Origin: Bacteroidota bacterium
GTDB taxonomy: Bacteria; Bacteroidota; Bacteroidia; Bacteroidales; FEN-979
Length of the DNA: 64,000 bases
Direction of reading: 5' to 3'
Assembly: GCA_043810345.1 (NCBI GenBank)
Contig: JBDROF010000018.1
Location: 97,651-161,650, forward strand
Shown: positions 1-64,000 of the stretch, piece after piece
How positions within the stretch are numbered: position 1 is the stretch's first letter
Layout of the letters: each line of letters begins with the position of its first letter
Translations under genes and position numbers: made by a program
The notes under the pieces: generated by a model
Seen by the model: the letters and a program-made list of their open reading frames with translations, nothing else
The model's database searches: none
Told to the model about the DNA's origin: nothing

Positions 1-2060
1 TTAACGGAGGTGCTTCTCCGAGTTTCACTTGGAGGGTAAATGGCACTATTGTGGGGTCCAGTAGTCCAACATACAGTTATATCCCATCGGATGGGGATAT
101 GATATCCTGTCAGTTGAGTTCGAGTGTCTTCTGTCCGGTTGGTGATCCGGCCACCTCAAATACCATTACAATGGCCGTTCTTCCCTATCTGCCTGCCGGA
201 GTTGATATAACCGCTTCAGATAATCCCGTTTGCGAAGGGACCCAGGTTACTTTTACTGCAACTCATGTAAATGGAGGTACCAATCCCACATTTCAGTGGC
301 AGGTCAACGGGACAAACACCGGAACCAACAATTCTACCTTCACCTATACCCCTGCCGATGGGGATCTCGTGGTTTGTATAATGACATCTGATTATTTCTG
401 TGCCACAGGGAATCCGGCGACATCCAACACCATCTTCATGACCGTCCTTCCCTACCTGCCGGTCAGCCTCTCCATTACGGTTTCGGAGAACCCTGTATGT
501 GAAGGGAATCCCGTTGTATTCACGGCCAACCCTACCAATGGAGGTACCACACCGGTCTACCAGTGGATGGTCAACGGCGGCAATGCAGGAACCAACAGCA
601 CTTCCTTCTCTTATTCCCCTGTTGATGGAGATGTCGTCACCTGTTTGCTGACATCAAATGAGACCTGTACGACCGGTAACCCGGCCTTATCCAATTCGAT
701 TACCATGGTCGTGCTGCCAAATCTTACGGTGGACATTACGATAACTGCATCATCAAATCCATCCTGCCAGGGAGATCCGGTTTTATTCACAGCAACACCC
801 GTCAACGGCGGATCGGCACCTGTTTATCAATGGCAGGTAAACGGTGTGAATACCGGGACCAACAATCCATCCTTTTCCTATGCTCCGACTGATGGCGACA
901 TCGTGACCTGTCTGTTGACCTCCAACGAGCCATGTCCGGTCGGGAATCCGGCGACTTCAAATGCCATTAGCATGACCATCCAGCCATATCTTGCAGCCGG
1001 AGTGACGATCATTGCCTCTTCAAATCCTGTTTGTACCGGCACATCCGTGGAATTTACAGCCACTCCGATCAACGGCGGTACGAATCCGGTCTATCAGTGG
1101 AAAATAAACGGTGTTGACGCAGGTACCAACAGCACGCAATTTTTCTACGCTCCTTCTGATGGTGATATAATAACCTGCCAGATGACATCAGATTATTTGT
1201 GTCCGGTGACAAATCCGGTTCTGTCCAATGAAATCACGATGACGGTCCTTCCTCTTCCCTATATAGCATTAAACATCTGCGTCACGATCACCACACGGGA
1301 TGCCAAACCGTTTCTTTTACGCGGAGGGATCCCCGGAGGAGGAGTATACAGCGGTTCAGGGGTGCAGGATTCGATGTTTTATCCTGCCCTGGTGCCTGTC
1401 ACACAGGATTCCTCGGTGGTAACTTATACTTACTCAAATGTGAATAATTGTGATAGCTCTGCCTCACAAACCATCTGGATATATCCGTCTCAGCCATTTT
1501 CCTGTGGATTGACGCTAACGGATATTCGGGACAATCAGGTGTATCCTACGGTTCAGATCGGTTCTCAGTGCTGGATGGCTGAAAACCTCAATGCAGGCAA
1601 TTTCATTCCTTCCAGTTCACAGCAACGTGACAATTGCATTCTTGAGAAATATTGTTATGCCGACAATAGTACGAATTGTATACAGTATGGAGGACTTTAC
1701 CAATGGGATGAATTGATGCAATATTCTGGCGAAGAGGGAATCCAGGGAGTGTGCCCTCCTGCCTGGCATATCCCAACCGAAGCAGAATGGCAGGCGTTGT
1801 TTGATCTCTATCTGGGAAATGCATTTGCAGGGGATCCACTGAAAACATCCGGCTCATCCGGCTTTAATACCCTGTTCACTGGAGCAAGGTTTATCAATAA
1901 AAGCTGGAGTTTTCTGGATTTTGCCACGATGCTCTGGTCCTCCACCAGCCACGGTGTGAACAAAGGTTGGGCACATGGCCTGAATACCTATAATCACAGC
2001 GTTTCCTATTATCCATCCAGCATTTCCAATGCGCTTTCCATCAGATGCATTAAGGATTAG
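1..2060 (+). CDS. Repeat-rich cell-surface protein with C-terminal FISUMP (Fibrobacter succinogenes major paralogous) domain; 5' end lies outside the window
   Basis: The reading frame is open to the window edge (codons in phase from nt 3; the GTG at 51 is internal). It has five tandem 89-aa Ig/PKD-like units (NPVCEG..V.FTA...NGG..P.YQW.VNG..G.N...F.Y.P.DGD.V.C..TS...C..GNPA.SN.I.M.V). The C-terminus carries FISUMP hallmarks: LTDIRDNQVYPTVQIGSQCWMAENL, YGGLYQW, CPPAWHIPTEAEW, WSSTS, IRC. Confidence 0.85.
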   Translation, partial: NGGASPSFTWRVNGTIVGSSSPTYSYIPSDGDMISCQLSSSVFCPVGDPATSNTITMAVLPYLPAGVDITASDNPVCEGTQVTFTATHVNGGTNPTFQWQVNGTNTGTNNSTFTYTPADGDLVVCIMTSDYFCATGNPATSNTIFMTVLPYLPVSLSITVSENPVCEGNPVVFTANPTNGGTTPVYQWMVNGGNAGTNSTSFSYSPVDGDVVTCLLTSNETCTTGNPALSNSITMVVLPNLTVDITITASSNPSCQGDPVLFTATPVNGGSAPVYQWQVNGVNTGTNNPSFSYAPTDGDIVTCLLTSNEPCPVGNPATSNAISMTIQPYLAAGVTIIASSNPVCTGTSVEFTATPINGGTNPVYQWKINGVDAGTNSTQFFYAPSDGDIITCQMTSDYLCPVTNPVLSNEITMTVLPLPYIALNICVTITTRDAKPFLLRGGIPGGGVYSGSGVQDSMFYPALVPVTQDSSVVTYTYSNVNNCDSSASQTIWIYPSQPFSCGLTLTDIRDNQVYPTVQIGSQCWMAENLNAGNFIPSSSQQRDNCILEKYCYADNSTNCIQYGGLYQWDELMQYSGEEGIQGVCPPAWHIPTEAEWQALFDLYLGNAFAGDPLKTSGSSGFNTLFTGARFINKSWSFLDFATMLWSSTSHGVNKGWAHGLNTYNHSVSYYPSSISNALSIRCIKD
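3..1260 (+). repeat. Intragenic tandem repeat, exact 267-nt (89-codon) period, about 4.7 copies
   Basis: The Asn codon of the NGG motif recurs at nt 3, 270, 537, 804 and 1071, a constant 267-nt spacing. The copies are diverged at the DNA level. Confidence 0.9.
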
Positions 2061-2304
2061 AGGTTCCCAGCTTAATCTTCTCCCCATTTTACATGATCAA
2101 TTCGTCCGGTCTGTTCGTTATCTCCAGTAGAAAAGAACGATGTCGTCCGGAAGCTCCTCCAGCCTGTATTTGTCCTTTGGTCCTGAAAAAGAGGAAGATG
2201 AAACCGAAAGCAGCAATGTAAGGAGAGCAATGCGCATAGGTTGTTTGAACTATCAGTAACGTCCATTTTGAGAGATAACGTATGAATAAATAAGGAGAAT
2301 TCTC

Positions 2305-2312
2305 TATTTTTG
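2305..2312 (+). promoter_or_regulatory. Candidate Bacteroidetes -7 promoter box (TAnnTTTG) for the M23 peptidase gene; implies a near-leaderless mRNA
   Basis: tatttttg lies 5 nt upstream of the ATG at 2317. It matches the TAnnTTTG consensus known for Bacteroides sigma-AB promoters. Confidence 0.35.
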
Positions 2313-2316
2313 CGGC

Positions 2317-3546
2317 ATGAAGAGATCCTGGCTAAGACTTGCTTTTCCGATCATTATCTTGTTCGTTATACTCATTGGATCCATCATCTCATTTACAACT
2401 CCAGAAACCCTTGAAGTACCAGAAGTCGAACCAGAAACTGAACCCCATTTTGCCTATCACCTCAATATCGATACCCTGGACATCATTTACAATGAGGTCA
2501 AAAAGAATCAAAACCTTTCGGAGATCCTGGCTCCGTTAGTCTCCATGCAGACCATTGATCGCATTGCCCGAACCACCCGACATATCTTCGACGTGCGAAA
2601 GATCCGGCCAGGAAATCGGTATGCCGTAATTACATCCAGAGACAGTTTGAAGAAGCCATTATATTTTATTTATGAGATCAGCGATACTGATTTTGTCGTC
2701 TATGATTTCAGGGATTCGTTGCATGTTTACCGGGATGAGAAGGTGGTCTTAAAAACTATAAAGAGTGCTTGCGGAACGATCACCTCCTCGTTATGGAATG
2801 CGTTTGTCGACAATGGTCTCGACATTGACCTGGCCCTGAAGATGTCAGATGTATATGCCTGGACACTAGACTTTTACGGATTGCAGAATGGAGATAATTT
2901 CAAAGTCATCTACGAAGAGTTGTGCATTGATACCTTATCTGTTGGTGTGGGAAATATCCTGGCCTCCCGGTTCGAATCATCGGGTCACGACTTCTATGCG
3001 TTTTACTTTGAGCAGGATAGTGCAGGAACCTATTTTGATGAACTGGCTAAAAGTCTGCAACGTACCTTCCTGAAAGCTCCACTCCGCTTTTCACGCATCA
3101 GTTCACGTTTCAGCCATTCACGAAAACATCCAATCCTGAAAATCTCCCGTCCGCATCACGGCGTGGATTATGCAGCTCCACGTGGCACCCCTGTGGTTGC
3201 CCTGGGCGACGGTAAAGTAACAGAAGCACATTGGAACGGGGGATTCGGCAGGTTTGTAAAGATCAGGCATAACAGTGTTTATTCCACCGGGTACGGCCAC
3301 CTTTCCAACTACGGACCAGGGATCAAATCCGGAACGTATGTGAAACAGGGAGACGTGATTGGCTATGTTGGCAGCAGTGGTCTCTCGACCGGACCTCATC
3401 TCGATTTCCGGGTTTATAAGAATCACGCTCCCATCGATCCATTGAAGATGGAATCGCCTCCTACAGAACCTGTTGATACATCAAATCTCAACGTATACAA
3501 TGTCCTGGTGAAAACCATGATGAAGAAATTGGATTCCATTCACTGA
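2317..3546 (+). CDS. Peptidase M23 family (murein DD-endopeptidase-like), N-terminal membrane anchor
   Basis: 409-aa ORF. M23 motifs: HHGVDYAAPRGTPVVALGDGKV, GYGHLS, GSSGLSTGPHLDFRV. N-terminal hydrophobic helix LRLAFPIIILFVILIGSII. Confidence 0.9.
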   Translation: MKRSWLRLAFPIIILFVILIGSIISFTTPETLEVPEVEPETEPHFAYHLNIDTLDIIYNEVKKNQNLSEILAPLVSMQTIDRIARTTRHIFDVRKIRPGNRYAVITSRDSLKKPLYFIYEISDTDFVVYDFRDSLHVYRDEKVVLKTIKSACGTITSSLWNAFVDNGLDIDLALKMSDVYAWTLDFYGLQNGDNFKVIYEELCIDTLSVGVGNILASRFESSGHDFYAFYFEQDSAGTYFDELAKSLQRTFLKAPLRFSRISSRFSHSRKHPILKISRPHHGVDYAAPRGTPVVALGDGKVTEAHWNGGFGRFVKIRHNSVYSTGYGHLSNYGPGIKSGTYVKQGDVIGYVGSSGLSTGPHLDFRVYKNHAPIDPLKMESPPTEPVDTSNLNVYNVLVKTMMKKLDSIH

Positions 3547-3552
3547 ACCCGG

Positions 3553-4623
3553 TTAAAACGTTTTTTTCATACGAATGTGCAGTGCCGGGCATTGAGAGCT
3601 GTCGGTGTACCATTTACAACGGGGTTTACATCTCTGGCAGGCAACTATCATCTCCTCATGGTGTTGGGCTTTGGAGACCCAGTGGGGATCTGCAAGGATC
3701 GGACGTCCCAGGTTGATAAAATCGGCCAGGTTATTCTCAATCAGGTAGTTTGCCCGTTCCAGGGTGTGAATCTCATTCACCACTCCAACCGGGAGATGAA
3801 CCTCCCGTTTGATCACAGTTCCCGAATAACAGATCCAATTGTAATCAAATCCTTTGGGAGGACGGGGCAATGAAACCAGGGATCCACCATGTGAAACATC
3901 AAGCATATCAATGGGTTTTTGTTCGAGATAACGGGCTATAGCGATTCCATCTTCCAGGGTGGGAGAATTGGCCCCTATCCGGTAAAAAAGTAACAGGGAG
4001 TCACCACAAGCTTGCCTGATCCCATCAATGATCTCGCAGGCCAGCCTCATTCGCCCCTCCAGGGTTCTTCCAAATGCATCTTCGCGACGATTGTAGTAAG
4101 TGGAAGCAAACTGGCTAAGCAGATATCCATGCGCGCCATGGATCTGAACTCCGTCAAACCCGGCCTGCTGTGCCCGGATGGCAGCCTTGATGAAATCATC
4201 CCGGAGGGAATGGATCTCATCAATAGTCAGGTCTCTGGATCTCGGATCCTGTGGATTCGCAGAGGGTCCCGCCGGGCTATCGGTCACACTTTCCGGGGTA
4301 ACCAGTCCTGCATGGTGCAATTGGATCAGTGAGACAGCACCAAAACTTTTGACGATCTCCGGGATGTGGTTCAGCCCTTCGATGTGATTGTCGGACCAGA
4401 TGCCGATCTGGGAAGGAGCCAACCGTCCTTCTTTGCGTATACAGGTCGCCTCGGTAACGATGATCCCGGCGCCGCCCTCAGCCCGTTCACGGTAATGATC
4501 CAGGTTTTTCCGGGTAACGAACCCATCATCGCCGGCATACCCGAAGCAGACCATTGGAGGCATGATCACCCTATTCTTTACAGGGATTCCTTTCAGGTTG
4601 AATGAAGAGAAAAGTGGAAGCAT
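3553..4623 (-). CDS. NADH:flavin oxidoreductase, Old Yellow Enzyme family
   Basis: OYE motifs: NRVIMPPM, AGIIVTEA, QLHHAG, GFDGVQIHGAHGYLLSQFAS..NRREDAFG. I place the start at the internal ATG (MLPLFSSF.., nt 4623), 2 nt after the stop of the upstream small ORF. The track start at 4662 is the alternative. Confidence 0.85.
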   Translation of the reverse strand: MLPLFSSFNLKGIPVKNRVIMPPMVCFGYAGDDGFVTRKNLDHYRERAEGGAGIIVTEATCIRKEGRLAPSQIGIWSDNHIEGLNHIPEIVKSFGAVSLIQLHHAGLVTPESVTDSPAGPSANPQDPRSRDLTIDEIHSLRDDFIKAAIRAQQAGFDGVQIHGAHGYLLSQFASTYYNRREDAFGRTLEGRMRLACEIIDGIRQACGDSLLLFYRIGANSPTLEDGIAIARYLEQKPIDMLDVSHGGSLVSLPRPPKGFDYNWICYSGTVIKREVHLPVGVVNEIHTLERANYLIENNLADFINLGRPILADPHWVSKAQHHEEMIVACQRCKPRCKWYTDSSQCPALHIRMKKTF

Positions 4624-4625
4624 AT

Positions 4626-4916
4626 TCAACTGGTTTTGGTAAAAGGATGAGGATTTTTCCACATTTTCCAGACCAGGAAGATGGGAAAGAAAAACCAGGG
4701 AGCGTTCGCTAACAGGACCAGCTGCAGGTTCAGTCCACCATGAACCATATCAATGAAAAACGGCAATGGCCAGAAGGGGTAGTCGAAATAATCCGGATCC
4801 TTGATCACCAGTTGCTCCGGATCAACGATGTGGGTAATGAAGAAAAGATTGATGAAGAAGAATACAAGGTAGATGTAATCGACCGGGCGCTGTTTCAGGG
4901 GGATTGGTTTGCGCAT
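4626..4916 (-). CDS. Small polytopic membrane protein (possibly EXPERA/DUF2781-like), co-oriented and tightly coupled to the OYE gene
   Basis: 96 aa with two or more hydrophobic helices (YIYLVFFFINLFFITHI; NAPWFFFPIFLVW). Its stop lies 2 nt before the OYE ATG. The family assignment is from memory of the pattern only. Confidence 0.5.
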   Translation of the reverse strand: MRKPIPLKQRPVDYIYLVFFFINLFFITHIVDPEQLVIKDPDYFDYPFWPLPFFIDMVHGGLNLQLVLLANAPWFFFPIFLVWKMWKNPHPFTKTS

Positions 4917-4923
4917 AAATACT

Positions 4924-4991
4924 TGATAAGATATAAGATATTAGATGTTAGATATATTGCCAATTGCCAACTGCCAACTGCTAACTGCTAA
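4924..4991. repeat. Intergenic 'morphing' short tandem repeat
   Basis: gataagatataagatattagatgttagatatat is followed by tgccaattgccaactgccaactgctaactgctaa. Each unit differs from its neighbour by 1-2 nt. Confidence 0.85.
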
Positions 4992-5154
4992 TTTTTTTCT
5001 CAGGCACAGCCGGCGCATTTCCGTCATGAGCTCGAGTTTTATGAAATGAACTTTTGCGAAACAAATATACATAATCAACACAACCCTTCCTTTTATCTCA
5101 TTCCGCATAAGTAATCATTAATCACGTTTCGCGTATCTCGAATCCGGCTTCCTT

Positions 5155-5179
5155 GTCACAGCGAGCAGAGCGAAGCTGC
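5155..5179. repeat. Copy of the dispersed motif gtcaNNgcgagcNNNNcgaagc (also at 25913-25937, and inverted at 27104-27129)
   Basis: gtcacagcgagcagagcgaagctgc compared with gtcattgcgagcgcaacgaagcaac. Confidence 0.6.
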
Positions 5180-5241
5180 AGAATCCGATATCAAAATTGA
5201 ACAATTCCATTGAAAATCTACCATTGTACATGGTAAATTGA

Positions 5242-5249
5242 TAAGTTTG
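5242..5249 (+). promoter_or_regulatory. Candidate -7 box (TAnnTTTG) upstream of galM
   Basis: taagtttg lies 21 nt upstream of the ATG at 5270. Confidence 0.4.
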
Positions 5250-5269
5250 TATCCATAAAGCCAAAAACC

Positions 5270-6412
5270 ATGAAACCCTGTTCTATCCTTCTCATTCCAG
5301 TGCTTCTGTGTTCGGGTTTCTTCACAGGTTGCCAGGATCCCGGAGACAGAAACCAATCATCAAACACCTCAATCCTCTCCATCATGAAAGAACCTTTCGG
5401 GGCTGCAGATAACCAGGAGGTATTCCTCTACACCCTTACAAACGCAAACGGGATCGTTGTAAAAATCACCAATTATGGTGGCATCATTACCCAGATCTGG
5501 ATACCTGACAGGGAAGGTCGACCCGGGGACATTGTACTGGGGTATGACGGCCTCCAGGGATATCTCGACAACAATCCCTATTTCGGTGCCATCGCTGGCC
5601 GTTATGCAAATCGCATTGCGAAAGGCCAGTTCACGCTGGATGGAACCACTTACCACCTGGCAACTAACAACGGGAACAATCATCTCCACGGTGGAGAGAA
5701 AGGCTTTGATAAGGTGGTGTGGGATGCCACCTATACACTGGACTCTGCCTCCGTCGGGTTGGAACTTTCCTATCTGAGCCCGGACGGTGAAGAGGGATAT
5801 CCCGGGAATCTCCATGTGAAAGTACTCTATACGCTGAATAATGCCGATGAATTGACCACCGTCATCACAGCAACTACGGATAAACCCTGTCCAGTCAACC
5901 TTTGCAACCACACCTATTTCAACCTGAGCAAGGTCGACACAAACGTTCTGGGGCACATCCTCTCCATTGTCGCTGCCCAATTCACCGATGTCAGCGACGA
6001 CCTAATTCCCACCGGGGATCTGCCTCCGTTAGCCGGAACCCCGATGGACTTCAACACCCCTCATGAGATCGGTTCACGGATCGAAGAGGTCAGGGGTGGT
6101 TATGACCACAACTATGTGCTTGATAAAACACCCGGCGAGCTGGCTCTTGCAGCCACCCTGCTGGATCCGAAGAACGGCCGGGAGGTCAAGATCTACACGA
6201 CCCAGCCGGGCCTCCAGTTCTATTCGGGGAATTTCCTCGATGGTTCGATCAGGGGAAAAGGAGGAGCAGTATACAACAAGCATTACGGACTCTGCCTGGA
6301 GACCCAGCATTTTCCCGATTCCCCAAACCAGAAGGACTTTCCGAACACCATTTTGAAGCCGGGCGAGACGTACCGTGAAATTACCGTATATAAGTTTGGA
6401 GTGGTGGAATGA
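5270..6412 (+). CDS. galM: Aldose 1-epimerase (galactose mutarotase), lipoprotein-type signal
   Basis: 380 aa. Motifs: GAIAGRYANRIAKGQFTLDGTTYHLATNNGNNHLHGG, GFDKVVW, ETQHFPDSPN. N-terminus LLCSGFFTGC. Confidence 0.9.
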   Translation: MKPCSILLIPVLLCSGFFTGCQDPGDRNQSSNTSILSIMKEPFGAADNQEVFLYTLTNANGIVVKITNYGGIITQIWIPDREGRPGDIVLGYDGLQGYLDNNPYFGAIAGRYANRIAKGQFTLDGTTYHLATNNGNNHLHGGEKGFDKVVWDATYTLDSASVGLELSYLSPDGEEGYPGNLHVKVLYTLNNADELTTVITATTDKPCPVNLCNHTYFNLSKVDTNVLGHILSIVAAQFTDVSDDLIPTGDLPPLAGTPMDFNTPHEIGSRIEEVRGGYDHNYVLDKTPGELALAATLLDPKNGREVKIYTTQPGLQFYSGNFLDGSIRGKGGAVYNKHYGLCLETQHFPDSPNQKDFPNTILKPGETYREITVYKFGVVE

Positions 6413-6449
6413 AATCAGGTTTTCTTTCTGAATTTCTTACTTCTGAGCA

Positions 6450-6472
6450 AGCCGCTGCCATTTATGGCGGCT
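6450..6472. terminator. Possible bidirectional hairpin between convergent galM and galK
   Basis: agccgctg-ccattta-tggcggct forms 6 Watson-Crick plus 2 G-U pairs. There is no U-tract, and it overlaps the galK stop codon. Confidence 0.3.
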
Positions 6473-7646
6473 AATAACGGATATTCCGTACACCATCCGA
6501 CACCTCTGCCACATAAAAGTCCGCCTTCAGGCCGGTCTTTTCTTGATATCTTTTTCCGGCCTCCTCAATGAATTGATCTAACGCATCTGTTTTCACGATG
6601 GAGACTGTGCATCCTCCGAAACCGGCGCCGGTCATACGTGATCCGATTACCCCGGGGATCCGCTGAGCTTCGGCAACCAGTGTATCCAGCTCAAAACCAG
6701 TTACCTCGTAGTTATCACGCAAAGATTCGTGCGAGGCGTTCATCAGGGCGCCGAACTCCAGGATGTTGTGGTTCCAGAGGCAGGCAACTGCATTCAGAAC
6801 CCGTTGGTTCTCCGAGATGACATGCCGGGCTCGTCGACGGATCACTTCGTCGGGTATCTGGTCCTGTACTTTGTAAAATTGCATGAAGCTGATTTCGCTG
6901 AGTTGGCTGATGTCAAATATCTCACCCAGACAGGTGATGGCCAACTGACACTCGGCTACCCGTTCATTGTATTTAGAATCAGCCAGTTCTCTTTGTTTAT
7001 TGGTATTGGCAATGACCAGACTGATCCCATCTAACATCAGGGGGACCATCTTATACTCCAGCGTCTTACAATTCAGGAAGATGACATGAGCCTTCTCACC
7101 CATCCCCACAGCAAACTGATCCATGATGCCACAATTAACTCCAACAAACTGATTCTCAGCCTTCTGGGATAATTTGATCAGGTCGATCAGGGAGAGATTG
7201 GTTTCCAGGAGGTCGTTCAGTGCAAAGGCAGTGACCATCTCAATGGAGGCGGATGATGATAATCCAGCATTATTTGGGATATCTCCGGAGAACAACAACT
7301 CCATACCTCCGAAAGAAATTCCCTGGAGCCGGAACTGATCCATCACACCCAGAGGATAATTCACCCAGTGGTTTTCCATCCTTTTGATACTCCCTGTCAA
7401 CGGAACCTCTGTTTGAAATTTCATGTTGGTGGAAGCCAGGCGGATGACTGGCTCATCCACCAGCCGAATTAGCAGATAGGTTCCGAATTGCAGGGCACAG
7501 GGAAGGACAAAACCACCGTTGTAGTCGGTATGCTCTCCAATCAGATTTACCCGCCCGGGGGCGAAATAGATATTCGGAGGTGCTTCCTGATTTCCAAAGC
7601 GTTTGAAAAAAAGGTTAAGAAGTGGTTGAGGATCCATGTTAAGCAT
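6471..7646 (-). CDS. galK: Galactokinase
   Basis: 391 aa. GHMP/galactokinase signatures: APGRVNLIGEHTDYNGGFVLPCA and NNAGLSSSASIE. Confidence 0.93.
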   Translation of the reverse strand: MLNMDPQPLLNLFFKRFGNQEAPPNIYFAPGRVNLIGEHTDYNGGFVLPCALQFGTYLLIRLVDEPVIRLASTNMKFQTEVPLTGSIKRMENHWVNYPLGVMDQFRLQGISFGGMELLFSGDIPNNAGLSSSASIEMVTAFALNDLLETNLSLIDLIKLSQKAENQFVGVNCGIMDQFAVGMGEKAHVIFLNCKTLEYKMVPLMLDGISLVIANTNKQRELADSKYNERVAECQLAITCLGEIFDISQLSEISFMQFYKVQDQIPDEVIRRRARHVISENQRVLNAVACLWNHNILEFGALMNASHESLRDNYEVTGFELDTLVAEAQRIPGVIGSRMTGAGFGGCTVSIVKTDALDQFIEEAGKRYQEKTGLKADFYVAEVSDGVRNIRY

Positions 7647-7742
7647 TTATGAACCGAAATTAATAAAAAGTTAAAGGAAACGGAGCACAATACCAGTAAT
7701 TAGTTTTGGAGTGAAATGCCTTATTCCTTTAGAAAAATCAAT

Positions 7743-7750
7743 TAATTTTG
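7743..7750 (+). promoter_or_regulatory. Candidate -7 box (TAnnTTTG) upstream of the beta-mannosidase gene
   Basis: taattttg lies 24 nt upstream of the ATG at 7775. Confidence 0.4.
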
Positions 7751-7774
7751 CTGAAATTATCTAAACCGCTACCC

Positions 7775-10321
7775 ATGAAAACTACTCTGAAACTAATCCT
7801 CATCAAGTGTATCTCTGGTTTGATCCTTTTAACCGGAAGCTTTCCTCTCGCTGCCCAGGAACAGAAAAACACCATTCCCCTGGATGGGATCTGGCAACTG
7901 AGGCAACAAGGATCTTCTAAAATCTTAAATGCTGTTGTCCCGGGAGATATTTTCATGGACCTTCAGCGCAACAAGGTAATCCCTGATCCCTTTTTCTCAG
8001 CCAATGAAGAGAAACTCCAGTGGATTGGCGATACCGGATGGGTGTACGAAAAATACTTTGAGCTGGATCGTACTTTTTTTACCAACCGGCACATGCAACT
8101 GGTATGTGAGGGGTTGGACACCTACGCGAATGTGTATATCAACGACTCTCTGGTGATCACCGCAGATAACATGTTCAAGACTTGGTACGCAAGTTTGAAG
8201 GGAATTCTTCGAATCGGGTATAATAAAATTAAAATCGAGTTTCCCTCTGTCACCAAACTGAATAAGGCCTTTTATGATAAACTGAAATACAAACTCCCTG
8301 GTGATGAGCGGGTTGTATGCCGGAAAGCCGCTTACCAATTTGGCTGGGACTGGAGTCCCCGGTTTGTTACCATGGGCATCTGGCGTCCCATTTACATTAA
8401 ATACAGCAGATATGTGGATGTGCTTGGCGTCAACTTCATTCAGAAAAGCCTGACCGATTCCATCGCCAGGATGTCTGCTTCCTTTGTTATAAATTCCACT
8501 CTGGCTGACACGGCCGATTTTAAGTTGATGTTTGATTCCACCGTATTTTTCAGCGGACGCGAGTTACTTAAAAAAGGGATCAATGTCATTCGTATCGATT
8601 TCGATATGACCAACCCTAAACGATGGTGGCCAAATGGTTTTGGGGCTCCTACACGCTATAATCTGGGATATCAGGTATGGTTTGCCGGACGAAAAGAGGC
8701 TGAAGGTCATCAAAAGATTGGTCTGCGTACCGTGGAACTGGTTCAAACGCCTGATTCCATCGGGACATCATTCTATTTGAATATCAATGATGTCCCAGTT
8801 TTTATCCGCGGAGCGAATTACATTCCGATGGACAATTTCCCTTCACGAGTGACTGATTCGATGTATACCGCTCTGATTATGGATGTGGATGCAGCGAACA
8901 TGAATATGCTCCGTGTTTGGGGAGGTGGCATTTATGAAAACGATATTTTCTATGACCTTTGTGATGAGAAGGGAATCATGGTATGGCAGGATTTCATGTT
9001 TGCCAATGCCATGTACCCCGAGGATAATCAGTTCCTCAACAGCGTGAGGGACGAAGTGATCCAAAACATTGTAAGACTACGGCATCATCCATCCATTGTT
9101 CTTTGGTGCGGAAATAACGAGATCGAAGAGGGCTGGTTAAACTGGGGCTGGGTGAAAGAATATGGCTACAACAAGCAGGATTCTTCACGGATTTACCGTA
9201 ACTACCGGAAGATCTTTCATGAGTTCATCCCTTACGCATTGCTCCGGCACGATACCCTGCGTCCTTACATCCCCACCAGTCCCATGCATGGCTGGGGACG
9301 GGAAGAGAGCCTGAAGGAGGGTGATTTTCATTACTGGGGCGTCTGGTGGGGAAAAGAGCCTTTCGAAAAATACAATGAAAAAGTGGGTCGGTTTGTATCC
9401 GAGTATGGGTTTCAGGGTTTCCCTGATTACACCACCATTGAAAAATTTACCTTTCCGGCCGACCGGCAACCAGGCTCTAATGCCATGAAAGCACACCAGA
9501 AAAGTTCGGTGGGCTATGAGACGATTCAGGAATATATGGAACACTATTACAAGGTTCCTACCGACTTTTCCATGTACGGGTATGTTAGTCAGCTTCTCCA
9601 GGCTGATGGCCTGAAAACAGCTATCGATGCTCATCGTCGTGCGAAACCTACCTGCATGGGAACCCTTTATTGGCAACTGAACGACTCCTGGCCTGTTATC
9701 TCCTGGTCTACCCGCGATTATTTCGGAAAAAAGAAAGCTTCATACTGGGCTGCCTATCATGCCTACCGTGACTTCTTTGTATCTCCAGTGATGGAAGGGG
9801 ACAGACTGAAAGTCTACGCCACTTTTGATGAACCGGAAAACCAACAGGCTGAGCTTCGGGTGGTGTTGGTTGATTTTGACGGAAAAGTGCTCTGGCAAGA
9901 GGTGAAAACGTACGACTTTTCAGCTAAAAAAACAGAAATTGTGACGGACACCAACCTGTCGTCATACCTCGCCGGAGTAGATAAATCCAACCTATTCATC
10001 TACGCTCAAATCAAGAATATTCTTGGAATCAGGGCAAGCAATCTAAACTACTTCGTACCACCCAAAGAGATGAAGCTGGAAAAAGCACCTATCGAGATCA
10101 CGGTACAGAAGAGCCAAGGTGGTTACGACATCGAGCTCTACACGACAAAACTGGCGAAAGGGGTCTACCTGAGCACCCCGGTAGCCGGCGAGTTCACCGA
10201 TAACTATTTTGATCTCATGCCATTTGAAGTAAAATGGATCAAGTTTGTCACCCAGGAGACCCCGATTAGTTTGCAGGATTCAATAAAAGTGATTTCCCTG
10301 ATTGATTCCTATCCAGAATAG
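7775..10321 (+). CDS. Beta-mannosidase, glycoside hydrolase family 2, secreted
   Basis: Signal peptide MKTTLKLILIKCISGLILLTGSFPLAAQ. Motifs: VPGDIFMDL..VIPDPFF..NE..QWIGDTGWVY, RGANYIPMD, MLRVWGGGIYE, WQDFMFA, WCGNNE, SEYGFQGFP. ATG 7775 is preferred over the track's TTG at 7748. Confidence 0.88.
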   Translation: MKTTLKLILIKCISGLILLTGSFPLAAQEQKNTIPLDGIWQLRQQGSSKILNAVVPGDIFMDLQRNKVIPDPFFSANEEKLQWIGDTGWVYEKYFELDRTFFTNRHMQLVCEGLDTYANVYINDSLVITADNMFKTWYASLKGILRIGYNKIKIEFPSVTKLNKAFYDKLKYKLPGDERVVCRKAAYQFGWDWSPRFVTMGIWRPIYIKYSRYVDVLGVNFIQKSLTDSIARMSASFVINSTLADTADFKLMFDSTVFFSGRELLKKGINVIRIDFDMTNPKRWWPNGFGAPTRYNLGYQVWFAGRKEAEGHQKIGLRTVELVQTPDSIGTSFYLNINDVPVFIRGANYIPMDNFPSRVTDSMYTALIMDVDAANMNMLRVWGGGIYENDIFYDLCDEKGIMVWQDFMFANAMYPEDNQFLNSVRDEVIQNIVRLRHHPSIVLWCGNNEIEEGWLNWGWVKEYGYNKQDSSRIYRNYRKIFHEFIPYALLRHDTLRPYIPTSPMHGWGREESLKEGDFHYWGVWWGKEPFEKYNEKVGRFVSEYGFQGFPDYTTIEKFTFPADRQPGSNAMKAHQKSSVGYETIQEYMEHYYKVPTDFSMYGYVSQLLQADGLKTAIDAHRRAKPTCMGTLYWQLNDSWPVISWSTRDYFGKKKASYWAAYHAYRDFFVSPVMEGDRLKVYATFDEPENQQAELRVVLVDFDGKVLWQEVKTYDFSAKKTEIVTDTNLSSYLAGVDKSNLFIYAQIKNILGIRASNLNYFVPPKEMKLEKAPIEITVQKSQGGYDIELYTTKLAKGVYLSTPVAGEFTDNYFDLMPFEVKWIKFVTQETPISLQDSIKVISLIDSYPE

Positions 10322-10395
10322 TACTATGGTGAGATGGGGAGGGGCTGAAAGAGATCTAGCTATTTTTTAAATGAGAAGGATAGTATATTTATTAA

Positions 10396-10629
10396 TAGGA
10401 GCTATCCTGTACGGAAAGACTGATCTTCTCCCCTGCCGGGATCTCTATCCATAAATTCTCCCAGAAAGATTACGAACCCAGGACCCTGGAGCAATGGACA
10501 GACCTTAATTCTCCTGCACAGGTCCGGTACGTGAAGGTAGTAGCCAAGACGCCAGGGATCTGTCCCGACTGGCTTCCGGGAGCGGGAAACAAGTGCTGGA
10601 TCTTTGCAGATGAGATCAGCGTTGAGTGA
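10396..10629 (+). pseudogene. Orphan C-terminal gene fragment with no start codon (possibly the end of a discoidin/F5-8 type C-like domain protein)
   Basis: A 78-codon open frame begins directly after three stops, has no ATG/GTG/TTG, and ends ..VRYVKVVAKTPGICPDWLPGAGNKCWIFADEISVE*. The composition looks protein-like. The family guess is from memory only. Confidence 0.35.
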
Positions 10630-10719
10630 TGGCTTTAATGGGCATGAATTACGATTAATATTTCGTAACTTTACATAGTTAACCTCAATGTAGTAACCTG
10701 TTCCCAAAACGAAAATCTT

Positions 10720-12193
10720 ATGAAAAGAGTATTTTTTGCATTTATTGGTGGAATGGCCATGACCTTTTTATGCTTTCCCACCCAAGCGTGTACGACCATG
10801 ATCGTCACCAAAGGAGCCAGCGCCGATGGTTCCATGTCTGCCATATGAGGAGATCTGGAAGATCCTGGGACATAAAAACGAACAATCATTGGGAAAACCA
10901 TTACGGATATTCTACTCCCAGGAACTATCCCGGATTGCATTGGAAAATTGTAAAACCGCCAGGGAGGCCATCATGCTCATGGGAAAGTTGCTTGAAAAAT
11001 ACGGATATTATTCCACGGGTGAAACGTTGCTTGTGGCCGACGCTGATGAAGCCTGGGTTTTCGAGATGTGTGCATTACCTGATGAAGTATATCACTCTGT
11101 TTGGGTGGCCCAGCGCGTTCCTGACGGAGAGTTTTTTGTGGCTGCTAACGAATTCCGGATCCGTTACCTGGTCAAGGACAATCCGGATAGCTTTCTCTAT
11201 TCAGAATACCTGATCACCGGTTTGAAAAAACTAGGATGGTGGGATGAAGAAAAAGAGGGTCCCGTTGACTGGTTAAAAGCTGTCAGTCCGGGTGAGTACA
11301 ACCATCCCTATTACTCCCTCCGACGTGTATGGAGGGTACTTGACCGTGTGAATCCCGATCTGGGTTTATCGCCCTGGGCAGAGGATGGGTATACATTTGA
11401 TTACCCGTTCTCCGTCAGGCCGAAGGAGAAGGTTGCCATCAACGATATCTTTTCATTGTATCGCGACCATTACGAGGGCACAGAATTCGATCTGACGAAG
11501 GGAGTGGCAGCTGGACCGTATGGTGATCCTCACAGGTTTGTCGGGCCTTACGACGGAAACCAGAATGATGTAACACAAGACAAAAAGTTGCTGGGAGCCT
11601 GGGAACGAGCAATCTCTGTCTTTTACCAGGGGTACACCTATGTGTGTCAGCTCCGACCTCATCAGCCTGAAATTACAAAAGGAATTGTCTGGTTTGGCCC
11701 AGACGTCTCCTATACAACCGTATTTATGCCATTTTATGCCTGGGTGAACAAGTTGCCGGAAACAATGCAGACCGGTGGTCCTCAAAAATTTTACGGAAAG
11801 TGTGCCTGGTGGCCGTTTAACTTTGTCAATAACTGGTCCCGGTTAAATTTCCAGCAGATGACCAGGTCCGACATCAAACCATTGCAGTTTCAACTGGAGC
11901 AAGAGGAGCAAGAGGTAATTTTGCTGACAGATCAGTCAGTTATAGATCTCACGCCCGAAAAAGCCCGTGAAATGCTCACCGACAAATGCAGCGCCAATGC
12001 AGACAACATCATCTCCCACTGGTGGCAACTGGCAGCCACCCTCGTTGCCAAGTATTCCGATGGATATATCAACCTGCCAGATGGGGAATATTCCACTCCG
12101 GCATTCAACCCGACCCGGATGATCGGATATCCCGCTTTCTGGTTAAACCAGACCGATTACAGTTGGGGCCCTACATCCTATAAAATGAAGTAA
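10720..12193 (+). pseudogene. Peptidase C69 family dipeptidase, disrupted by a frameshift plus an apparent internal deletion near the N-terminus
   Basis: The frame-1 piece at 10720-10848 encodes a signal peptide and the catalytic N-terminus (..FPTQACTTMIVTKGASADGSMSAI*). The rest (10826-12193, other frame) resumes at ..ELSRIALENCKTAREAIMLMGKLLEKYGYYSTGETLLVADADEAWVFEM. About 80-100 aa normally lie between these blocks in C69 enzymes, by my recollection of the family. Confidence 0.6.
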
Positions 12194-12214
12194 AACCATC
12201 TAAAAAGTTTAGCC

Positions 12215-13270
12215 ATGCGTACCACCTTACTTCTGATTTATTGCCTGCTAGGATTGTCTACAATAAAGAATTTCGGACAAGACAAACCCCTTATCTACAT
12301 CCTTGCCACTGGAGGAACCATTGCCGGTGTTGGGACATCGGAGACAAGCTCGGGCTATACATCCGGAGTGGTCTCTGTTGATAAGATCATCTCTTCAGCA
12401 CCTGAGATCCTGCAACTGGCACAGATCAAAGGGGAACAGGTTGTGAACATTCCGAGCCAGGACATGACGGAGGCCGACTGGCTGATCATTGCCAAACGTG
12501 TGAACCAATTACTTGCGAAGGCGGATGTGACTGGCGTGGTTATCACCCATGGTACGGATACCATGGAAGAGACTGCATACTTCCTGAACCTGGTGGTTAA
12601 AAGTGACAAACCGGTAGTACTTGTTGGTGCAATGAGACCTTCTACCGAACTCAGTGCCGATGGACCCATGAATGTCTACGAGGGTGTTGTAGTTGCCGCC
12701 AGCAGGGAATCTGTAGGAAGAGGAGTGATGATCGTGATGGATGATAAGATATGCAGTGCTGATGATGCATTAAAGACATGGACCACCGCGCTCGAGACCT
12801 TCAAATGTCCCAATTTCGGATTCCTGGGATATGTTTACAACAGCCAGCCGATCTTCACGCGGAAATCTCTGGTCCGGCATACCACTTCCAGTGAGTTCGA
12901 AATCACGGGAGTGAGTACATTACCAAACATTGAGATCGTTTACGGCTATACCGGAATTGATTCGCTGTTTGTCACCACCGCCATTGAGAAAGGAGCGAAA
13001 GGAATTGTATATGCCGGCGTCGGGAACGGGAATCCAAACACGTCGAACCTGAATGCCCTGGCAGATGCCGTGAAGAAAGGAATTCCGGTGGTTCGATCTG
13101 CACGGACGCCATTTGGTCCAACTACACAACACGACGAGGTGGATGACGACAAATATGGGTTTTCGGCATCCTGGTTCAAAACGCCGGAGAAATCAAGGAT
13201 CCTGTTGATGATGGCTTTGATGAAGACAAAGGACTACAAAGAGATACAACGTATGTTTGTGGAATACTAA
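12215..13270 (+). CDS. ansB: L-asparaginase, type II (periplasmic)
   Basis: 351 aa with a signal peptide. Motifs: ILATGGTIAG and ITHGTDTMEETAYFLNL. Confidence 0.92.
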   Translation: MRTTLLLIYCLLGLSTIKNFGQDKPLIYILATGGTIAGVGTSETSSGYTSGVVSVDKIISSAPEILQLAQIKGEQVVNIPSQDMTEADWLIIAKRVNQLLAKADVTGVVITHGTDTMEETAYFLNLVVKSDKPVVLVGAMRPSTELSADGPMNVYEGVVVAASRESVGRGVMIVMDDKICSADDALKTWTTALETFKCPNFGFLGYVYNSQPIFTRKSLVRHTTSSEFEITGVSTLPNIEIVYGYTGIDSLFVTTAIEKGAKGIVYAGVGNGNPNTSNLNALADAVKKGIPVVRSARTPFGPTTQHDEVDDDKYGFSASWFKTPEKSRILLMMALMKTKDYKEIQRMFVEY

Positions 13271-13310
13271 CCTATTGCCATTAATTGTACATGGATGCCA
13301 TTGATTACAG

Positions 13311-14207
13311 ATGTATTCTGATAAAGGGAAAGTAAAATCCGACATGCTTCTGCTGCTGGCTGCGGCGATCTGGGGATTTGCTTTTGTGGCGCAGCGTGTT
13401 GGCATGGATTATGTTGGGCCGTTTACCTTTTCGGCAGTCAGGTTTAGCCTGGGCTGCCTGGTACTGATTCCTTTTCTTTTTTTTCGCAGGCACCTGGTAT
13501 ATAACCGATTGAACCCTTCCAGAAAGGAGAAAAAAAAAATAGTCTGGCTTCAGTTCCTTCTGGGACTGCTTGTCTTTGGAGGGGTTTCGTTTCAGCAGTA
13601 CGGGCTAGTATATACCACCGCAGGCAACGCTGGATTTATTACTGGATTGTATGTTGTGTTTGTCCCTGTCGCCGGACTCTTCCTTGGTCATCGCAACCAT
13701 TTCACCATCTGGATTGGGGTCTTACTGGCCCTTACAGGTCTCTATTTCCTGAGTGTAAAAGAGGGATTTACTATCAACTTTGGAGATTCCCTGGTCTTCA
13801 TCTGCGCCCTGATCTGGACGTCACACGTCATCATTGTCGGAAATGTTGCTCCACGAACCGATCCGATCCGCACAGCAATCATTCAATTCTCGATTTGTGG
13901 AGTGCTGAGTTGGATCGTTGCGATCGGTTTCGAGGAGATCAGCCTGCAACCGCTCCTGGATGCTCTCTGGCCGATCCTTTATGGAGGTGTGATGTCAGTT
14001 GGAATCGGCTACACCATTCAGGTGTTCGCCCAGCAGAAAGCTCATCCGGCTTATGCCTCCATCATCTTAAGCATGGAGTCGGTGTTTGCGGTGTTCGGAG
14101 GCTGGCTGTTACTGGGAGAAGCCGTTACCGGTAAGATCCTGCTTGGATGCTGTTTGATGCTTGCGGGGATGGTTGTGACGCAAGTGAAGGGATTTACCAG
14201 ACTTTAA
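13311..14207 (+). CDS. DMT superfamily (EamA-like) transporter
   Basis: 298 aa, about 10 hydrophobic segments, LLLLAAAIWGFAFVAQRVGM, duplicated EamA-like halves. The start could instead be the ATG at 13344. Confidence 0.8.
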   Translation: MYSDKGKVKSDMLLLLAAAIWGFAFVAQRVGMDYVGPFTFSAVRFSLGCLVLIPFLFFRRHLVYNRLNPSRKEKKKIVWLQFLLGLLVFGGVSFQQYGLVYTTAGNAGFITGLYVVFVPVAGLFLGHRNHFTIWIGVLLALTGLYFLSVKEGFTINFGDSLVFICALIWTSHVIIVGNVAPRTDPIRTAIIQFSICGVLSWIVAIGFEEISLQPLLDALWPILYGGVMSVGIGYTIQVFAQQKAHPAYASIILSMESVFAVFGGWLLLGEAVTGKILLGCCLMLAGMVVTQVKGFTRL

Positions 14208-15906
14208 TCAGTGGTACCGTCACACACGAAGTACCGGTCTTTGCTCTGCAATAATAATATCCGGTTGGGAGTTCCGACGGCTGATACTGGATCGTATGAA
14301 TTCCCGGTTGCCGTGTAGTGGCAATCAGGGTCTCAACGATATGTCCATACAGATTCAGGATCTCTATCTTCACAAATCCTTCTGCAGGTAATATGTACCG
14401 GATCGTGGTTCTGCTGGTAAAGGGATTCGGATAGCAGGTCACCGCCAGGGTATTGGCTCCGGCAGAAGCATCATCAATGGCAATATAGGTGGGGGTGATG
14501 TGACTGTAGTAGACATCCTGCTCGCCGTTCAGGGTGTTGGCCCACGCAAGATGAACTCCCGACTCATCGGATCGCATGTCGAAATAGTCGCCCATCTTCT
14601 GCTGCTGTGGCCAGCCCACATGGGGATCAAAGAGTTCGGAAAGCTGTTCGTTGGGCGACCAGGTTTCCCCTGCATCAGTGGAATAGGAATAATAGAGGGC
14701 GGAGAGGTAGCTGCCTGTGGGGGCATCGCGGGTATCGAGCCATACTACGTCGATCCGGCCGGCAGGGGCTACCGACATGGTTCCAAACCACTGGTAATGG
14801 CCATTCTCCGGGTCATCATTGATCCGGACAGGGAAGAGACTCCAGGTCTGTCCGCCATCTGTGCTACGGGAGAACATGACATCGGCAGGATCTCCGGCAG
14901 CCGGTCGCTCGACCGAAGCCAGCACATAAACGTTTCCCCTGCCGGACCCTTCGGAAATATCCACACCGATATCGGCTTGTCCCATCAATCCCGCCGGATT
15001 TACAGGAGACTGGATGGCAAGGTGACCATCGAGAAATACCTGTTCGGCGAGATCCCAGGTTACGACATAGGCCGGACTTTGAGCGGTAGTGGATTTTGAA
15101 ACAACTACTCCCTCGTCTTCTCCAGCACCGGTGATATACAACTCCCCATCCGGTCCCACTGCCATGGTGCCCCAATAGGGGAAACCCTGAACAGCAACAC
15201 AACTCTGGTAGGAGTTTCCCCCATCCGTTGACCGTGTGAAAAACCCCGGGTAACAGGAGCTGTAATAAGCTGTCCAGAAGGAATAAATGTTCCCGGTACC
15301 TACTCCTTCCGTTTTATCGATCACCATCCATTGTTTATCTCCTCCCCTGGCATTGACGCCATCATCCCAAAGGGCTCCCCCGTCGTCACTCCGGAAGACC
15401 TGGCAGGTATAGGTATATCCGTCAGAGGTCAGGCTGTTGTAATAGATCATACCATCTGGATCCGAATCCAGCACAGGATCGGAACGGAAAATTCCCGGTT
15501 CGATCACCCCCGGAAATGTCCAGGTTTGCCCGCCATCCAAAGTATAACCGTAGCCTGCCTGCCTGAAATTGCTGCCGATATTGTCGAACTGTCGCCACCC
15601 GATCACCATGACATCCGGATTGGTCGGATCTACAGCTATGGAAGGCTCATTGGCGGCATCATCAGGAATATTGTACCCGTTTTCATCTACATTTACCTGA
15701 GTGGTGAAGACGGAGGAGTTAATATAGGTATACCCTTTTGCCGGCGTCATCTGACTGCCGGAAGGAGGCATATAGAGGTCATCGGGCATCTCCCGGTGCA
15801 GGGAAGCCCGGTTTGTATTATCGTTGAGATCCTGAGCAAAAAGGGTTGGTTTAATAGTCAAGAACAGGATGACAAACAAGACTATTCTAAAAGACAGAGT
15901 GTTCAT
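14194..15906 (-). CDS. Secreted BNR/Asp-box repeat (sialidase-fold) protein with T9SS C-terminal sorting domain
   Basis: Signal peptide. Five SxDxGxTW-type boxes (LDGGQTWT, SDDGGALWD, STDGGNSYQ, STDGGQTWS, STDAGETWS). The C-terminus CYPNPFTSRTTIRYILPAEGFVKIEILNLYGHIVETL...GYYYCRAK is typical of Por/T9SS CTDs. Confidence 0.88.
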   Translation of the reverse strand: MNTLSFRIVLFVILFLTIKPTLFAQDLNDNTNRASLHREMPDDLYMPPSGSQMTPAKGYTYINSSVFTTQVNVDENGYNIPDDAANEPSIAVDPTNPDVMVIGWRQFDNIGSNFRQAGYGYTLDGGQTWTFPGVIEPGIFRSDPVLDSDPDGMIYYNSLTSDGYTYTCQVFRSDDGGALWDDGVNARGGDKQWMVIDKTEGVGTGNIYSFWTAYYSSCYPGFFTRSTDGGNSYQSCVAVQGFPYWGTMAVGPDGELYITGAGEDEGVVVSKSTTAQSPAYVVTWDLAEQVFLDGHLAIQSPVNPAGLMGQADIGVDISEGSGRGNVYVLASVERPAAGDPADVMFSRSTDGGQTWSLFPVRINDDPENGHYQWFGTMSVAPAGRIDVVWLDTRDAPTGSYLSALYYSYSTDAGETWSPNEQLSELFDPHVGWPQQQKMGDYFDMRSDESGVHLAWANTLNGEQDVYYSHITPTYIAIDDASAGANTLAVTCYPNPFTSRTTIRYILPAEGFVKIEILNLYGHIVETLIATTRQPGIHTIQYQPSELPTGYYYCRAKTGTSCVTVPLIKVW

Positions 15907-15965
15907 ATCAGAGATTTTTTTACAAAGGTAATAGTTTAGAGAACATGCAGTACTTATACTTATTA

Positions 15966-16008
15966 CACAAGGATCACGAAGGTTGCACAGAGATCCACGA
16001 AGATCGAT
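15966..16008. repeat. Intergenic short stutter repeat
   Basis: caaggatcacgaagg..agatccacgaagatcg. Confidence 0.6.
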
Positions 16009-16056
16009 GAAAATTGAGCAAGAAAATGATTTATAAGGGAGATTGGATCAATTCTG

Positions 16057-16064
16057 TAATTTTG
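16057..16064 (+). promoter_or_regulatory. Candidate -7 box (TAnnTTTG) upstream of the M64 peptidase gene
   Basis: taattttg lies 16 nt upstream of the ATG at 16081. Confidence 0.4.
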
Positions 16065-16080
16065 TGTAAAACTTACATCC

Positions 16081-17406
16081 ATGTTTAAACAATTCATCTG
16101 GTTATTCCTGTTCCAGCTCCTGGCCACATCTTCCATTGTGGCTCAGGATGTTTCTATTACACCGGTCATTGATCAGGCATCAGAGAAAAACCTCTTCGAT
16201 CAGTTTTTCACCGGCAAGACCCTGCGGATCGATTACTTACTTGCCGGGAATGATGAAGTGGCGAATATCTACCTCTGGCAACTAAAAGAGGAACCGTTCT
16301 GGGGTGGTCCCCGGAAAAACCTCCTTGATCCCTGGAATTCAGGTAATTTCCGATTTTCAGTGTTCGACTCGGCAACGGGAACCCTCCTGTACCGGAAAGG
16401 ATTCTCCACCCTTTTTGAGGAGTACCAGGGGACACCCGAGGCAAAGCAGGTCGCCCGCGGTTATCCGATGACCGCCACCCTGCCCTATCCGCTTAAACCG
16501 GTTCGTTTTGAGATTGATAAACGCGCCTATGCCACCGGAGCGTTTGAATGCCTGTTTACGCTGGATATTGATCCGCAGGATTACTTCATCCTGCATGAAC
16601 CGGTTGAGCCCAACCCTGTGACACCCCTTGTCGATCCCGGTGATCCTGCCACACAACTGGATATTGTCTTCCTGGCTGAGGGGTATACAGTGGATGAGAT
16701 GACTAAATTCTTGGATGACGCCCGCCGGATCAGCAACTATTTTCTCTCCGTAGCTCCCTTTAATGATTATACCGAGAAAATCAACTTCTGGGCGATAGAA
16801 TCCCCTTCGGTTGGTTCGGGAATCGACATTCCGGGAAAACGGGAGTATGTAAATACGCGCTTCAACAGCAGCTTTTACACTTTCGACAGTGACCGGTACC
16901 TCACCACGCCAGATACCTGGAGTATGCGGGATGCGGCGGCCAATGTTCCGTACGATCAGATCATCATCCTGGATAATAGCAGGAAATACGGCGGAGGCGG
17001 GTTTTATAATCACTATTGCCAGAGTACCGTAGATAATGAATGGAGTGAGATCGTGACCATTCATGAGTTTGGTCATGCTTTTGGCGGACTGGCCGACGAA
17101 TATGTAGGCGGGGTGAATTATGACGGTTTTTACAACCTGGAGATGGAACCCTGGGAGCCGAATATTACCACAAACGTAGACTTCGGTTCCAAATGGAAAT
17201 CGATGATCCATGATACCATTCCCGTGCCAACTCCAAGGGACTCAACCTACCAGCATGTTGTGGGTTTGTTCGAAGGGGGTGGATACATGGCCAAAGGTAT
17301 CTTCAGTCCGGTGATGAACTGCCGGATGAAAGAGAACAGTGCCAAAGGTTTTTGTCCGGTCTGCCGCGAAGCCATCCGCCAGAAGATCCTCTTTTACTGT
17401 GACTAA
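16081..17406 (+). CDS. Peptidase M64 (IgA-peptidase-like) family zinc metalloprotease, secreted
   Basis: 441 aa with a signal peptide. It has the HExxH context IVTIHEFGHAFGGLADEY that is characteristic of M64. Confidence 0.85.
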   Translation: MFKQFIWLFLFQLLATSSIVAQDVSITPVIDQASEKNLFDQFFTGKTLRIDYLLAGNDEVANIYLWQLKEEPFWGGPRKNLLDPWNSGNFRFSVFDSATGTLLYRKGFSTLFEEYQGTPEAKQVARGYPMTATLPYPLKPVRFEIDKRAYATGAFECLFTLDIDPQDYFILHEPVEPNPVTPLVDPGDPATQLDIVFLAEGYTVDEMTKFLDDARRISNYFLSVAPFNDYTEKINFWAIESPSVGSGIDIPGKREYVNTRFNSSFYTFDSDRYLTTPDTWSMRDAAANVPYDQIIILDNSRKYGGGGFYNHYCQSTVDNEWSEIVTIHEFGHAFGGLADEYVGGVNYDGFYNLEMEPWEPNITTNVDFGSKWKSMIHDTIPVPTPRDSTYQHVVGLFEGGGYMAKGIFSPVMNCRMKENSAKGFCPVCREAIRQKILFYCD

Positions 17407-18247
17407 AGGGCTGATTTTCGACATCAAACGGTTTGCTGTCCACGACGGTCCCGGAATCCGTACCACCATCTTTTTCAAGGGTTGTCCTCTCTCCTGCTGG
17501 TGGTGTCATAATCCGGAGAGCCGGGATAAGAAGCCGCAAAAATCGGTCAAACATTTTTCCCTGAATGGAAAACTCTTTGAAAAAGAAGAGATTACGGGCT
17601 ACAGGAGAAGTGTAGAAGCGATCGTTCAGGAGGTTGAAAGAGACCTGATCTTTTACGAGGAATCGGGAGGTGGGGTCACCCTATCGGGAGGAGAGCCGCT
17701 GTATCAGCCGGATTTTTGTGAGGCCCTGCTGAAATCCTTGAAGAAGAATGGCTTCCATACAGCCCTGGATACCTCCGGTTATGCATCTGAAGAAGAGATC
17801 CGTCGTATCCTGCCTTATACCGATCTTTTTCTGTACGATCTGAAGCTTATGTATGACAAGGAACACCTGAAGTACACCGGTGTCTCCAATAAAATCATTC
17901 TCGAAAACCTGAAAACTCTATTCGAATCCGGAAAACAGGTAATCATCCGCTTCCCCGTCATCCCCGGCATCACCGACACCCCCTCTAATATCCGTTCGAT
18001 CATTGACTTCCTCACACCACTGCACCATTGCACCACTGCACCCCAACACTTTTCACCACCTCACCACCTCACCACCTCACCACCTGAACTGCATCTCCTC
18101 CCCTACCACACGACTGCAAAAAACAAATACCGCAGGTTTCAGATGGACGATAACATACCACCCGGGAATAAACTTAAACATGGGCGGTTAGAACAACTGA
18201 AAAAAAGGTTTGAACAGTCCGGTTTCCGGGTAGTGGTCAGAGGGTAG
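17399..18247 (+). CDS. Glycyl-radical enzyme activating protein (radical SAM), minimal PflA-like form
   Basis: KGLIFDIKRFAVHDGPGIRTTIFFKGCPLSCWWCHNPES (CxxxCxxC), GGVTLSGGEPL, ELHLLPYH..KNKY. There is no Cys-rich ferredoxin insert after the cluster motif. The GTG at 17399 gives the typical N-terminus. The ORF-track ATG at 17339 would overlap the M64 gene by 68 nt. Confidence 0.88.
   Translation: MTKGLIFDIKRFAVHDGPGIRTTIFFKGCPLSCWWCHNPESRDKKPQKSVKHFSLNGKLFEKEEITGYRRSVEAIVQEVERDLIFYEESGGGVTLSGGEPLYQPDFCEALLKSLKKNGFHTALDTSGYASEEEIRRILPYTDLFLYDLKLMYDKEHLKYTGVSNKIILENLKTLFESGKQVIIRFPVIPGITDTPSNIRSIIDFLTPLHHCTTAPQHFSPPHHLTTSPPELHLLPYHTTAKNKYRRFQMDDNIPPGNKLKHGRLEQLKKRFEQSGFRVVVRG
18013..18086. repeat. 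Morphing short tandem repeat lying in frame inside the activase CDS
   Basis: cacaccactgcaccattgcaccactgcacc..caccacctcaccacctcaccacctcaccacctg encodes HHCTTAPQHFSPPHHLTTSPP, directly before the conserved ELHLLPYH block. Confidence 0.85.
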
Positions 18248-18265
18248 CATGAAGAGATTTGTGAC

Positions 18266-18994
18266 ATGAACTCTGCAGACATCCGGTTTTACGAGGAATT
18301 GAATGATTTCCTTCCACAAATCAAGCGGAAAGTTTCCTGCCAGGTTTATTTTCGCGGCCATCCAAGCATTAAACATGTGATCGAATCTGAGCGGGTTCCT
18401 CATACCGAAGTAGACCTGATCCTGATCAATGGCCGATCTGTTTCATTTGCTGAAAAGGTGCAGAACGCTGACATCATATCTGTTTATCCTGTCTTTGAAT
18501 CGTTTGATATTTCCCTGGTCAGCAAGCTCCGGCCGGAACCCCTGCGTAATCCCCGGTTTATCCTTGATGTTCACCTTGGGAAACTAACCCGCTACATGAG
18601 AATGCTGGGATTTGATTCTTGTTTTTCACCTGATTACACTGACCGGGAGCTGGTTGGGATCTCATTGTCCCAGAACCGGACTGTACTGACCCGTGATCGC
18701 CAATTGTTGATGAAAAAAGAGCTCGAGCGGGGATACTGGATTCGTTCAGATCACATCATTGAACAGGTGAAGGAGGTGATGCGGAGATTTGACCTGGCAC
18801 GTCTTGTCCACAGGTATTCCCGGTGTACCCAATGCAACGGAACCCTTAGCCGGGTGGATGCATCCATTGCCCACGGACGATTTCCAGATCATGATTTTTC
18901 CCCGGACCTCCATTTTTCTCAGTGCGATACATGCAAACATATATATTGGCGGGGATCGCATTGCGATCGGTTCGACCAGGCTGTCCTGCCTTAA
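18266..18994 (+). CDS. Mut7-C RNase domain protein with N-terminal ubiquitin-like (Ub-Mut7C) domain and C-terminal zinc ribbon
   Basis: 242 aa. Motifs: FYEELNDFL...VYFRG.PSIKHVIES.RVPHTEVDLILING, FILDVHLGKLTRYMRMLGFDS, LTRDRQLL, CTQCNG...CDTCKHIYWRGSHCDR. Confidence 0.7.
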   Translation: MNSADIRFYEELNDFLPQIKRKVSCQVYFRGHPSIKHVIESERVPHTEVDLILINGRSVSFAEKVQNADIISVYPVFESFDISLVSKLRPEPLRNPRFILDVHLGKLTRYMRMLGFDSCFSPDYTDRELVGISLSQNRTVLTRDRQLLMKKELERGYWIRSDHIIEQVKEVMRRFDLARLVHRYSRCTQCNGTLSRVDASIAHGRFPDHDFSPDLHFSQCDTCKHIYWRGSHCDRFDQAVLP

Positions 18995-19024
18995 ATGGAG
19001 ATGGATCTCAATGTGCTTTTAATG

Positions 19025-19032
19025 TATCTTTG
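19025..19032 (+). promoter_or_regulatory. Candidate -7 box (TAnnTTTG) upstream of the glycyl-radical enzyme gene
   Basis: tatctttg lies 46 nt upstream of the ATG at 19079. Confidence 0.4.
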
Positions 19033-19078
19033 TTAAAATAAATAGCAAAGCGAAACAGGGAAATGTCGAGAGTATCGA

Positions 19079-21481
19079 ATGACAGATAGGATTAAAAAAC
19101 TAAGGGAGCAAACTCTTCAGGCGGTTAACCGCATCAACGCCGAAAGGGCGTTGCTGGTGACAGAATTCTACAAAAGCGGGATCGACAAGGAGGTGTCGAC
19201 GCCTGTGATGCGTGCCATGACATTGTTACACATCCTTCAGCATAAACACATCTGCATCAATGAAGGGGAACTGATCGTCGGGGAGCGGGGGCCGGCGCCC
19301 AAGGCATGTCCCACCTATCCGGAGATCTGCCTGCACTCCCTGGAAGACCTGGAGATCCTCGATTCCAGGAAAAAGGTCTCCTTTCAGGTAGACAAGGAAA
19401 CCCGGAAAGCATATGCCGGTCAAATCATCCCTTTCTGGCAGGGCAAAAGTAACCGCGACCGGATCATGCAGGCCATGGAGCAGGAATGGCTGGATGTATA
19501 CAATGCCGGCGTGTTCACTGAATTTCAGGAGCAACGGGCACCAGGCCATACCGTGGCGGGGGAAAAGATCTACCGGAAGGGGATGCTGGATCTGATACTA
19601 GAGATACGAGATGCAAGATCCGGGATAAAGTGGGAAAGTGAACCGGAAGCCGCTGCAAGGGAGGAAGAGCTGAAGGCGATGGAGATTGCAGCTAATGCCA
19701 TCATCCTGTTTGCGAACAGATGTGCGGATGTACTTGAAGGTCTTGTACCCCTCCCCCAGACCCTCCCAAACAATGGAGAGGAGAATCCAACATCCAGCAT
19801 CCCGCATCCAGGATCTGGCAACGAACTGCTTGCACTGGCCAGGATCTGCCGCAGTGTTCCGGCTCACGCTCCGGAAACTTTCCACGAAGCCCTGCAGCAT
19901 TACTGGTTTATTCACCTGGGCGTGATCACAGAGTTGAATCCATGGGATTCATTCAATCCAGGAAGGCTGGATCAGCATCTCTACCCATTTTATAAACGGG
20001 AAACTGAGGCAGGAACTCTGACGAGAAAGCGTGCTGAAGAACTGCTTCAGAGCTTCTGGATCAAATTCAACAACCATCCGGCCCCACCGAAGGTCGGGGT
20101 CACGGCACTCGAAAGCAATACCTACACCGATTTTTCACTGATCAACCTGGGAGGCGTTCAGGCCGATGGCTCAGATGCGGTAAATGAGCTGACATTCTTG
20201 ATCCTCGACGTCATCGAAGAGATGCGGTTGTTACAACCCAGTTCCATGGTCCAGTTGAGCAGGAAAAATCCAGATAGTCTGATCAAACGTGCCCTTCAGA
20301 TCACCAAAACCGGTTTCGGGCAACCCTCCTACTTCAACACCGATGCGATTGTGCAGGAACTTATGCGACAGGGGAAATCGGCAGAAGATGCAAGAAACGG
20401 AGGAGCAAGTGGTTGTGTGGAGGCTGGTGCATTCGGTACAGAAGCCTACATCCTCTCCGGCTACTTCAACCTGGCTAAGATCCTGGAGATCACACTGCAT
20501 AACGGCTTCGATCCCCAGACCCGGAAACAGATTGGTCCGGCATCCGGTGATCCGGCATCGTTCTCCTCATTTGAAGAACTGAGGGAAGCATACCGGAAGC
20601 AACTGAATCATTTCATCCATATAAAAATCAGGGGGAATAATACCATTCACCGGATATTTGCTGATCAGATGCCCGTACCATTCCTCTCCCTGATCATTGA
20701 TGATTGCATCACCAATGGAAAAGACTACAACGCAGGTGGAGCACGATACAATACCAGCTACATCCAGGGCGTCGGGCTCGGGAGTCTGACCGACTCCCTC
20801 ACCGCACTGAAATACCATGTGTTCGACCGGAAAACCATCTCCATGGCCGGATTTCTGGACGCCCTGGAGAAAAACTTCAATGATTACGATGAATTCCGGG
20901 TGGAATTGATTTACAACACACCCAAATACGGAAACGATGATGATTTTGCCGATGATGAGGCACGACTGGTTTTCGAGATGTTCTTTGAGGCGGTGGATGG
21001 TCAACCCACTTCCATTGGCGGCATCCACCGGATCAACATGCTTCCTACCACTTCCCATCTCTATTTTGGAAGTGTGATTGGTGCCCTGCCCGATGGCAGA
21101 AAAGCCAAACAACCCCTTTCCGAAGGGATATCTCCAGTCCAGGGAGCCGACACGAAAGGCCCCACGACCGTCCTGAATTCTGCCGCCAAAATCGACCATC
21201 TACGCACCGGCGGCACCTTGTTGAACCAGAAGTTCTCTCCTGAATTCTTTGATGGCGAAGAGTCCATAGATAAACTTACAGCTCTGATCCGAAGCTACTT
21301 CCGGATGAACGGACACCATATCCAGTTTAATGTCGTTTCGGCGGAAACCCTGAAAGATGCCCAGAAACATCCCGAGAAATATCGCGATCTGATTGTTCGG
21401 GTAGCAGGATATAGTGATTACTTTAACGATCTGGGAGAAGAGCTGCAGAACGAGATCATACGCAGGACGGAACAAAAGTAA
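19079..21481 (+). CDS. Glycyl-radical enzyme, PFL-like fold, Cys-x-Glu (dehydratase/lyase) class; substrate unassigned
   Basis: 800 aa. N-terminus TDRIKKLREQ..INAERALLVTEFYK, active-site loop GGASGCVEAGAFG, C-terminal glycyl radical motif RDLIVRVAGYSDYFNDL. Confidence 0.9.
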   Translation: MTDRIKKLREQTLQAVNRINAERALLVTEFYKSGIDKEVSTPVMRAMTLLHILQHKHICINEGELIVGERGPAPKACPTYPEICLHSLEDLEILDSRKKVSFQVDKETRKAYAGQIIPFWQGKSNRDRIMQAMEQEWLDVYNAGVFTEFQEQRAPGHTVAGEKIYRKGMLDLILEIRDARSGIKWESEPEAAAREEELKAMEIAANAIILFANRCADVLEGLVPLPQTLPNNGEENPTSSIPHPGSGNELLALARICRSVPAHAPETFHEALQHYWFIHLGVITELNPWDSFNPGRLDQHLYPFYKRETEAGTLTRKRAEELLQSFWIKFNNHPAPPKVGVTALESNTYTDFSLINLGGVQADGSDAVNELTFLILDVIEEMRLLQPSSMVQLSRKNPDSLIKRALQITKTGFGQPSYFNTDAIVQELMRQGKSAEDARNGGASGCVEAGAFGTEAYILSGYFNLAKILEITLHNGFDPQTRKQIGPASGDPASFSSFEELREAYRKQLNHFIHIKIRGNNTIHRIFADQMPVPFLSLIIDDCITNGKDYNAGGARYNTSYIQGVGLGSLTDSLTALKYHVFDRKTISMAGFLDALEKNFNDYDEFRVELIYNTPKYGNDDDFADDEARLVFEMFFEAVDGQPTSIGGIHRINMLPTTSHLYFGSVIGALPDGRKAKQPLSEGISPVQGADTKGPTTVLNSAAKIDHLRTGGTLLNQKFSPEFFDGEESIDKLTALIRSYFRMNGHHIQFNVVSAETLKDAQKHPEKYRDLIVRVAGYSDYFNDLGEELQNEIIRRTEQK
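19748..19820. repeat. Probable in-frame low-complexity repeat inside the GRE CDS
   Basis: cccctcccccagaccctcccaaacaatggagaggag..catccagcatcccgcatccaggatc encodes PLPQTLPNNGEENPTSSIPHPGSG, just upstream of the conserved ..LALARICRSVPAHAPETFHEALQ block. Confidence 0.5.
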
Positions 21482-21557
21482 TTGCCATCATTGCACATCA
21501 TTGCACATCATTGCGCATCATTGCACATTATTGCATATTATTGCGCATGATTGCCAT
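21481..21557. repeat. Tandem repeat, 10-bp unit (ttgcacatca and variants), about 7.5 copies
   Basis: attgccatca ttgcacatca ttgcacatca ttgcgcatca ttgcacatta ttgcatatta ttgcgcatga ttgccat. It starts on the last base of the GRE stop codon. Confidence 0.92.
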
Positions 21558-21597
21558 TCTTCATTATCTTTATCTTCCCGTACCAACATTTTTATCC

Positions 21598-21993
21598 ATG
21601 GAAAACGTAAATCCAACACCATCCAACAGCCTTAAAGCCACCCGCCTGATCATCCGGATCTTTGCCTCTTTGATCACGCTGTTTTACCTGCTGGTATTAG
21701 TGCCAAAATTCATCCAGACACTTTTAGGAGATTCTCCCGAAAGCCCTCCCGATGCAAGCTGGGAAGGGAACATGGTCACCATCGGATTCCTTGTTTACGT
21801 TCTGGGATACATTCTCACCTGGTGGCGGGGACTCGTTGGGGGGATCATACTTGTTGCAGCGGGTGCAATCATGTTTGCGTCACACATGGTTGCTGCACAA
21901 GGTGAATTGGAGTTTGTGCCCTTCCTTGTATTTTCCGGCCCAATGATCTTTGTCGGAGCCCTCTATATTATCTTCTGGTGGAAAAAATCCTAA
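21598..21993 (+). CDS. Small integral membrane protein, unknown function
   Basis: 131 aa from ATG 21598 with 3-4 hydrophobic helices. The upstream part of the track ORF (from 21511) is just translated tandem repeat. Confidence 0.6.
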   Translation: MENVNPTPSNSLKATRLIIRIFASLITLFYLLVLVPKFIQTLLGDSPESPPDASWEGNMVTIGFLVYVLGYILTWWRGLVGGIILVAAGAIMFASHMVAAQGELEFVPFLVFSGPMIFVGALYIIFWWKKS

Positions 21994-22011
21994 TCTAATT
22001 CTTCATTTCTG

Positions 22012-24360
22012 ATGGCAAAAACATACGCTTTTTGTTTTCTTCTGATCATAGCCGTGGTAAGTTCTGCGGTATATGCGCAGAAAACAGTACTGACACAGCC
22101 CGGAGCATTCAAATCGATGTACACCATTCCGCATGGAGTTGAGATCAAAGCCGAGCACGCACACCTGCAGGTCACCTGTTATAGTCCCTCAATCATAAGG
22201 GTCAGAATGAGCAAGGGAACGTTTGCACCTGATTTTTCCTATGCAGTAATTGAACAACCCGGGAGTTCTTTTGTGAAGGTCATTAAACACACCGATTCCA
22301 TCCTTCTTGAAACCAAAGTACTACAGGTTATTATCAAGAAAGACCCAATCCGGATAGCTTTCAGAAATAACAAAGGGAACCTTCTGTCAGAAGATTACCC
22401 TGAGTTCGGGGTAACCTGGCTGGGAGATGAGGTAACGAATCACCGGACCCTGTTTCCTGATGAAAAGTTCATCGGTCTGGGTGAAAAGACTGGCCCACTC
22501 AACAGGCGTGGGAATGCCTATGTGAACTGGAATCGCGACATTCCGGGTTATAGCGACCGGGAAGATCCGCTTTATCAGAGTATTCCTTTTTTTATCGGCA
22601 TCCACGACAGCCTGACCTACGGGATGTTCCTGGACAATTCGTACAAGACCCTGTTTAATTTCGGAGCCTCGACAGATGATCTTTTCTCGTTCTTTTCCGC
22701 AACAGGCGGTGAACTTGATTATTATTTCTTCGGCAAGAATTCCGTTGCCGGAATCATAGAAGATTACACCTGGCTAACAGGCAGAATGCCACTCCCTCCT
22801 TTCTGGAGCCTCGGATACCAGCAATGCCGCTGGGGATACTATCCCGAGTCGGAAGTGATGAGCCTGGCCCGAAAGTTCCGGGATAAACAGATCCCCTGTG
22901 ATGTGATCTACCTGGACATTGATTACATGGATGGCTACAAGATCTTTACCTGGCACCCGGATCGTTTCCCCGATCCACCAGAGATGATCAGGAAGCTCAA
23001 TGATTGGGGATTTCATATCGTTGTGATCGTGGATCCCGGGATCAAGATCGAGCCCGGGTATTTTGCCTATGATCAGGGAACTGCGAATGACTATTTTGTT
23101 AAATATCCGGGCGGGCAATTCTATACCGGAAGCGTTTGGCCTGGCCGTTGTCATTTTCCTGATTTTACAAAGGAAACGACACGGATGTGGTGGGGAGAGA
23201 GTTTTCAATCGCTGGTAGATGCCGGTGTAGAAGGTTTCTGGAATGATATGAACGAGCCTTCGGTCTGGGGCCAGAGTATTCCCAATATCGTGGAATTTGA
23301 TTTTGACGGCCACCAAACCACTATGGCCGAAGCACACAATGTGTATGGACTGGAGATGTCGCGGGCAACCTTTGAAGGGACCCGTACGCTGATGGGCAAC
23401 CGGCGTCCATTTATTCTTACACGAGCCGGTTTTTCGGGGATACAACGGTTTTCGGCTGTATGGACGGGCGACAATTCAGCCACTGATACCGACCTGCTGT
23501 TGGGAGTCAGACTAGTGAATAGCCTGGGATTATCCGGCGTTTCCTTTACCGGTCCGGATGTAGGGGGATTTATGAAAAGCCCATCCAAAGAGCTTTTTCT
23601 TCGGTGGCTATCCATTGGCATATTTACTCCATTCCTGCGAAATCATACTGTGGTGAATACAAAAGACCAGGAACCATGGTCATTCGGGGAGGATGCTGAA
23701 CTCCTCTCCCGTTCCATGATCAACCAACGGTACCGTCTTCTCCCCTATATCTATTCCATGTTTTACGAATCCTCTCAAACCGGAATCCCGGTTGCACGTT
23801 CACTGGCTATCGAATACCCTTATGATCCACTGGTCTATGACTGGCGATACCAGAACCAGTATCTCTTCGGAGAGGCTTTTCTGGTTGCTCCGGTGACCAG
23901 CGACCAGCTATACCAGAAGGTTTATCTCCCGGAAGGAACCTGGTACCGGTACTCCACAGATGCCCCATGCTCAGGCAGATCTGAAATCATTGTGGAAGCT
24001 CCATTGAATGATCTGCCGGTATTTATCAGGGGCGGCAGCATCGTCCCCATGCAATCAGACATTCAATATACTGAGCAAGAACCAGATCCTGCCCTTGAAA
24101 TTCATGTGTACCGGGGAGCCCATTTCAACGCCCTGTTATATTACGAAGACGATGGGACTACGTATAATTATAAAAACGGGATATATTGTAAACGGTTCAT
24201 TATTTTTGATCCCAAACACAGGAAAATCATATTCACACCAACCGAAGGATCCTTTCCTTCAAAGTTCTCAACTTTCAAGTTGATCTTCCACGGATTTGAC
24301 CAGGAGATCACTGAACAGAGTGTCCAAAATGTTGTCGAAAGTTTTGAAATTCCATTCTAA
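22012..24360 (+). CDS. Glycoside hydrolase family 31 (alpha-glucosidase/alpha-xylosidase type), secreted
   Basis: 782 aa with a signal peptide. GH31 motifs: IYLDIDYM, GFWNDMNEPS, VWTGDNSA, RNH..DQEPW. Confidence 0.9.
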   Translation: MAKTYAFCFLLIIAVVSSAVYAQKTVLTQPGAFKSMYTIPHGVEIKAEHAHLQVTCYSPSIIRVRMSKGTFAPDFSYAVIEQPGSSFVKVIKHTDSILLETKVLQVIIKKDPIRIAFRNNKGNLLSEDYPEFGVTWLGDEVTNHRTLFPDEKFIGLGEKTGPLNRRGNAYVNWNRDIPGYSDREDPLYQSIPFFIGIHDSLTYGMFLDNSYKTLFNFGASTDDLFSFFSATGGELDYYFFGKNSVAGIIEDYTWLTGRMPLPPFWSLGYQQCRWGYYPESEVMSLARKFRDKQIPCDVIYLDIDYMDGYKIFTWHPDRFPDPPEMIRKLNDWGFHIVVIVDPGIKIEPGYFAYDQGTANDYFVKYPGGQFYTGSVWPGRCHFPDFTKETTRMWWGESFQSLVDAGVEGFWNDMNEPSVWGQSIPNIVEFDFDGHQTTMAEAHNVYGLEMSRATFEGTRTLMGNRRPFILTRAGFSGIQRFSAVWTGDNSATDTDLLLGVRLVNSLGLSGVSFTGPDVGGFMKSPSKELFLRWLSIGIFTPFLRNHTVVNTKDQEPWSFGEDAELLSRSMINQRYRLLPYIYSMFYESSQTGIPVARSLAIEYPYDPLVYDWRYQNQYLFGEAFLVAPVTSDQLYQKVYLPEGTWYRYSTDAPCSGRSEIIVEAPLNDLPVFIRGGSIVPMQSDIQYTEQEPDPALEIHVYRGAHFNALLYYEDDGTTYNYKNGIYCKRFIIFDPKHRKIIFTPTEGSFPSKFSTFKLIFHGFDQEITEQSVQNVVESFEIPF

Positions 24361-24362
24361 TT

Positions 24363-27053
24363 ATGAAGACCTACCTGACACTTCCCCTTTTCTTTACATT
24401 TTTAATAATGACATCGTGTACCCAGGGTGATCATTTCATTACGGACGCACAATACAGGAAGAAGGTCAGGGAGCAGTTTAACAACCAACAGGAACTTGCC
24501 AGACACCGGGCTGACACCTTGTTTGGAGTATTCCGGCAACACCTGACCACAGAAGAACGTGAAGCACTGGAATTTCTTTATGCCTATATGTCTTTGAATG
24601 ACCTTGCAGATTACAACGGGGAATTCTTCCTGAAGAATGTCAAGAGTTCGCTGGCTGCCAGGGATACGTTCAGCTGGGGAAACATAATCCCTGAAGAGAT
24701 CTTCCGTCATTTTGTACTTCCCATGCGGGTGAACAATGAGAACCTGGATTCATCCCGGTGGGTGTTTTTCACTGAGCTCAAGGATCGGGTCAAAGGGTTG
24801 TCGATGAAGGATGCGACGCTGGAGGTAAACCACTGGTGCCATGAAAAGGTAACCTACAGGGGGACCGACAGTCGTACTTCCTCCCCTCTGGCCACCGTAA
24901 AGACCGCCTATGGCCGGTGTGGGGAGGAGTCGACCTTTACCACGGCTGCATTGAGAGCTGTTGGAATCCCAGCCCGTCAATGTTATACTCCGCGTTGGGC
25001 TCATTGTGATGACAATCATGCATGGGTAGAGGCATGGGTCGACTCTGCCTGGAATTACCTGGGGGCCTGTGAACCGGAACCGGATCTGTATCTTGCCTGG
25101 TTCACCGCTCCGGCAAAGCGGGCCATGCTGGTCAACACCAACGTTTTTGGGGATTATCAGGGTCCTGAGGATGTGTTGCTGAAAGATGAGCGATATACCC
25201 GGATCAACATCCTCCCAAATTATACCGAAACCAAACGGATCTGGGCACGGATACTGGATATCCATCAACAAGCGATCTCCAATGCAGAAGTGGAGTTTCA
25301 GCTTTACAATTATGCCGAATTCTATCCGTTGCTAACAACAAAATCCGACCGAAATGGGCTGGCCTCGTTGCTCACCGGTTACGGAGATCTGCTGATCTGG
25401 GCAAAAAAGGGAGGAAAATATGGATTTGCTCGCGCTGATGTGAGGTCGATGGATACGGTGAATGTTTACCTGGAACTGACAACGGAGATAACCGGCGGAT
25501 TGAATTTCGATATGGTTCCACCAATAAAACAGGATTTACCCGATCTGGTTGACGATTCCCTGCGAAATGCGAACAGCGAACGGCTTCAATTCGAGGACCA
25601 GTTGAGAGCCTCCTATGAAGCTACCTTTATCGACTCCTCCAAAGCGTTCCGCGTGGCTGCGACGCTTGGCATAGACCCCAAAGAACTATGGCATTTCCTG
25701 GAACGATCCCGGGGAAACTGGCGTGAGATCATCACCTTTGTCTCCGAGACCCCGGACACCCTCCGGGAATTCATTTTTCCTCTCCTGGAAGCGATTTCTG
25801 AGAAAGATCTTCGCGATATCAACCCTGGGGTCCTTTTGGACGCAATTACGAATTCACCAATCACCACTGCCACTACTTCCCCTACTTCCACCAGTCCACA
25901 GTCGCCAGTAATGTCATTGCGAGCGCAACGAAGCAACACCAATCACGAGCTTCTGGTCAGCTACATCATGAATCCCCGTGTCGACAACGAACTGCTTAAA
26001 CCGTTCCACAGCTTCCTGAATAGGAAATTCCAGTCGGAATTCACTGAAAGCGCCCGGGAGAACCCGGAAGTAATAGTCAACTGGGTAATAACCAATATCA
26101 TCATAGACAAAAATGCGAACTACAGCCGAGCACCAATCACTCCGGTAGGTGTTTTCGGATTGAAAGCAGCCGATCCCCACTCCAGGGACATCTTTTTTGT
26201 GGCAGTATGCCGCAGTTTTGGCATCCCGGCCCGTTTCGAGCCGGCGACTAAAATTCCACAATACTGCCAGGATGGCAACTGGAAAGATGTCTACTTTGAA
26301 GAGCCTCCAGCCAATCCTGAACGCAACGCTACGTTTGTTCTGGTCAATGACCCGGAGAACATCGTTGAGCCTGAGTATTCCATTCATTATACCGTGGAAC
26401 AACACAAGGATGGCTTTTTCAGGACCCTTGACTATGAGAACAGCGATCTGGTCGACAAATTTCCGGTCACCCTTCAGCTTGCCCCGGGCACCTACATGGT
26501 GGTCACGGGGAACCGCTTACCGGACGGAACGGTGCTGGCCAGGATCGTCCGGATCAAGCTGGAGGGAGGTAAAACCACACAATTACCTGTAACCCTAAGA
26601 AAAGATTTCACTTCGCCACCCGTGTTTGGCATCTTCGAAAAAAATAAACTACAATCAGACCTTGCCGGAAAAGGCATTCAAATCGATCCCTCTACAGGGC
26701 AAATCCTTGCCTGGATGGAACCAGATAAAGAACCAACAAAACATTTCGTGGCAGACCTCAAGGCAAAAGCTGAAGAGATCACAAAATGGACCGGGGGCAT
26801 GATCCTCTTCTTTCCCGATCAACAGGAGCTGGAACGGTTTATCAGTAAAGAGAAAGGTGGACTTCCCGAAAAGATCAATTATGCCCTTTATGAGGACTAC
26901 CCGTTTGACCTGCTCTATTATTCCGTGGATGTTCCACTTTCAGGCAATTTTCCATTGGTCATCTACATCAGTCCGCGCGGGTTCATCAATTTTCTCTCTC
27001 AGGGATACCGGATTGGCACCGGGGAAGAGCTGGTGAAGCTGATGAAGAGGTGA
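24363..27053 (+). CDS. Large lipoprotein with transglutaminase-like (Cys-His-Asp) core domain
   Basis: 896 aa. Lipobox FLIMTSC. Transglutaminase core YGRCGEESTFTTAALRAVGIPARQCYTPRWAHCDDNHAWVEAWVD. The start lies 2 nt after the GH31 stop. Confidence 0.85.
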   Translation: MKTYLTLPLFFTFLIMTSCTQGDHFITDAQYRKKVREQFNNQQELARHRADTLFGVFRQHLTTEEREALEFLYAYMSLNDLADYNGEFFLKNVKSSLAARDTFSWGNIIPEEIFRHFVLPMRVNNENLDSSRWVFFTELKDRVKGLSMKDATLEVNHWCHEKVTYRGTDSRTSSPLATVKTAYGRCGEESTFTTAALRAVGIPARQCYTPRWAHCDDNHAWVEAWVDSAWNYLGACEPEPDLYLAWFTAPAKRAMLVNTNVFGDYQGPEDVLLKDERYTRINILPNYTETKRIWARILDIHQQAISNAEVEFQLYNYAEFYPLLTTKSDRNGLASLLTGYGDLLIWAKKGGKYGFARADVRSMDTVNVYLELTTEITGGLNFDMVPPIKQDLPDLVDDSLRNANSERLQFEDQLRASYEATFIDSSKAFRVAATLGIDPKELWHFLERSRGNWREIITFVSETPDTLREFIFPLLEAISEKDLRDINPGVLLDAITNSPITTATTSPTSTSPQSPVMSLRAQRSNTNHELLVSYIMNPRVDNELLKPFHSFLNRKFQSEFTESARENPEVIVNWVITNIIIDKNANYSRAPITPVGVFGLKAADPHSRDIFFVAVCRSFGIPARFEPATKIPQYCQDGNWKDVYFEEPPANPERNATFVLVNDPENIVEPEYSIHYTVEQHKDGFFRTLDYENSDLVDKFPVTLQLAPGTYMVVTGNRLPDGTVLARIVRIKLEGGKTTQLPVTLRKDFTSPPVFGIFEKNKLQSDLAGKGIQIDPSTGQILAWMEPDKEPTKHFVADLKAKAEEITKWTGGMILFFPDQQELERFISKEKGGLPEKINYALYEDYPFDLLYYSVDVPLSGNFPLVIYISPRGFINFLSQGYRIGTGEELVKLMKR
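25845..25949. repeat. Composite repeat lying in frame inside the transglutaminase-like CDS
   Basis: attacgaattcaccaatcaccactgccactacttcccctacttccaccagtccacag..gtcattgcgagcgcaacgaagcaac encodes ITNSPITTATTSPTSTSPQSPVMSLRAQRSNTNHE. It shares words with other repeats in the window (ttacgaatt, caccac, gtcattgcgag..cgaagc). Confidence 0.8.
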
Positions 27054-27130
27054 TGGGGTGATGAAGGGATAGTGCAAACTGCCAACGGCGGACTGCGGAC
27101 TGCGATTGCTTCGCTCAGCTTGCAATGACA
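27041..27130. repeat. Stutter repeat plus an inverted copy of the gtcaNNgcgagc..cgaagc motif, at the 3' end of the transglutaminase-like gene
   Basis: gatgaagaggtgatggggtgatgaagggatagtg; ggcggactgcggactgcg; gattgcttcgctcagcttgcaatgac (27104-27129) is approximately the reverse complement of 25913-25937. Confidence 0.75.
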
Positions 27131-27150
27131 TGACTCCAAACTTGATTCTA

Positions 27151-27618
27151 ATGAATAGCCTGGTTCATCAGATCATTAGCGGCGGTCAAACAGGGGTGGA
27201 CCGGGCAGCGCTTGATTTTGCCCTGAGCCAAAAGATCCCCTGCGGTGGGTATTGTACAGCCGGACGAATAGCCGAGGACGGCCGGATCCCCGACCATTAT
27301 CCGTTGCGCGATACAGAGACCGCCGAGTATGCCGAACGTACCGAAAAAAATGTGCAGACAGCAGACGGAACCCTGATCATATATACGGGATCCATGTCAG
27401 GAGGGACCCAGTTCACCTACCTGTGCGCCAAATCAGCTGGAAAGCCGCTGTTTACCTGTGATCTGGATCAGCCCATTCCGGTCCGGAGATTTCAAAACTG
27501 GATCCGGGAAAAAAGGATCCATACCCTCAACATTGGCGGTCCGCGCGAAAGCCAGCAGCCCGGTATTTATACCCGCACAGTTGAAACGCTTGCGAGGCTA
27601 TTTTCAGCTGCCCGTTGA
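27151..27618 (+). CDS. YpsA-like SLOG family protein (formerly 'putative molybdenum carrier')
   Basis: IISGGQTGVDRAALDFAL...GGYCTAGRIAEDGRIPDHYPL.....YAERTEKNVQTADGTLII. I chose ATG 27151 because the track start at 27106 lies inside the repeat. Confidence 0.75.
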   Translation: MNSLVHQIISGGQTGVDRAALDFALSQKIPCGGYCTAGRIAEDGRIPDHYPLRDTETAEYAERTEKNVQTADGTLIIYTGSMSGGTQFTYLCAKSAGKPLFTCDLDQPIPVRRFQNWIREKRIHTLNIGGPRESQQPGIYTRTVETLARLFSAAR

Positions 27619-27692
27619 ACATTTGGTTCAGTGACGAACTAATTTTCACGACATTTTCTTTTGATTGCTGATTTCAGGAAACAAAAAAATCG

Positions 27693-27700
27693 TACCTTTG
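27693..27700 (+). promoter_or_regulatory. Candidate -7 box (TAnnTTTG) for the tRNA-Arg gene
   Basis: tacctttg ends 9 nt before tRNA position 1 (27710). That spacing fits a transcription start just upstream of the mature 5' end. Confidence 0.5.
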
Positions 27701-27709
27701 CCCCCTATT

Positions 27710-27783
27710 GGCCCCGTAGCTCAACTGAATAGAGTATCTGACTACGGATCAGAAGGCTGGGGGTTTGAATCCCTCCGGGGTCA
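27710..27783 (+). tRNA. tRNA-Arg (anticodon ACG)
   Basis: Hand-folded cloverleaf. Acceptor GGCCCCG/CGGGGTC, D stem GCTC/GAGT, anticodon stem TCTGA/TCAGA with loop CTACGGA (ACG), T stem GGGGG/CCCTC with loop TTTGAAT, discriminator A. No CCA is encoded. Confidence 0.9.
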
Positions 27784-27879
27784 CGAATTAAAAGTTCGAG
27801 TTACTTTCCTTCTTTTTAGTCTGATTTTAACCCGCCTTTTTACTTCGAGCAAATAAAGATTAATTTAAAACACTTTCGT

Positions 27880-28143
27880 ATGAACATTTATGCAGGAAAC
27901 CTTAGTTATAAGGTAGACGAAACAGACCTGAAACAACTTTTTGAGGAATTCGGTGAAGTATCTTCAGTGAATTTAATCAGTGACAAGTACACCGGGCAAA
28001 GCAAAGGATTTGGCTTTGTGGTCATGGAAAACAAAGATGAAGCGATCAAAGCGATCAAAGGACTCGATGGCCGTGAAATTGACAACAGGGAGATCAAGGT
28101 GAATGAAGCAAGGCCAAAACCTGATAATTTTTTCAGGAAATAG
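27880..28143 (+). CDS. RNA-binding protein with a single RRM (RNP-1/RNP-2) domain
   Basis: 87 aa. RNP-2 IYAGNL, RNP-1 KGFGFVVM. Confidence 0.92.
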   Translation: MNIYAGNLSYKVDETDLKQLFEEFGEVSSVNLISDKYTGQSKGFGFVVMENKDEAIKAIKGLDGREIDNREIKVNEARPKPDNFFRK

Positions 28144-28156
28144 CTAAAACAATCTC

Positions 28157-28327
28157 ATGAACAAATCCCAATATAGCTTTACAAAACGAAAAAGGGAGTT
28201 GGAAAAAAAGAAAAAAAAGGAAGAAAAGTTAAAACGTAAAGCGACCAGGCAACATTCAAAAAACGGTTCAAGGGAAACTCCTGGAATGGATGATGAAGAA
28301 AATCCGACTGGTCAGGTCACATCCTGA
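28157..28327 (+). CDS. Possible small Lys/Arg-rich protein (56 aa)
   Basis: A hand-translated ORF below the track cutoff: MNKSQYSFTKRKRELEKKKKKEEKLKRKATRQHSKNGSRETPGMDDEENPTGQVTS. It starts 14 nt after the RRM gene. No family was recognised. Confidence 0.35.
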   Translation: MNKSQYSFTKRKRELEKKKKKEEKLKRKATRQHSKNGSRETPGMDDEENPTGQVTS

Positions 28328-28353
28328 CAAGTTTTCGGATGGTCAGTTAGTCT

Positions 28354-28599
28354 TTACTTTTCCTTCGCCCAGGCATTGATATACACCCACTTATCGCACA
28401 CATTAATATCAACGGATGTTAATGTAAAGGCCAATGCCTTATACCCCTTTTCCCAACCCTCTCTTTCTGCTTTGATAAGCAAAACGTTTATCTTTTCAAT
28501 CTGAGCTTTGTAGTCTGGTTGATCCTGGGCATAGCAGACAGAAACCAGAGCTGTGAAAAGAAGGAGTAAAAACCCGTAATTCCATAAGTTCTTTTTCAT
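28354..28599 (-). CDS. Small secreted protein, unknown function
   Basis: 81 aa with a clear signal peptide MKKNLWNYGFLLLLFTALVSVCYAQ. Confidence 0.5.
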   Translation of the reverse strand: MKKNLWNYGFLLLLFTALVSVCYAQDQPDYKAQIEKINVLLIKAEREGWEKGYKALAFTLTSVDINVCDKWVYINAWAKEK

Positions 28600-28666
28600 A
28601 ATTCCTCCGTTTTTTTTGTGAACTAATCAATAAAGATACAGAATTAAAAATTGTTGCAAAAAAGTA

Positions 28667-28674
28667 TACCTTTG
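28667..28674 (+). promoter_or_regulatory. Candidate -7 box (TAnnTTTG) at the left edge of the biosynthetic cluster
   Basis: tacctttg lies 32 nt upstream of the ATG at 28707. Confidence 0.45.
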
Positions 28675-28706
28675 CACGTTTGGAATAACCGGGAAATCAA
28701 CAGACT

Positions 28707-29435
28707 ATGAGGCATGTATTAGTGACAGGTGGTTCCAGAGGAATTGGAAGGGCTTGCTGCCTGCGGCTTGCTGATGCAGGGCATTACATCATCATCAACT
28801 ACCTCTTCAACAAGGATGAAGCGGAAAAAACGCTGGAGATGGTTCGTGAAAAAGGGAGTGATGGGGAGTTGCTGAAGTTCGATGTATCCAGCCAGCAGGA
28901 GGTAGAAAAAGCCCTGAATGGATGGATGGAGAAACATGAAGGAGCTTATATATCCATTCTTGTGAACAATGCCGGCATCAGGAAAGATGCCCTGGTTATG
29001 TGGATGAAAGACGACGAATGGCAGGATGTGATCAACACCAACCTGAACGGCTTTCTCTATGTGACCCGAGCCCTGATAAAAGAGATGCTGATCAATAAGT
29101 TCGGCCGGATCATCAATGTGGTTTCGTTATCCGGATTGAAGGGGTTGCCCGGACAAGTCAACTATTCGGCTGCCAAAGCGGGTGTGATCGGAGCTACCAA
29201 GGCGATGGCGCAGGAGGTTGCCAAAAAGAATGTAACGGTCAATGCGGTAGCTCCGGGATTTATCCGCACCGATATGACCAAAGATATGGATGAATCCCAA
29301 CTGAAAGGGATGATTCCGATGGGACGTTTCGGCACCACTGATGAGGTGGCAGGGATCGTTGGTTTTCTTGCTTCTGAAGAGGCCTCTTACATCACAGGAG
29401 CTGTGATAAACGTTAACGGAGGACTATATACCTAA
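28707..29435 (+). CDS. 3-oxoacyl-ACP reductase (SDR, FabG-like ketoreductase)
   Basis: 242 aa. Motifs: VLVTGGSRGIGRA, NNAG, YSAAKAG, PGFIRTDM. Confidence 0.92.
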   Translation: MRHVLVTGGSRGIGRACCLRLADAGHYIIINYLFNKDEAEKTLEMVREKGSDGELLKFDVSSQQEVEKALNGWMEKHEGAYISILVNNAGIRKDALVMWMKDDEWQDVINTNLNGFLYVTRALIKEMLINKFGRIINVVSLSGLKGLPGQVNYSAAKAGVIGATKAMAQEVAKKNVTVNAVAPGFIRTDMTKDMDESQLKGMIPMGRFGTTDEVAGIVGFLASEEASYITGAVINVNGGLYT

Positions 29436-29506
29436 TTACGAATGACGAATTACGAATGACGAATTATATATTAATTTCGCTACCTCGCTACTTCGCTACC
29501 TCGCTA
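29436..29506. repeat. Two adjacent intergenic stutter repeats
   Basis: ttacgaatgacgaattacgaatgacgaatt, then ttcgctacctcgctacttcgctacctcgcta. The first word set recurs at 61631-61653. Confidence 0.9.
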
Positions 29507-29510
29507 TTTT

Positions 29511-30734
29511 ATGAATAGAGTCGTCATTACCGGCATGGGAATCTACTCTGTCATCGGGAAGAATCTCGACGAGGTAAAGGATTCATTGTACCAGGGAAAA
29601 TCAGGCATTGTGTTCGATCCGGTCCGAAAAGAGATGGGATTCCGGTCCGCGTTGACAGGGATGGTGGAACGTCCACAACTCAAAGGGATCCTCGACCGCC
29701 GGATGCGGGTGGGGATGGCTGTGCAGGGCGAATATGCTTACATGGCTACCCTGGAAGCGCTTAAAGCTTCCGGGGTTGAACAGGACTTTCTGGATCGCCA
29801 TGAGGTTGGCATTATATATGGCAACGACAGTTCTGCGGTACCGGTGGTAGAATCGGTCGACATTCTCCGGGAGAAAAAAGATACCATGATGATCGGTTCG
29901 GGCTATATTTTCCAGTCCATGAACTCAACGGTATCGATGAATCTTTCGGTTATCTTCCGGTTGCGCGGTATCAACTTTACGGTTGCAGGGGCTTGTGCAA
30001 GCGGTTCACATGCCATTGGAATGGGGTTTCTGATGATCAGGCAAGGCCTCCAGGATATTATTATCTGTGGAGGCGCCCAGGAGATCAATCCTGAATCTAC
30101 TGCCAGCTTCGATGCCCTGAATGCCTTTTCGATCCGTGAATCGGAACCTACCAAAGCATCCCGTCCATTTGACCGCGACCGTGACGGCCTGGTGCCGAGC
30201 GGAGGTGCTGCTACTGTAATTTTGGAAAGCTACGACTCAGCAGTAAAACGCGGAGCTACCATTTTGGGTGAAATGATGGGCTATGGCTTCTCCTCCAATG
30301 GGGAACACATCTCTTTACCCAACGTGGAGGGGCCACGCCGGGCGATGCAGATGGCCCTGAAAGATTCGGGTATGCCTGCCGGGGAGATAGACTACATCAA
30401 TGCCCATGCAACATCGACCCAGGCCGGCGACAGCAACGAAGCACAAGCTATTGATGATGTTTTCGGGAAAACCAAACCCATGGTGAGCAGCACCAAATCA
30501 ATGACCGGTCACGAAATGTGGATGGGGGGAGCCAGCGAGGTAGTTTACTCGACGCTGATGATGCAGAACTCCTTTGTTGCTCCAAATATCAACTTTGACA
30601 ATCCCGATGAGGTCACCGGACGACTCAATCTCGTCCGGACAACATTACCTGCCGAAATCAATGCATTTCTCTCCAATTCATTCGGATTCGGAGGCACCAA
30701 TTCTGCCATAATAATCCGCAAGTTTTCCCGCTAG
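29511..30734 (+). CDS. Beta-ketoacyl-ACP synthase (KAS I/II fold), catalytic Cys-His-His present
   Basis: 407 aa. Motifs: AGACASGSHAIG, INAHATSTQAGD, TKSMTGHEM, SNSFGFGGTNSAII. Confidence 0.9.
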   Translation: MNRVVITGMGIYSVIGKNLDEVKDSLYQGKSGIVFDPVRKEMGFRSALTGMVERPQLKGILDRRMRVGMAVQGEYAYMATLEALKASGVEQDFLDRHEVGIIYGNDSSAVPVVESVDILREKKDTMMIGSGYIFQSMNSTVSMNLSVIFRLRGINFTVAGACASGSHAIGMGFLMIRQGLQDIIICGGAQEINPESTASFDALNAFSIRESEPTKASRPFDRDRDGLVPSGGAATVILESYDSAVKRGATILGEMMGYGFSSNGEHISLPNVEGPRRAMQMALKDSGMPAGEIDYINAHATSTQAGDSNEAQAIDDVFGKTKPMVSSTKSMTGHEMWMGGASEVVYSTLMMQNSFVAPNINFDNPDEVTGRLNLVRTTLPAEINAFLSNSFGFGGTNSAIIIRKFSR

Positions 30735-30751
30735 GATAATGTAAAAAAATG

Positions 30752-30759
30752 TATTTTTG
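30752..30759 (+). promoter_or_regulatory. Candidate internal -7 box (TAnnTTTG) upstream of ACP-1
   Basis: tatttttg lies 9 nt upstream of the ATG at 30769. Confidence 0.35.
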
Positions 30760-30768
30760 CATCCATCA

Positions 30769-31029
30769 ATGGACATCCTGATGCAGAACGAGGAGATTAT
30801 CACTAAGATCAATCAACTCTTGATTGAAGAGATTGAGATTGATGAAGAGCAAATCCGGCATGATGCTGACCTGAAAAAGGACCTGGGCATTGACAGTCTT
30901 GACTTTGTAGATCTTTTTGTCATCATAGAGAACAATTTCGGCTTTAAAATGAAAGCCGAGGAGATGACTGATGTAAAGACCCTCCAGGACTTTTATTCTT
31001 ACGTTATCAAACGCGTTCATTCAAACTAA
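30769..31029 (+). CDS. Acyl carrier protein (ACP-1)
   Basis: About 86 aa. Phosphopantetheine site context DLGIDSLDFVDL. The ATG at 30769 or 30781 is preferred over the TTG at 30757. Confidence 0.88.
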   Translation: MDILMQNEEIITKINQLLIEEIEIDEEQIRHDADLKKDLGIDSLDFVDLFVIIENNFGFKMKAEEMTDVKTLQDFYSYVIKRVHSN

Positions 31030-31037
31030 CCTCCCGG

Positions 31038-31940
31038 ATGTCGTCATGGCAAGGAAAAACCAGAGGAGGGGTCCTGGGGTATAAAATCTTTATCTGGACC
31101 TTAAAATACCTTGGCATCCCATTTGCTTATCTCCTCCTCCGTTTTGTTGTGACCTGGTTTGTTTTCAATTCACGGGAAGCCTTCAGGGCTGTTTACGCCT
31201 ACTTCAGGAATATCCAGCACTACTCCATAGTGAAATCGGTGATCAGTATTTTCCACAACTATTATATTTTCGGACAAATACTGATTGACAAACTGGCCAT
31301 GCTGACGGGTTTCCAACATCGCTTCACGTTTGATTTCGAAGGAGAAGAGCATCTGCGACAGATGCAGGATGGAGGATTGCTGATCAGTGCCCATGTGGGA
31401 AACTGGGAGATTGCCGGAAACCTGCTGAACCGTCTCAACAAGCGGATACACATCCTTATGTTTGATGCCGAACACCAACGGATTAAAGGGTACCTTGAAG
31501 ATACCATGAAAAAGCGCAATGTCCACTTCATCATCATCCGTGAGGGCTACAATCATCTGAAAGAGATTGAACAGGCATTCGCAGGAGGGGATATCATCGC
31601 CATGCATGGCGACAGGTTCATTGAAGGGAATAAAACGGTAACGCTTGATTTCATGGGAAAACAGGCTCGTTTCCCGGTCGGGCCGGTTAACCTGGCAGCC
31701 CGGTTTCAGGTTCCTGTTTCTTACGTGTTTGCCGTCAAAGAAACGCGAACCCATTACCACTTCTTTGCCACGTCTCTGTACCGGTTTGAATTTACACGCA
31801 ACCTGAAGAAGAGAGAGCAGATTCTAAAGGAGGCCGTCGCCATTTATGTTCAAAAATTCGAAGAGATCCTGCGCAGATATCCGTTGCAATGGTTTAACTA
31901 CTATGATTTCTGGAAACCCGAACCTGATCTCATCACATAA
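31038..31940 (+). CDS. Lysophospholipid/lipid A-type acyltransferase (LpxL/HtrB-like LPLAT)
   Basis: 300 aa. N-terminal membrane helix, SAHVGNWEIAG (HX4E/D-type motif). Its length and position match the LPLAT found in aryl-polyene/flexirubin clusters. Confidence 0.75.
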   Translation: MSSWQGKTRGGVLGYKIFIWTLKYLGIPFAYLLLRFVVTWFVFNSREAFRAVYAYFRNIQHYSIVKSVISIFHNYYIFGQILIDKLAMLTGFQHRFTFDFEGEEHLRQMQDGGLLISAHVGNWEIAGNLLNRLNKRIHILMFDAEHQRIKGYLEDTMKKRNVHFIIIREGYNHLKEIEQAFAGGDIIAMHGDRFIEGNKTVTLDFMGKQARFPVGPVNLAARFQVPVSYVFAVKETRTHYHFFATSLYRFEFTRNLKKREQILKEAVAIYVQKFEEILRRYPLQWFNYYDFWKPEPDLIT

Positions 31941-31950
31941 TCACCCCGGT

Positions 31951-33312
31951 ATGACCACCAAGAGGTTACTTCTTGTTTCAGCCAACCGTTTCGCGGTCCC
32001 CTATCCGGTCTATCCGTTAGGTATCTCTTACCTGCTCTCATACCTGCAGGACCGCCTGGAGGGTTTCGAGATCCTGGTATTCGACCTGAACCTCCATGGT
32101 GAAGAGGAATTTACCGACTTTCTGAGATACCATAATCCTGATTTCACTGGCGTTTCGCTTCGGAACGTAGATGATGTCAGTTCCTTTTCGCGGGAGTTTT
32201 TCCTGACAGGATACAAAGAGATCATCGACCTGATCCGGAAAACCCTTCCGGAAACAATGCTGATCATCGGGGGTTCTGCCTTCTCTATTTTCCCTGAGGA
32301 GCTGTTTGCCTATTTTCAGCCAGATTTTGGCATTTACGGAGAGGGCGAAGAGAGCCTTTATAAGCTGTTGACCAGCATCCGTGATAGAGTCCCTGTCTAT
32401 GCAATCGAAGGCCTTGTATACCAAAACGGTAACCAGATTGTAGTGAATCCAAGGAACCATTACCTCCGTTCACTCGACCTCTTCTTTTCCGGTAATCTGA
32501 TCCAGTTCTATTGGGAAAAAAGTGGTATGATGAACCTCCAGACCAAGAGAGGTTGCCCCTATGAGTGCATCTACTGTACCTACCCTCTGATTGAGGGCAG
32601 GAAGGTGAGGACACTGGACCCGGATAAGATCGTGGAGAGCCTGAAAGATCTCTATTTCAACAACCAGATCAACTACATCTTTTTTACCGATTCGGTCTTC
32701 AACATCGACCGGAAATTTAACCTTACGCTTGCCCGCAAGATCCTGAAGTCGGGTATCAAGATCCAGTGGGGAGCCTATTTCTCTCCCCATAACATGGCTC
32801 TGGAGGAACTCAAATTGTTTGCAGAATCTGGACTCACTCACATCGAATTTGGAACAGAATCACTTTCAGACAGTACACTGAAACAATACCGGAAACATTT
32901 TACTGTAAACGAGATCGTTGAGGTCTCAGATATGTGTAATGAAGCTGGAATCTATTTCGCCCATTTCCTGATACTTGGTGGTTATGGCGAAACAGAGAAC
33001 AGCATCAACGAGGGATTTGAGAACTCGAAACGGATTACAAACTCTGTCTTTTTTCCCTATGTTGGAATGCGGATCTACCCAGGTACCAGGTTGTATGAAT
33101 TGGCGGTGTCGGACGGAACCATTGATCCGGAAGACAAACTGATTGAGCCAGCCTATTACCTCGCTGATCATATTGACTACGGGAGCCTGAAGGAGCGTGC
33201 TGAACAAACAGGCAGAAGGTGGGTATTCACGGACGAGGATGTAGTGACCTTCATGAACAGATTGAGAGCACGGAACAGAAAAGGATCATTATGGCACCAT
33301 TTGAAAAAATAA
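31951..33312 (+). CDS. B12-binding-domain radical SAM enzyme (#1)
   Basis: 453 aa from ATG 31951. N-terminal Rossmann-like B12-type region (RLLLVSAN..PYPVYPLGISYL..GVSLRNVDDV..IIGGSAFSIFPEE..GEGEE). Radical SAM motif QTKRGCPYECIYCTYP. It is clearly paralogous to 58699-60141. Confidence 0.88.
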   Translation: MTTKRLLLVSANRFAVPYPVYPLGISYLLSYLQDRLEGFEILVFDLNLHGEEEFTDFLRYHNPDFTGVSLRNVDDVSSFSREFFLTGYKEIIDLIRKTLPETMLIIGGSAFSIFPEELFAYFQPDFGIYGEGEESLYKLLTSIRDRVPVYAIEGLVYQNGNQIVVNPRNHYLRSLDLFFSGNLIQFYWEKSGMMNLQTKRGCPYECIYCTYPLIEGRKVRTLDPDKIVESLKDLYFNNQINYIFFTDSVFNIDRKFNLTLARKILKSGIKIQWGAYFSPHNMALEELKLFAESGLTHIEFGTESLSDSTLKQYRKHFTVNEIVEVSDMCNEAGIYFAHFLILGGYGETENSINEGFENSKRITNSVFFPYVGMRIYPGTRLYELAVSDGTIDPEDKLIEPAYYLADHIDYGSLKERAEQTGRRWVFTDEDVVTFMNRLRARNRKGSLWHHLKK

Positions 33313-33707
33313 ATATCCCTCAGAAACCACCCATGGTGATGGTGGATAAACTCATCACGGTAGCCAACGGGATTGTGGAAACCACATTTCTAATCCGGGA
33401 AGATAACCTCTTTTGCGATCACGGCCTGTTTACCGAAGCAGGATTGGTTGAAAACATGGCCCAAACCGCTGCGGCAGGGGTGGGGAGCAAACCTTCCCTC
33501 GCAGGGAATGAACCTCCGGTAGGTTTCATCGGAGGGATCCGGAACCTGAAGATTATACGTTTCCCGGCTACTGGGGATGAACTCTTCACGAGGATTAGCG
33601 TTGAACACGAAGTTTTTGAAGCCTTAGTAGTGCAGGGTGAGGTGTTTCTGAACGACCAGCTCATTGCCTCCTGTCAACTAAAGTTATTTCTCATGCGACC
33701 AAGATAA
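33291..33707 (+). CDS. Hotdog-fold protein, FabA/FabZ-like dehydratase of the aryl-polyene-cluster type
   Basis: 138 aa. PPMVMVDKL...LFCDHGLFTEAGLVENMAQTAAA...GFIGGIRNLKI. The start is uncertain (ATG 33291 overlaps the rSAM gene by 22 nt; ATG about 33333 is the alternative). Confidence 0.7.
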   Translation: MAPFEKINIPQKPPMVMVDKLITVANGIVETTFLIREDNLFCDHGLFTEAGLVENMAQTAAAGVGSKPSLAGNEPPVGFIGGIRNLKIIRFPATGDELFTRISVEHEVFEALVVQGEVFLNDQLIASCQLKLFLMRPR

Positions 33708-33748
33708 TTTTTTTAATTTCGCACCGCATTAACAAAATTTGTAAAATC

Positions 33749-34147
33749 ATGGAAGAACAGAAGTTTGACTATAAGTACAAGGATCCGGAACACGGACATT
33801 ACAAAGAACTCTTCTATTCATATGATAAAGACGGTAAATACGATAAACGGGTCCGGTTTCATGACGACTCTGACCGGATCTTTATTGAACAGTTTTGGGA
33901 CAGCCAGAATGCCCGGATCGAAGCAGCACGACAGAATGTTTTGTCGGGGAAAAAGAGCCCAGTTTATTATTACATGGAGAAAAACCTGCTGGATGTAATG
34001 AGTTTGAGCATGCAGGCAAAGATTTCACTCTGGCGCGTCAAGCTTCATTTCAAACCACGTCTCTTCAGGCGGTTGAGTGAAAAAACACTGGCGAAATATG
34101 CCGAAGCCTTTAACATTACGGTTGCACAATTAAAAAATATCGAATAA
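33749..34147 (+). CDS. Hypothetical protein, possible C-terminal helix-turn-helix
   Basis: 132 aa with good coding look. The C-terminal LSEKTLAKYAEAFNITVAQLKNIE resembles an XRE-type HTH. No family was recognised. Confidence 0.55.
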   Translation: MEEQKFDYKYKDPEHGHYKELFYSYDKDGKYDKRVRFHDDSDRIFIEQFWDSQNARIEAARQNVLSGKKSPVYYYMEKNLLDVMSLSMQAKISLWRVKLHFKPRLFRRLSEKTLAKYAEAFNITVAQLKNIE

Positions 34148-34165
34148 CTGGAAATCGGAAAATTT

Positions 34166-35185
34166 ATGGAACAGTCAACGATCATGATCGACTATACCCA
34201 CCACCAGGCAGGCCATTGTGAGAGTGGAACCACTTCAAACCTCTTTAAGCATTATGGAATGGATATCTCGGAGCCCATGGCTTTCGGAATAGGGAACGGA
34301 TTGTATTTCAGCTATATACCATTTTTAAAAATCCAGTATGCGCCGATGATCTCATTCCGGAACATACCCAATACAATATTCCGCAGGGGAACCAACCGGC
34401 TGGGAGCAGATGCCATCGTTATCAAAAAATTCAAAACCCCAAAAGAGTCGATGGATGCCCTTGACCGCAACCTGGAAAAAGGAGTTCCGACGGGGCTGCA
34501 GGTGGGTGTTTTTAATCTCACCTTCTTCCCCCCGGAATACCGCATGCAATATAATATGCACAACATGGTTGTGTACGGAAAAGAGGGAAATATCTATCAT
34601 GTCAGTGACACCGTGCTGGAAAAACCTCAGACCATATCTTATGATGACCTGCAGCGGGTTCGCTGGGCAAAAGGAGCGTTTGCACCAAACGGAAAGATGT
34701 ATTGGATCAACCAGGTGAATAAAAACATAGATCTTAGAAAAGCGGTCACTGATGGGATTGCCAAAACTGTTTATGAGATGATCAAGGTTCCTTTCCCCCT
34801 GATTGGCACCAAAGGAATGCGTTTCATGGCCAAAGATCTGAGGAAGTGGCCGAAAAAACACGGAAAAGAAAAAGCCTCTTTTTACCTGGGGCAAATTCTG
34901 AGAATGGCTGAAGAGGTTGGTTCCGGGGGTGCCGGTTTCCGGTTTATCTATGGTGCCTTCCTGAAAGAGGCGGGAGAAAAATTTAACAATCCGGACCTCC
35001 TGGAAGCGTCGGAGATGATGGGAATGGCGGCAAATAAATGGAGAGAGTTCTCTTACATTGGCGCACGTAACTGCAAGAGCAGATCAGAACCAACCGAAGA
35101 TTATGGGATGCTGGGAGATATGCTTAATGAGATCTCCTATATGGAAGAGAAGGTCTATAAAAAACTCGATAAAATCAAGATCTGA
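34166..35185 (+). CDS. BtrH-like (butirosin BtrH N-terminal domain + DUF4872-like) papain-fold protein
   Basis: 339 aa. N-terminus HHQAGHCESGTTSNLFKHYGMDISEPMAFGIGNGLYFSY matches my recollection of the BtrH_N pattern (H..HC....... G..lSE...fG.G.G). Confidence 0.7.
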   Translation: MEQSTIMIDYTHHQAGHCESGTTSNLFKHYGMDISEPMAFGIGNGLYFSYIPFLKIQYAPMISFRNIPNTIFRRGTNRLGADAIVIKKFKTPKESMDALDRNLEKGVPTGLQVGVFNLTFFPPEYRMQYNMHNMVVYGKEGNIYHVSDTVLEKPQTISYDDLQRVRWAKGAFAPNGKMYWINQVNKNIDLRKAVTDGIAKTVYEMIKVPFPLIGTKGMRFMAKDLRKWPKKHGKEKASFYLGQILRMAEEVGSGGAGFRFIYGAFLKEAGEKFNNPDLLEASEMMGMAANKWREFSYIGARNCKSRSEPTEDYGMLGDMLNEISYMEEKVYKKLDKIKI

Positions 35186-35187
35186 TC

Positions 35188-35940
35188 ATGAGTGAAGAGT
35201 CCATCATCGGGATTCGGGATCTGACCAAGTATTACAAAGGGGCTGACGAACCGGCAATCAATCATATTTCACTCGATATTTTCAAAGATGAGATCTTTGG
35301 CTTACTGGGTCCAAACGGAGCTGGGAAAACAACCACCATCTCTATCCTTTGCGGTCTCTTTCCTCCCACTGAAGGAAGGGTTACCATCGACGGGCTTGAT
35401 ATCCGTTCCAACCATGAGAAGATCAAGCACATCATCGGAATCGTGCCACAGGATGTAGCTCTCTATCCTACACTGACCGGCCAGGAGAACCTTCAGTTCT
35501 TTGGCAATATGTACGGGCTGAGAGGGAACGCGCTGAAAGAACGCATCGGTGAGTACCTGGTCCGGTTTGGCCTGGAGAAATTCGCACGGAAACTGGTTTC
35601 CACATATTCCGGAGGAATGAAACGCCGGGTCAACCTGATTGCCGGGTTGTTGCACAAGCCCAGGATTCTCTTCCTGGATGAACCCACTGTTGGGATCGAT
35701 GTGCAGTCGCGCAATGTGATCCTTGAGTTCCTGCACGAACTGCGGAGAACCGGTACTACGATCATCTATACCTCGCACTATATGGAAGAGGCGGAGAAAC
35801 TTTGCAACCGCGTTGCAATCATAGACCAGGGAAAGATCATTGCCATAGGAAACCCTAAAGAGTTGGTTGCCCAGAATCCGGAATTCAAAAACCTGGAAAC
35901 TCTGTTTCTGGGATTGACAGGGAAAGATCTAAGGGACTAA
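35188..35940 (+). CDS. ABC transporter ATP-binding protein
   Basis: 250 aa. Walker A GPNGAGKTT, signature YSGGMKRR, Walker B ILFLDEPTVGID. Confidence 0.93.
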   Translation: MSEESIIGIRDLTKYYKGADEPAINHISLDIFKDEIFGLLGPNGAGKTTTISILCGLFPPTEGRVTIDGLDIRSNHEKIKHIIGIVPQDVALYPTLTGQENLQFFGNMYGLRGNALKERIGEYLVRFGLEKFARKLVSTYSGGMKRRVNLIAGLLHKPRILFLDEPTVGIDVQSRNVILEFLHELRRTGTTIIYTSHYMEEAEKLCNRVAIIDQGKIIAIGNPKELVAQNPEFKNLETLFLGLTGKDLRD

Positions 35941-35967
35941 GCATTTGAAGGAAAACAATTTAATTAA

Positions 35968-36115
35968 CAATAAATGCCAAATCACAATTAACAAATTTCA
36001 AATAAATCCCAAATTCTAAATCCCAATGATCTAAAACATATGAGAACTGATGTTTGAAATTTTGAACATTGGAGTTTGGTTGTTATTTGTTATTTGGTGC
36101 TTGATATTTGTTAAT
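35968..36115. repeat. AT-rich imperfect palindrome (about 45-nt arms) separating the ABC ATPase and permease genes
   Basis: The left arm aattaacaaatttcaaataaatcccaaattctaaatcccaatg compares with the reverse complement of the right arm, attaacaaatatcaagcaccaaataacaaataacaaccaaactccaatg. The core ..cccaatg/cattgga.tttgg is shared with 60157-60286. Confidence 0.7.
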
Positions 36116-36129
36116 CAAATATTCCCGGT

Positions 36130-37431
36130 TTGTTTAAATTTTTCGCCGCTTATCGAAAAGAATGGTTGATCCTGATCCGGGACCCGGCCGGACTGGTACT
36201 CCTGTTCCTGATGCCTATGGTCATGGTGGTGATCCTCTCCATGGTCCAGGAATTCGGCTGGAGCACCATTTCTAAAGAGCCCCAGGTGCCGGTATTGTTT
36301 GTAAATACCGACCTGGACTCTGTAGGGAACAAGTTTCAACAGGGATTAACAGAAGCTAAAATATTCACTCTGATCTCTCAACTGGATTCTGTACCCGTAA
36401 CCCAGGAAGTTGCCCGCCAGAAAGTCCTTGATGGGGAGTATCAGATTGCTGTGATCATCCCCGAACGCACTTCTGAACGTATCAGGGCTAAAATCAGACT
36501 GCTGGTTAATAAAACGATGATGAGCCTGATGATGCCCGACCAGAATCTCCTGGCTGGAGTGACCAATACAGACTCGGTGGAGGTGATCATCTATTTTGAT
36601 CCCGCCGTAAGAAATTCGTTCCGGAATGCGTTTCTAAGTTCCACCCGGGAATTCAATTCAAAGATTGAATCCCGGATGATCTTTGAGACCTTCCAGGAGG
36701 AACTGCGGAAACTCTTTCCTGGTTTTAATATGCCGGTGATCGATTATGAATCGTCTGTCTACTTCAAGGAAATCTTTCCGTCAGGCGTTGAAGAGGAGAT
36801 CCTTCCGTCAACCACACAGCATAATGTCCCCTCCTGGGCCATCTTTGCCATGTTTTTCATCGTGGTGCCTCTCACCAGCAGCATCATCAAAGAACGGGAA
36901 GAGGGGAGTCTGATCCGGCTCATGACCATTCCCGTTACATATATGACCATATTCATGGCTAAAGTCGGTGTGTACCTGATCGTCTGCTTTATTCAGTTCA
37001 TGCTGATGGTGCTTGCCGGGATATACGTGCTTCCGTTGTTCAACATGCCCCCTCTGGAGGTGGGCACCAATTACCTGGCTATTGCCATTATGACAATCGT
37101 ATCGAGCCTTGCTGCATTAGGATATGGGATTCTCCTTGGAACCCTTTCCAAAACCCATCAGCAGGCTGCTGCATTCGGGTCTGTCTCCATTGTAGTACTG
37201 GCAGCCATGGGCGGACTATGGGTACCGGTCTACCTGATGGGTTCCTTGATGAGGCATCTGGCCGCCTTCTCTCCGCTGAACTGGGCTCATGCGGGGTTTC
37301 TTGACATCTTCCTCAGGGGTAGCTCCCTGATGGATGTACTACCAGAGATCATCAAACTTCTTATCTTTTTTACTGTTACCATCGCCATTGCAGCTATCTA
37401 CCGGACACTTAAACCCCCAATCAGCACGTGA
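36130..37431 (+). CDS. ABC-2 type transporter permease
   Basis: 433 aa. One N-terminal TM, a large extracytoplasmic loop, then 5 C-terminal TMs (classic ABC-2 layout). TTG start at 36130 as in the track. Confidence 0.85.
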   Translation: MFKFFAAYRKEWLILIRDPAGLVLLFLMPMVMVVILSMVQEFGWSTISKEPQVPVLFVNTDLDSVGNKFQQGLTEAKIFTLISQLDSVPVTQEVARQKVLDGEYQIAVIIPERTSERIRAKIRLLVNKTMMSLMMPDQNLLAGVTNTDSVEVIIYFDPAVRNSFRNAFLSSTREFNSKIESRMIFETFQEELRKLFPGFNMPVIDYESSVYFKEIFPSGVEEEILPSTTQHNVPSWAIFAMFFIVVPLTSSIIKEREEGSLIRLMTIPVTYMTIFMAKVGVYLIVCFIQFMLMVLAGIYVLPLFNMPPLEVGTNYLAIAIMTIVSSLAALGYGILLGTLSKTHQQAAAFGSVSIVVLAAMGGLWVPVYLMGSLMRHLAAFSPLNWAHAGFLDIFLRGSSLMDVLPEIIKLLIFFTVTIAIAAIYRTLKPPIST

Positions 37432-37850
37432 ACAAAGATCTTGTAGAACGAACCGAGGTAAAAATCAGGTTTGGGGAAGTGGACTCTATGAAGATCGTCT
37501 GGCATGGAAATTACCTTAAGTATTTTGAAGATGCCCGGGAAGCGTTTGGCGAGCGGTATGGCCTGGGGTATCTGGATGTTTCGAAACACCGGGTCATGAT
37601 CCCAATCGTCAAGGTGCAGTGCGATTTTTTAAAACCGCTTGAATATGGGGGCAGCGCCATTGTTGAGACCAGGTTTGTGAATTCGGAAGCAGCTAAGATC
37701 ATTTTTGAATACAAGCTATTCAGGAAATCTGATATGGAACTGGCTGCCACTGGCAGTTCAGTGCAGGTTTTCCTTACTCCCGATGGGGAACTGTTACTCA
37801 CAACCCCGGAGTTCTTTATCGGGTGGAAAAAACATTGGGGTCTTATCTGA
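37428..37850 (+). CDS. Acyl-CoA/acyl-ACP thioesterase, 4HBT (YbgC-like) hotdog family
   Basis: 140 aa. VKIRFGEVDSMKIVWHGNYLKYFEDAREAF. The GTG start overlaps the permease stop (GTGA). Confidence 0.85.
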   Translation: MNKDLVERTEVKIRFGEVDSMKIVWHGNYLKYFEDAREAFGERYGLGYLDVSKHRVMIPIVKVQCDFLKPLEYGGSAIVETRFVNSEAAKIIFEYKLFRKSDMELAATGSSVQVFLTPDGELLLTTPEFFIGWKKHWGLI

Positions 37851-37851
37851 C

Positions 37852-39033
37852 ATGCAGGTTATGCAACCAGTGTATATCGTCAGCGACAACATCATCACTT
37901 CCCTTGGAGCCACCACTACCCAGAATATGGAGGCGTTGAAGGCCGGACACATCGGGATCAGTATGCAATCGGATCCACTCCTTTTTCCGTCACCGGTTCC
38001 GCTCTCCCTGGTTAACACCGGGATGCTGGAGGAGGAGTTCCAGGCGATCCTGGAACACTATAAAAAGAAGATCGATCCCATGGACTTTACCCGTCTGGAG
38101 AAACTTTTCATCATGTCAATTCATGAAGCCATCTGTAAGCTTTCATACAACTTCAAGAGTCGGAAGACACTCTTCGTCCTATCCACGACAAAAGGGAATA
38201 TTGACCTGTTGGAGGCGAGGCATCAGGGAGGCTTCCATCATCACCGGATCTTTTTATGGGAGATGGCCCGGATCGTGGGTGATTTCTTCGAGTTTTTCCA
38301 TCCCCCATTGATCGTCTCCAATGCCTGTATCTCCGGCATTATGGCGCTGCTGACCGCCTTCCGGTATCTGCGGACAGGCGCTTACGACCATGCAGTCGTG
38401 AGCGGCGGAGATATCCTCACAGAGTTTGTGATCTCAGGATTTCAATCCTTTCAATCACTCAGTCCTACCCCCTGTCGTCCTTACGATACCGGTCGTGACG
38501 GACTCTCCCTGGGTGAGGGAGCCGGTACCATAGTGTTGACCACCGGGATGGAAAACAAACCTTCAAACCAGGTGAAGGTGACCGGAGCAGCCACTTCCAA
38601 TGATGCAAACCACATTTCCGGGCCTTCCCGTACCGGGGAGGAGCTTAGTTTTGCTATCTGCAATGCCATGCAGGAGGCAGATCTGTCCTCCAGTGAAATC
38701 GGGTTTATCAATGCCCACGGAACTGCTACCCCATTCAATGACGAGATGGAGTCGAAAGCCATCGTTCTGGCCGGTTTGACGGAGGTGCCAGTGAACAGTT
38801 TCAAAGGATTCTGGGGCCATACCCTGGGCGCAGCCGGACTGATAGAGTCGGTAGCCGCTATCCATGCATTAAAGGGACAACAACTGATCAGGTCGGCAGG
38901 ATTTGAATCCCTGGGAGTACCTGAACCGATCCACGTCATTGCCAACAACGAAGAGAAACAAATGAAAAGCTGCCTGAAGACCGCTTCCGGATTCGGAGGA
39001 TGTAATGCAGCCATCATTTTTGAAAAAGATTGA
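37852..39033 (+). CDS. Beta-ketoacyl synthase (Cys-His-His), short-N-terminus type seen in aryl-polyene/flexirubin clusters
   Basis: 393 aa from ATG 37852 (1 nt after the thioesterase stop). Motifs: VSNACISGIMAL, INAHGTATPFNDEME, FWGHTLGAAGLIES, ASGFGGCNAAIIF. Confidence 0.88.
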   Translation: MQVMQPVYIVSDNIITSLGATTTQNMEALKAGHIGISMQSDPLLFPSPVPLSLVNTGMLEEEFQAILEHYKKKIDPMDFTRLEKLFIMSIHEAICKLSYNFKSRKTLFVLSTTKGNIDLLEARHQGGFHHHRIFLWEMARIVGDFFEFFHPPLIVSNACISGIMALLTAFRYLRTGAYDHAVVSGGDILTEFVISGFQSFQSLSPTPCRPYDTGRDGLSLGEGAGTIVLTTGMENKPSNQVKVTGAATSNDANHISGPSRTGEELSFAICNAMQEADLSSSEIGFINAHGTATPFNDEMESKAIVLAGLTEVPVNSFKGFWGHTLGAAGLIESVAAIHALKGQQLIRSAGFESLGVPEPIHVIANNEEKQMKSCLKTASGFGGCNAAIIFEKD

Positions 39034-39035
39034 AT

Positions 39036-39683
39036 ATGGATCAGGTCATTTCATCATATTCACAGATAAGACCGTTCCAGATCAAGGTCAATGGTCATCT
39101 CGAATTTGATGACAAAAATTTTATTACTTTTGCGGAGTTCATAAAGCCGTTCTTTAAGAGACTCGACTTGCGATACCCGAAATTTTACAAAATGGACTCC
39201 CTGAGCAAGCTTGGGTTTATCTCTGCAGAATTGGTTCTCAGGCAGGTAAACCTCGATCTTTATGATAAGAAACGTGTGGGTATCGTATTGGCGAATGGAA
39301 GCTCCAGTCTGGATACAGACCTGATCCACCAACAAAGTATCAACGACCGTTCGCAATACTTTCCAAGCCCCTCGGTGTTTGTCTACACTCTTCCCAACAT
39401 CATGATCGGGGAGATTTGTATCCGGCACCAGGTAAAAGGGGAAAATACGTTTCTCATCTCAGAAAAATTCGACCACAGGCTTTTGTTCAACTATGTGAAC
39501 GAACTTTTTCAGCACCACCGGGTGGAAGCTTGCCTCGCCGGATGGGTGGAGCTTCTGAAGGAGCAGTTTGAGGCCCTTCTGATGTTCGTTGAACCCGCAG
39601 GAAAAGCAGGTCCGGAGGAAAAAGCAGGGATGATGATCCCTTTCTCCGAAGTGGCAATGGATGAATTATATCAAACAATGTGA
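39036..39683 (+). CDS. KS-N-terminal-like protein without a recognisable active-site Cys (probable non-catalytic KS partner)
   Basis: 215 aa. KFYKMDSLSKLGFISAELVL, GIVLANGSSSLDTD, PSPSVFVYTLPNIMIGEICIRH. It starts 3 nt after the KS stop. Confidence 0.65.
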   Translation: MDQVISSYSQIRPFQIKVNGHLEFDDKNFITFAEFIKPFFKRLDLRYPKFYKMDSLSKLGFISAELVLRQVNLDLYDKKRVGIVLANGSSSLDTDLIHQQSINDRSQYFPSPSVFVYTLPNIMIGEICIRHQVKGENTFLISEKFDHRLLFNYVNELFQHHRVEACLAGWVELLKEQFEALLMFVEPAGKAGPEEKAGMMIPFSEVAMDELYQTM

Positions 39684-39693
39684 CAAGGCAATT

Positions 39694-39951
39694 ATGGAAG
39701 ATTTAATTGAAAAATTGAAGAAGGAAGTGATAGAACAACTGAACCTTGAAGATATATCGCCGGAGGATATTGAAGTAGACTCACCTTTGTTTGGAGAAGG
39801 GCTCGGACTTGACTCGATTGATGCACTTGAACTCATCGTTCTTCTTGAGAAAAATTACGGATTGAAAATTGAAGATCCCAAAGACGGGAAAAAGATATTC
39901 CACTCCATCAGAACGATGGCCGAATACATCACAGAGCCACAAAAAGTCTGA
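39694..39951 (+). CDS. Acyl carrier protein (ACP-2)
   Basis: 85 aa. GEGLGLDSIDALELIVLLE. Confidence 0.9.
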   Translation: MEDLIEKLKKEVIEQLNLEDISPEDIEVDSPLFGEGLGLDSIDALELIVLLEKNYGLKIEDPKDGKKIFHSIRTMAEYITEPQKV

Positions 39952-39954
39952 TGA

Positions 39955-41154
39955 ATGGCCAGGCGGGTTGTGGTAACCGGAACCGGCATCATTTCCAGCC
40001 TTGGCAGGAACCTTCCGGAGACCATCGATTCGATCCTCCACTCCAGATCAGGGATTGGAAAACTTCAACATCTCAATACTCCTCACAAAACAGAGTTCCC
40101 CTTTGCAGAGGTTCCATGGAGCAATGATCAACTGATTGACCTGGCTCAACTAACTGATCTCGTGGGATATTCACGGAACACCCTGCTGGGGGTGATTGCG
40201 GCTCGGGAAGCCTTCAAGCATGCCCGGCTTCCCCATCTTCCACCCCTGAGAACAGGGTTAATCTCTGCTACTACAGTGGGTGGCATGGATAGATGCGAGA
40301 TCTATTACAACGACTTTTTGACCAACGATTCGAAAAACATCTACATCGATGTGTACGATTGTGCCGACAGCACAGAGAAAATTGCTGATACCCTGCAGAT
40401 TCGGGATTATGTAACGACTATTAGCACAGCCTGTTCCTCGGCTGCCAACGCGATTTTACTCGGGGCCAGGATGATCCGCAGTGGTCAGCTTGATCGCGTG
40501 GTTGCCGGAGGCACTGAAGCACTCACCAGCTTTCATGTGAATGGTTTCAATGCGCTTAAGATCCTGGACAAGGTCCCTTGCCGTCCTTTCGATGCCAACC
40601 GGAACGGAATTACCCTGGGTGAAGGGGCTGCCTACCTGGTTCTGGAATCAGAGGAGGCAGCCAGGGAGGGTGACCGGGAGATCTTAGCGGAGTTGACCGG
40701 TTACGGGAACGCATGCGAAGCCTTCCACCAGACTGCCTCATCTCCGGATGGGAAGGGAGCTTTCCTGGCGATGGAGAGGGCTTTGCAGATCAGTGGAACC
40801 GATCAGTCGGAGATCGACTATGTCAACGCACACGGGACAGGGACTGACAACAACGACATTGCTGAAGGAGTTGCCATCGAACGGTTGTTCGGGAAAAGGA
40901 TCCCGAAAGTAAGCTCCACGAAGCCTTTCACAGGTCATATGACCAGCGCAGCCGGATCGGCTGAAGCCATCCTCTCCATCCTCTGTCTCACCCACCGGCT
41001 GATCCTGCCTAACCTGAACTTTAACACCCCCATGCCGGAATTGAACTTTACACCGGAACCAACATTGATACGGGATATCGATGTGAAAACGGTGATGTCC
41101 AATTCCTTTGGATTTGGCGGAAATAATACCACCCTTATTTTCAGGAAAATATGA
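39955..41154 (+). CDS. Beta-ketoacyl-ACP synthase II-type KS (KS-alpha of pair 1)
   Basis: 399 aa. Motifs: ISTACSSAANAILLGARMIRSG, VNAHGTGTDNND, TGHMTSAAGSAEA, SNSFGFGGNNTTLIF. Confidence 0.92.
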   Translation: MARRVVVTGTGIISSLGRNLPETIDSILHSRSGIGKLQHLNTPHKTEFPFAEVPWSNDQLIDLAQLTDLVGYSRNTLLGVIAAREAFKHARLPHLPPLRTGLISATTVGGMDRCEIYYNDFLTNDSKNIYIDVYDCADSTEKIADTLQIRDYVTTISTACSSAANAILLGARMIRSGQLDRVVAGGTEALTSFHVNGFNALKILDKVPCRPFDANRNGITLGEGAAYLVLESEEAAREGDREILAELTGYGNACEAFHQTASSPDGKGAFLAMERALQISGTDQSEIDYVNAHGTGTDNNDIAEGVAIERLFGKRIPKVSSTKPFTGHMTSAAGSAEAILSILCLTHRLILPNLNFNTPMPELNFTPEPTLIRDIDVKTVMSNSFGFGGNNTTLIFRKI

Positions 41155-42248
41155 CCGCATACATCCATGGTATTGGCCTCATCTCTCCCCAGCAGACCAC
41201 GGATCCAGCTCTGTTTCTGCCTGAGGTGATGGAGTATACAGCTGATTTCCTGAAAGCGATTGACCCAAATTATAAAACATACATCCACCCGCTGGCTGCC
41301 CGCCGGATGAGCCGGCTCATCAAGATGGGGATCACATCTGCTCTAATCGCCCTGCAAGATGCACGAATACTCCCCTCCCTTCTTGGGGAGGGTCCGGGGG
41401 AGGGGTCGCAGGTGGGGTCCATCATAACCGGCACTGGCCTAGGATCTGTTGAAGACACCGAAAAAATCCTGACCGGCATGACCGCCGGTGAACAATTGAT
41501 GAACCCGACGCCCTTTATCCAGTCCACCTATAACACCATCAGTTCACAGATCGCTATCTCCATCAAATGTCACAATTACAATTCTACTTACGTACACCGC
41601 TCATTCTCTTTTGAAAGTGCACTTCAGGATGCCCTGTTACAGTTTGCTGAAGGAGCCGTCTTGACAGCCCTTGTTGGGGGCATCGATGAAATGACCGCTA
41701 ACCACCTTCAGATCACCCGGCGGGCCGGGCACTGGAAGATGAACCCGGTGAATAACCTGCAGCTACTCTCGACCAAAACACCCGGTGCACTTGCCGGAGA
41801 AGGCGCTGCCTTTTTCCTGCTGGGGAACCAATCCACAGCCTCTACTTATGCCACTCTCAGGGATGTGAAAACCCTTTACAGGCCGGAAAAGCAGACATAT
41901 CTGGAAGAGGTAATTCACGATTATCTTTCCGCTAACGATTTGGATATAAATCAGTTGGATATCGTAATTCTGGGTTACAATGGGGATATTCAATTTGATG
42001 CCGTGTATGACCAGCTAGGATCAGGAATCTTCCGGGAAACTCAACAGGTGTGGTATAAACACCTCTGTGGAGAGTATTATACTTCTACTGGTTTCGCCCT
42101 CTGGTTGGGAGCCAATATCCTGAAACATCAGCTGGTTCCGGCCATCGTCAAATTCAACAACGTGAATTCCGGCCCTTTAAAGCATATCCTGATCTATAAC
42201 CAATACCGAAATATTAACCATTCCATGATTCTCCTTAGCAGAAGATAA
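41151..42248 (+). CDS. Chain-length-factor-like KS homologue lacking the catalytic Cys (partner of pair 1)
   Basis: 365 aa. ATGA overlap with the KS gene. IHGIGLISPQ.., IITGTGLG, FIQSTYNTISSQIAISIK sits where the KS has ISTACSS. Confidence 0.8.
   Translation: MTAYIHGIGLISPQQTTDPALFLPEVMEYTADFLKAIDPNYKTYIHPLAARRMSRLIKMGITSALIALQDARILPSLLGEGPGEGSQVGSIITGTGLGSVEDTEKILTGMTAGEQLMNPTPFIQSTYNTISSQIAISIKCHNYNSTYVHRSFSFESALQDALLQFAEGAVLTALVGGIDEMTANHLQITRRAGHWKMNPVNNLQLLSTKTPGALAGEGAAFFLLGNQSTASTYATLRDVKTLYRPEKQTYLEEVIHDYLSANDLDINQLDIVILGYNGDIQFDAVYDQLGSGIFRETQQVWYKHLCGEYYTSTGFALWLGANILKHQLVPAIVKFNNVNSGPLKHILIYNQYRNINHSMILLSRR
41371..41420. repeat. GC-rich hairpin repeat lying in frame inside CLF-like gene 1
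   Basis: tcccctcccttcttggggagggtccgggggaggggtcgcaggtggggtcc encodes PSLLGEGPGEGSQVGS, immediately before the conserved IITGTGLG. Confidence 0.85.
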
Positions 42249-42366
42249 CCAGCAACCTTCACCTATTCACGGACTATCCAATACCCTTAACACGATCCCA
42301 CTGAGTCCTGCGCTCTGGGCCCTGTGCTCTTTCTCTTTGTCCTCCGTGGTTGAACAAATTTTCTGT

Positions 42367-42374
42367 TAACTTTG
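42367..42374 (+). promoter_or_regulatory. Candidate internal -7 box (TAnnTTTG) upstream of KS pair 2
   Basis: taactttg lies 24 nt upstream of the ATG at 42399, in the only sizeable (150-nt) gap of this gene run. Confidence 0.4.
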
Positions 42375-42398
42375 CCTGCACGAATTTGTCTGAACTGA

Positions 42399-43613
42399 AT
42401 GTCGAAACGCATCTTTATTACCGGGATCGGGATCATCTCTGCCATTGGGAACAGCATACACGAAGTCCTCTATTCACTGGAAACCGGCAAAACCGGCATC
42501 GGGGAGATCACTCTCTTTCCTACCCTTCACCAGGGGTCAATTCCCATGGCCGAAGTGAAACTCTCCAACGCCCAGCTCCTCAACCTGGCAGGCCAACACG
42601 AAAATGGTAATTTTACGAGGACTGCCCTGCTGGGGATGGTTGCTGCGAAAGAGGCGTTAGAATCAGCGGGAATCAGAGATGTTACTGCCCTTAGAACCGG
42701 TCTTCTCTCTGCCACTACGGTGGGTGGAATGGACCGTAGCGAAGGCTTTTACAAGGAATTCCTTGAAGATCCTGCAAAAGGGCGGTTGAAAGATGTGATC
42801 AATCACGATTGTGGCGACAGCACTGAACGTATTGCTTCTTACCTGGGGATCAATCACCTGATCTCAACCATCAGTACAGCTTGTTCCTCTTCCGCTAACT
42901 CCATCATGTTTGGTGCCGACCTGATCCGCAGCGGAAAACTTGACCGGGTGATCGCCGGAGGAACCGACTCAGTTACAAAGTTCACCCTCAACGGATTCAA
43001 TACACTGATGATCCTGGATAAAAGAGGATGCCATCCGTTTGATGAACACAGGGCGGGTTTAACACTTGGTGAAGGGGCGGCTTTTGTCGTGCTTGAACCC
43101 GAAGAAATTGTAAAAAGAGAGGGGAAACAGCCCCTGGCTGAACTTACCGGGTATGGCAATGCCAACGATGCATACCATCAGACGGCTAGCTCACCCGATG
43201 GAAAAGGTGCCTTTCTGGCCATGACCATAGCCCTGGAAATGAGTAAGCTGAGCCCATCTGAACTGGATTATATCAACGCTCATGGAACCGGAACTGAGAA
43301 TAATGATTTGTCTGAAGGGATTGCCCTGGAGCGGATCTTTGACCCGGTTCCCCCTTTCAGCTCTACGAAAACCTATACCGGCCATACGCTTGGGGCTGCA
43401 GGAGCAGTGGAAGCTGTGATTTCGATCCTTTCGATCTGCCACGGGATGATCTTTCCGAACCTCAATTGGTCAACGCCCATGAAAGAGTTAACGATCCAAC
43501 CTGTAACTCAACTAATAAAGAAGAAGAATATCCGGCATGTTCTCTCCAACTCCTTTGGTTTCGGGGGAAATAACTCCACCCTGATCCTCTCTCAACCTCC
43601 TCAATCTGTATAA
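42399..43613 (+). CDS. Beta-ketoacyl-ACP synthase II-type KS (KS-alpha of pair 2; paralogue of 39955-41154)
   Basis: 404 aa. Motifs: ISTACSSSANSIMFGADLIRSG, INAHGTGTENND, TGHTLGAAGAVEA, SNSFGFGGNNSTLIL. Confidence 0.92.
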   Translation: MSKRIFITGIGIISAIGNSIHEVLYSLETGKTGIGEITLFPTLHQGSIPMAEVKLSNAQLLNLAGQHENGNFTRTALLGMVAAKEALESAGIRDVTALRTGLLSATTVGGMDRSEGFYKEFLEDPAKGRLKDVINHDCGDSTERIASYLGINHLISTISTACSSSANSIMFGADLIRSGKLDRVIAGGTDSVTKFTLNGFNTLMILDKRGCHPFDEHRAGLTLGEGAAFVVLEPEEIVKREGKQPLAELTGYGNANDAYHQTASSPDGKGAFLAMTIALEMSKLSPSELDYINAHGTGTENNDLSEGIALERIFDPVPPFSSTKTYTGHTLGAAGAVEAVISILSICHGMIFPNLNWSTPMKELTIQPVTQLIKKKNIRHVLSNSFGFGGNNSTLILSQPPQSV

Positions 43614-43616
43614 TCT

Positions 43617-44717
43617 GTGAAATTTGTGGTAAAACAAAAAGCATATATAAACAGCGTCGGATGCATCTCTCCTCAGCACACAATCGATAACCGGCAGTTT
43701 CTTACAGAACCGGTTTCGGTAGAAAGTACGCGCCTGAAAGCCATTGACCTGAATTATAAGGAGTTTGTCCCTCCTGAGATGGTACGTAGGATGGGACGGA
43801 TCATTAAAATGGGAGTAGCGGCAGCGAAGATCTGCCTGGAATACCCCTCCCCTTCAGGGGAGGGATCGGGGGTGGGGTCTCCGGATGCCATTATCACTGG
43901 AACCGGTCTCGGTTGCATGGAAGATACAGAGAAATTCCTGGGAAATATGATTAAAAACAACGAAGAGTTTCTCACTCCCACCTCTTTTATCCAATCCACA
44001 CATAATACAGTAAGTGCCCAGATCGCTTTGCTGATCAAGTGTCATGGCTATAACTTCACCTACGTTCACCGGGGATTCTCCTTTGAAACTGCCATCCTCG
44101 ACAGTCTGGTTCGGTTGGAAAATAACCGGATAAAAAACGTGCTTTTTGGTGCTGCCGATGAACTTACAGAAAACTCTTTTCAGATCCAAAACCGGATGGG
44201 TTTCTGGCGCAGACAACCTATTGATAATCTGAAACTTCTTGAGCAACAGGAGCGGGGAACCATCGCAGGTGAAGGGGCTGCATTTTTCCTGCTGGAGAAA
44301 AAGAAAAAGAGCAACTCTTACGCTGTTCTCAACGACGTAGAGATGCTCTATCGTCCTACCACCACCCATGAGATCTCTCATTATATTCGGCTTTTCCTTG
44401 AAAGAAACGGACTGGAAAAGAACAATATAGATCTTCTATTGCTTGGGCGGAACGGGGATATCAGATTCGATCCAATTTATGATGATATAGTGGCAGCCGT
44501 TTTCCCGGAAGTGGCCTCCTGCGGCTTCAAACAGCTATGCGGGGAGTACATGACCGCTTCTTCATTCGGAGTATGGCTGGCTTCCAAAATCTTGAAAGAA
44601 CAGCGGGTTCCTGATCTACTCTTGATCCAGAAAAAACCCTCCGCCCTGAAACATATTCTTTTGTATAACCACTACCGGGGGATCAATCACACCCTGATCC
44701 TCATGAGCCAGGCATAG
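43617..44717 (+). CDS. Chain-length-factor-like KS homologue lacking the catalytic Cys (partner of pair 2; paralogue of 41151-42248)
   Basis: 366 aa with a GTG start. Collinear with 41151-42248 (..RRMGRIIKMG.., IITGTGLG.MEDTEKFL, FIQSTHNTVSAQIALLIKCHGYN, LCGEYMTASSFG). Confidence 0.8.
   Translation: MKFVVKQKAYINSVGCISPQHTIDNRQFLTEPVSVESTRLKAIDLNYKEFVPPEMVRRMGRIIKMGVAAAKICLEYPSPSGEGSGVGSPDAIITGTGLGCMEDTEKFLGNMIKNNEEFLTPTSFIQSTHNTVSAQIALLIKCHGYNFTYVHRGFSFETAILDSLVRLENNRIKNVLFGAADELTENSFQIQNRMGFWRRQPIDNLKLLEQQERGTIAGEGAAFFLLEKKKKSNSYAVLNDVEMLYRPTTTHEISHYIRLFLERNGLEKNNIDLLLLGRNGDIRFDPIYDDIVAAVFPEVASCGFKQLCGEYMTASSFGVWLASKILKEQRVPDLLLIQKKPSALKHILLYNHYRGINHTLILMSQA
43843..43880. repeat. GC-rich hairpin repeat lying in frame inside CLF-like gene 2, at the same alignment position as in gene 1
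   Basis: acccctccccttcaggggagggatcgggggtggggtct has an 8-bp perfect stem (ccctcccc/ggggaggg). It encodes PSPSGEGSGVGS before IITGTGLG. Confidence 0.85.
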
Positions 44718-45524
44718 ATGTTCACATTCCGCAAACTGACCATACTATTTTTCATCCTGCTCCTGGCGCTCAACCTGATCTATTTCCTGGGATGCCGTAT
44801 GGAGTGGTTGATTGGCCATCTTTGCTCTCACACCTATGTGTACATGCTGGTTCTCTTTGGCCTGTACATCGGTATCTCCATTACCATGGCATTTTTCATC
44901 AGCTCCAACTTTCATCATAAAGCCATTTGCAGAGGAGTGACAACGGAAAAGCTATGTGCTCTCACATTTGACGACGGACCGGATCCCGAAAACACGCCAT
45001 ACATCCTGAAGGTATTGAACCGGCAGCGGATTCCCGCCACTTTTTTTGTCATTGGTGAAAAACTGCATGGCAATGAAATGATTCTAAAAGAGATGGATGC
45101 CGGGGGACACCTGATCGGAAACCACTCCTGGAGTCACTCCGTTTGGTTCGATTTTTTTCCGGCATGTCGTCTGAGAAAGGAGCTTACCAGAACGGCGAAA
45201 GCTGTTTCGGACATCACCGGAAAATCCCCACTCCTTTTCCGACCTCCCTATGGCGTCATCAACCCTATACTTTCATCCACGTTAAGGAGTTTGGCCTATC
45301 ATGTCATCGGATGGAATATCCGCTCCTTTGATACGGTACATCGAGACCCGGAAAAAACAGTAACCAGGATCCTAAGGAAGCTTACTCCCGGTTCAATTAT
45401 CTTGCTTCACGATCATCTTGCGAATTCCCCAACACTCCTGGAAAGAGTTATTGACCAACTCAGACTCCACGGATACCAAATTGTCCCAATTACTCAACTC
45501 GCTCACATTGAAGCCTATGCATAA
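44718..45524 (+). CDS. Polysaccharide deacetylase (NodB homology, CE4) with N-terminal membrane helices
   Basis: 268 aa. Motifs: LTFDDGPD, ATFFVIG, GHLIGNHSWSH, LFRPPYG, IILLHD. Confidence 0.9.
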   Translation: MFTFRKLTILFFILLLALNLIYFLGCRMEWLIGHLCSHTYVYMLVLFGLYIGISITMAFFISSNFHHKAICRGVTTEKLCALTFDDGPDPENTPYILKVLNRQRIPATFFVIGEKLHGNEMILKEMDAGGHLIGNHSWSHSVWFDFFPACRLRKELTRTAKAVSDITGKSPLLFRPPYGVINPILSSTLRSLAYHVIGWNIRSFDTVHRDPEKTVTRILRKLTPGSIILLHDHLANSPTLLERVIDQLRLHGYQIVPITQLAHIEAYA

Positions 45525-46146
45525 ACTTATTCTCATTCTGACACTTTTCTCCATTGGGATTGCTAACGCGCAGCACAAACCGTTGGATGCTGCCACCATT
45601 CACCGGATCAAGGAAGGTGTATCCCTGGCTGCAAAAAAGACGGAGACCATCTCCAGTGACTTCACCCAGGAGAAAGAGATGAGCATCCTGAATGATAAAA
45701 TCATTACCAGCGGGAAGTTCTACTTTAAAAAGGAGCAACTACTCCGGTGGGAATACATTCACCCATTCAGCTATGTCATTGCTATCCGGGGAGATGTGAT
45801 TACCATCCGGGATGAAGGAGAGGTCAGATCAATTAACACGCAGGCTAACAAGGTGTTTGCAGAGGTAAACAGGATTTTTATCGGAAGTGTCATGGGAATG
45901 CTGTTGGATGATGACAATTTCAAGGCGGATTATACACAAAGCAACGGTCACTACATCGTCAGTCTCTCTCCTATCTCCTCTGCCTTACAGGAGAGTTTGA
46001 ACAGGATCGTAATCTACTTTGACAAAACGGACTTTACCGTTGATAAGCTAGAGATGTTTGAACCTGCCGGCGACTTTACCAGAATCACCTTCTCAAAGAA
46101 ACAACTTAACCAGCCTCTCTCCGATGAGATCTTTCATCTTCGCTAG
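45517..46146 (+). CDS. LolA-like outer-membrane lipoprotein carrier family protein
   Basis: 209 aa from ATG 45517 (8-nt overlap with the deacetylase gene). Signal peptide MHKLILILTLFSIGIANAQ. FTQEKEMSILNDKIITSGKFYFKKEQLLRWEY is typical of LolA-family members in aryl-polyene clusters. Confidence 0.8.
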   Translation: MHKLILILTLFSIGIANAQHKPLDAATIHRIKEGVSLAAKKTETISSDFTQEKEMSILNDKIITSGKFYFKKEQLLRWEYIHPFSYVIAIRGDVITIRDEGEVRSINTQANKVFAEVNRIFIGSVMGMLLDDDNFKADYTQSNGHYIVSLSPISSALQESLNRIVIYFDKTDFTVDKLEMFEPAGDFTRITFSKKQLNQPLSDEIFHLR

Positions 46147-46852
46147 CGTCTTTATTCTCTTCCTACTTACCGGATGTCAGCCCATAAAACCTCGGCATCT
46201 GGTCCCCGTTTCTGATAACAAGTCTACTGAAACCTCTTTCCCAACTGCTCACTGCCAAGTGCCAACTCTCTTCTCCTCCTCCACCTTTGAAAAAGCCCTT
46301 TTTAAAGCCACCATGGATATCCGGGAGCATCATCTGACCGGATTGATGTTTGTTAAAAAGGTCCTGGATCCGGGATCCGGGATCCGGGATCTTTCCACCG
46401 GTACAGCATATTCTTCTGTTGATGCTGGTGTGAAATACCGGATTGTTTTCAGCAATGAGTTTGGGATGACCTATTTTGACCTGGAGATCGGATCTGATTC
46501 TTTGCATGTCCATTATTGCTTTGAACCTTTGAATAAAAAAGCACTCTGGAAGATACTGGAGACCGATTTCAGGTTGTTACTCACCACTGAAGAGGTATCG
46601 GGTTACATGAAATCCTATATCCAGGATAAAACCAATTACCTGGCATGTCGACAAAAACAGGGAAATATCGTACGATGGGATTTGTACACTTGTGAAGGGG
46701 ACACACTGGTTGAAGTACGTGGTAAATCAAACCTGGCCGATCAGGCTCATATTGCCTTCAACGGATATCAGCAGGGATTCCCGTCACGAATAATCATCTT
46801 AAATCCCTTTATCAAACTGAAACTTTCCATATCTTTACTCTCCATTAATTGA
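46124..46852 (+). CDS. Lipoprotein of unknown function (possibly a LolB-like partner)
   Basis: 242 aa from ATG 46124. Lipobox FLLTGC. It overlaps the LolA-like gene by 23 nt. Confidence 0.7.
   Translation: MRSFIFASVFILFLLTGCQPIKPRHLVPVSDNKSTETSFPTAHCQVPTLFSSSTFEKALFKATMDIREHHLTGLMFVKKVLDPGSGIRDLSTGTAYSSVDAGVKYRIVFSNEFGMTYFDLEIGSDSLHVHYCFEPLNKKALWKILETDFRLLLTTEEVSGYMKSYIQDKTNYLACRQKQGNIVRWDLYTCEGDTLVEVRGKSNLADQAHIAFNGYQQGFPSRIIILNPFIKLKLSISLLSIN
46366..46391. repeat. In-frame heptamer tandem repeat (ggatccg x3.7) inside the lipoprotein CDS
   Basis: ggatccgggatccgggatccgggatc encodes DPGSGIRD. Confidence 0.85.
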
Positions 46853-46879
46853 TCTCCACGGATAGTCTTCGTTTTTACG

Positions 46880-46887
46880 TACCTTTG
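46880..46887 (+). promoter_or_regulatory. Candidate internal -7 box (TAnnTTTG) upstream of the FabZ-like gene
   Basis: tacctttg lies 27 nt upstream of the ATG at 46915. Confidence 0.4.
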
Positions 46888-46914
46888 TTCCCCTAACCGG
46901 TTGTATCTACTGAT

Positions 46915-47304
46915 ATGCTGAAGGGAACTTTTTTTCATATTCTGCAAATCACTGAAAGCAAGGAGGAAGCCGAAGCAGATAATCTGCCAGGTATATTCCG
47001 GATTGCTATTTCCCTGGATCCCACTCACCCCATTTATCAAGGTCATTTCCCTGGTAATCCTGTTGTTCCCGGCGTCTGTCAACTCCGGATAATCACGGAG
47101 ATCATCTCGGAGATTACCCAGAAAGAGGTCAGGTTGTTAGAAGCCGACAACATCAAGTTTCTGTCCATGATCAATCCCTTTGAACATCCGGAGCTGGCTG
47201 TCGATTGCACATTACAGAAAACGGAGGAGGGTTACATCCGGGTAACAGCCTCTATATCAGATCGTGAAAAGGTTTTTTATAAATCCAAGTCTCTAGTTGC
47301 ATGA
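46915..47304 (+). CDS. 3-hydroxyacyl-ACP dehydratase (FabA/FabZ-like hotdog)
   Basis: 129 aa. Signature HPIYQGHFPGNPVVPGVCQLRIITE. Confidence 0.88.
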   Translation: MLKGTFFHILQITESKEEAEADNLPGIFRIAISLDPTHPIYQGHFPGNPVVPGVCQLRIITEIISEITQKEVRLLEADNIKFLSMINPFEHPELAVDCTLQKTEEGYIRVTASISDREKVFYKSKSLVA

Positions 47305-47705
47305 ACCATTCTCAAAACACCCATATCACCACTACTTCTGTCAGGGGTTATGAACTTGATTCTTATAGCCACGTGAATAATTCGGTCTACCTGAACTATT
47401 TTGAGCACGGACGATGGGAACTATTCCGGGAGCTCAATCTGACTCAGGTGATCCATTCCCATAATATTTTGATTGTCGTTACCGATGTGCATATCCGGTA
47501 TATGAGGGAAGCGAAACTTTTCGATGAGATTGAGATTCAAACCCGGGTAGTGTGTGATGAGCCATACCTGATCTTCAAACAGAAATTGATTAACAGGCAA
47601 ACCGGACTTGCGCTTGCCAGGGGAGAAACAAAGACCATCTTCATCGATGAAAACAGGAAGCCGGTAGAAATTCCGGATGAGTTCAAAGCTATTCTTAACG
47701 ATTAA
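47301..47705 (+). CDS. Acyl-CoA thioesterase, 4HBT (YbgC-like) hotdog family (second copy)
   Basis: 134 aa with an ATGA overlap. VRGYELDSYSHVNNSVYLNYFEHGRWELF. Confidence 0.85.
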   Translation: MNHSQNTHITTTSVRGYELDSYSHVNNSVYLNYFEHGRWELFRELNLTQVIHSHNILIVVTDVHIRYMREAKLFDEIEIQTRVVCDEPYLIFKQKLINRQTGLALARGETKTIFIDENRKPVEIPDEFKAILND

Positions 47706-47711
47706 TCATAC

Positions 47712-48467
47712 ATGGAGAGTAACCGTCAGATCGAATGGGAAATCAGAGAAGGGATAGGGGTCCTTAGGATAAACAATCCTCCGGAGAATTACCTGTATGA
47801 ACCTGAGTTCGTTCCGCTTAAGTCGTTGAAGACCTGGACTACCGATCCAATTCTCAAAGGGATACTGATCCACGGGAAGGGGAAGCATTTCTCAGCCGGA
47901 GGCGACTTAAAACGGCTTTTTGAACTGGTTTCGAAGGATCAAAACCTCGAGACAAAGATCGCTGCCGGTGCTGCTATACTCAATCACCTGACCAGTACAG
48001 ACCTACCCCTGGTGGCTGCCATTCATGGCGTATGTTTTGGAGGAGGGCTCGAAATTGCTCTGGCCTGTCACATCCGTGTGGCCGCTGAGAATTCGCTCTT
48101 TGCCACCCCGGAGACCAGCCATGGACTACTTCCCGGAATGGGTGGAACAGTCCGATTACCTTCTGTCATCGGGCAAACCCACGCCCTGCAGATGATCCTG
48201 TCGGGTGATATGATCAGTGCTGATGAAGCCCGCAGGATCGGGCTGATCGATTTCATTGTGCCACGTAAGGAGGTATATGCCTTTGGTTTCAATCTACTCC
48301 GTAAAATGACGAAAACCATTCAACCTCAGGTGATCCGGTCGGTCGTCAAAGCCCTCAGAAATGCACATTACTTACCTCTGGAGCAAGCGATCGCGGAAGA
48401 GACCCGGATCTTTTGTAGGTTAGCCAGGGAAGAATCGCTCCGGCGGTTATCTGAATCAAACACATAA
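47712..48467 (+). CDS. Enoyl-CoA hydratase/isomerase (crotonase) family protein 1
   Basis: 251 aa. Motifs: GKGKHFSAGGDLK, AAIHGVCFGGGLEIALACHIRVA, PETSHGLLPGMGGT. Confidence 0.9.
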   Translation: MESNRQIEWEIREGIGVLRINNPPENYLYEPEFVPLKSLKTWTTDPILKGILIHGKGKHFSAGGDLKRLFELVSKDQNLETKIAAGAAILNHLTSTDLPLVAAIHGVCFGGGLEIALACHIRVAAENSLFATPETSHGLLPGMGGTVRLPSVIGQTHALQMILSGDMISADEARRIGLIDFIVPRKEVYAFGFNLLRKMTKTIQPQVIRSVVKALRNAHYLPLEQAIAEETRIFCRLAREESLRRLSESNT

Positions 48468-48471
48468 CATA

Positions 48472-49146
48472 GTGAACCGTTCATTCCATACTATCGAGTG
48501 GAAAGTGTTGGGTCGAGTCGGGCATCTCACTATGAACCAGCCTCCATCGAACAAGATGACGGTAGAGTTTTTCAATGAAATGACATCATTGAAAAAGGTC
48601 ATTGTCGGGTCAACCAATTTGAAGGCGATCATCATATCCGGGAAGGGGCGTCACTTTTCTTCGGGAGCCGACCTAGATGAGTTGTTACGGGAGATTTCCC
48701 GCCACAAAAACGCTGAATCCTTTCTAAAATCCAACTATTCGGCACTACATTATTTTGAAACGCTCCCCCTGCCTGTCATCAGTGCGATACGTGGAGTCTG
48801 TCTTGGTTCAGCCCTGGAATTGGCTCTCTTCACTCATTTCCGGTTTTGCGGTGATGAAGCCGTGTTCGGTTTACCTGAAACAACCTTCAATCTGATTCCT
48901 GGTATCGGCGGCATCCAACGATTTGCCAACCTGGCCGGGAGAGCGCAAGCACTCGACTACATCCTGACCGGCCGGACCTTTGATGCAAAAACAGCGCTGA
49001 ATCTGGGGATTGTCGACGCAGTTTGGCCGAAAAAGGAGCTGGTGGAGAGGGCGGTCGCGTTTGCAACCCAGCTGCCGGAAAGGTATGAGAAGGGAATGAG
49101 GAAAGTGTATGTCTCAAGATACAGGATAAGGGATTGTAAGAGATAA
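48472..49146 (+). CDS. Enoyl-CoA hydratase/isomerase (crotonase) family protein 2
   Basis: 224 aa with a GTG start. Motifs: GKGRHFSSGADLDEL, SAIRGVCLGSALELALFTHFRF, PETTFNLIPGIGG. Confidence 0.85.
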   Translation: MNRSFHTIEWKVLGRVGHLTMNQPPSNKMTVEFFNEMTSLKKVIVGSTNLKAIIISGKGRHFSSGADLDELLREISRHKNAESFLKSNYSALHYFETLPLPVISAIRGVCLGSALELALFTHFRFCGDEAVFGLPETTFNLIPGIGGIQRFANLAGRAQALDYILTGRTFDAKTALNLGIVDAVWPKKELVERAVAFATQLPERYEKGMRKVYVSRYRIRDCKR

Positions 49147-49150
49147 GATT

Positions 49151-50350
49151 TTGGCTTTACGTAAACATACAACCCCTGCCACTTCAAATCCCGCTTCGCG
49201 GATCCCGAATCCCGCATCCGGCATCCGGCATCCGGTATCTGTAAAGGTTGTCGGAAGCGGCTCATTTCTTCCTGGGGCAGCCATTTTACCCGACCAGGTC
49301 GATTATTTTCTGGGGGAATTGATGGAAGCGCCGGAAAAGATCCGGAAATGGATGAAACGAATCCGGATCCTGATGAAGGAGTTGCTGGAGGCAGAATATT
49401 ATCATTTTGCCTTGGATCCCATTACACGACAATTTACGGAGGATAATGTAACAATGTCGGTGAAAGCAGCCCGGGAAGCCATCACGGATGCCGGAATGAA
49501 ACCGGAGGAGATCGAACTGATCGTTTACGGCAGCGCACACCAGGACCAGATGCCAACTGCTTCCGTAAGGATCCAAGAAGCGCTGGGGATTGAACGATGC
49601 GGGGAGCTCTCAGTGCATGCGAATTGCACCTCTGCCTACAAAGCGCTTCTGCTCGCCCACGAACTTCTTCAATCAGGCCGGTACCGGAACGCCCTCGTGG
49701 TCTCGTCGAGCATGTCATCGTCGGAGCTGGTAGCAGAATACTACAATCAATCCCTGGTTAAAAAAGAGGAGCTGTTTTTACGTTATTTCCTCAGCGACGG
49801 CGCTTCGGCCCTGGTGTTGAAAGCAGAACCTGAACGGAGTGGCAATGGGTTATACCTGGATTACACCTATATGGAATCAACCGGAGGGAAAAAACCGTCG
49901 GCCATGGGAAACAGACGCCCGGCTTACTGGATGAATCCGAAAGAGGAGTATGAGAAAGGTTGTCACCACCTGGCCCAGATGTTCCAGGAGGAGCTTCGGG
50001 CCAACTTCCACGAAGCTGACGGCTCGGTCTTCCTGAATGGCTTGAAACGGATGCTGGCCCTGCATCCGGTCGATCCCCGGCATATCCGTTTTTTCCAGGT
50101 GAACTTCCCGTCAAAACATATTTCGGAACTGGTGATGGATGAATGCAGTGAACTGGGGATCGACCGGAACACGCTCTACTCGAAGATGGCCACGATGGGC
50201 TATATCGGTCCGCCCATGGCCTTTCTCTGTCTCGACCGGATCCGGAAAGAAGAGCAATTGAACACGGGTGATATAATCCTTAGCTTTGTAACTGAGGTCA
50301 GTAAATTCATGCAGGCGGGATATGTGCTGAGGTACGAAGTCAGACGTTAG
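49151..50350 (+). CDS. KAS III (FabH)-like thiolase-fold condensing enzyme, divergent active-site context
   Basis: 399 aa. FabH-like N-terminus VKVVGSGSFLPG, Cys context VHANCTSAYKALLLAHELLQSG. The usual HQAN and GNTSAAS blocks are replaced by FQVNFPSKH and MGYIGPPM. The only in-frame start is TTG 49151, which makes the repeat at 49186-49240 part of the CDS. Confidence 0.75.
   Translation: MALRKHTTPATSNPASRIPNPASGIRHPVSVKVVGSGSFLPGAAILPDQVDYFLGELMEAPEKIRKWMKRIRILMKELLEAEYYHFALDPITRQFTEDNVTMSVKAAREAITDAGMKPEEIELIVYGSAHQDQMPTASVRIQEALGIERCGELSVHANCTSAYKALLLAHELLQSGRYRNALVVSSSMSSSELVAEYYNQSLVKKEELFLRYFLSDGASALVLKAEPERSGNGLYLDYTYMESTGGKKPSAMGNRRPAYWMNPKEEYEKGCHHLAQMFQEELRANFHEADGSVFLNGLKRMLALHPVDPRHIRFFQVNFPSKHISELVMDECSELGIDRNTLYSKMATMGYIGPPMAFLCLDRIRKEEQLNTGDIILSFVTEVSKFMQAGYVLRYEVRR
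49186..49240. repeat. Stutter repeat forming the N-terminal extension of the KAS III-like CDS
   Basis: aaatcccgcttcgcggatcccgaatcccgcatccggcatccggcatccggtatc encodes NPASRIPNPASGIRHPVS. Confidence 0.85.
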
Positions 50351-50436
50351 AATTTAGAACGCAAGTTAAAAGTTAGAACGACGAACTGTTTTCCAAATTT
50401 CCTAATGACTTAATGACCATTGACTAATGACTAACC
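50346..50436. repeat. Intergenic stutter repeats that contain the start codon of rSAM #2
   Basis: gttagaatttagaacgcaagttaaaagttagaacgacgaac and ctaatgacttaatgaccattgactaatgactaac. Confidence 0.8.
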
Positions 50437-52004
50437 CTAAACGATATACGCTGTTTTTACTGAGTCCCCGCCAGCGCTTTATCAATTATCCAGCGCATAT
50501 TTACCTGGCGAAGATGTTCGGAAAGCAGCGGTTTATGGTGCCATTGGCACTTCCTACGGTGGCGGCTCTTACTCCTGACCATTACGACCTCCATATTTAT
50601 GACGAGGAGATTGAGGAGATCCCGGTAGACATCCTGCCAGATATCGTGGGCATCACTACCCTGGCTGCCACTGTCAACCGGGCTTTTGAACTGGGAGACC
50701 ACTTCCGGAAACTGGGTGCCATCGTGATCTATGGTGGACCTTACGCCTCCTTTCAGGTTGACAAAGCACTGGAACATGGTGATGCAGTAGTGGTTGGAGA
50801 GGCCGAAGAACAATGGGAAAAGCTGCTGGAGGATTTTGAGCAAAATAATTTGCAACAGGTCTATGCGGCAAACTCCTATGTCGACTACCTTACCCAGAAA
50901 CCGCCCCGCTGGGATCTGGTCAATATGAAACGGATCTTCCAGGTAGCGATACAGGTCTCCCGGGGGTGTCCCTTCAACTGCGATTTCTGCATAGTAACCA
51001 AAATCTTCGGACGGAGGATGCGATACCGCGAAATCGATAATGTGGTGGAGGAAATCAACGCAGCTCCTTCGAAGTACTTCTTCTTCGTAGACGATAACCT
51101 CACCATCAATAAACGCTATGCCAGAGAGTTGATGGAGGCAATAAAACCGTTGAAGATCTCCTGGGGTTGCATGTGCAGCATCGATGTGGCGAAAGATGAC
51201 GAACTGCTCAAAGCGATGGCGGATGCGGGATGTTTCAATATCCTCATCGGGTTTGAGTCCCTCAACCCGGATAGCCTGGATGCCTCCAACAAGCATCATA
51301 ACCGGCGTGGGACCATCTATGAGGAGGCCATTCAGAAGATCCATTCCCATGGGATCCATATTAACGCCAGCTTTGTGGTGGGTTTCGACAACGACGACCT
51401 GGAGGAATTCGACCGGATCTACGACTTTACATTGAAACACAGCCTTCCCAATGTCAACCTTCACCTATTGAACGCACCACCGGGATCGGAGATCTATAAG
51501 CGATACCAGGAGGAGGGCCGGCTACTGAATTGTAATCCTGAACTTGGGGTGGGCCATTTCCCTACCATCCACTATATGAATATGTCGCAGATTGAACTGT
51601 TCAATAAATATATGACCACTATCGAACGTTTCTACTCCTTTGACACCGTTCTACGGAAAGCGAAAAACCTGTTCAGCAACGGAAACTTCACAAGATCCGG
51701 TGGCGATATTGCAGCATGGCTGAAAGTTCGTCTCACCTGGATCACGGTTAAGGCATTTCTTATTACAAGAGATACCAGGAAACGGGAGCTCTTTTTTTAT
51801 ATCATCGGCCTGATCCGCTCCAACAAAATTGCGATCGACAAAGGCCTGGGATTCCTGCTAACCATGCTGGGATATCACCGGCATATTGAAGCGCATAAAA
51901 GAAACATGGAAGATTACCGGAACATAGTGAGGGAACAGGACCGGGGTGCGTGGAAAGATCACTCCTCCCCAACCCCTCCCCAAAAAGGGAGGGGAAACCA
52001 GTAA
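50427..52004 (+). CDS. B12-binding-domain radical SAM enzyme (#2), long C-terminal extension
   Basis: 525 aa. B12-type N-terminus (LALPTVAALTP..DIVGITTLAATVNRAFELGDHFRKLGAIVIYGGPYAS..VVVGEAE). Radical SAM motif VSRGCPFNCDFCIV. The C-terminal about 150 aa may be DUF4070-like (recollection only). Confidence 0.88.
   Translation: MTNPKRYTLFLLSPRQRFINYPAHIYLAKMFGKQRFMVPLALPTVAALTPDHYDLHIYDEEIEEIPVDILPDIVGITTLAATVNRAFELGDHFRKLGAIVIYGGPYASFQVDKALEHGDAVVVGEAEEQWEKLLEDFEQNNLQQVYAANSYVDYLTQKPPRWDLVNMKRIFQVAIQVSRGCPFNCDFCIVTKIFGRRMRYREIDNVVEEINAAPSKYFFFVDDNLTINKRYARELMEAIKPLKISWGCMCSIDVAKDDELLKAMADAGCFNILIGFESLNPDSLDASNKHHNRRGTIYEEAIQKIHSHGIHINASFVVGFDNDDLEEFDRIYDFTLKHSLPNVNLHLLNAPPGSEIYKRYQEEGRLLNCNPELGVGHFPTIHYMNMSQIELFNKYMTTIERFYSFDTVLRKAKNLFSNGNFTRSGGDIAAWLKVRLTWITVKAFLITRDTRKRELFFYIIGLIRSNKIAIDKGLGFLLTMLGYHRHIEAHKRNMEDYRNIVREQDRGAWKDHSSPTPPQKGRGNQ
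51961..51998. repeat. GC hairpin repeat forming the C-terminal tail of rSAM #2
   Basis: actcctccccaacccctccccaaaaagggaggggaaac has an 8-bp stem (cccctccc/gggagggg). It encodes ..SSPTPPQKGRGNQ*. Confidence 0.85.
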
Positions 52005-52009
52005 AAGGA

Positions 52010-53098
52010 ATGATCAACATCCATCATCAGGCATCAGGCAGCATTCATCCGGTATCAAGCATCCAGACTGTTGGCGTCATCGGTGAAGGAAAAATGGGGT
52101 CCAGCATCTTCTATTCCCTGCTCCATTCGCCCTATTCCCTGCGCTGGATCGGAAGCCCGGATGCCGATGTAGAAAAACTTCAGCAGCACCTGGAAAAAAA
52201 AATCCACCGCCATCTTAAGAGCGGCATCGTGGGTCAGGATGAGCATGATCGCCTGCTTCTGAGAACGATCATCTCCTCCGATGTGAGTCATACCGCAAAT
52301 TGCGACCTGGTGATCGAAGCGATCCCGGAAGAGTTAACGTTGAAGCGACAGCTTTTTGCGGATTTGGACAGGATCACTAAATCATCCTGTATACTGGCCA
52401 CAAACTCATCCTCTTTCAATCCGTCTCAGCTCTTTCTGGATTCGAAAAGAGACGAACGGATTATCGGAATGCACTACTTTTTCCCCGTACCGTTAAAGGA
52501 GACCGTGGAGCTGATTTTTCCTGAGAAAACATCCACCAAAGTGCGTTCAACTACTGAAGCCTTTTTACGTCAGACAGGTAAACAAATACTTCTTCTGAAT
52601 GAATCTAATAGCTTTATTTTAAATAAATTATTCCTTGATATTCAGAATGAAACTTATCGAATTGTTGAACAGGGAATGGCTACAGTCAAGCAGATTGACA
52701 CGTTGATCAAAGAGCAACTTTTTCCTGTTGGAGTGTTTGATTTCATGGATAACGTTGGGATTGAAACCATGTTGGCGGCGGTCAGAAATTATACATCGGA
52801 CTACCCGCACAAAGATTATTACCAAAACCTGATCAACAAACTCCAGGCGCTTGTGGATGCGGGTAAGTTTGGGCTGAAATCAGGAGAGGGTTTTTTTCGT
52901 TATACGGAAGGGAAGATGAGCGATTCATCGTCACCTGAACCCCTCCGGCCAGAAGTTGCCCGTGAGATCACCAACCACCTCAGGTTTACCTATCTGAATG
53001 CTGCCAAGCGGTTCACCATGCAGTCGGGATGTACGATTGATGAGATGAACCAGGCGATCAGGGAGTACTTAGGCCTCGAAAAGGGTCCCTTTGAATAA
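52010..53098 (+). CDS. 3-hydroxyacyl-CoA dehydrogenase (NAD-binding, HBD/FadB-type)
   Basis: 362 aa from ATG 52010. Motifs: VGVIGEGKMGSSI (GxGxxG), DLVIEAIPEEL..KRQLF, ILATNSSS, IGMHYFFPVP. The first ~18 codons derive from the stutter repeat at 52013-52066. Confidence 0.88.
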   Translation: MINIHHQASGSIHPVSSIQTVGVIGEGKMGSSIFYSLLHSPYSLRWIGSPDADVEKLQQHLEKKIHRHLKSGIVGQDEHDRLLLRTIISSDVSHTANCDLVIEAIPEELTLKRQLFADLDRITKSSCILATNSSSFNPSQLFLDSKRDERIIGMHYFFPVPLKETVELIFPEKTSTKVRSTTEAFLRQTGKQILLLNESNSFILNKLFLDIQNETYRIVEQGMATVKQIDTLIKEQLFPVGVFDFMDNVGIETMLAAVRNYTSDYPHKDYYQNLINKLQALVDAGKFGLKSGEGFFRYTEGKMSDSSSPEPLRPEVAREITNHLRFTYLNAAKRFTMQSGCTIDEMNQAIREYLGLEKGPFE

Positions 53099-53163
53099 TT
53101 TTCAAATCCCATCCGTACTTATCCGATTTCTTTGCGATCTTTGTGATATCAAACCACTACATC

Positions 53164-53538
53164 ATGAAAAAATCAGGTATCATACTGGTTGCATTAGTGG
53201 GGACATTTGTGATCTTTGTCTCTTTTATCAGGCCAGCAGGTCCACCCATTTCAGACCCGCCGAAAAACATTCCTGACTCGGTTTGGGCCGTCATTAAAAC
53301 ATCCTGTCTCGAATGTCATGTCAACGATGGCAATAGCCTGGCTAAAGCCAAGCTCAATTTCGATAAGTGGGACGAATATTCCCCGGAAAAGCAGTTTGTT
53401 AAAGCTCAGGATATCTGTGAAGAGGTCCGGAAAGGAACAATGCCTCCCTCCAAATTTCGAAAAAACAATCCCGATGCCGTTCCTTCCACAGGAGCGACAA
53501 CCCGAATCTGCAAGTGGGTGAATCAACTCGAAAAATAG
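53164..53538 (+). CDS. Haem-binding-domain protein (CxxCH), membrane-anchored or secreted
   Basis: 124 aa from ATG 53164. N-terminal helix GIILVALVGTFVIFVSF. CLECHVNDGNSLAKAKLNFDKWDEY....VRKGTMPP matches my recollection of the Haem_bd domain. Confidence 0.7.
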   Translation: MKKSGIILVALVGTFVIFVSFIRPAGPPISDPPKNIPDSVWAVIKTSCLECHVNDGNSLAKAKLNFDKWDEYSPEKQFVKAQDICEEVRKGTMPPSKFRKNNPDAVPSTGATTRICKWVNQLEK

Positions 53539-53545
53539 TTACTAA

Positions 53546-54760
53546 ATGGCTGGAAAAGTGGTTGTTACCGGAATGGGGATCGTCTCCTCGCTAGGTCTTG
53601 ACCTGGAAACCAACTGGTCGAACCTGGTAACTGGCAAAAGTGGGATCGGGAACATTACCTTGTTTGATGCTTCAGAAAACCAGACTCGGATAGCGGGAGA
53701 AGTACCTGCAGCTTTTGAAGACCATTACAAAGATTACATCAAGAAACGGGCTGCCGGTCAGATGACCCGTGTGACCAGGATGTGCATGGTGGCTGCAAAA
53801 GATGCAGTGAACCATGCCGGGGTAGATTTTGAACAGATGGATAAGACCCGGTGTTCTGTGATTATGGGGGTTGTAAATACCGGGAACTCAAGCGTGGAGA
53901 GTGATACCAATCCTCAGAATACCGTATTCAAAAGCATGACGAATTCCATGTCGGCCTGGGTATCTCTGGATTACCAGCTTATGGGGCCCAATTATGCCAT
54001 CAATACGGCATGTGCCTCCTCAGCTTATGCACTGGCTTCGGGGTATGACCTGATCCGGAACAACCAGGCTGATCTGGTCATCGTAGGGGGAGCCGACAGC
54101 ATCATCAACAAAGAAGAGATCGAAGGATTTAACGCTCTTTATGCTTTATCGGTACAAAATGATCCACCTGAAAAGGCCAGCAAACCCTTTTCGTTAGATC
54201 GCGACGGATTCGTCATCGGTGAAGGGGCTGGTGTGATTATCCTGGAATCTGAAAAGAGTGCCTCCAGACATCATGCTACCATCTTTGCCGAACTGGCCGG
54301 TTACGGTTTGAGCAGTGAAGGGTACAACATCATGGCTCCGATGAAGGATGGAGAAGGGATGGCATTCACCATGAACAAAGCGCTCAAATCCACTGGTATT
54401 GCCCTGGATGAAGTAGACTACATCAATGCTCACGGGACCTCAACCGAACTCAACGACAGGTATGAAACACTGGCAATCAAGAGGACCTTTGGTGAACGAG
54501 CCGCGAAAATTCCTGTATCATCCTCCAAATCCATGCTGGGACATACCATCGGAGCCGCTGGGACTATAGAGGGAATCATCACCATTCTTTCCATTTATCA
54601 CGATACGATCACGCCCACAATAAACCTGGATCATCCTGATCCGGATCTGGACCTGGACTATGTACCTCATTCCTCCAGAAAGCAAGGGGTTCGTGTCGCT
54701 TTGTCAAACTCATTTGGCTTCGGGGGCCACAATGCTACTCTCGTTTTCAGAAAGTATTAA
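53546..54760 (+). CDS. Beta-ketoacyl-ACP synthase II (FabF-like), the most canonical KS of the cluster
   Basis: 404 aa. Motifs: INTACASSAYALASG, INAHGTSTELND, SKSMLGHTIGAAGTIE, SNSFGFGGHNATLVF. Confidence 0.92.
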   Translation: MAGKVVVTGMGIVSSLGLDLETNWSNLVTGKSGIGNITLFDASENQTRIAGEVPAAFEDHYKDYIKKRAAGQMTRVTRMCMVAAKDAVNHAGVDFEQMDKTRCSVIMGVVNTGNSSVESDTNPQNTVFKSMTNSMSAWVSLDYQLMGPNYAINTACASSAYALASGYDLIRNNQADLVIVGGADSIINKEEIEGFNALYALSVQNDPPEKASKPFSLDRDGFVIGEGAGVIILESEKSASRHHATIFAELAGYGLSSEGYNIMAPMKDGEGMAFTMNKALKSTGIALDEVDYINAHGTSTELNDRYETLAIKRTFGERAAKIPVSSSKSMLGHTIGAAGTIEGIITILSIYHDTITPTINLDHPDPDLDLDYVPHSSRKQGVRVALSNSFGFGGHNATLVFRKY

Positions 54761-54790
54761 CAGGAATACAGTTTAAATAGAAAAAAGAAG

Positions 54791-54798
54791 TATTTTTG
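54791..54798 (+). promoter_or_regulatory. Candidate internal -7 box (TAnnTTTG) upstream of ACP-3
   Basis: tatttttg lies 28 nt upstream of the ATG at 54827. Confidence 0.4.
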
Positions 54799-54826
54799 CT
54801 TCTGATTCTTTGAAAAAAAAGAGTGT

Positions 54827-55132
54827 ATGGCACAGATTAGAGAAAATACAAGAGAAGAGGTGCAAGAGGTTGTATATGAATTCTTTGCCGATGAATGTGA
54901 GGTAGACGTTTCGGAGATCTCAGATCAGACAAATATCATCAAAGACCTGGATGGAGATTCGCTCATGTTCCTGGAACTTATCGAAATCTTCAAAAAGAAA
55001 TATTCACTTGAGATTGAGCTGAAAACCATCGGTAAATATGCTGTCAAACACCCGGTTGAGACAATCGGGCAGTTAATTGACATGCAGATGCTTATCATTG
55101 AACATGAGAACCGCATCCTGGAATTAGTTTAA
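54827..55132 (+). CDS. Acyl carrier protein (ACP-3)
   Basis: 101 aa. IIKDLDGDSLMFLELIEIF. Confidence 0.88.
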   Translation: MAQIRENTREEVQEVVYEFFADECEVDVSEISDQTNIIKDLDGDSLMFLELIEIFKKKYSLEIELKTIGKYAVKHPVETIGQLIDMQMLIIEHENRILELV

Positions 55133-55147
55133 AAACCCTGACATTCC

Positions 55148-56053
55148 TTGCCTGATTGTACAGCCGCATTTGTTTTTCCTGCCTTTGTCAGGGATTATGA
55201 CGACGATAAGTCTCCGCAAATTGATGGTTTCAGTAAACACTTTCACCATCTTTTGGCAGAAGCATCCAGGGTGGTTGATCCCGACCTGACCTTTTTCCAT
55301 CCCGAGAACCAGAATTTTCTGGACCATGAGTTACGGACTCAGTATATTGCTTTTGTTTATGGCTGTGCAATCTCAGATATTGTTCAGGGAAGAGGGATTC
55401 ACCCGAAACTCCTCTGCGGATACAGCATGGGGATTTATGCCGCTTTGGTTCACGGGGGAGCTCTCTCCTTCGAGAATGGTCTTTTGTTAATCCGCAATGC
55501 TTTTCAGGAGATCTCTTATACAACGATGACTGACCGGTTTGGTATGGCCGGGATCATTGGACTTACCGAACCTGACATTCGGAACATTCTTCAATCCCTC
55601 CCAGGGGTAAAAGTTACAAACCAAAACAGCTCCTACTCATTTGTGCTTTCGGGACGTCAGCAGGATCTGGAGAGAGCGCTGAAGGCCGCCCGGGAAGAGG
55701 GAGCTTTTCATGCCAGGATGCTCAGTGTAACTGTCCCTTACCATTCCTATTTGTTAAAATCGGCCGCACTACAATTTGCTAAATTCGTTTATAGCCTGGA
55801 TATCCGTACACTCCAGATTCCATTGATATCGGTGCTCAACCGGGAAACCCTGAGTTCACCTGAAGATATTAAAACGGAACTTGTTGAAAACCTTTACAAA
55901 CATTTTAACTGGCACTCAACCCAGCTAAAGATGATCGACATGGGCATCAACCTGTTTGTGGAGTGTGGACCCGGAAGTAGTCTGAAGAAGAACTCACGGT
56001 TTATTGAAGGAAATTACCGGTTTTTGTCCATGGATGAGATCCTCACGCATTAA
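55148..56053 (+). CDS. Acyltransferase of the FabD (malonyl-CoA:ACP transacylase) fold, atypical motifs
   Basis: 301 aa with a TTG start. AFVFPAF replaces FVFPGQGSQ. The nucleophile elbow is GYSMG (FabD has GHSLG). LSVTVPYHS. Confidence 0.75.
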   Translation: MPDCTAAFVFPAFVRDYDDDKSPQIDGFSKHFHHLLAEASRVVDPDLTFFHPENQNFLDHELRTQYIAFVYGCAISDIVQGRGIHPKLLCGYSMGIYAALVHGGALSFENGLLLIRNAFQEISYTTMTDRFGMAGIIGLTEPDIRNILQSLPGVKVTNQNSSYSFVLSGRQQDLERALKAAREEGAFHARMLSVTVPYHSYLLKSAALQFAKFVYSLDIRTLQIPLISVLNRETLSSPEDIKTELVENLYKHFNWHSTQLKMIDMGINLFVECGPGSSLKKNSRFIEGNYRFLSMDEILTH

Positions 56054-56056
56054 GCC

Positions 56057-56749
56057 TCAGTCTACCTTCAGCCTATACCCTACATTGTAAACATTTTCGA
56101 TCACCACACCATTCTTTCCCAAATGTTTCCGCAGACGGGAAACAAAGACATCCAGGCTGCGGCTTGAAAAGAAATGGTTGTGTCCCCAAATTTCAATCAG
56201 GAGCTCGTCTCTCTTCACCACCTTCTCACGGTTTTTCAGCAGGAACGAAAATAATTCCGCTTCTCTGTGGGTTAGCGCATGTTTTTTATCAGCTACGGTA
56301 AGCCAAAGATTGACAGGATCCCAAATCACCCTTTGATTGATCTCATTCACTCTGAATTCTTCATCCGAAAGCTGAACGGCCCGCCGTTTCAGGAATACCT
56401 CGATCTTCAGCACAAGCTCTTCAATGCTAAAGGGTTTTGTGATATAATCATCCCCACCCAGCTTGAGTCCATGAATTTTATCCTCTCTGGCAGAGCGGGC
56501 CGTGACGAAAATAATAGGAACCTGAAGGTCTTGTTCACGAATCTTTTCAGCCAGGGTAAAACCATCCATTTTTGGGAGCATGATATCCAGGATGCAGAGA
56601 TTATACTTGTTCTTCCCAAACTTCTCCAGCGCATCCTTCCCGTTTTCAATTGCGTCAATATCGTATCCCTTCATAGTAAGGTTATCCCTTGTCACGAATG
56701 AGAGCGTCAGGTCATCTTCAACATACAGTATCTTGGGTCGTTTTTTCAT
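56057..56749 (-). CDS. OmpR/PhoB-family response regulator (receiver + winged helix)
   Basis: 230 aa from ATG 56749 (ATGA overlap with the kinase gene). Motifs: ILYVEDD, LCILDIMLPKMDG, TARS..EDK..GL..GGDDYITKPF, GYRL. Confidence 0.9.
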   Translation of the reverse strand: MKKRPKILYVEDDLTLSFVTRDNLTMKGYDIDAIENGKDALEKFGKNKYNLCILDIMLPKMDGFTLAEKIREQDLQVPIIFVTARSAREDKIHGLKLGGDDYITKPFSIEELVLKIEVFLKRRAVQLSDEEFRVNEINQRVIWDPVNLWLTVADKKHALTHREAELFSFLLKNREKVVKRDELLIEIWGHNHFFSSRSLDVFVSRLRKHLGKNGVVIENVYNVGYRLKVD

Positions 56750-58008
56750 CTGGTCATGGATATAACAAAGGAACAACCTTTTGCCGGTTCACTCTTCAGC
56801 GAGATTTTCCATCCGTGTGCTTTACAGGTGTTTCTGACATAGAAAAGACCCAGTCCAAATCCCTTGATATCATGCACGTTTCCTGTGGGGATACGGAAAA
56901 ACTTACGGAATACCTTTTTCTGAAATGAATGAGGGATCCCCGGACCATTATCGCTGATCTTCAGAATAACAGATCTATTTTCACAATAGGTTTCAACAAC
57001 AATTGCGGGATCTTCACCTCCATATTTTGATGCATTATCCAATAGGTTGTAAATGATATTTGACAGGTGTACCGGATCCGCATGGACCTTTCCAACATCA
57101 GCGGCAAGTTTTGTCCTGACCGAAAACACTTTTCCCGAATTGCTCCGGCAGTTTTCCAGCACTGGTATGATCAGCTCATTCAACTCGACATTCTCCCGTT
57201 TCAACTCAAAGCCCGTTTTCTCAATCCGAGCGATATTAAGGACTTTATTTACCAGCATGTTTAACCTGCTGTTTTCTTGTTTTATGATGTTCCCATAGGT
57301 CAGTAACCGTTCCGGATCCTCCAGGATTGAGGGATGAGTGATGACATCTGCCGAAATATTAATGCTGGAAATTGGTGTCTTGAATTCATGCGTCATGTTG
57401 TTGATGAAGTCCTTCTGTAATTCAGAAAATCGTTTCTGCTTGAAAATCACCAGGATAGAGTAGCTGAAGAAGAGTACCAGGGCCAGCAGGATACCAGATA
57501 GGATCAACCAGATTGTCATATTACTGATGACAGTATTCTGGATGGAAGGAAACCGAATCCCGAAATAGTAGAGGTACTCACTGTATTTTGGCAGGTTGGT
57601 GGAGGGGGAAAGAGATTTATTAACACCCTGCCTGGGGATGTAATTCCCGTAGACCATTTTATCGTTATGGCAATCGTAAATGGCATACTCATAATCCACA
57701 TCCAGTCCGATCCGGGCGAACTCACTCTTCAGGTAATACTCCAGGATATTGGCATCGACAACGCTGTTTATGTTGACTACGAAGTAGTTGGAAGAAAGCT
57801 GGTTCACCGGGTTCTCATGGGGAGGAACCGTTTCATTATAGAGATACATTTTATGTGCGACACTGTTCAACCCAATGGAGATCGATTCGTTCACCTGCTT
57901 CTCATTCATATTCCAGGCCTTGAGGAGCCAATAGATCTGAATCGTGAAAATCGCGATGATAGCAACTGTCCCGAACAAGATTACGAACCTTACCTGATTA
58001 TGTTTCAT
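56746..58008 (-). CDS. Sensor histidine kinase (two TM segments, HisKA + HATPase_c)
   Basis: 420 aa from ATG 58008. H-box FINNMTHEFKTPISSI, N box LDNASKYG, DNGPGIP, GFGLGLFYV. Confidence 0.9.
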   Translation of the reverse strand: MKHNQVRFVILFGTVAIIAIFTIQIYWLLKAWNMNEKQVNESISIGLNSVAHKMYLYNETVPPHENPVNQLSSNYFVVNINSVVDANILEYYLKSEFARIGLDVDYEYAIYDCHNDKMVYGNYIPRQGVNKSLSPSTNLPKYSEYLYYFGIRFPSIQNTVISNMTIWLILSGILLALVLFFSYSILVIFKQKRFSELQKDFINNMTHEFKTPISSINISADVITHPSILEDPERLLTYGNIIKQENSRLNMLVNKVLNIARIEKTGFELKRENVELNELIIPVLENCRSNSGKVFSVRTKLAADVGKVHADPVHLSNIIYNLLDNASKYGGEDPAIVVETYCENRSVILKISDNGPGIPHSFQKKVFRKFFRIPTGNVHDIKGFGLGLFYVRNTCKAHGWKISLKSEPAKGCSFVISMTR

Positions 58009-58180
58009 CCGGGCAACCTGAGATGTGGAGTCCAAAAATAGACCAAAATCTGCTTAAAAAACGTAATTTTGCTTTTCATTAACATAATTTTACGTTACGT
58101 TAACATTGTTTTACCTTTTGTTAACATGGATATCGAATAGATGATCGGATTTTTGTACAATCAATTAAAACACAACCGAC

Positions 58181-58651
58181 ATGAAACAAGCAACACTTTT
58201 CACCATCCTCATTCTTTTTGCTGCATCTATTTCATTATTGGCCCAACAAACAACGATCACATACCATAAAGAGGCAGATAAAAAAGAAAAGAAAAATGGC
58301 CCTATAGCCAAATTTGATAAGACTGTAAATGATTTTGGACAAATTGAACAAGGCATCCCGAGAACAGCCGAGTTCACATTGACCAACGAAGGCAATGAAC
58401 CGCTCCTGATCAGCTCCGCGAAAGCCTCCTGCGGTTGCACGAACCTGAAGTATTCAACCGAACCAATTCTCCCAAAAAAGTCCACAACAATCTCAGCTAC
58501 TTACAATGCGGCAGCACCAGGTAATTTTATCAAGACAATCACTGTGCAGACCAACGCTGATACAGATAATGTGATTCTTCAGATCAAAGGAATGGTTGTA
58601 TCGAAAGATGGAACCGTGCCAGAGAAGAAGTACGTGCCAGAGAATAAGTAA
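58181..58651 (+). CDS. DUF1573 domain protein, secreted
   Basis: 156 aa with a signal peptide. FGQIEQGIPRTAEFTLTNEGNEPLLISSAKASCGCT is the classic DUF1573 signature. Confidence 0.85.
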   Translation: MKQATLFTILILFAASISLLAQQTTITYHKEADKKEKKNGPIAKFDKTVNDFGQIEQGIPRTAEFTLTNEGNEPLLISSAKASCGCTNLKYSTEPILPKKSTTISATYNAAAPGNFIKTITVQTNADTDNVILQIKGMVVSKDGTVPEKKYVPENK

Positions 58652-58746
58652 TTGCGTATCATTGCCATCATTTCCAAGATTGCACATGAATTGATTTTTT
58701 ACGTCTTATATCCTTCGTCCTTCGTCGCTCCTCTTTCTTCCTTCCT
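58652..58746. repeat. Stutter repeats between DUF1573 and rSAM #3, extending into the 3' end of the rSAM #3 CDS
   Basis: ttgcgtatcattgccatcatttccaagattgcacatgaattg uses the same words as the 21481-21557 tandem repeat. tccttcgtccttcgtcgctcctctttcttccttcc encodes (minus strand) the C-terminal tail ..RKEERGATKDEG... Confidence 0.8.
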
Positions 58747-60141
58747 GATTCTTAGCAGTGTCCTGAACATGGGTTCGGTTAGCTCTTTCTCTTTTCGCGT
58801 AAGCAGGGCTTTTTGCATCAACTCCGGTGAGGGGGAGCTTTCAGCAGATGGAAGACAATTATGGAATGTATTGCTGATCTCTTTCAGTATCTTACCCAGT
58901 TTCTTTTTCGGTGTATCTGCTGAAAAATAGTAGGGTGATGGGTAAAACAGGGATTCCCCGGGTTGGATCACACCCTCTTTCAGAGCGATTTTCTCCAGGG
59001 GTGTATTCGGATAGATCCGCAAGCCAGCATGCATTAATACCATATCTTCTTCGTTGATATACCGGCCAATAAAATTATGTGTCTGGGCAACCGTTTCAGT
59101 AGTCTCTCCCGGTCCTCCAAAGAGAAAGAACCACATGGTAGGCAAGTCATACATCCTGGTCAAGAGGGCAGTGCGCTTGATATCCCGGAAGGTGAATCCT
59201 TTCTGCAGGTTTTTAATAACGGCCGGGGCCGCACTGTCGGGAGTTACATCAATCTGTATAAAACCTGCCTTGATCATCAGTTTAAAGAGTTCATGACTGG
59301 TGTTCCTGGGATTGATCCCCATGGTCCGGAGCCGGGGACGAATATTTCTCCGGATGATGGCGCGACAGATATCTTCTGCATGACCTGCCGGTTCATTAAA
59401 GGTAGAGTCAATGAAATCGAAGGTGACCTTCCCCAACCGGTCCATGGCCTCTTCAATCTCACGTGCAATATCATCCGGATTACGGACCCTGTAACGTCTC
59501 CCCTCTATGCAGGGATAGGTACAATAGATGCACCGGAGTGCGCAACCCCTTTTGGTCTGGACACTATAGACACCACGCTCTTTGTACGGGGAAAAATCGA
59601 TGTGTCGGTCAATCTCAGAAAAAGGGATGGAGTGAAAGGGAATAAACTTTGTCACTGAAACCGCTCCTGCTTTCCTGTTCTCTTTCCTGAACACCTGCGG
59701 GAGGTGATCCACCGGTTTCTCCTTGTCCAGGCAGCGGAGAACCTCCAGGAACACCTCCTCCCCCTCCCCTGTGATCCCATAATCGGCTTCGGTCATCTCC
59801 ATGATCTCCTGCGGAAAGACACTGAATCCACTACCTCCAAGGATTACGGGAGCCTGGGAAACATGTTGAACCGGGTGGATAAAGTCACGCAGTATATCGC
59901 CGATATAAAACACCGTTCTATCAGCGACGACATCGTCGATGTTTCTGATACTGAATCCAATGTAATCGGGATCAAAGGATTTTACCTGATCCACCAGCGA
60001 TCTCCCTTCATTAAAAACCCCGTCATAGATCTTCACATCATACCAAGGTTCCAGGTACGATGCAAGTAAACAAAGTCCCAAAGGGGGAATAGGATAAGGA
60101 AATTTTTCAATATTTGTATTAACCAGAAGGACTCTCTTCAT
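58699..60141 (-). CDS. B12-binding-domain radical SAM enzyme (#3), paralogue of #1
   Basis: 480 aa from ATG 60141. RVLLVNTN..PYPIPPLGLCLL, FSIRNIDDV, ILGGSGFSVFPQE, GEGEE, QTKRGCALRCIYCTYP, GLRIYPNT. All blocks are collinear with 31951-33312. Confidence 0.88.
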   Translation of the reverse strand: MKRVLLVNTNIEKFPYPIPPLGLCLLASYLEPWYDVKIYDGVFNEGRSLVDQVKSFDPDYIGFSIRNIDDVVADRTVFYIGDILRDFIHPVQHVSQAPVILGGSGFSVFPQEIMEMTEADYGITGEGEEVFLEVLRCLDKEKPVDHLPQVFRKENRKAGAVSVTKFIPFHSIPFSEIDRHIDFSPYKERGVYSVQTKRGCALRCIYCTYPCIEGRRYRVRNPDDIAREIEEAMDRLGKVTFDFIDSTFNEPAGHAEDICRAIIRRNIRPRLRTMGINPRNTSHELFKLMIKAGFIQIDVTPDSAAPAVIKNLQKGFTFRDIKRTALLTRMYDLPTMWFFLFGGPGETTETVAQTHNFIGRYINEEDMVLMHAGLRIYPNTPLEKIALKEGVIQPGESLFYPSPYYFSADTPKKKLGKILKEISNTFHNCLPSAESSPSPELMQKALLTRKEKELTEPMFRTLLRIRKEERGATKDEGYKT

Positions 60142-60156
60142 GAAATAAACAATAAG

Positions 60157-60286
60157 CACCAATATTCAATTATCAAATAACAACTAAATACTAATGTTTT
60201 AATCTGTCAGCAGTGATTGAAATGGTTGGCAATTCGGTCATTGGAATTTGGATATATTTGAAATTTGTTTTTTGCGATTTGTAAAT
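60157..60286. repeat. AT-rich imperfect palindrome between rSAM #4 and rSAM #3 (same family as 35968-36115)
   Basis: The left arm ..caaataacaactaaatactaatg compares with the reverse complement of the right arm, caaatttcaaatatatccaaattccaatg. It shares the cattggaatttgg core. Confidence 0.65.
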
Positions 60287-61627
60287 TTAAATTACATCTG
60301 TCCCCTTCTTGATCAGCCACAGCGCTCCAACCCTTTCATGAAATTCTTCATAGGGAAGGGTTGTCTTTGTAACTGCATTAAAAAAGTTATACTTATTATA
60401 ATCATGATCGATAATCTGCTCCTTGATCTGCCGGTAATAGACGGTGCCCGGCATCGGCGACAAAATCGTATAACCGGCATACACAACCGGGTTGGCAGAG
60501 GAGTAATCAGCTAATGCTTTGAAATCATCTTTCATATAATCAAAAGGAATCACATAGTTTCCTCTGACCATGATCCCATATTCATGAAACACCTCAATCG
60601 CCTTCTGATTATCCCCTGCCGGCGATTCCTTCTTGTACCGCTTCAGCTCCTCGTCACGGAATGATTCAAAACCACAGATCACGACTTTTAACCCTCCCCT
60701 TGCCATCTTTTCAATAATCTCCGGATGGTTTGCCGCCACATCGGCCCGGATATCCATCACCAATGTTTTCTCTATCCGTTCTTCCACGATCCGGGCGAAC
60801 AGCTGATTCATGAACGCCATGTCCACCACGGTGTTGGCATCTGCAAACCGCACTACCGAGTACTCGGGAATGGATTGCAGCTCCTGGATCAGGCTTTCAA
60901 CAGTTCGCTGGTGGTATTTCCCCAGGAACTGCGTCCAGATAGAACAAAAGGTGCACTTATAGGGGCATCCAAGAGAGGTAAATACATAGGTACTTGGATC
61001 AGGGCTATTACCAACTCTATAAGTCGATATCCATTTTGCCAGATGCCCACGATCAATCGCCAGGTAATCCTCACAAGCTGCATCCCAGGGTGATGGCTTT
61101 CCAGCTGTCTTCACCAGGACACCCTGCTGCCTGATCAGAATGCCAGCTACTGATTCCAATGGCATTCCAACCGCTTTGGCCCTCATCAACTCCCTGAATA
61201 TATGTGCACACTGCCCCGGGATGACCACATCAACAGAATGATCTGTGAAATCAAAAGGGAGCAGGGTAGCATGCAATCCCCCGGCGACGGTCAGGATCTC
61301 GGGATTCACCTCCTTGACTACCTTACAGATAGTAACAGAATCGTTGAATTCCGAAGTAATCACAGTTACGCCCACCACATCCGGCCGGTGTCTCTCCACA
61401 AGCTCCTTGACAAGTTTCCGTAATGGCGGAGTGGCCGGATCAAGGTCATACTCCCCTTTTGTGTCAAACAACACTACGTCATGATCCTTCACGGCTGCAG
61501 CGACGGTCAGTAATCCCAGAGGCGGACCGATCAATTTCTTGTGGATGAATCGTTTGGCTGCCTTCGGGGCATATTTTAGAATGTTGTTTTCAGGAGAACG
61601 GGGAGGATTTATCAGGAGGATCTTCAT
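60287..61627 (-). CDS. B12-binding-domain radical SAM enzyme (#4)
   Basis: 446 aa from ATG 61627 (the TTG at 61630 is one codon upstream). B12-type N-terminus (KILLINPP..PPLGLLTVAAAV..VVGVTVITSEF..VAGGLHATL). Radical SAM motif TSLGCPYKCTFCSIW. Confidence 0.88.
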   Translation of the reverse strand: MKILLINPPRSPENNILKYAPKAAKRFIHKKLIGPPLGLLTVAAAVKDHDVVLFDTKGEYDLDPATPPLRKLVKELVERHRPDVVGVTVITSEFNDSVTICKVVKEVNPEILTVAGGLHATLLPFDFTDHSVDVVIPGQCAHIFRELMRAKAVGMPLESVAGILIRQQGVLVKTAGKPSPWDAACEDYLAIDRGHLAKWISTYRVGNSPDPSTYVFTSLGCPYKCTFCSIWTQFLGKYHQRTVESLIQELQSIPEYSVVRFADANTVVDMAFMNQLFARIVEERIEKTLVMDIRADVAANHPEIIEKMARGGLKVVICGFESFRDEELKRYKKESPAGDNQKAIEVFHEYGIMVRGNYVIPFDYMKDDFKALADYSSANPVVYAGYTILSPMPGTVYYRQIKEQIIDHDYNKYNFFNAVTKTTLPYEEFHERVGALWLIKKGTDVI

Positions 61628-61630
61628 CAA

Positions 61631-61653
61631 TTACGAATTACGAATGACGAATT
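61631..61653. repeat. Stutter repeat, same words as 29436-29465
   Basis: ttacgaattacgaatgacgaatt lies directly upstream of the rSAM #4 start. Confidence 0.85.
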
Positions 61654-61726
61654 TTAAAATGTGATGCAGAAAAGATAATCAAAGGTACATATTTAATAGA
61701 CTTAAGGCTGCCTTGTGTGGAATTGC

Positions 61727-61734
61727 TATTTTTG
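61727..61734 (+). promoter_or_regulatory. Candidate -7 box (TAnnTTTG) upstream of the GT2-DUF2062 gene
   Basis: tatttttg lies 51 nt upstream of the ATG at 61786. Confidence 0.4.
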
Positions 61735-61785
61735 CTTTGTCAACCTCGTTCCCGGATGCCGGATAGCAATTACATAAGCCAGAAG

Positions 61786-63081
61786 ATGAAATCGTTGAGG
61801 TGTTGCGTGATCATTCCAACCTACAACAATGCCGGAACGCTGGAGAAGGTGATCCGAGGAGTACAGGAATATTCTGACGACATCATCGTGGTGAACGACG
61901 GGAGCACGGATGAAACACCGGAGATCTTAAACAAGTTGGCAGCTGGCAGTTGGCACTTGGCAGAAGATGGCACGGCACCACGGCACCACGGCACCACTTC
62001 ACCAGTCACCAGTCACCAGTCACCAGTCACCATAATCACCACTTCCACCACATCCACCACATTCACCATTATCACCATCCCCCGCAACACCGGCAAAGGC
62101 TTCGCGCTCCGGCAAGGATTCAACTATGCTATTCAGCAGGGATACCGCTATGCTATCACGATCGACAGCGATGGGCAACATTTTCCGGAAGACATCCCGA
62201 AATTCATTGAAAAAACAGAAGAGGATCCTGATGCCATCGTGATTGGCGCACGGGACATGAAACAGGAGGATGTACCAGGAACCAGCAGTTTCGGACATAA
62301 ATTCTCCATTTTCTGGTTCCGGGTTGAGACCGGTCTGAGGGTCCCTGATGTACAATCGGGGTATCGCCTTTACCCGCTTAAGCGGATCCAAACCATCCGC
62401 CAATTTTACTGTTCCAGGTACGAATTTGAGGTAGAGATCCTTGTCCGGTTAGCCTGGCGGGGGGTGTCTATCCTATCGGTACCGGTGAAGATCTGGTATG
62501 GAGCAGCCGCGGAGCGTGTTTCACATTTCCGGAAAGGGAGGGATTTTGCTCGGACCAGTCTGCTCAATAGCATTCTGGTCTTTGCAGCCCTTCTCTGGGT
62601 CAGACCGTTCCATTTTACCAAAGGTCTTCGGAAAAAAAGCTTCAGGGAGATCATCCGGGAGTATTTCATCAACAGTGAGGATACCAACGCAAAATTGGCC
62701 TGGTCTGTGGTGCTTGGCATCTTCATCGGGGTATCTCCCGTCTGGGGATATCAGATGATTGTTGCTGTAGCACTGGCACATTTTCTCCGATTGCACAAAT
62801 TTGTCGCACTGGTAGCCTCCAACATCAGCATCCCTCCCCTGATCCCCATTATCCTCTTTTGCAGTTATATCACAGGAGGGTTTGTGCTTGGAGCTGAGAA
62901 CACCCATCTGGAATACTCTTCAGGCATTAATTTCCAGTGGATCAAGCAACACCTGATCCAATACATCGTGGGAAGTTTTGTTTTTGGTGCCGTGCTGGCA
63001 CCTGTGACCGGATTCATCACCTATGTTTTGCTGGTCACCTTCAGAAAGAATGTACAACTAAAAGAGATGGAAAAGAACTAA
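61786..63081 (+). CDS. Family 2 glycosyltransferase fused to a C-terminal DUF2062 membrane domain
   Basis: 431 aa from ATG 61786. GT2 motifs: CCVIIPTYNNAGTLEKVI, VVNDGSTDETPEIL, NTGKGFALRQG, TIDSDGQH. The C-terminal AWSVVLGIFIGVSPVWGYQMIVAVALAHFLRLHKFVALVASNISIPP is DUF2062-like. The track start at 61717 is an upstream GTG. Confidence 0.88.
   Translation: MKSLRCCVIIPTYNNAGTLEKVIRGVQEYSDDIIVVNDGSTDETPEILNKLAAGSWHLAEDGTAPRHHGTTSPVTSHQSPVTIITTSTTSTTFTIITIPRNTGKGFALRQGFNYAIQQGYRYAITIDSDGQHFPEDIPKFIEKTEEDPDAIVIGARDMKQEDVPGTSSFGHKFSIFWFRVETGLRVPDVQSGYRLYPLKRIQTIRQFYCSRYEFEVEILVRLAWRGVSILSVPVKIWYGAAAERVSHFRKGRDFARTSLLNSILVFAALLWVRPFHFTKGLRKKSFREIIREYFINSEDTNAKLAWSVVLGIFIGVSPVWGYQMIVAVALAHFLRLHKFVALVASNISIPPLIPIILFCSYITGGFVLGAENTHLEYSSGINFQWIKQHLIQYIVGSFVFGAVLAPVTGFITYVLLVTFRKNVQLKEMEKN
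61936..62069. repeat. Long morphing tandem repeat (about 134 nt) lying in frame inside the GT2 catalytic domain
   Basis: ttggcagctggcagttggcacttggcag..ggcacggcaccacggcaccacggcaccac..ttcaccagtcaccagtcaccagtcaccagtcaccat..aatcaccacttccaccacatccaccacattcaccattatcaccatc encodes LAAGSWHLAEDGTAPRHHGTTSPVTSHQSPVTIITTSTTSTTFTIITI, between DGSTD and NTGKG. Confidence 0.9.
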
Positions 63082-63091
63082 CCGGTGCTAA

Positions 63092-64000
63092 ATGGCTGCT
63101 TTCTTCATCCACATTTACCGTTTTTTTCGGAAATACCGCTGGGCGTTCTGGATCTTCATGGCCGTTACAGCCGGTTTTATCATCCTCTTTGCCTCCCAGG
63201 TGAAACTAGAGGAGGATATCTCCAGGATCACCTCAAAAGATGACACTCTCCATCAGGACGAGTATGTGATCCGGAATTTTAAGTTTGCTGAAAAGCTGAT
63301 TGTCCATATCCGTCAGACCGACAGTCTTGACACCCCCTGCCCCGATACGCTGATTGCACTTGCTAAACTGCTTTACGACAGCCTGATGACCCAACTTGAC
63401 TCCTCTTATATTCAATCGGCGTTCCTGAAAACAGAAGATAGCCTGTTACCATTGGTGTTGAGCCTCATCGACAATCATCTTCCCCTCTTCCTGGATGAGG
63501 ATGACTATCTGAGTCTGGACAGCCTTGGTAAGAAGACGGGACTGGAATCCATCGTCAGGAAGAATTACAAGATCCTGGTCTCTCCAGCCAGCATCATGAT
63601 GAAACGGAGACTGGTAGAGGATCCTCTGGGACTCTCCAACATTGCTCTGAGAAAACTACAGAGTCTCCAGGTAGACGATCATTATAGGCTACGGGATGGT
63701 TATATTTTTTCTCAGGACGGCAGGCACCTTCTGTTCTTCATCACTCCGACTAATCCACCAAGTGAAACCAGTAAAAACGCAAAACTGATCCGGACACTGG
63801 ATCAATTGGTCGGTCAGCTGACTGCCATTCCTGAACTATCAGAGACAGCCACAGCTCCCCTGGTCGAGATCGATTATTTCGGATCTGTGGCCGTGGCCGT
63901 TAGCAATGCAAACCAGTTGAAACGAGACATCATCCTAAGCCTTTTTCTGGCGCTGATCCTTATCCTGTTGCTGATCGGATGGTATTTCCGCAATGCAGCT
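63092..64000 (+). CDS. MMPL/RND-superfamily exporter, N-terminal 303 codons (3' end lies outside the window)
   Basis: Not in the ORF track because it is open to the window end. Hand translation from ATG 63092: MAAFFIHIYRFFRKYRWAFWIFMAVTAGFIILFASQVKLEEDISRI... ...FGSVAVAVSNANQLKRDIILSLFLALILILLLIGWYFRNAA. It has an N-terminal TM, a large periplasmic loop, then a TM bundle start, as in MMPL exporters of aryl-polyene clusters. Confidence 0.75.
   Translation, partial: MAAFFIHIYRFFRKYRWAFWIFMAVTAGFIILFASQVKLEEDISRITSKDDTLHQDEYVIRNFKFAEKLIVHIRQTDSLDTPCPDTLIALAKLLYDSLMTQLDSSYIQSAFLKTEDSLLPLVLSLIDNHLPLFLDEDDYLSLDSLGKKTGLESIVRKNYKILVSPASIMMKRRLVEDPLGLSNIALRKLQSLQVDDHYRLRDGYIFSQDGRHLLFFITPTNPPSETSKNAKLIRTLDQLVGQLTAIPELSETATAPLVEIDYFGSVAVAVSNANQLKRDIILSLFLALILILLLIGWYFRNAA

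Follow-up and report, generated by a model that had tools for sequence, protein, structure and literature searches.

Translated 7-, 8- and 9-nt repeat arrays at an old repeat hot spot in a Bacteroidales GT2-DUF2062 glycosyltransferase gene

Results

A chain of tandem arrays inside a glycosyltransferase gene

We analysed a 64-kb stretch of DNA (the window, 64,000 nt) from an uncultured Bacteroidales lineage, which contains a gene for a GT2-DUF2062 membrane glycosyltransferase. Its ORF (61717..63081) matched two Pfam families, PF00535 (GT2, E 4e-25) and PF09835 (DUF2062, E 2e-21), the GT2 match falling into two stretches with an insert between them. Database entries annotate the start at ATG 61756 (441 aa) or at 61786 (431 aa), and the database proteins P0121 (441 aa) and P0001 (431 aa) are equal to the gene product. 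The features at the locus are:

61756..63081, + strand: GT2-DUF2062 membrane glycosyltransferase gene (Pfam)
61912..62085, + strand: linker from the DGSTD codons to the N of NTGKG, 174 nt / 58 aa
61934..61963, + strand: block 1, heptamers GTTGGCA/GCTGGCA/CTTGGCA, 4.3 copies
61971..61997, + strand: block 2, octamer CACGGCAC, 3.4 copies, 100% matches
61999..62032, + strand: block 3, heptamer TCACCAG, 4.9 copies, 100% matches
62027..62077, + strand: block 4, degenerate 9-mers with a core TCACCA[C/T] plus spacer

The four blocks were called by Tandem Repeats Finder (TRF) as adjoining arrays over 61934-62077 (~144 nt). Block 1 has the consensus AGTTGGC (82% matches) and encodes AAGSWHLA; blocks 2 and 3 encode APRHHGTT and SPVTSHQSPVT. 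Block 4 was reported at period 9 over 62027-62068 (TCACCACAT, 4.7 copies, 81% matches), with a period-18 row reaching 62077; its peptide is IITTSTTSTTFTIITI, and the native β3 strand (TFTIITI) is encoded by the final repeat units. A core CACCA is common to the 8-, 7- and 9-nt blocks and TGGCAC/GGCAC bridges block 1 to block 2, so the term 'morphing', used for the tract in a first-pass annotation of the sequence, is a fair one. The DNA strings and the peptide quoted there match as well, confirming a tandem-repeat chain with an open frame between DGSTD and NTGKG. Its figure of about 45 added residues was right in that the insert is in frame but too high in size: across the outgroup orthologues and loci that we compared, this linker measures 57 nt (19 aa), which leaves a net addition of 39 aa (117 nt). 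Scanned for promoters and terminators, the tract scored no higher than shuffled sequence.

A permissive surface turn as the predicted site of the insert

DGSTD, NTGKG and DSD were invariant in the alignment, and the protein keeps all invariant residues of the family; it appears to be an intact enzyme to which the insert probably does no harm. The nearest solved sequences and folds were GtrB, ArnC and DPMS, each with a Foldseek probability of 1.00. The gene product thus resembles polyprenyl-phosphate glycosyltransferases, with a putative lipid-phosphate acceptor; the gene neighbourhood is a polyketide/lipid cluster including KS/CLF, LolA and MMPL-acyltransferase genes. A literature search returned nothing useful on GT2-DUF2062 proteins.

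We then placed the insert on structure models. In the AlphaFold2 (AF2) model of this protein, α2 spans residues 44-52, residues 53-81 form no regular structure (pLDDT below 50 over 58-78), and β3, at 92-97, is preceded by an extra strand at 82-87; this extra strand, formed by the last repeats, pairs with β3 at moderate confidence. The outgroup model has a confident five-residue α2-β3 turn at the insert site, and a stretch of 44 residues in this protein corresponds to 9 in GtrB. P0105, a distant homologue, carries an unrelated 54-aa linker at the same site that is not evidently repetitive, and this second, unrelated insert indicates that the loop tolerates insertions. The models and comparisons bear out the earlier suggestion of a tolerated surface loop. 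The insert is predicted to expand the α2-β3 turn of the GT-A fold by 39 extra, largely disordered residues rich in Ser, Thr, His and Pro. From GT-A topology it would sit at the N-terminal end of β3, on the sheet face opposite the nucleotide-sugar site, and we infer that it most likely has a neutral or nearly neutral effect on catalysis.

Related arrays occupy the same site throughout one clade

To compare orthologues, we drew on contig scans, which mostly returned distant relatives (about ten loci of the insert-bearing clade among the matches listed), and on contigs encoding the orthologous proteins, which supplied the remaining loci of that clade. In a tree built with the linker masked, the orthologues with related arrays at this site formed a single clade (~66-81% identity). 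The order of the blocks was conserved among them, copy numbers differed, and linkers in the clade ranged from 18 to 58 aa compared with 19 aa in the outgroup. The block 1 unit GTTGGCA recurs at this site in L089 (four copies, followed by degenerate GCACCACG and three copies of GTCACGA), L091 (3.7 copies, linker 54 nt), L173 (three copies, and GGCGCCAC) and L007 (about eight copies of GTTGGCA/GTGGGCA, then about 4.5 of CACCACGG). Relatives of block 2, arrays of the CACCACGG type, were found at the site in L007, L089 and L173. The block 3 unit TCACCAG is present at the site in 5.9 copies (TRF) in L177/L178, and the GTCACGA heptamers of L089 are its counterpart there; L169 has four copies of CAGTCCG and, at the position of block 4, 9-mers (CCACTACCC), and the arrays of L009 and L090 have decayed.

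The hot spot is old, since related arrays with a common block order are found here in an entire clade. The proposal of a recent expansion therefore holds in part: blocks 2 and 3 are perfect and probably young, whereas the site itself has been occupied across the clade. Non-repetitive orthologue inserts of the same length, which would have spoken against an expansion, were not seen; the orthologue inserts are repetitive and differ in length.

No copy-number variants within populations

Non-triplet (7- and 8-nt) units lie inside the ORF, as in phase-variable genes, and copy-number slippage had been put forward as an on/off switch. Strain variation was sought in two ways, among members of 90%-identity protein clusters and by comparing several contigs of each species at the DNA level. 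Among ~47 contigs from six array-bearing populations (two for the window and L001; 8, 4, 17 and 14 for clusters P0002, P0003, P0004 and P0006; two for P0005), all of them consensus assemblies, which hide low-frequency length variants, none had a variant number of heptamers or octamers. Copy-number variants were likewise absent from the other 90%-identity clusters inspected, where length differences could all be traced to the choice of start codon, to differences at the C terminus or to the ends of contigs. Across the contigs and clusters inspected there was neither tract-length polymorphism nor a repeat-caused ON or OFF allele. Two truncated cluster members, P0127 and P0128, were considered as repeat-caused OFF alleles and rejected: their frameshift is an A9 to A10 change in Lys codons just past the tract. 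This homopolymer, which adjoins the tract in the species of P0004, is the sole on/off polymorphism that we found.

Similar arrays recur across the window

The 64-kb window contains 18 arrays of period 5-11 (TRF score >=40); 30 dinucleotide-preserving shuffles gave 0.17 on average, which excludes chance. About half lie in the small non-coding fraction and are thus enriched there, several directly at start codons. Units from unlinked loci were within one mismatch in six pairs (1.18 expected, P = 0.003), including two exact identities, GTTGGCA and AATTACG, at two loci each: GTTGGCA recurs on the opposite strand in an intergenic array at 4958-4988, and AATTACG, the unit of the companion array below, recurs at 29434-29466. 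Besides the GT2 tract, at least four other arrays lie inside ORFs, and none of the units within ORFs contains a stop codon on the coding strand. Mixed-period arrays also occur at intergenic sites, where frame is irrelevant, and 7+8-nt frame compensation was therefore rejected as the cause of mixed periods. Three further arrays bear on the GT2 tract:

61629..61653, - strand: companion intergenic array of heptamers AATTACG/AATGACG (TRF)
18015..18085, + strand: second in-frame hot spot, CACCACTG x3.5 and TCACCACC x4.1, in a glycyl-radical-enzyme activase gene
19785..19815, + strand: third in-frame array, heptamer ATCCAGC x4.4, in a HypD-like glycyl radical enzyme gene

The companion array abuts the ATG (61627-61625) of a divergent B12-radical-SAM (rSAM) gene. 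Arrays of the AATTACG unit adjoin the GT2 locus in L001, L010, L089, L177 and L169, and those of L177 and L169 abut the start called for the rSAM gene. In activase orthologues the site of the second hot spot holds a variable insert, absent from the distant ones. In L179 and L181 this hot spot holds CACCACNN octamers at the DNA level, of the octamer family of GT2 block 2, a family represented in the window's own activase by CACCACTG/TCACCACC. At its array the HypD-like enzyme has 15 extra residues relative to the solved HypD structure 6VXC, and in L179 the HypD-like orthologue contains heptamer arrays at roughly the matching position.

Discussion

Probable slippage in a permissive loop and rival explanations

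Simple repeats of non-triplet units within genes are commonly taken for phase-variation switches or for errors. The arrays described here appear to be neither: their length holds steady within the populations sampled, yet they turn over from one species to another, at fixed sites in several enzymes. We consider it likely that the GT2 tract reflects slippage-driven repeat turnover in a permissive loop, with selection for the reading frame acting as a filter. The tract would have arisen at this site in the ancestor of one clade; replication slippage would then have added and removed units, re-amplification of point-mutated units would have produced the morphing appearance, and arrays would also have decayed over time. 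Since the units are not multiples of three, only net lengths that keep the frame would survive, and only units free of stops on the coding strand would persist. Three-unit steps, 7+8 compensation and transient OFF alleles are possible routes to such states. On the wider scale suggested by the window and the flanks of related loci, these Bacteroidales genomes would be rich in 7-8-nt arrays built from a small set of recurring units, with a few of the arrays in structurally permissive enzyme loops. According to the summary of Mrazek 2007 in PMC4679880, heptamers are the most abundant class of long simple sequence repeats (SSRs), with slippage as the proposed cause.

Local slippage alone, starting from arbitrary seeds, would not be expected to yield identical units at unlinked loci (GTTGGCA, AATTACG, CACCACNN); such recurrence calls for a mutational bias in favour of certain units or for copying of some kind from array to array. 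It is fairly unlikely that a sequence-biased process of repeat generation seeds the GTTGGCA, CACCACNN, TCACCAG and AATTACG families at many loci, among them tolerant loops in housekeeping and biosynthetic enzymes, and creates indel hot spots that outlast speciation. With non-triplet units, each step would then involve either a temporary OFF allele with a shifted frame or an offsetting change in an adjoining array, and genes would flicker on an evolutionary time scale, a slow lineage-wide contingency and source of new protein loops of which we found no description in the literature. Active, sequence-specific spread by repeat templating, gene conversion or a mobile element, with the GT2 tract as one landing site, is unlikely. 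It would account for the identical and near-identical units at unlinked loci in the window, for CACCACNN octamers in both the GT2 and the activase hot spots, other species included, and for long arrays of TTGGCA-core 8-mers at distant Bacteroidota loci (L140; L161, 229 nt); horizontal transmission, with no evident mechanism, has also been suggested for TAACTGA repeats (PMC4679880). Beside the arrays inspected, however, there was no transposase, terminal inverted repeat or target duplication, plausible native seeds exist (ATCACCATC encodes the I-T-I of β3 and CACCAC the conserved HH of the activase), and unit sequence drifts gradually at orthologous sites, as local evolution predicts.

The remaining rivals concern function and data quality. 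A phase-variable contingency locus, in which frequent slipped-strand mispairing gains or loses one 7- or 8-nt unit and turns the glycosyltransferase on or off, is improbable, even though two blocks are perfect and the units are not multiples of three: a change of one unit shifts the frame, and the alternative frame entered from 61950 stops at 62210, before the end of the catalytic domain. The many in-frame lengths seen across evolution imply that unit changes do happen, and the ON (A9) and OFF (A10) alleles of the P0004 relative, seen in several samples, show that OFF states are tolerated. Against this stand the ~47 contigs, with neither a unit copy-number variant nor a repeat-caused frameshift, and the shortness of the arrays (<=5 copies). 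The relative's OFF alleles are due to a homopolymer that the window lacks (ATCCCCCGC), and similar arrays lie in HypD and the activase, which are not surface-structure genes of the kind typical of described phase variation (PMC4692102). Selection for the insert as a functional module (a flexible tether, a His-rich metal-binding patch or an extra β-strand that changes oligomerisation) is more improbable still. Most clade members keep the site occupied, the modelled extra strand pairs with β3 and HH motifs are recurrent in the inserts, but neither length nor sequence is conserved (linkers of 18-58 aa), and three clade members (P0009, P0016 and P0021) are back at 18-19 aa. The peptides track DNA units read in all three frames with no conserved peptide among them, pLDDT is below 50 over most of the insert, and similar peptide flavours appear in unrelated enzymes. 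Mis-assembly can affect short tandem repeats, and an assembly or sequencing artefact was a possibility raised at the outset; its probability is negligible. The same 174 nt are present in a second assembly (L001, GCA_043824395.1), related tracts occur in independent metagenomes, in several other species and in many assemblies made with different assemblers, and the frame is kept in every contig examined, with the A10 homopolymer as the sole frameshift.

For annotation, low-complexity inserts of this kind in metagenome-assembled genomes are real. For protein evolution, non-triplet repeats could supply loop insertions. For repeat biology, the arrays revive a puzzle that dates from the description of the cyanobacterial heptanucleotide families: what makes a small number of heptamer and octamer units recur genome-wide in some lineages. 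We found no description of in-frame heptamer arrays in Bacteroidales in the literature.

Comparison with known systems

The host enzyme shares with GtrB, ArnC and DPMS (PDB 5EKP, 8VXH, 5MLZ) a GT-A domain with DGSxD, N-x-GKG and DxD-type motifs followed by membrane helices. It differs from them in its C-terminal domain, here DUF2062, and in an α2-β3 connection that is 35-39 residues longer.

Homopolymer-mediated phase variation of glycosyltransferase genes is familiar from Neisseria and Campylobacter. In Haemophilus the repeats in such genes are tetranucleotides (PMC2651432). In both cases, as here, a repeat of non-triplet units lies in a glycosyltransferase ORF, and unit changes shift the frame. 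The switch tracts of host-adapted pathogens are long, act on surface glycans and vary both among strains and inside a strain, whereas the present arrays have <=5 copies, several adjoining periods and no population variants, and sit in a polyketide/lipid cluster.

A further comparison is with dispersed short-repeat families. Cyanobacterial heptanucleotide families of this type go by the name 'STRR'. Both the families reported for Calothrix PCC 7601 and the GGGAATC/GGGGA(T/C)T repeats of Xanthomonas and Nostoc (PMC4692102) consist, like ours, of few heptamer types dispersed over many loci, often near gene starts or ends. The units found here are direct repeats and differ in sequence from those families; they have no G-tracts, making a G-quadruplex role unlikely. 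TAACTGA repeats of Beggiatoaceae, Cyanobacteria and a few Bacteroidetes (PMC4679880) are heptamers a few nt from start codons, and the window arrays at 61629, 29477 and 50402 are placed likewise. TAACTGA contains stop codons and is untranslatable in the forward direction, in contrast to the stop-free, translated GT2 units, and the sequences differ.

The closest likeness is to long simple sequence repeats (LSSRs; 5-11-nt units; Mrazek, Guo and Shah 2007), which PMC4679880 and PMC4692102 portray as strongly over-represented arrays, mostly outside genes, with slippage as the proposed origin. The arrays at the GT2 site are of LSSR/STRR-like form, with few copies (3.4-4.9, TRF) of 7-, 8-, 7- and 9-nt units head to tail, and recurring units and over-representation were found at the scale of the 64-kb window and the flanks of related loci. 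The uncultured Bacteroidales lineage is not among the LSSR lineages described there. In those accounts, too, coding-region units are multiples of three, whereas the present 7- and 8-nt arrays are translated mid-domain in several enzyme genes, at sites that persist across species.

Repeat tract in the GT2-DUF2062 gene

The first-pass annotation had described a chain of short tandem repeats, each changing into the next, between two conserved motifs of a GT2 glycosyltransferase, and its sequence description of 61912-62085 matches the window sequence as read. Tandem Repeats Finder (TRF) resolved the tract into four adjoining arrays.

61717..63081, plus strand: ORF containing the tract
61934-61963: block 1, AGTTGGC x4.3, 82% matches
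61971-61997: block 2, CACGGCAC x3.4, perfect
61999-62032: block 3, TCACCAG x4.9, perfect
62027-62068: block 4, TCACCACAT x4.7, also described at period 18, then extending to 62077

Parsed by eye, blocks 2, 3 and 4 have the core CACCA in common and block 1 passes into block 2 via TGGCAC/GGCAC, which gives the tract its "morphing" look. Pfam matched the ORF to GT2 in two stretches with the tract between them, and to DUF2062. Database starts for the gene are ATG 61756 (441 aa, protein P0121) or 61786 (431 aa, protein P0001); 61756 is favoured by an N-terminal motif that the orthologues conserve, MPxxxSxRQKM. Across the window TRF finds 18 arrays with period 5-11 and a score of at least 40; the mean over 30 dinucleotide-preserving shuffles is 0.17, which excludes a chance origin.

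The gene is surrounded by KAS III, enoyl-CoA hydratases, 3-hydroxyacyl-CoA dehydrogenase, acyltransferase, LolA and deacetylase genes, as well as KS/CLF pairs, three B12-radical-SAM proteins and a two-component system; the counts over about 39955-64000 are two KS/CLF pairs, one further KS and two ECH. Relatives carry a 1295-aa MMPL, acyltransferase and methyltransferase fusion downstream of GT2. The neighbourhood at about 39955-64000 has the appearance of a type-II PKS/FAS-like cluster for a lipid or pigment, and its putative assignment is to the aryl-polyene or flexirubin-type lipid clusters, which it resembles.

Size and placement of the insert

In an alignment of 37 homologues (A1), the linker from DGSTD to the N of N-x-GKG measured 19 residues in all more distant orthologues (≤64% identity) except P0105, and 58 in the window protein. 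The insert, put at about 45 aa in the first pass, is thus a net 39 residues (117 nt); at its two edges, repeat units also encode native parts of the protein, the end of helix alpha2 on one side and strand TFTIITI on the other. By sequence search and by Foldseek, the solved proteins closest to this one were the polyprenyl-phosphate glycosyltransferases GtrB, DPMS and ArnC, with 9 residues at the insert site in GtrB versus 44 in the window protein. AlphaFold placed helix alpha2 of the window protein at residues 44-52 and beta3 at 92-97, with no regular structure over 53-81 (pLDDT for 58-78 below 50) and an additional strand, 82-87, between them; helix alpha3 begins at 103. In the model of the outgroup protein P0047, a confident 5-residue turn connects alpha2 (52-59) to beta3 (65-68). 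Rossmann-like GT-A folds have their ligand-binding residues at the C-terminal ends of strands. Because the chain coming from alpha2 reaches beta3 on the opposite side, the insert should face away from the sugar-nucleotide site. At this alpha2-beta3 site (A1 columns about 101-160) the distant homologue P0105 carries a linker of 54 aa that is unrelated and not evidently repetitive, which shows this loop to be generally tolerant of insertions.

Age and turnover of the hot spot

A neighbour-joining tree of the homologues, built with the linker masked, placed every sequence with a repeat-derived linker in one clade. Linkers within this clade range from 18 to 58 aa, the window having the longest sampled, and orthologue DNA contains related blocks in the same order and in differing states. 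The linkers, by contig and encoded protein, are as follows.

L089 (P0003): GTTGGCA x4 perfect, degenerate GCACCACG, GTCACGA x3
L007/L008 (P0004): GTTGGCA/GTGGGCA about x8, CACCACGG about x4.5
L173 (P0006): GTTGGCA x3, GGCGCCAC x2.6
L177 (P0005): TCACCAG x5.9 only
L169 (P0002, closest relative): CAGTCCG x4 in place of the CAGTTGG of the others, followed by 9-mers (CCACTACCC)
L091 (P0016): GTTGGCA x3.7 in a 54-nt linker
L009, L090, L010, L092: decayed remnants

In the 54-nt linker of L091 the repeat has thus replaced the native turn. As one clade holds all repeat linkers, with related blocks in the same order, the tract was inherited from the clade ancestor, and it is still expanding, contracting, mutating and re-amplifying. 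The earlier proposal of a recent expansion therefore holds for the two perfect blocks in the window, which are probably recent, and not for the hot spot itself.

Phase variation

Copy-number slippage had also been proposed to switch the gene on and off. Such a switch is mechanically sound, with gain or loss of one unit shifting the frame and the alternative frame from 61950 stopping at 62210, but the length polymorphism expected from it was sought and no unit-number variant was found in about 47 contigs, all consensus assemblies of populations with clear arrays. The window and L001, a contig of a second assembly (GCA_043824395.1), have an identical tract; over 3.2 kb their only differences are a single SNP and a gap where the L001 contig ends. 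Arrays were likewise identical in DNA among the contigs compared for each relative (P0002, four; P0006, four; P0005, two; the P0004 species, nine), and in 14 clusters at 90% identity every length difference came down to start-codon choice, C-terminal changes or contig ends. Phase variation by the repeats retains a small probability, because rare variants are invisible in consensus assemblies.

The only ON/OFF polymorphism found was in the P0004 species (L002-L008, L093, L094), in a poly-A run within the I-K-K-N codons right after the tract: A9 gives an intact 434-aa gene and A10, in different samples, a gene split into 131 aa and 274/280 aa. The heptamers are not the cause of this frameshift. 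A10 occurs on more than one SNP background; either OFF alleles circulate in this species or a homopolymer sequencing error recurs. The window has no equivalent homopolymer, 62069-62077 reading ATCCCCCGC. Separately, a frameshift in the DUF2062 region, unrelated to the tract, puts the C-terminal ~70 residues of the orthologue P0030 (411 aa, from one JGI contig) in a different frame from the rest of the family.

Other arrays in the window

The translated GT2 arrays are one case of a lineage-wide phenomenon. The remaining window arrays resemble them in kind, often with two blocks and a "morphing" look, and the small non-coding fraction holds about half of the 18.

18015-18085, ORF 17339..18247: in-frame arrays of CACCACNN octamers in a glycyl-radical-enzyme activase, between PGITD and HLLPYH
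19785-19815, ORF 19079..21481: ATCCAGC x4.4, in frame, in a HypD-like glycyl radical enzyme
46362-46391, ORF 46058..46852: TCCGGGA x4.3, in frame, read as LDPGSGIRDL
61629-61653: AATTACG/AATGACG heptamer array adjoining the ATG of a divergent B12-radical-SAM (rSAM) gene, minus-strand start at 61627

As at the GT2 site, a variable, repeat-flavoured insert separates PGITD from HLLPYH in close relatives of the activase and is absent from distant ones. In DNA of the close orthologues (L179 4617-4685, L181 928-1034) this insert consists of CACCACNN octamers, among them CACCACGG, also a unit of the GT2 tract, and the peptide HHGTTA is common to this hot spot and the GT2 insert. The HypD-like protein matches solved HypD 6VXC (E 4e-296), to which its array adds 15 residues; at about the same position, L179 5977-6047 has different heptamers (GAGGGAC, ATCGGAG). 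ORF 46058..46852 is without a Pfam match; its N terminus has a hydrophobic, signal-like stretch, and it lies beside a LolA-like gene. No unit inside an ORF gives a stop codon on the coding strand, as any translated array of non-triplet units requires, since all three of its frames are read.

Unit types recur across unlinked loci of the window. The intergenic array at 4958 has the block 1 unit GTTGGCA (61934) in reverse complement, AATTACG is found at both 29434 and 61629, ATCCAGC, ATCCGGC and TCCGGGA lie at 19785, 49209 and 46362, and CACCACTG at 18015 is one mismatch from CACGGCAC of GT2 block 2. Heptamer unit pairs within one mismatch numbered 6 in the window versus 1.18 expected (P = 0.003).

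Several arrays abut start codons (61629, 29477, 50402). The AATTACG/AATGACG unit, also present at window 29434-29466, forms arrays near the GT2 locus in L010 (1598-1626), L089 (2349-2380), L177 (5869-5900) and L169 (5982-6010), abutting the called rSAM start in the last two. At 50402-50434 the ATG of an rSAM gene (50427) lies inside the last CTAATGA unit; TCGCTACC x3.8 at 29477-29506 ends 4 nt before the ATG at 29511; and ATCCCGC/ATCCGGC units at 49187-49239 occupy the 5' end of a KAS-III-like ORF, probably upstream of the true start.

The stop codon of the HypD-like gene is where a 10-nt array, ATTGCACATC x7.5 (21481-21554), begins. 10-mers related to it (AATTGCCATG, ATTGCGCATC) occur in L179 (7698-7742), again at the stop codon of its HypD-like gene, and L169 (3077-3110). 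In distant Bacteroidota, long related-unit arrays adjoin the GT2 locus in L106 (1-188), L140 (1343-1394) and L161 (624-852, AATTGGCA over 229 nt), and GT2-adjacent GACTGCC and GATGCCG units form arrays over more than 100 nt; a preference for TTGGCA-core units may reach well outside the studied clade.

Proposed mechanism and comparison with known repeats

The most economical account of the GT2 tract would combine replication slippage at short direct repeats, generating and changing the arrays, with a structurally permissive loop that accepts the inserted residues and selection limited to the reading frame and stop-free units. It accords with the proposal that heptamers are especially slippage-prone, as PMC4679880 summarises Mrazek 2007. 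Slippage does not explain 7-/8-nt steps between in-frame states without long-lived OFF intermediates. The same unit types at unlinked loci, which also go beyond this account, might stem from a mutational bias, from array-to-array conversion or from native seeds in common; potential seeds are ATCACCATC, encoding I-T-I of beta3, and CACCAC, which encodes the conserved HH in the activase.

Detailed studies of heptamer repeats are scarce (PMC4692102), and our literature search found no description of a Bacteroidales counterpart of translated non-triplet arrays. We regard these arrays as a neat evolutionary pattern and an annotation caution rather than a new system. The closest known kinds are long SSRs with 5-11-nt units, cyanobacterial heptanucleotide families and TAACTGA repeats, with which the window arrays have in common unit size, dispersal, few unit types and start-codon proximity; the TAACTGA repeats of Beggiatoaceae and some Bacteroidetes (PMC4679880) are start-codon-proximal like those at 61629, 29477 and 50402. 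SSRs are suppressed mid-protein (PMC3315296), and coding-region units are multiples of three in the summary of Mrazek 2007 given by PMC4679880. The window departs from those known kinds in that at least three of its genes carry translated non-triplet arrays midway through an enzyme domain, and these sites persist across species while the arrays turn over.
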